Of a stretch of 13,065 bases of DNA, positions 1 to 13,065 are shown one piece after another. Made by a program: the position numbers and the translations under genes. Where the stretch lies: the NCBI GenBank assembly GCA_048939465.1, contig JBHLPL010000052.1, forward strand, positions 1 through 13,065. The letters run 5' to 3'. The notes beneath the pieces are model-generated. The model did not search any database. It saw only the letters and a program-made list of their open reading frames with translations, and was not told the DNA's origin. How positions within the stretch are numbered: the stretch's first letter is position 1; every line of letters begins with the position of its first letter. This DNA comes from Promethearchaeota archaeon. GTDB taxonomy: Archaea > Asgardarchaeota > Odinarchaeia > Odinarchaeales > JBHLKK01.

Positions 1-62
1 ATGTTCTCCCTTCTCCTTTCAACTATACAACCCTCTGCATCTAGACAATTTAAAGATTACGG
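1..62 (-). promoter_or_regulatory. Probable promoter and ribosome-binding site of a minus-strand gene that starts at or just beyond the left window edge
   Basis: The minus strand reads ...ctTTAAAt (55-48), then purine-rich AAGGAGAAGGGAG (about 19-7), then 'AT' at positions 2-1. The G that would complete an ATG is outside the window and cannot be checked. Confidence 0.3.
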
Positions 63-450
63 AACTATCTTCTATATCGCGGAAGTAACACATTGGTTAA
101 TATTTAACTGATTAGTTACTCTCCTAAATGTGAGTAGCAGCTTTCCTATTAACGTACTTCCAAGCAAGATAGAAAATTTTGGGCGCAAGCTGGCAAGACA
201 GTTTTCATACCATCTTAACTGTTTACATGCCTAAACTTCGTTTTCTCTTGTTGACTAAGCAGGGAGGTCTCCAATGTCCATGCACGAGTGAGTTATTATC
301 CGATGGACCGTGCAAACGTTCTGGTCACCAACCTACTGATTTCATGTTGTTCCGGGACAAGTATACAAATTATGAGGAAACGGAGAGGTCTGGCACCGGA
401 AAATGATTGACAACAGAACTCATGCGTACGTATGTTTAGAGGTGGCATAT

Positions 451-459
451 AAAAAAAAA
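451..459 (-). terminator. Oligo-T (T9) archaeal-type terminator downstream of the SBP gene
   Basis: A9 on + (451-459) gives TTTTTTTTT on the minus strand, about 40 nt past the SBP stop codon at 500-502. Archaeal intrinsic termination at oligo-T tracts is established. Confidence 0.55.
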
Positions 460-499
460 GGGAGTTTTGCGCCGGGTTGTGCGCATGTTTGAATGTTTA

Positions 500-2539
500 C
501 TATGGTGTCCAAGGCGGGGCTGTATAGCCGAACTGCATTGCAACGAAGGTGATGTCTCGAATGTCAACTCTTTCGTCCATGTTTATGTCGGCGTAAGCGT
601 CCCATCTTGGGTGTACATCGCCGATTGCGTAGTAGGATCCGAAGGACAGCGCCACTTGAGTGATGTCTCGAATGTTGATTGCTCCGTCCATGTTAATGTC
701 TTCTGCGGGCAGGTCTTCTTTCCAGTAGTGGTAGAAGAAGGCACCTGAGTATATAGGGTTGTAGTACCATCCTTGAACCCACTCTCGTTCCCAGTGGCGT
801 CCAGTTGCCTGATGAGTTTGGACTCCTGGGCACTCGTCGATGTAGAGTTCCTGCAGTTCATAGTAGATTTCTTGTCTTCTAACAGGATCTACAGTCGTTC
901 CTCCTTCTTCAATCAGTGCGTCGGCGATAGGATTGCTATAGCTTTGCCAGCCTGAGAAGGCTCCATACGTATGCATGAATGGATGGAAGAAGTTGTGTGG
1001 GTCAGGATAGTCAGCTAGCCAACCGATGATGAAGAGTGTTAGGTCGCCATTGAACAGTTCAGGAATATACACGGTGCCCCATTCGACCTCTAGGGTATCG
1101 ATGTGGAACTTTGAGTTAAGCAGCTCAACATTGCTTTCGAGCATTTCAGCTATCGTTTTCCTTGGAAGGTTGCCTATGTTGTAACAGATTGTCAGCGTGA
1201 ACCCTGTTTCCCATAACTGACCGCCCCAAGCAAGCTTAAACTCCTCCTCAGCCTTCGCTAGGTCGAGCATATATTGATGTTCGGCATACCATTCATCGGA
1301 CTGTCTGTAGGGCAATCCCCATATTGCTGGGGTAGCCGGGTACTTAGCCTCGCCGAGAAATGCTATTGCAAGGAACTCGATGTAGTCCATAGCGTACGCG
1401 AAGCCCTTTCTTACGTGGATATCAGTGAAGAAGTCCGGTGGAAATCCACCCTCGTTCAATTCGCCGGCGGCACATTCGTAACTTGTGAAGGGCGGTTTCA
1501 AGTAGCGGCTCGTACTAGCTATATCGAAGTTGAAGAAGAAGCCGGAACAACTCAACGTTGCTAGGGGATAGATGCATGTTAATCCAGGTTGACCCCAAAC
1601 GTCCGCCATGTACATTCTTGGAACGTAGGCGAAGTCAAGGTCTCCTGCTAGGAACATCAGTTTCCTCGTAGGCCATTCGTCAATAAACTTCACTGTAGCC
1701 CTTGAAACGTAGCCTCTGGCAGTTCCGATTACCGGATGTTTAGCTGGCCAGCCGTCCCAATAGTCGTCGAATTTGTAGATTGACCACTCCAACGCGTGCT
1801 CCCAATAGTCGAAAATGTAGGGGCCGGCTCCCATCATTACTGGTTCCGGATCCATTAGTGGTGAAACTTCAGGATTGTGATAAGCCGCCATAGACTCCAT
1901 AGTGTATACTCCGTTCCAGCATCCCTGTTCGATAGCCCACTCCTTACTAAGTATGCTCGCCCATTGCTGAGCCCACACTTGGTAGACAATCATTGACGGA
2001 AATGGTCCAGCACACTTGAAGTAAACATTGTTAGCATCGCTCTCAACAGCAGCGTCTATTTTGTTGATGAACTCTGGATCCTCCATGTCAGCTGCGTAAC
2101 AGCCAAGCAGAGGCTCAAAGACCATCCATTGGGGACCGCCATCCTTGTCCATGACCATCCACCTCTCAAAGCTGTACTCCACATCCGCGGGAGTAACAAA
2201 ACCGTAAGCAGGGTCCTGCCATGGCACATTTTTTCTAACAACAAAGGTGTATGTCAAGGTTGCTTCATCATAACTCCATGATGTAGCGAGGCTGGGCAAG
2301 AACTCGTCAGTCGCTTCTCCGTCAAACCACAGTAGCGAGTCATACACGTTCATTATTAATTCTCCACTTGCAGTATCATAACACTCAGCTGGATCCACAG
2401 TCTGCGGCTCACCAATCGTCCCCACAACGATTTCATTCGGATTCATCACATCAGGTGTTGCCGTTGCCGTTGTAATTAGAAAGCTTCCCAGTAGCAGCAG
2501 AGTCAAGATCAAAGTAGACAATAGATTTTTACTATTCAT
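500..2539 (-). CDS. oppA: ABC transporter substrate-binding protein, family 5 (OppA/DppA/NikA-like), with a C-terminal dockerin-like domain
   Basis: 679 aa. N-terminal signal peptide (MNSK + hydrophobic h-region + ITATA|TP). Family-5 motifs: TVDPAECYDTASGELIMNVYDSLLWFD, LPSLATSW, YTFVVRKNVPWQD, VTPADVEYSFER, GAGPYIF, DIHVRKGFAYAMD, GWLADYPDPHNF. Purine-rich AGGAAAAGGA just upstream of the ATG. Adjacent to oppBCDF-like genes. Substrate (peptide, oligosaccharide or metal) cannot be determined from sequence. Confidence 0.93.
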   Translation of the reverse strand: MNSKNLLSTLILTLLLLGSFLITTATATPDVMNPNEIVVGTIGEPQTVDPAECYDTASGELIMNVYDSLLWFDGEATDEFLPSLATSWSYDEATLTYTFVVRKNVPWQDPAYGFVTPADVEYSFERWMVMDKDGGPQWMVFEPLLGCYAADMEDPEFINKIDAAVESDANNVYFKCAGPFPSMIVYQVWAQQWASILSKEWAIEQGCWNGVYTMESMAAYHNPEVSPLMDPEPVMMGAGPYIFDYWEHALEWSIYKFDDYWDGWPAKHPVIGTARGYVSRATVKFIDEWPTRKLMFLAGDLDFAYVPRMYMADVWGQPGLTCIYPLATLSCSGFFFNFDIASTSRYLKPPFTSYECAAGELNEGGFPPDFFTDIHVRKGFAYAMDYIEFLAIAFLGEAKYPATPAIWGLPYRQSDEWYAEHQYMLDLAKAEEEFKLAWGGQLWETGFTLTICYNIGNLPRKTIAEMLESNVELLNSKFHIDTLEVEWGTVYIPELFNGDLTLFIIGWLADYPDPHNFFHPFMHTYGAFSGWQSYSNPIADALIEEGGTTVDPVRRQEIYYELQELYIDECPGVQTHQATGRHWEREWVQGWYYNPIYSGAFFYHYWKEDLPAEDINMDGAINIRDITQVALSFGSYYAIGDVHPRWDAYADINMDERVDIRDITFVAMQFGYTAPPWTP
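549..700 (-). repeat. Duplicated Ca-binding (F-hand) loops of a dockerin-like domain at the SBP C-terminus
   Basis: Loop 1 DINMDGAINIRD (700-665) and loop 2 DINMDERVDIRD (589-554), each followed by a helix-like ITxVAxxFG. D/N occupy Ca-ligand positions 1,3,5,9,12 in both. At DNA level, gtgatgtctcgaatgt is identical at 549-564 and 660-675. Confidence 0.85.
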
Positions 2540-2565
2540 TTTGTATCCTTTTCCTTTCTCTTAAG

Positions 2566-2605
2566 CAAAAAAGAATATGCGGTGAGTGATATTTAATTCT
2601 TATGG
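2566..2605 (-). promoter_or_regulatory. Candidate BRE/TATA promoter of the SBP gene
   Basis: The minus strand reads ataaga-aTTAAATAtc (TATA-like core 2596-2589), about 50 nt upstream of the ATG at 2539, leaving room for a short leader containing the AGGA SD-like site. Confidence 0.45.
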
Positions 2606-2717
2606 AACATTATTACATATCTTTCCTGAGCACGAAAATCTTTAGTAAATGAGCCAAATTGGGCTTTCTCACTCGTTTATGCCTTAATGACTGGCGGCAG
2701 TTTTATACTCGTCTTCT

Positions 2718-3524
2718 TTACCAGCCCCTACGCTTCATATAAGCTATGAAGATGACGAATGCGACTACCATAGCGGTGAATAATACGAAGTTGGAAAGAG
2801 GCAACTGTGTATAATGATGTACAACAATGAATAATTCATAACTTGCTGGGCTTATCTCAAATGGTTTTGAACTAAGTTCAAACGTTGCTTTAGCCCCTGA
2901 ATCTATCGCTGTGCTGACATGGGCATGAGACATGGCTATCAGATAGTCTGTTGCATTATAATACGCGCAGATTACCTTTACGGCGACAGCTTTCGTTTTC
3001 CAATTGTTCTGGACTTCTCCAACTACTTTATGATACCCCTCCTTATCAAAACTAGCAGTTTGATTTATGACTTCGACTCCTCTGACAGGTTCTTCATCTG
3101 TCTCGAAACATGAAGCAGTAACCTCATATCGGGATGGAATGGATGTGGACGAACCTAATAATAGATAGATTTCGAAGGGCGCTCTCTCCCCAGGCTCGAT
3201 TATCTCCAGTTCGATATGACCTAATAGAGATGAATTTTCAATCATTTTTCCCTCCGCATCGTAGAACATCGCAGTCACATTAACAGAGCATACGTTAGTT
3301 GAAAGGTTATTCTCAATCACACCAGCAACCACGAAAAATGTGACGATTTCCTTTTCGCTTTCTACCTGATCAATATAACTGATATCGCTTAGAATCTTTA
3401 GCGCTTTTGGCGCCTCTAGCACCTCTCTTGTTGAGGCTGACCGTAATGGTAGGTAATAATAAGTCCCAACTAGGCCTGGGATGGTTGCGACGAGTATAGC
3501 GGCTATTGCTAGCTTACTGTTCAT
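2718..3524 (-). CDS. Membrane-anchored surface protein with two FxLYD-type (Ig-like beta-sandwich) domains
   Basis: 268 aa. N-terminal hydrophobic segment. Two repeats of the pattern VxGx(I/V)xNN...V(T/I)xxxY(D/N)...GxxAxFE: VVAGVIENN..VTAMFYD..PGERAPFEI and VVGEVQNN..VICAYYN..SGAKATFEL. C-terminal TM helix with basic tail KRRGW. Five N-x-S/T sequons (NLS, NVT, NSS, NQT, NAT). Confidence 0.75.
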   Translation of the reverse strand: MNSKLAIAAILVATIPGLVGTYYYLPLRSASTREVLEAPKALKILSDISYIDQVESEKEIVTFFVVAGVIENNLSTNVCSVNVTAMFYDAEGKMIENSSLLGHIELEIIEPGERAPFEIYLLLGSSTSIPSRYEVTASCFETDEEPVRGVEVINQTASFDKEGYHKVVGEVQNNWKTKAVAVKVICAYYNATDYLIAMSHAHVSTAIDSGAKATFELSSKPFEISPASYELFIVVHHYTQLPLSNFVLFTAMVVAFVIFIAYMKRRGW

Positions 3525-3670
3525 GTAACCGCACCAAAAAAGTTCTCAACATCGTAAGATATTAAGTTGTCTCTTTCATTCATGATTGTTAACAGTTAAA
3601 GTTACTGGGTTGACACGTGCACGCAAATGTTATTAACCTCTGTCTGCATGCATGCACGAGGGTAATTAAG
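3525..3670. promoter_or_regulatory. Divergent promoter region between the FxLYD/SBP arm and the permease-ATPase operon
   Basis: Minus-strand TATA-like TTAATATC (3565-3558). Plus-strand TATA-like TTATTAA (3630-3636). Palindromes TGTTAACA (3587-3594) and TGCATGCATGCA (3645-3656). SD-like GAGGG before the GTG at 3671. Confidence 0.5.
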
Positions 3671-4711
3671 GTGGGTTTGAGAGCATATGCCATTAGAAGA
3701 GCCATACTGATAATACCAGTCTTGATCGGTGTTACCTTGCTCGTTTTCGCAATCACCCAATTCTTCGACCCAATCGCTAGGGCTTCCCTGTACGTCGACA
3801 TAACTAAAGTCAGAAATATGACAGCCGTCATTGAGAAATACGGCTTAAACGATCCGATCTACGTCCAGTATTTTCGTTGGTTGACTGAAGTTTCACACGG
3901 CAACTTGGGATACTCGCGAGAGCAACGTATGTATGTCCTACCGTCTCTCCTCAAGAAGTTCCCCGTCACAGCTGAGGTTGTCCTGTATTCCGTACCTCTC
4001 ACTATTTTTATAGGCATATACCTAGGTGTCAAATCGGCTGTACACCGCAATAAGGTCATTGACCATATGACAAGGATTGTGGCAATAATCGGCTGGTCTC
4101 TTCCAACCTTTTGGTCTGCCATAATATTACTTTCAGTGTTTTACGGCGGTTTCGGTGTTTTTCCGCCTGAGAGGCTGAGCAGAGAAGCAGAGGCATTTAT
4201 AAGGGCGGGCATAAGGCTTGGTACCTACCATAGCTACACAGGACTTAACACATTTGACGGGTTGGTGAACGGGCAACCATGGATAACTTGGGATGCGCTA
4301 CAGCACCTTGTGCTTCCAGTTATAAACTTGGTTATAGTGCAAATAGCGCTTATTATAAGAGTAATGCGCTCAAGCATGTTGGAGGCGCTCAACAAAGGGT
4401 ACATGGTTACAGCGAGGGCAAAAGGTCTAAGTCAAAGTGAAGTCATCAATAAACATGCGAGAAGGAACGCTTTGATCCCGGTGGTTACACTCTCAGGACT
4501 ACTGATTGCAGGCATGTTAACTGGTATGGTGATAACGGAAACTGTCTTCCATATTCCGGGCCTAGGAAGGGCTGCGGCCAGTGCTGCCCTTCATCTTGAC
4601 ATACCATTTGTACTTGGTTTCTCCCTACTCACGGGTATCATTTTTGTAATCGCAAACTTAATTGTAGACATAGTATACGCATACGTAGACCCTCGAATCA
4701 GATTGGGGTGA
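3671..4711 (+). CDS. oppB: Peptide/nickel ABC transporter permease (OppB/DppB-like)
   Basis: The typical N-terminus 'MGLRAYAIRRAILIIPVLIGVTLLVF' begins at GTG 3671, not at the ORF-track start 3617. Motifs: YGLNDPIYVQYFRWL, GNLGYS, LPTFW, HLVLP, EAA-like loop YMVTARAKGL, KHARRNALIPVVT, ETVFHIPGLG, NLIVDIVYAYVDPRIR. Confidence 0.95.
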   Translation: MGLRAYAIRRAILIIPVLIGVTLLVFAITQFFDPIARASLYVDITKVRNMTAVIEKYGLNDPIYVQYFRWLTEVSHGNLGYSREQRMYVLPSLLKKFPVTAEVVLYSVPLTIFIGIYLGVKSAVHRNKVIDHMTRIVAIIGWSLPTFWSAIILLSVFYGGFGVFPPERLSREAEAFIRAGIRLGTYHSYTGLNTFDGLVNGQPWITWDALQHLVLPVINLVIVQIALIIRVMRSSMLEALNKGYMVTARAKGLSQSEVINKHARRNALIPVVTLSGLLIAGMLTGMVITETVFHIPGLGRAAASAALHLDIPFVLGFSLLTGIIFVIANLIVDIVYAYVDPRIRLG

Positions 4712-4715
4712 TGAG

Positions 4716-5714
4716 ATGAACATTCGGTCCAAGTTAAAGGAATTCAAACTCTCAATGGGGCCTACTGTAAAGGAATTAAGATTTATAACCAGCAGGATAA
4801 AGAAAAGTCCCCTTTCAATCCTCGGCTTATCAATACTCTTATTCTATATCGCAATTGCGTTGCTAGCCCCCATACTGGCACCCCCACGCCCCCCGCCTAT
4901 GGGGCGTGACGACCCATTCATAGTATGGAAGGACTTGGACATTCCCGCCCTCGAGCGAATGATGCCTCATCCTCCGAGTCCCAGACACCCACTCGGAACG
5001 ACAGAAGAAAGTTACGACATTTACTATGGATGCATCTGGGGAACAATAACAGCATTTCGTGTAGGAATCATGGTTGTATTTAGTTCTTTATTGGCCAGTC
5101 TCATTATCGGAGGTGTTGCTGGCTACTACGGGGGAATCGTCGACGAGATATTGATGCGGCTCACTGATATCATCTATGCTTTTCCCGGTTTGATTCTCTG
5201 TATGGCCTTGGTTACTGCCTTGCCCTCTCTGTATCAGTTGGGCCCCTTTGTTGTTACCTTGACCAAATTGGACAAAGTTTTAATGGCCCTCATCCTAGTT
5301 GGATGGCCATCGTATAGTAGGGTGATCCGAGGGGAGATATTAAGAGTCAAGCAGGAGGATTACATCGAAGCCGCCAAGGCCGTTGGATGCTCCGATCTTA
5401 GGGTGATGGTCAAGCACGTTTTGCCGAACGCCATATATCCTATCGTAATCATGGCCTCCCTAGATATAGGGGCAATCGTCTTGACCGCTGCGGCGCTGAG
5501 TTTCCTGGGACTCGGTGCCCCGCCGGGTTACGCAGACTGGGGACAACTGATATCCCTGTCAAGAAACTACATATATGGGAACATAACTGATCCATTCAGG
5601 CACTGGTACGTGTGGCTCACACCTGGCGCATTTATATTCACCTTCGTTCTAGGATGGAACCTACTAGGAGATGCGTTCAGGGACATTCTCGATCCAACGC
5701 TGAGGAGAAGATAA
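4716..5714 (+). CDS. oppC: Peptide/nickel ABC transporter permease (OppC/DppC-like)
   Basis: 332 aa. Motifs: HPLGT, DEILMRLTD, GWPSYSRVIRG, EAA motif EDYIEAAKAVG, KHVLPN, ALSFLGLG, WGQLI, WNLLGDAFRDILDP. SD GGGGTGA overlaps the oppB stop. Confidence 0.95.
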   Translation: MNIRSKLKEFKLSMGPTVKELRFITSRIKKSPLSILGLSILLFYIAIALLAPILAPPRPPPMGRDDPFIVWKDLDIPALERMMPHPPSPRHPLGTTEESYDIYYGCIWGTITAFRVGIMVVFSSLLASLIIGGVAGYYGGIVDEILMRLTDIIYAFPGLILCMALVTALPSLYQLGPFVVTLTKLDKVLMALILVGWPSYSRVIRGEILRVKQEDYIEAAKAVGCSDLRVMVKHVLPNAIYPIVIMASLDIGAIVLTAAALSFLGLGAPPGYADWGQLISLSRNYIYGNITDPFRHWYVWLTPGAFIFTFVLGWNLLGDAFRDILDPTLRRR

Positions 5715-6872
5715 ATGAGCAAACTCATCGAAATCGAAGATCTTGTGTTAAAATTCTACACTTATGAAGGAATTGTGAAAGCCCTAGAAGGGATCAACCT
5801 CTTTGTGAAGGAGGGCGAAACGCTAGGAATCGTAGGAGAGACAGGATGCGGGAAAACCATGACAGGTCTCTCAATCTTCTATCTCATCCCGTCACCAGGG
5901 AAGATAGAGAGCGGAAAGGTCTTCTTCAAAACCAGAGATGGACCTGTGAATCTCCTCAGCCTAAAAGAGTCCGATCTAAGAAAAATCAGGGGAAAGGATA
6001 TTTCCATGGTGTTTCAAGAACCAAGGTCCGCCCTCAACCCCGTATACACCGTTAACGAACAAGTTTCGGAAGTCTTCTTACAACATAGGAAAAAGGAATT
6101 GATCCAGAGCGCACTTGATCAACTTGAAAAGGACATTCAGAGCGTGGAGACAGGGTCTTTAAAGGGTCGCATTTATAGATGGGAAAAAAAGATTTTCAAC
6201 AAAATGTTAAGAAATCCAGATTCTTTTTCTCTGAAAATCCTTTCAAAAATTCCAATCGCCAACTGGCATAACCGCAGACTGAAGAACGAGGTAAGAAAAG
6301 CAGTTGTTGAAATCCTTAGAGAAATGGAGATACCTGACCCAGAGAGGGTTACTGATATGTACCCTCATGAACTAAGTGGAGGCATGCAACAACGAGTTGT
6401 CATAGCCATAGCCCTCGCATGTAATCCGACTCTCCTCGCAGCTGATGAGCCAACAACCTCTCTCGACGTGACCGTCCAAGCTCGGATTTTAGACCTTATG
6501 AGAAGACTTAAGGACAAATCCAAGTCGTCCATCCTTTACATAACTCATGATATGGGAGTCATTGCGGAAATGTGTGATCGCGTAGCTGTGATGTACGCGG
6601 GAAGCATCTGTGAGGCCGCCAATGTCATCGAAATTTTCAAGAATCCTCTCCATCCTTATACTAAAGCCCTATTGGCGTCTATTCCGAGGCCTGGAGAGGA
6701 ATTTAGGTCCATCATCGGCACGGTACCGAATCTAATAGATCCCCCCGCAGGTTGCAGGTTTCACCCTAGGTGTCCTATGGCTAGGGAAATATGTCGTAAG
6801 GTCAAACCTAACATTGTAGAAGTAAAGAAAGACCATTTCGTTTCATGTCACCTATACCTGAGGCATGCATAA
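5715..6872 (+). CDS. oppD: Peptide/nickel ABC transporter ATP-binding protein (OppD/DppD-like)
   Basis: 385 aa. Walker [10 protein letters not shown]-loop MVFQEP, signature LSGGMQQR, Walker [10 protein letters not shown]-loop ITHD, C-terminal HPYT and Cys cluster CRFHPRC..C..C. The ATG directly follows the oppC stop. Confidence 0.96.
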
Positions 6873-7921
6873 TGATAACTTTACTGGAAACAAATAGGTT
6901 AAAAAAGTTCTACTCCATAAGAGGAGGAGTCTTCAGAAGAAAGGTAGGTGAAGTGAGAGCTGTAGACGATGTCAGCCTAAGCATAGCTAAAGGTGAATGT
7001 TTTGGTCTAGTCGGGGAGTCGGGATGCGGCAAAACAACGTATGGTAAAACGATAATCCGACTACTCAAACCGACTGCAGGTCATATTTACTTCAATGTCC
7101 CAGATGATGTGAAGGAAGAAATAGAGAAACTTGAGAATTCAAACCCAGGGTCCGGCAGGCTAAAGAAACTTAGAGAGGAATACGATCTCTCCACGTATGG
7201 CGGACAAAAGCTGAAACCAATGAGGAAAAAGATGCAGATAGTCTATCAAGATCCCTCATCTTCTCTCAATCCTAGAATGCTCATCAAAGATGTCGTCGGG
7301 GAACCACTTGTTGTCCAGAAACTGGCGAAGGGAAAAGAAGTTATGGAAAAGGTGCTGGAGTTGCTTGGTAAGGTGGGGCTAACGGAAAGACATCTCTACA
7401 GATATCCACACGAGTTCAGTGGAGGGCAGAGGCAAAGAATTGCAATAGCTAGAGCCCTCGCAACTAGCCCTGACTTTGTAGTTCTTGATGAGCCGACTTC
7501 TTCTGTAGATGTTTCGGTGAGGGCACAGTTGCTCAGGCTCTTTCAGGACTTACAGAAAGACTTGGGGTTAACCTACCTGTTCATTAGTCACGATTTGAGC
7601 GTTGTAGAATGCATAAGTCATAGGCTTGCGGTCATGTACGTTGGAAAAGTAGTGGAATTCACTAATACCGAGGAGATATTCCACAAACCGCTTCATCCTT
7701 ACTCCAAAGCTCTAATCTCCTCGATCCCGGTTCCAGATCCAACCATAAATCGGGAGCAAGTCATACTTAAGGGAGAAGTGCCAAGCCCAGTGAACCCTCC
7801 TGTGGGTTGCAGGTTTAACCCTAGATGCGACAGGGCAATGGACATTTGTCGCAAAGAAGAACCTGAGCTTATAGATGTAGGAAAGGAACATTTTGTAGCT
7901 TGTCACCTCTTCAAAAGCTAG
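6872..7921 (+). CDS. oppF: Peptide/nickel ABC transporter ATP-binding protein (OppF/DppF-like)
   Basis: Start reassigned to ATG 6872, which overlaps the oppD stop (TAATG). Walker A GESGCGKT, IVYQDP, FSGGQRQR, VVLDEPT, ISHD, HPYS and CRFNPRC..C..C. Confidence 0.96.
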   Translation: MITLLETNRLKKFYSIRGGVFRRKVGEVRAVDDVSLSIAKGECFGLVGESGCGKTTYGKTIIRLLKPTAGHIYFNVPDDVKEEIEKLENSNPGSGRLKKLREEYDLSTYGGQKLKPMRKKMQIVYQDPSSSLNPRMLIKDVVGEPLVVQKLAKGKEVMEKVLELLGKVGLTERHLYRYPHEFSGGQRQRIAIARALATSPDFVVLDEPTSSVDVSVRAQLLRLFQDLQKDLGLTYLFISHDLSVVECISHRLAVMYVGKVVEFTNTEEIFHKPLHPYSKALISSIPVPDPTINREQVILKGEVPSPVNPPVGCRFNPRCDRAMDICRKEEPELIDVGKEHFVACHLFKS

Positions 7922-8088
7922 TTGTTGGGTTCCCATCCTACACTCCACATTGTCTCTTACCACGCTTAGTTTTACCAACGGAACATAACCAAAACCACAT
8001 GGTACGATGGTCTTAGGAGTAAGATATTGCTGATGCCCAGATACGAACCGAAAGATATTCCCAAGGTACTTTTTAAGGTATCACGATT

Positions 8089-8487
8089 GTGATTCGTTTA
8101 ACGCAACAAGGTAAAAGTTCAAAAGAAGGTGTTGAACTTAGCTTTTTGAGGGAATACATTCTGAAAATAGCAAAGAAAGCAAAATATTCCAAATTTCCTG
8201 CCGTAATTAAGAAAATTGTCTTGGTTGTGTTCGTTATATTGATTTTCGATATTCTGGTAGCGGGCATATGGACCTTTTTGGATAAAGGAAATTGGTTTTT
8301 CTCTGACAAGTCTCAAGTACGCATATTAAGCGACCTATTGTTTATCGAAGGAGCAATAACCTTTGCTGTTGGTGCCTTTGTCGCGTTAGGAATGTCTAAG
8401 ACGATGCTGGCTACATGCGCGCGCGTGATGATCATCGGAGCAAGCCTAATGGGATCATCCATGGCGATTGGCATGTTGCTCCTTTAA
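8089..8487 (+). CDS. Small hypothetical membrane protein (about 3 TM helices)
   Basis: 132-aa ORF with hydrophobic segments (IVLVVFVILIFDILVAGIWTFL; LLFIEGAITFAVGAFVALGM; VMIIGASLMGSSMAIGMLLL) and a basic N-region. TATA-like TTTTTAAG at about 8070-8077. Alternative start TTG 8146 after AGGTG. No family recognised. Confidence 0.65.
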   Translation: MIRLTQQGKSSKEGVELSFLREYILKIAKKAKYSKFPAVIKKIVLVVFVILIFDILVAGIWTFLDKGNWFFSDKSQVRILSDLLFIEGAITFAVGAFVALGMSKTMLATCARVMIIGASLMGSSMAIGMLLL

Positions 8488-8528
8488 ATGCTCGATGAAA
8501 CAATAAGTCCAAGGAAAACGTGTTCGGA

Positions 8529-9305
8529 TTACTGTTTTCCTCCGCGTTCGAGTACCCCTCGGATGAATTTCCTTATCTTACGAAATAGGTTTTTAGCCAC
8601 CAATTCTGGCAAGTAAAGAAGAATTCCTGGTAGGATTATGGCGATAAACACGGCGAGGGCATTAACGGATTCAACTGCCTGGAAAAGCGTGTATCTCATG
8701 TATAATGCAAGGGCGTAACAAAAACTGTCGAAGATTTGAGGAATAAATGGTCCAACTACGACGAACGTAGCTCCGACTATGAGGAATCGTGTGGTTGCCA
8801 TTTCGAAGGCTTGCTTTGCAATCTCCATATAGCTTTGGTCCTCTTCGACGAGTTGACCTAGCGTAACCTTTTGAACTGCCTTGCTGTAACCATATGCTTC
8901 AAGGGCATCTGTTTCAAGAATGATTGCAGCTCCTATTAAACCTATCAATAAAGTGTATCCAGCGTTTTGAAAAATGATCAGAAGAGCAAGGCCCATAGCC
9001 ACGGATAGAAATCCTATGCACATTATCAAGAAGCCCCCAACACCTATCGCACCGATAAGCCGCGCGACCGGGCTTCTCGATTTCATAGAATTACTTATCA
9101 CCCACCTATAACTATAACAAGGTCTCCAATTGCCTTCGTTCAGCGTTGCTCTATTTCTTAGAGCCTCTTGCAAAGCTTCCGATTTGCCACTAATCTTTCG
9201 AGCCTGCTTTACAGATGCAAAAGCTGAAAGAAAAAAGGCTACGCCGAAAAATTCCATGAGAGCTATCGCAACGATGTTGATGTCTATAGGCAATGATGCA
9301 ACCAA
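8529..9305 (-). CDS. Hypothetical polytopic membrane protein (about 5-6 TM helices)
   Basis: 258-aa ORF with an N-terminal TM, a polar loop, a TM hairpin (LIGAIGVGG..LLIGLIGAAIIL), further TMs and a basic C-terminal tail. TTG start; the exact start is uncertain. Confidence 0.75.
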   Translation of the reverse strand: MVASLPIDINIVAIALMEFFGVAFFLSAFASVKQARKISGKSEALQEALRNRATLNEGNWRPCYSYRWVISNSMKSRSPVARLIGAIGVGGFLIMCIGFLSVAMGLALLIIFQNAGYTLLIGLIGAAIILETDALEAYGYSKAVQKVTLGQLVEEDQSYMEIAKQAFEMATTRFLIVGATFVVVGPFIPQIFDSFCYALALYMRYTLFQAVESVNALAVFIAIILPGILLYLPELVAKNLFRKIRKFIRGVLERGGKQ

Positions 9306-9323
9306 GGAAAAGTTCGAATCCTT

Positions 9324-9343
9324 AGATTTAAATCTTCTTCGTG
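9324..9343 (-). promoter_or_regulatory. Candidate BRE-TATA promoter for the 8529-9305 gene
   Basis: The minus strand reads GAAGAAGA-TTTAAA-TCT, a purine-rich BRE plus TTTAAA, 21 nt before the TTG at 9305. The TATA lies inside the perfect palindrome AGATTTAAATCT (9324-9335). Confidence 0.5.
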
Positions 9344-9565
9344 CAAACCGTAAAACAACCTTGCGATCATCGCATCATCATTAAGAACGAGCCAATAACA
9401 ATCGCGAGCGCATTTATATTATCAGTGTAATTCCTGCAATGAGAAAAGAAAATAGGTGTGACCTTGGATGGTAGGCAGCCCAATTACATGATATGGATTC
9501 TATCTTGGGTGTCCGAGCGCCGTAAAAAGTAAATACTCCTCCACATCTTACATCATAGACGTAAA

Positions 9566-10009
9566 ATGAGAAGTAAACGCAAGAAGGGAAGAAGAAATAA
9601 CAAACGAATATTAATTCCGTTGCTTCTCGTACTCGTTATTATTATAGCTATAGCAGTAGCATTATTCCGAGATCAGTCGGGACAGCCGAAACATACAGCT
9701 GAAGAATATTTTGAGATTTCCAACGTAAATTATGAAGGATGGAAGGATGAGAATTCGGATCTATGGGTGACTTTTATATCATTCAATCTTTCAGCTATTG
9801 AAGGAGACGCCCACGAGGTGTATGTTACACCTGTTTCGGGAATGACAGATCCCACAGAGGTAGGAACAATCAAGGAAGGAACCTCTAAGACAGTACTCAT
9901 CCAACTTAGCATGGCTGTTTATATCCATCCTAAAGAAGAAGGATTTCCTTTTCCAATTACGATCACCTGCCATGAAGCAAGGGGAAAGATCACTATTACT
10001 CTCAAGTGA
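9566..10009 (+). CDS. Hypothetical single-pass membrane protein with an external beta-rich domain
   Basis: 147 aa. Very basic N-region MRSKRKKGRRNNKR, TM ILIPLLLVLVIIIAIAVALF, then alternating beta-strand-like segments. T-run at 10025-10029 after the stop. Confidence 0.75.
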   Translation: MRSKRKKGRRNNKRILIPLLLVLVIIIAIAVALFRDQSGQPKHTAEEYFEISNVNYEGWKDENSDLWVTFISFNLSAIEGDAHEVYVTPVSGMTDPTEVGTIKEGTSKTVLIQLSMAVYIHPKEEGFPFPITITCHEARGKITITLK

Positions 10010-10176
10010 AGATAGACATCATGATTTTTCCGTCTGGAGAATTTACTAAACCAACTGCGCAACTTTCCATGATATATCCTATGCGCGTGCGATCATAATC
10101 TGGGCATCATTCCAGCAAAAAGAAAGCCATTTGTGCACGCACAATATAGTGCCAACAAACTCTCGCATGCATGCAT

Positions 10177-10271
10177 ATGCGCCTGTACCATCTCTCCATC
10201 ATACCTGAACTCAGCCATACATTTTCCCCTAGGTCTTCAAGGATTTCAATAGGCGAGCCTAGTCGTTCAGC
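10177..10271 (-). pseudogene. Frameshifted remnant of an ATP-dependent DNA ligase gene (motif I region)
   Basis: Aligns to lig 12301-12396. 10236-10271 matches 12361-12396 at 34/36 nt; 10177-10227 matches 12301-12351 at 37/51 nt; a 1-nt deletion lies between them. It translates as AERLGSPIEILE..(frameshift)..GKCMAEFRYDGEMVQAH, versus AERLGSPVEILE..GKCIAEFKYDGERIQAH in lig. Confidence 0.85.
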
Positions 10272-10432
10272 CATGCATTCTGTTCGTATGCAACAGGTTA
10301 ACCCTTCAATTGTCAGGTGCGATATCATCCATGGCTCTCACCATGCAATGGATTTTCCGCGCAATTCTCCAACCAACAAAATATTTAAGATTGAGAATAC
10401 ACTTTATTTGTTGGGAGGAAAATAGAATCTAT

Positions 10433-10717
10433 TTGACGAATCTCTTTCCATTTCTTGCGTTTAAGAATAGAGATAGAGTCACTATAATTGCGGACATTCT
10501 AAAATCAGTTAGTGAAAACGGGAAAGGCAAGAGAAAAACGAGCATAATGCAAAGTGCCAATCTGAACTACCCTCTTGTGAACAAATACCTTGAACTACTG
10601 ATGCGCAATGGGTACGTAGTACTTGACGACGGACGCATGTACAAACCAACCAGTAAGGGATTAAGGTTCTTGCAAAATCTTGAAACCGACGTTCTAAAGC
10701 TAACATATAGAACCTGA
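10433..10717 (+). CDS. Winged helix-turn-helix transcriptional regulator (archaeal HTH_45-like)
   Basis: RDRVTIIADIL...KTSIMQSANLNYPLVNKYLELLMRNGYV....YKPTSKGLRFL matches the small archaeal wHTH pattern. The start is probably TTG 10433 (TATA-like TTTAAG 10384-10389, GGGAGG 10413-10418), not the ORF-track start 10310. Confidence 0.85.
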   Translation: MTNLFPFLAFKNRDRVTIIADILKSVSENGKGKRKTSIMQSANLNYPLVNKYLELLMRNGYVVLDDGRMYKPTSKGLRFLQNLETDVLKLTYRT

Positions 10718-10848
10718 GCATTACAAGCCTAGATAAGCTACATATACATGGATTCGGAACAACCGTGCTGAACACTGTAAAAGAACAGTGCGCGCATGCA
10801 GAGCAACCTAGATCCGGTAACCCTTTAAAATACCATGGAAATCTTTAC

Positions 10849-11259
10849 ATGAAGCTGAAGATGCAAAGAAACTGGACAAAGAAAAACGTGGAGTTAGCCT
10901 TACTCACCACACGCATAGGTGATTTCTTCAAGCAGAAAGACTTCGAAGCAATAAAAGGAAAAATACCGACAGGCTACCAAATTCTTGCAGAGGACTCACC
11001 ACACTTTAAGATACATGGATACGCAAGCGTAACTATAGAAGGAAAAACACAAGATTTCACCGTGAAGCTTGAACATTGCGGGAATAACAAAAAGAGCTCT
11101 TGGCTTTCGCCCTTTTTGTTAAATATGCTTGGCGGTGGATATTTCTTTTTGCAACAACTGAAGTCAAAGGAGGCTTGGATAAAACTGGAAAAGGAATTCT
11201 GGAGACACGTGGAAAACGTTGTGCTGCAATTAACTAACTCAGCAGAACTTTCAACATGA
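10849..11259 (+). CDS. Hypothetical protein (about 136 aa, alpha/beta)
   Basis: Protein-like composition from ATG 10849 (or 10861). TATA-like TTTAAAAT at 10824-10831 is positioned for a leaderless or short-leader transcript, so the ORF-track GTG start at 10765 is probably too early. Confidence 0.7.
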   Translation: MKLKMQRNWTKKNVELALLTTRIGDFFKQKDFEAIKGKIPTGYQILAEDSPHFKIHGYASVTIEGKTQDFTVKLEHCGNNKKSSWLSPFLLNMLGGGYFFLQQLKSKEAWIKLEKEFWRHVENVVLQLTNSAELST

Positions 11260-11319
11260 CTATCGGAATAGAACTCATAGAAGCCAAGGCATCATTCGGC
11301 TGAATCTTGTACACCGTCT

Positions 11320-13065
11320 TCAGCTTTCGTCCACCTTCTTTAATTGACTCTGGTACATCTGCGTTATTTCTTTAACCGTTGTTGCGTCTTCAGCAGACTT
11401 GTCCAATCGATAATTCCGAGTGAATCGCGGGAATCTTATGGCAAGTCCGCTTCCCTTTCGAATAACATCTAGGGCGCAGGTGTGGATAGGGCTAAGCGTT
11501 ATTTCCGCGCCAATAGTTTCTATGACAACTTTTGGCTCGAACCAAACATCTGCCTCAATGGTTGAGTGAACTCTCGGATGTCGATGAGGTATTCTGTGTT
11601 TTTCCATTATCTTAGGAAGTTTTTCCAAGTCTTCGTCTGTGAATCCCGTTCCGCATTTGGTGACTGTCTTGAACATGTCTTCTTCAGGGTCGTATGCGGC
11701 TAAGAGTAGGGCTCCGTATGTTCCGGCTCTTTTCCCCCTCCCATGGAACGCTCCTACGACTACTAAGTCGACTGTGTCTGTCATTTCACTCTTGTAATCT
11801 CGCTTATATTTTATCCAGAGCCACCCCCTTGCCCCCGCCTGATAAACAGCATCTCCAGTCAACGACTTGCAGATTAATCCTTCACATCCACTTTCTACAG
11901 CTTTTTCAAAGAATCTCTCTAATTCATCTGGATCATCAGTAACAAGATATTCAGCTACGCTGACACGGGCACTCTCTTTGACAACTTTTTCAAGGTGTTC
12001 ATGTCTAATAGGGTATGGTTTTAGGGTCAGGTCTTTTCCATCAATGTACAAAGCGTCGAACATAAAAAGTGAGACAGGATATTCTTTCATAGCTTTTTTT
12101 ATGCCATATTTTCGCCTTCTGTGCATCAATTCTTGGAAAGGCTTCATTTCACCAGTGTCTGGATCGATTGCTACACATTCAGCTTCGATGATAGCGTCCT
12201 CTGCCTTCACATATTTCCTGACTAGTTCGCTGCCGTCAGGATACTGAGCTGTTATGTCTTCCAGTCGCCGAGAGAATAAGATGACATTGTCTGTCTGCTT
12301 GTGGGCTTGTATTCTCTCTCCGTCGTATTTGAATTCGGCTATGCATTTTCCTCCGACCTTTTCAAGGATTTCAACGGGCGAGCCTAGTCGTTCAGCTAAC
12401 ATGGGTCTAATAGGTTCTCCGAGCGAAACTTCAAACTTTTTAACGCCCTCTATTCCCTGCTGTACAACTGTTTTTGCTACTCTGCCCAAATCAGACGAAA
12501 TGTTGTACGCCCGCTCCAAATATTTCCGAGCTTCTTTTCCTCCGCCAAACGCAACAGCCAATGCATCGAGAACCGTCATGTCGGCAATTCCCAATCTCAG
12601 TTTGCCTGTGACCGTGCGAATGACATACTTTCCCTCCTTAGAAGTAGCATTTGCCAACAGACCGGCCAAGAGGCTTGTCTTCAGTTCAATAGACCCAGGA
12701 CCTGCAGCTTTTGCCATCTTATCTAGGTTTGAATACACATTGTGAACGGTCAGTTGTTCTTGAAAAAACGTTCTTTGAGTTTTCTTTTCCAGAAATTTCT
12801 CGGTGGTCTCACCCAAGTCCCCTGTTTTTTTCACATGTTCTTCGATTTCTTTTTCGCTGTAACCCGTTGCTTTGGCGACCGCACGTATAGCTAACTTCTC
12901 TGCAATCCCCATCTCAATTCCAACAAAGTCGGGATAGAGTTTCCCTTGTGTCAAGTAGACAACTTTGTCAATTAGGTCTTTAGAAGTCTGTTTGAGGAGT
13001 TTGACTAAGAGGTCTGTCATTTCCAGCCTTTTAGTTGTGGCTTCAATTTCTTCGTAGACCTCTGC
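11320..13065 (-). CDS. lig: ATP-dependent DNA ligase (archaeal), 5'-truncated by the window edge
   Basis: The frame stays open to the window edge (AEVYEEIEATTKRLE precedes the ORF-track Met). Motif I EFKYDGER, III IIEAEC, IIIa LFMFDALY, IV EGLICK, V WIKYKRDY, VI RFPRF. N-terminal DNA-binding domain (LRLGIADMTVLDALA). QRTFF segment (12777-12763) resembles the QKSFF PCNA-interaction motif of Pyrococcus ligase. Confidence 0.98.
   Translation of the reverse strand, partial: AEVYEEIEATTKRLEMTDLLVKLLKQTSKDLIDKVVYLTQGKLYPDFVGIEMGIAEKLAIRAVAKATGYSEKEIEEHVKKTGDLGETTEKFLEKKTQRTFFQEQLTVHNVYSNLDKMAKAAGPGSIELKTSLLAGLLANATSKEGKYVIRTVTGKLRLGIADMTVLDALAVAFGGGKEARKYLERAYNISSDLGRVAKTVVQQGIEGVKKFEVSLGEPIRPMLAERLGSPVEILEKVGGKCIAEFKYDGERIQAHKQTDNVILFSRRLEDITAQYPDGSELVRKYVKAEDAIIEAECVAIDPDTGEMKPFQELMHRRRKYGIKKAMKEYPVSLFMFDALYIDGKDLTLKPYPIRHEHLEKVVKESARVSVAEYLVTDDPDELERFFEKAVESGCEGLICKSLTGDAVYQAGARGWLWIKYKRDYKSEMTDTVDLVVVGAFHGRGKRAGTYGALLLAAYDPEEDMFKTVTKCGTGFTDEDLEKLPKIMEKHRIPHRHPRVHSTIEADVWFEPKVVIETIGAEITLSPIHTCALDVIRKGSGLAIRFPRFTRNYRLDKSAEDATTVKEITQMYQSQLKKVDES

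Follow-up and report, generated by a model that had tools for sequence, protein, structure and literature searches.

How is a substrate-binding protein (SBP) kept at the surface of an archaeal cell when it carries no recognisable anchor of the usual kinds and ends in a dockerin? In archaea and Gram-positive bacteria, the binding proteins of ABC importers are conventionally anchored by an N-terminal transmembrane (TM) helix, a lipobox cysteine or a C-terminal TM helix. The question is raised by a contig of a Promethearchaeota archaeon (hereafter the window, meaning the whole stretch of 13,065 nucleotides that was analysed), near one end of which lies a gene for such a protein, P0001, next to the genes of an ABC importer.

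The binding protein, its dockerin and the adjoining importer

500..2539, minus strand: dockerin-SBP gene, an open reading frame encoding P0001 (679 aa), a substrate-binding protein of the OppA/DppA type with a C-terminal dockerin
536..703, minus strand: dockerin module of P0001 (residues 613-668), recognised by Pfam, a lineage HMM, matches to solved dockerins and the structural model
2459..2539, minus strand: signal-peptide-like N-terminus of P0001, residues 1-27 (MNSKN, a 17-residue h-region and TTATA/TP, the slash marking the proposed cut)
3617..7921, plus strand: OppB, OppC, OppD and OppF-type permease and ATPase genes (Pfam BPD_transp_1 twice, ABC_tran plus oligo_HPY twice)

The preliminary description of this stretch proposed an ABC binding protein with a two-loop dockerin at its end, and both halves of that architecture have been confirmed. 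Specifically, SBP_bac_5 (PF00496) covers residues 80-526 of P0001 (E 2.3e-45), Dockerin_1 (PF00404) matches the tail with 25.1 bits against a Pfam cut-off of 22.9, and the AlphaFold2 model (mean pLDDT 88, pTM 0.82) reaches a pLDDT of 82-92 over residues 610-679. The strand, missing from the preliminary description, is the minus strand, the gene running from 2539 to 500. The tail contains the two segments of a dockerin, each a 12-residue Ca loop of the D-x-N/D-x-D...D/E type with its helix: the F-hand loops read from the sequence are DINMDGAINIRD (residues 614-625) and DINMDERVDIRD (residues 651-662), and the model places one helix after each of them (623-631 and 660-668). The same tail resembles the solved cellulosomal dockerins 2y3n_B (E 3.3e-4), 4wi0_B and 4u3s_B, and scores 93.8 bits with an HMM based on 51 homologous tails. 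The dockerin of P0001 is genuine.

The Opp-type genes are divergent from the SBP gene and retain the same order in relatives; together, the adjoining genes comprise the set that defines a family-5 importer, namely an SBP_bac_5 protein, two permeases and two oligo_HPY ATPases. Matches of P0001 to the DppA, OppA and NikA equivalog models are weak, partial and far below the cut-offs of these models, and peptidase genes close to homologous loci are a hint that peptides may be the substrate. The best named relatives are Bathyarchaeia metagenome-assembled genomes; the class of the source genome is represented by only 7 species in the genome set used.

As a single joint reading, we consider it probable that P0001 serves the adjoining ABC importer as its binding protein, of the peptide (Opp/Dpp) type, and that it is tethered to the cell surface through dockerin–cohesin binding. 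P0001 would be exported, its signal peptide would be removed, and the mature receptor would stay at the cell surface through its dockerin, which would bind the cohesin module of a surface protein in a Ca-dependent manner, a tether that would replace the lipid or TM anchor. This tether is supported mainly by the relatives of P0001, in which the candidate partners encoded nearby comprise, directly downstream, a secreted scaffoldin of 2-4 cohesins as well as small single-cohesin proteins with a TM or PEF-type anchor; in the source genome, the partner gene would start just beyond the contig end.

The N-terminus of P0001 and anchors in its family

In agreement with the preliminary description, P0001 has neither a lipobox Cys in its N-terminus, as read from the sequence, nor a C-terminal TM helix in the sequence or in the AlphaFold2 model. 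The conserved core motif NP.E..VGTIGEP begins 6 residues past the proposed cut, and a small-x-small site is kept in close homologues (AVSA/P, TVSA/D and PASA/Q), from which we infer cleavage of the signal peptide after Ala27. Among homologues with complete N-termini, a crude test for an N-terminal TM anchor was passed by 2 of 43 dockerin-bearing proteins against 21 of 36 dockerin-less ones, and most of the remaining 15 dockerin-less homologues show a TM anchor on visual inspection, or else have a TM helix at the C-terminus or a tail resembling a degenerate dockerin. In most dockerin-less members of the family there is a long TM anchor at the N-terminus or a TM helix at the C-terminus, and on a core-only tree of the family the dockerin state must have switched at least 4-5 times. 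Dockerin and membrane anchor accordingly look like alternatives within one SBP family, and the proposal that P0001 has no recognisable anchor other than its dockerin is supported. Paralogues with conventional anchors are 40-50% identical to P0001, with the same Opp-type operon and the same need to stay near the permease; the anchor is covalent or integral in these proteins, whereas P0001 carries a non-covalent plug-in module.

It could be argued that the N-terminal helix of P0001 stays uncleaved and anchors the SBP as in the dockerin-less paralogues, the dockerin serving another purpose, such as bringing cohesin-bearing proteins to the transporter or gathering receptors into clusters. The h-region is indeed fairly long at 17 residues, signal anchors and signal peptides of archaea overlap in hydrophobicity, and two dockerin-bearing homologues pass the crude anchor test. 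We nevertheless regard an uncleaved helix as unlikely, given the conserved small-x-small site 6 residues ahead of the start of the conserved SBP core and the AlphaFold2 model, in which helix 3-26 has low confidence and is broken at residues 19-28. Moreover, the helices of TM-anchored relatives are longer and more hydrophobic (median uncharged run of 23 versus 16 residues) and are followed by a linker (median distance to the core of 53 versus 38 residues).

Cohesins, the contig end and the FxLYD neighbour

1..25, minus strand: RBS-like GAAAGGAGAAGGGAGAACAT at the contig end, from alignment with relatives
48..78, minus strand: promoter element with a GGAA-N5-TTCC-type core plus TTAAAT, conserved in relatives, for the unassembled downstream gene
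2591..2621, minus strand: the promoter element again, in a second copy some 50 nt ahead of the SBP start codon
2718..3524, minus strand: FxLYD membrane protein P0122, 268 aa (NCBIfam NF038353), directly upstream of the SBP gene

Candidates for the cohesin-type scaffold envisaged in the preliminary description have been found in relatives, in which cohesin genes, some of them for membrane-anchored proteins, follow the dockerin-SBP gene, but not in the 91%-complete source assembly. Specifically, 32 dockerin-SBP loci have 1 kb or more of downstream sequence, and in 12 of these a cohesin open reading frame begins within 1 kb downstream of the SBP gene and in the same orientation; the figure is 2 of 99 for loci of dockerin-less SBPs. 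These counts are not independent because the loci are related to one another. Cohesins occur anywhere within the flank in 16 of the 32 loci; half of the dockerin-SBP loci with flank have none nearby. Cohesins were confirmed by Pfam in L122 (62.8 bits), L120 (77.9 bits) and L119 (37 bits), as well as in L081, L040 and L049, and Pfam cohesins are present in 7 of the 8 Bathyarchaeia genomes with dockerin-SBPs. In the closest relatives, L120 and L122 (SBP 79% identical), the FxLYD gene is followed by the dockerin-SBP gene and then by a scaffoldin gene with 3-4 cohesins. The scaffoldins encoded directly downstream in relatives are secreted proteins with 2-4 cohesins, devoid of both a TM helix and a dockerin. 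Membrane-anchored single cohesins are found in L081 (256 aa), L040 (236 and 258 aa), L187, L182, L050 and L203 (237 aa); the single-cohesin proteins of relatives consist either of a signal peptide, a cohesin and a TM helix or PEF-type C-terminus (210-260 aa) or of a cohesin with an N-terminal TM helix. In L119 and L121, cohesins form part of wHTH-TM-cohesin proteins; at the syntenic place in the window (10010-10764), considered for a remnant of a protein such as that of L119, there is only an unrelated small HTH_45 gene (10310-10717).

Pfam, phmmer with cohesin proteins of the same phylum and a lineage-specific HMM run at maximum sensitivity (best E 0.92) detected no cohesin in the source assembly (1.96 Mb, 152 contigs), and the cohesin proteins of relatives had no tblastn match in the whole genome. 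P0001 is the only dockerin protein found in that genome by a six-frame search, in which its dockerin scored 29.9 bits, and by the lineage HMM with filters off; dockerin and cohesin are both absent from two genomes of the same genus. A genome devoid of cohesins had been named beforehand as grounds for rejecting the tether, and the inventory of the assembly is indeed zero, a result weakened because the contig stops right before the start codon of the gene whose counterpart in relatives is the cohesin scaffoldin gene. The window end, ...GGAGAACAT, aligns with the RBS ahead of the cohesin-gene ATG in L015, L120 and L122; in these loci, the ATG lies within 0-8 nt of the RBS, where the source contig stops. 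The element at 48-78 is the same as that ahead of the cohesin genes in these three relatives. DNA contigs of runs X2 and X4 extend over the left end of the window, and a contig of X1, the probable source run, begins at window position 14. Metagenome contigs were scanned for exact matches to the last 32 contig bases, and none turned up. Homologues of the L122 scaffoldin (the best two 63% and 61% identical) are encoded on contigs that carry the promoter motif but belong to another population. The alignment with relatives suggests that the cohesin partner gene most likely starts just past the contig end.

The neighbour P0122 matches NF038353 in two stretches (E 1.2e-12, 47.5 bits versus a cut-off of 23) and comprises an N-terminal TM helix, two FxLYD beta-sandwich domains, a C-terminal TM helix and the tail KRRGW; its model (pLDDT 84) exposes the two beta-sandwiches between the two TM helices. 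Foldseek returned only generic tandem Ig-like matches for it, with TM-scores <0.3. Complex prediction for the dockerin (596-679) and the FxLYD ectodomain (28-242), both entered as alignments, gave a score of 0.02 (mark 0.32), which decides neither way. Mutual exclusion of FxLYD and cohesin was considered and rejected: four cohesin-bearing genomes lack FxLYD, but three genomes have both.

Two further readings dispense with a cohesin partner. The dockerin may be an orphan in a lineage that lost its cohesin, the tail being vestigial or merely a Ca-binding stabiliser and the SBP being released or held in the S-layer space. This would fit the cohesin-free source assembly, the same-genus genomes that lack both domains, the transposase (IS) fragment that takes the place of a cohesin gene after the SBP gene in L014 (SBP 81% identical) and, among 400 genomes sampled from the phylum, the 31 of 37 genomes with a Dockerin_1 match that have no Cohesin match; the single-dockerin proteins of other genomes in this sample are not SBPs of the P0001 family. 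It is quite improbable in view of the Ca loops and helices of P0001, all of them intact and conserved, of a promoter and RBS for the downstream gene that are conserved to the last contig base, and of the DNA contigs of two other runs that continue over the contig end; repeated cohesin modules, furthermore, assemble poorly, and the assembly is fragmented. Alternatively, the dockerin may bind an S-layer or glycan component or, as the obvious candidate, the FxLYD protein, which would supply the anchor that the SBP lacks. P0122 is the sole conserved extracytoplasmic neighbour present in the source assembly, and two beta-sandwiches are exposed in its model; in 11 loci (38-81% SBP identity) an FxLYD gene is the immediate upstream neighbour of the dockerin-SBP gene, and FxLYD genes occur in 14 of 48 dockerin loci versus 3 of 118 others. 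However, FxLYD occurs without a nearby dockerin-SBP in L018 and adjoins a lipobox-type SBP in L019 and C-terminally TM-anchored SBPs in L147 and L148; the family is absent from five dockerin-SBP genomes, four of which have cohesins; cohesins are present in FxLYD-bearing genomes too; and the generic Ig-like sandwich of P0122 is not a cohesin. We consider a non-cohesin partner very doubtful. Tethering through a cohesin remains our preferred reading, and within it the FxLYD protein could be a third, hitherto unrecognised part of an archaeal cohesin–dockerin uptake apparatus, either as the membrane foot of the scaffoldin or as an adaptor bringing the docked receptor into position above the permease, the genes being switched together via the GGAA-N5-TTCC element, perhaps by wHTH-TM-cohesin proteins; this extension is speculative and, in our estimate, rather unlikely.

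Comparison with known cohesin–dockerin systems

In bacterial cellulosomes, such as those of Acetivibrio thermocellus and Pseudobacteroides cellulosolvens, the type I dockerins of enzymes bind the cohesins of scaffoldins, and anchoring scaffoldins are fixed to the cell wall. P0001 shares with this system the two F-hand Ca loops, being similar to solved dockerins (including that of the solved complex 2y3n), and its relatives encode both multi-cohesin scaffoldins and cell-anchored single cohesins. By contrast, the cargo here is a transport receptor rather than a glycoside hydrolase, a single dockerin is present in the source genome instead of dozens, TM helices or PEF-type C-termini in the relatives of P0001 stand in place of SLH domains or sortase signals, and no carbohydrate-binding module is apparent. 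Several dockerin-bearing enzymes for one scaffold were not found in the source genome; because one dockerin protein was detected there, a multi-enzyme cellulosome is unsupported here, as is the suggestion in the preliminary description that the SBP is placed beside dockerin-bearing hydrolases.

Non-cellulosomal cohesin and dockerin modules exist in archaea, for example in Archaeoglobus fulgidus, and to our knowledge their biological role has not been established since they were first noticed. They are reportedly the subject of work by Bayer in 1999, Haimovitz in 2008 and Peer in 2009. These modules resemble the present ones in being archaeal and outside cellulose degradation; the cargo and operon context of P0001 suggest a concrete role, that of tethering an uptake receptor. 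According to Chadwick 2022 (PMC9012536), archaeal cohesin–dockerin pairs of A. fulgidus bind in vitro.

Whether a fusion of SBP and dockerin had already been described was left open in the preliminary description; it has, since the same paper reports dockerin-bearing NikA/OppA-type and TroA-type binding proteins in ANME archaea, and the principle is already in print. The likeness lies in the fusion of an ABC-transporter binding protein with a dockerin, which in the ANME archaea occurs alongside cohesin proteins, and the observation is purely genomic in both cases. The lineage differs, and documented here are a cassette of FxLYD, dockerin-SBP and scaffoldin genes, the alternation of anchors within one SBP family and a common promoter element; the cohesin partner is missing from the source assembly, and with that gene unassembled the window exemplifies the arrangement only in part. 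A transport receptor as cargo would give archaeal cohesin–dockerin pairs a concrete and testable role, in which a cell that lacks an outer membrane would keep a binding protein at its surface in a plug-in and exchangeable manner, and suggests how uptake may be organised in uncultured sediment archaea living on detrital peptides. P0001 adds a lineage to the dockerin-bearing SBPs, together with evidence of common regulation and of expression: RNA-library contigs from marine sediment, none of which lies over 1-480 or 2641-3600, cover positions 506-2543 at a depth of 120-290.

Dockerin and N-terminus of the substrate-binding protein

The contig (13,065 bp) is part of a metagenome-assembled genome of 1.96 Mb (152 contigs, 91% complete) and carries a complete Opp/Dpp-type importer next to the gene for an OppA/DppA-type substrate-binding protein (SBP):

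2539 to 500 (minus): SBP, 679 aa (ORF call)
3617-7921 (divergent from the SBP gene): two BPD_transp_1 permeases and two ABC_tran plus oligo_HPY ATPases (Pfam)
11320-13020: archaeal-type ATP-dependent DNA ligase

Residues 80-526 of the SBP correspond to SBP_bac_5 (Pfam, E 2.3e-45), and its nearest named homologues come from metagenome-assembled genomes of Bathyarchaeia and other Thermoproteota. Three further small genes match no Pfam family, and two of them encode a transmembrane (TM) helix (8089-8487, 9566-10009 and 10765-11259, all on the plus strand); their synteny with the Opp operon and the DNA ligase gene extends to the related loci L018, L119 and L120.

The C-terminal dockerin of the preliminary description is real. 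Dockerin_1 covers SBP residues 613-668 (25.1 bits against a Pfam cut-off of 22.9), and the tail contains two canonical 12-residue Ca loops, DINMDGAINIRD and DINMDERVDIRD, each followed by a helix, matches solved cellulosomal dockerins (2y3n_B, E 3.3e-4; 4wi0_B; 4u3s_B) and scores 93.8 bits under an HMM from 51 homologous tails. In the AlphaFold2 model (mean pLDDT 88.2, pTM 0.82), residues 610-679 are placed at pLDDT 82-92, with helices at 623-631 and 660-668. In line with the preliminary description, no other anchor is recognisable: the N-terminus (MNSKN, a 17-residue hydrophobic stretch and TTATA↓TP) has no Cys, and the model has no C-terminal TM helix. The conserved core begins 6 residues past the presumed signal-peptide cleavage point, and a small-x-small site recurs at the equivalent position in close homologues.

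Among 121 SBP homologues, dockerin-bearing proteins have short N-termini resembling signal peptides, those stopping just past the core (…YYNPIYPGIYFY.LSKGY) have a long N-terminal TM helix followed by a linker, and a few carry a C-terminal TM helix or a degenerate dockerin-like tail instead. A crude test (21-residue hydrophobicity ≥2.5, uncharged run ≥21) scores 2 of 43 dockerin-bearing versus 21 of 36 dockerin-less proteins as N-anchored, counts that are descriptions rather than statistics because the sequences share kinship; most of the remaining 15 dockerin-less proteins appear anchored when judged by eye, or through another device. On a core-only FastTree the dockerin state has to change five times, four of the changes being forced by well-supported branches. 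This pattern is the one that would be expected if the dockerin takes the anchor's place.

Cohesin genes beside dockerin-bearing SBPs

Six-frame ORFs of 166 loci around homologous SBPs, drawn from genomes and metagenomes, were scanned with HMMs for SBP, dockerin, cohesin and FxLYD, the family of the membrane protein encoded directly upstream of the SBP gene. The SBP bears a dockerin in 48 loci, 32 of which have at least 1 kb of downstream sequence; 12 of the 32 have a same-strand cohesin ORF that begins under 1 kb downstream, and in two further short loci the start of one is visible. A cohesin occurs somewhere in the flank in 16 of the 32; of 99 comparable loci without an SBP dockerin, 2 have a cohesin, a contrast confounded by kinship in that the dockerin-less loci are mostly bacterial or from other archaea; both dockerin-less exceptions have the SBP type with a degenerate dockerin-like tail. 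Pfam confirms the cohesins of L122 (62.8 bits), L120 (77.9 bits) and L119 (37 bits), as well as those of L081, L040 and L049, and finds cohesins in seven of eight Bathyarchaeia genomes with a dockerin-bearing SBP. The partner proteins take three forms, namely secreted scaffoldins with 2-4 cohesins and the first two entries below, which are followed by individual genes:

210-260 aa: signal peptide, one cohesin, Pro-rich linker and C-terminal TM helix or …IPEF-TM-KK end
277-293 aa (L119, L121): winged-helix N-terminus, one TM helix, C-terminal cohesin
L119:879-1712 (minus): wHTH-TM-cohesin protein, winged helix weakly HxlR-like
L121:7242-8123 (plus): wHTH-TM-cohesin protein, winged helix weakly HxlR-like, also a CPNCG motif
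L122:11399-12406 (plus), L203:5849-6787 (plus), L204:6675-7655 (plus): small dockerin proteins

The winged-helix proteins could be membrane-tethered regulators, or anchors bearing the cohesin outside the cell. The closest relatives of the SBP (79% identity; L119/L122, L120) share the order FxLYD, dockerin-SBP and scaffoldin, here a secreted protein with 3-4 cohesins, after which a small dockerin protein comes next in L122. The gene after the multi-cohesin scaffoldin regularly encodes a secreted protein of 312-336 aa that combines a weak MG2-like region with a C-terminal dockerin, and this small protein would be a second cargo. In L014, an 81%-identical relative, a transposase fragment occupies the cohesin gene's place after the SBP gene; that locus is flanked by transposase fragments (DUF772, DDE_Tnp_1) at 10499-10741 (minus) and 726-1626 (plus).

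The contig end and the presumed cohesin partner

The contig ends 499 bp beyond the SBP stop codon, and its final 150 bases (minus strand) align with the sequence that precedes the cohesin gene of L015/L016, L120 and L122. Shared between them are a conserved element, GATATAGAAGATAGTTCCGTAATCTTTAAAT, and a purine-rich GAAAGGAGAAGGGAGAACAT, after which the scaffoldin ATG follows directly in L120 and the cohesin gene ATG 5-8 nt on in L015 and L122, while in the window the contig stops. The element, a GGAA-N5-TTCC-type palindrome abutting a TATA-like TTAAAT about 50 nt ahead of the start codon, occurs twice:

48-78 (minus): contig end, before the unassembled downstream gene
2591-2621 (minus): second copy, before the SBP gene

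Relatives carry it before dockerin-SBP genes and before cohesin genes, and in ten scanned loci it lies almost only at these upstream places; its zero-expectation figure is circular because the pattern came from the two window copies, and what counts as independent is its recurrence at other loci. This placement suggests one regulon. Just past the contig would start a gene that corresponds, by its position and its regulation, to the cohesin scaffoldin gene of the relatives, probably left out of the assembly through internal repeats or binning. A small HTH_45 winged-helix protein (10310-10717, plus; E 6.6e-20), encoded at the syntenic position of the wHTH-TM-cohesin gene of L119, may regulate the locus.

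The cell-surface scaffold onto which the preliminary description docked the secreted SBP has no cohesin to show for it in this 91%-complete assembly: no Pfam Cohesin hit had an E-value of 0.1 or lower, phmmer with same-phylum cohesin proteins gave none, and the best hit of an iterative cohesin HMM (76 domains from related loci, filters off) was no better than E 0.92. The SBP is the sole dockerin protein found in the genome (Pfam and lineage tail HMM), which leaves the proposed extension to a multi-enzyme 'cellulosome' unsupported here. Neither dockerin nor cohesin was found in the two same-genus genomes, and in a sample of 400 same-phylum genomes Dockerin_1 occurs in 37, Cohesin in 10 and both in only 6. 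Five genomes of the phylum (G023, G033, G161, G180 and G181) have 11 to 25 or more Dockerin_1 and 3-10 Cohesin matches, with ORFs of 2,000-11,000 aa among them; most others have zero or a single dockerin.

Against this empty inventory stand the relatives' neighbouring cohesins and the promoter conserved at the end of the contig, on which the reading for this genome is based, and we regard a cohesin tether holding the SBP as the best explanation and as fairly probable. Chadwick et al. (PMC9012536) describe dockerin-bearing binding proteins and scaffoldin-like multi-cohesin proteins in ANME archaea and call for experiments; the principle of a putatively dockerin-tethered SBP is already known rather than new, and this contig is without the partner gene. 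A literature search found no paper describing the dockerin-SBP/cohesin arrangement for Bathyarchaeia. The idea touches on an old question, the function of cohesin-dockerin pairs in archaea, and lends itself to experimental test.

The FxLYD neighbour and RNA library signal

2718-3524 (minus): FxLYD protein, 268 aa, tail KRRGW (NCBIfam FxLYD_dom twice, E 1.2e-12)

The model of this protein (pLDDT 83.7) has TM helices at 3-30 and 242-265 enclosing beta-sandwiches at 43-142 and 150-239, for which Foldseek returned generic tandem Ig-like matches only. A link with the dockerin-SBP is favoured by 11 loci in which the gene is its immediate upstream neighbour and by others (L015, L146, L203/L204) that have it at another place in the cassette; the family is present in 14 of 48 dockerin loci versus 3 of 118 others. 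Against a specific link, FxLYD is also found without a nearby SBP (L018) and next to SBPs of the lipobox type (L019) or with a TM anchor (L147, L148), is missing from five dockerin-SBP genomes, and shares other genomes with cohesins. Linked to dockerin-SBPs yet also found without them, FxLYD frequently accompanies transporters of this type.

Contigs of the marine-sediment RNA-Seq library X3 (90-99% identical; summed depth 120-290) span 506-2543, in agreement with the SBP gene limits, and none covers 1-480 (in the 3' intergenic region) or 2641-3600 (spanning the FxLYD gene), both of which the DNA runs do cover. This cover, from one study and from contigs that do not give true transcript ends, is compatible with strong transcription of the SBP gene as a monocistronic mRNA in close relatives.
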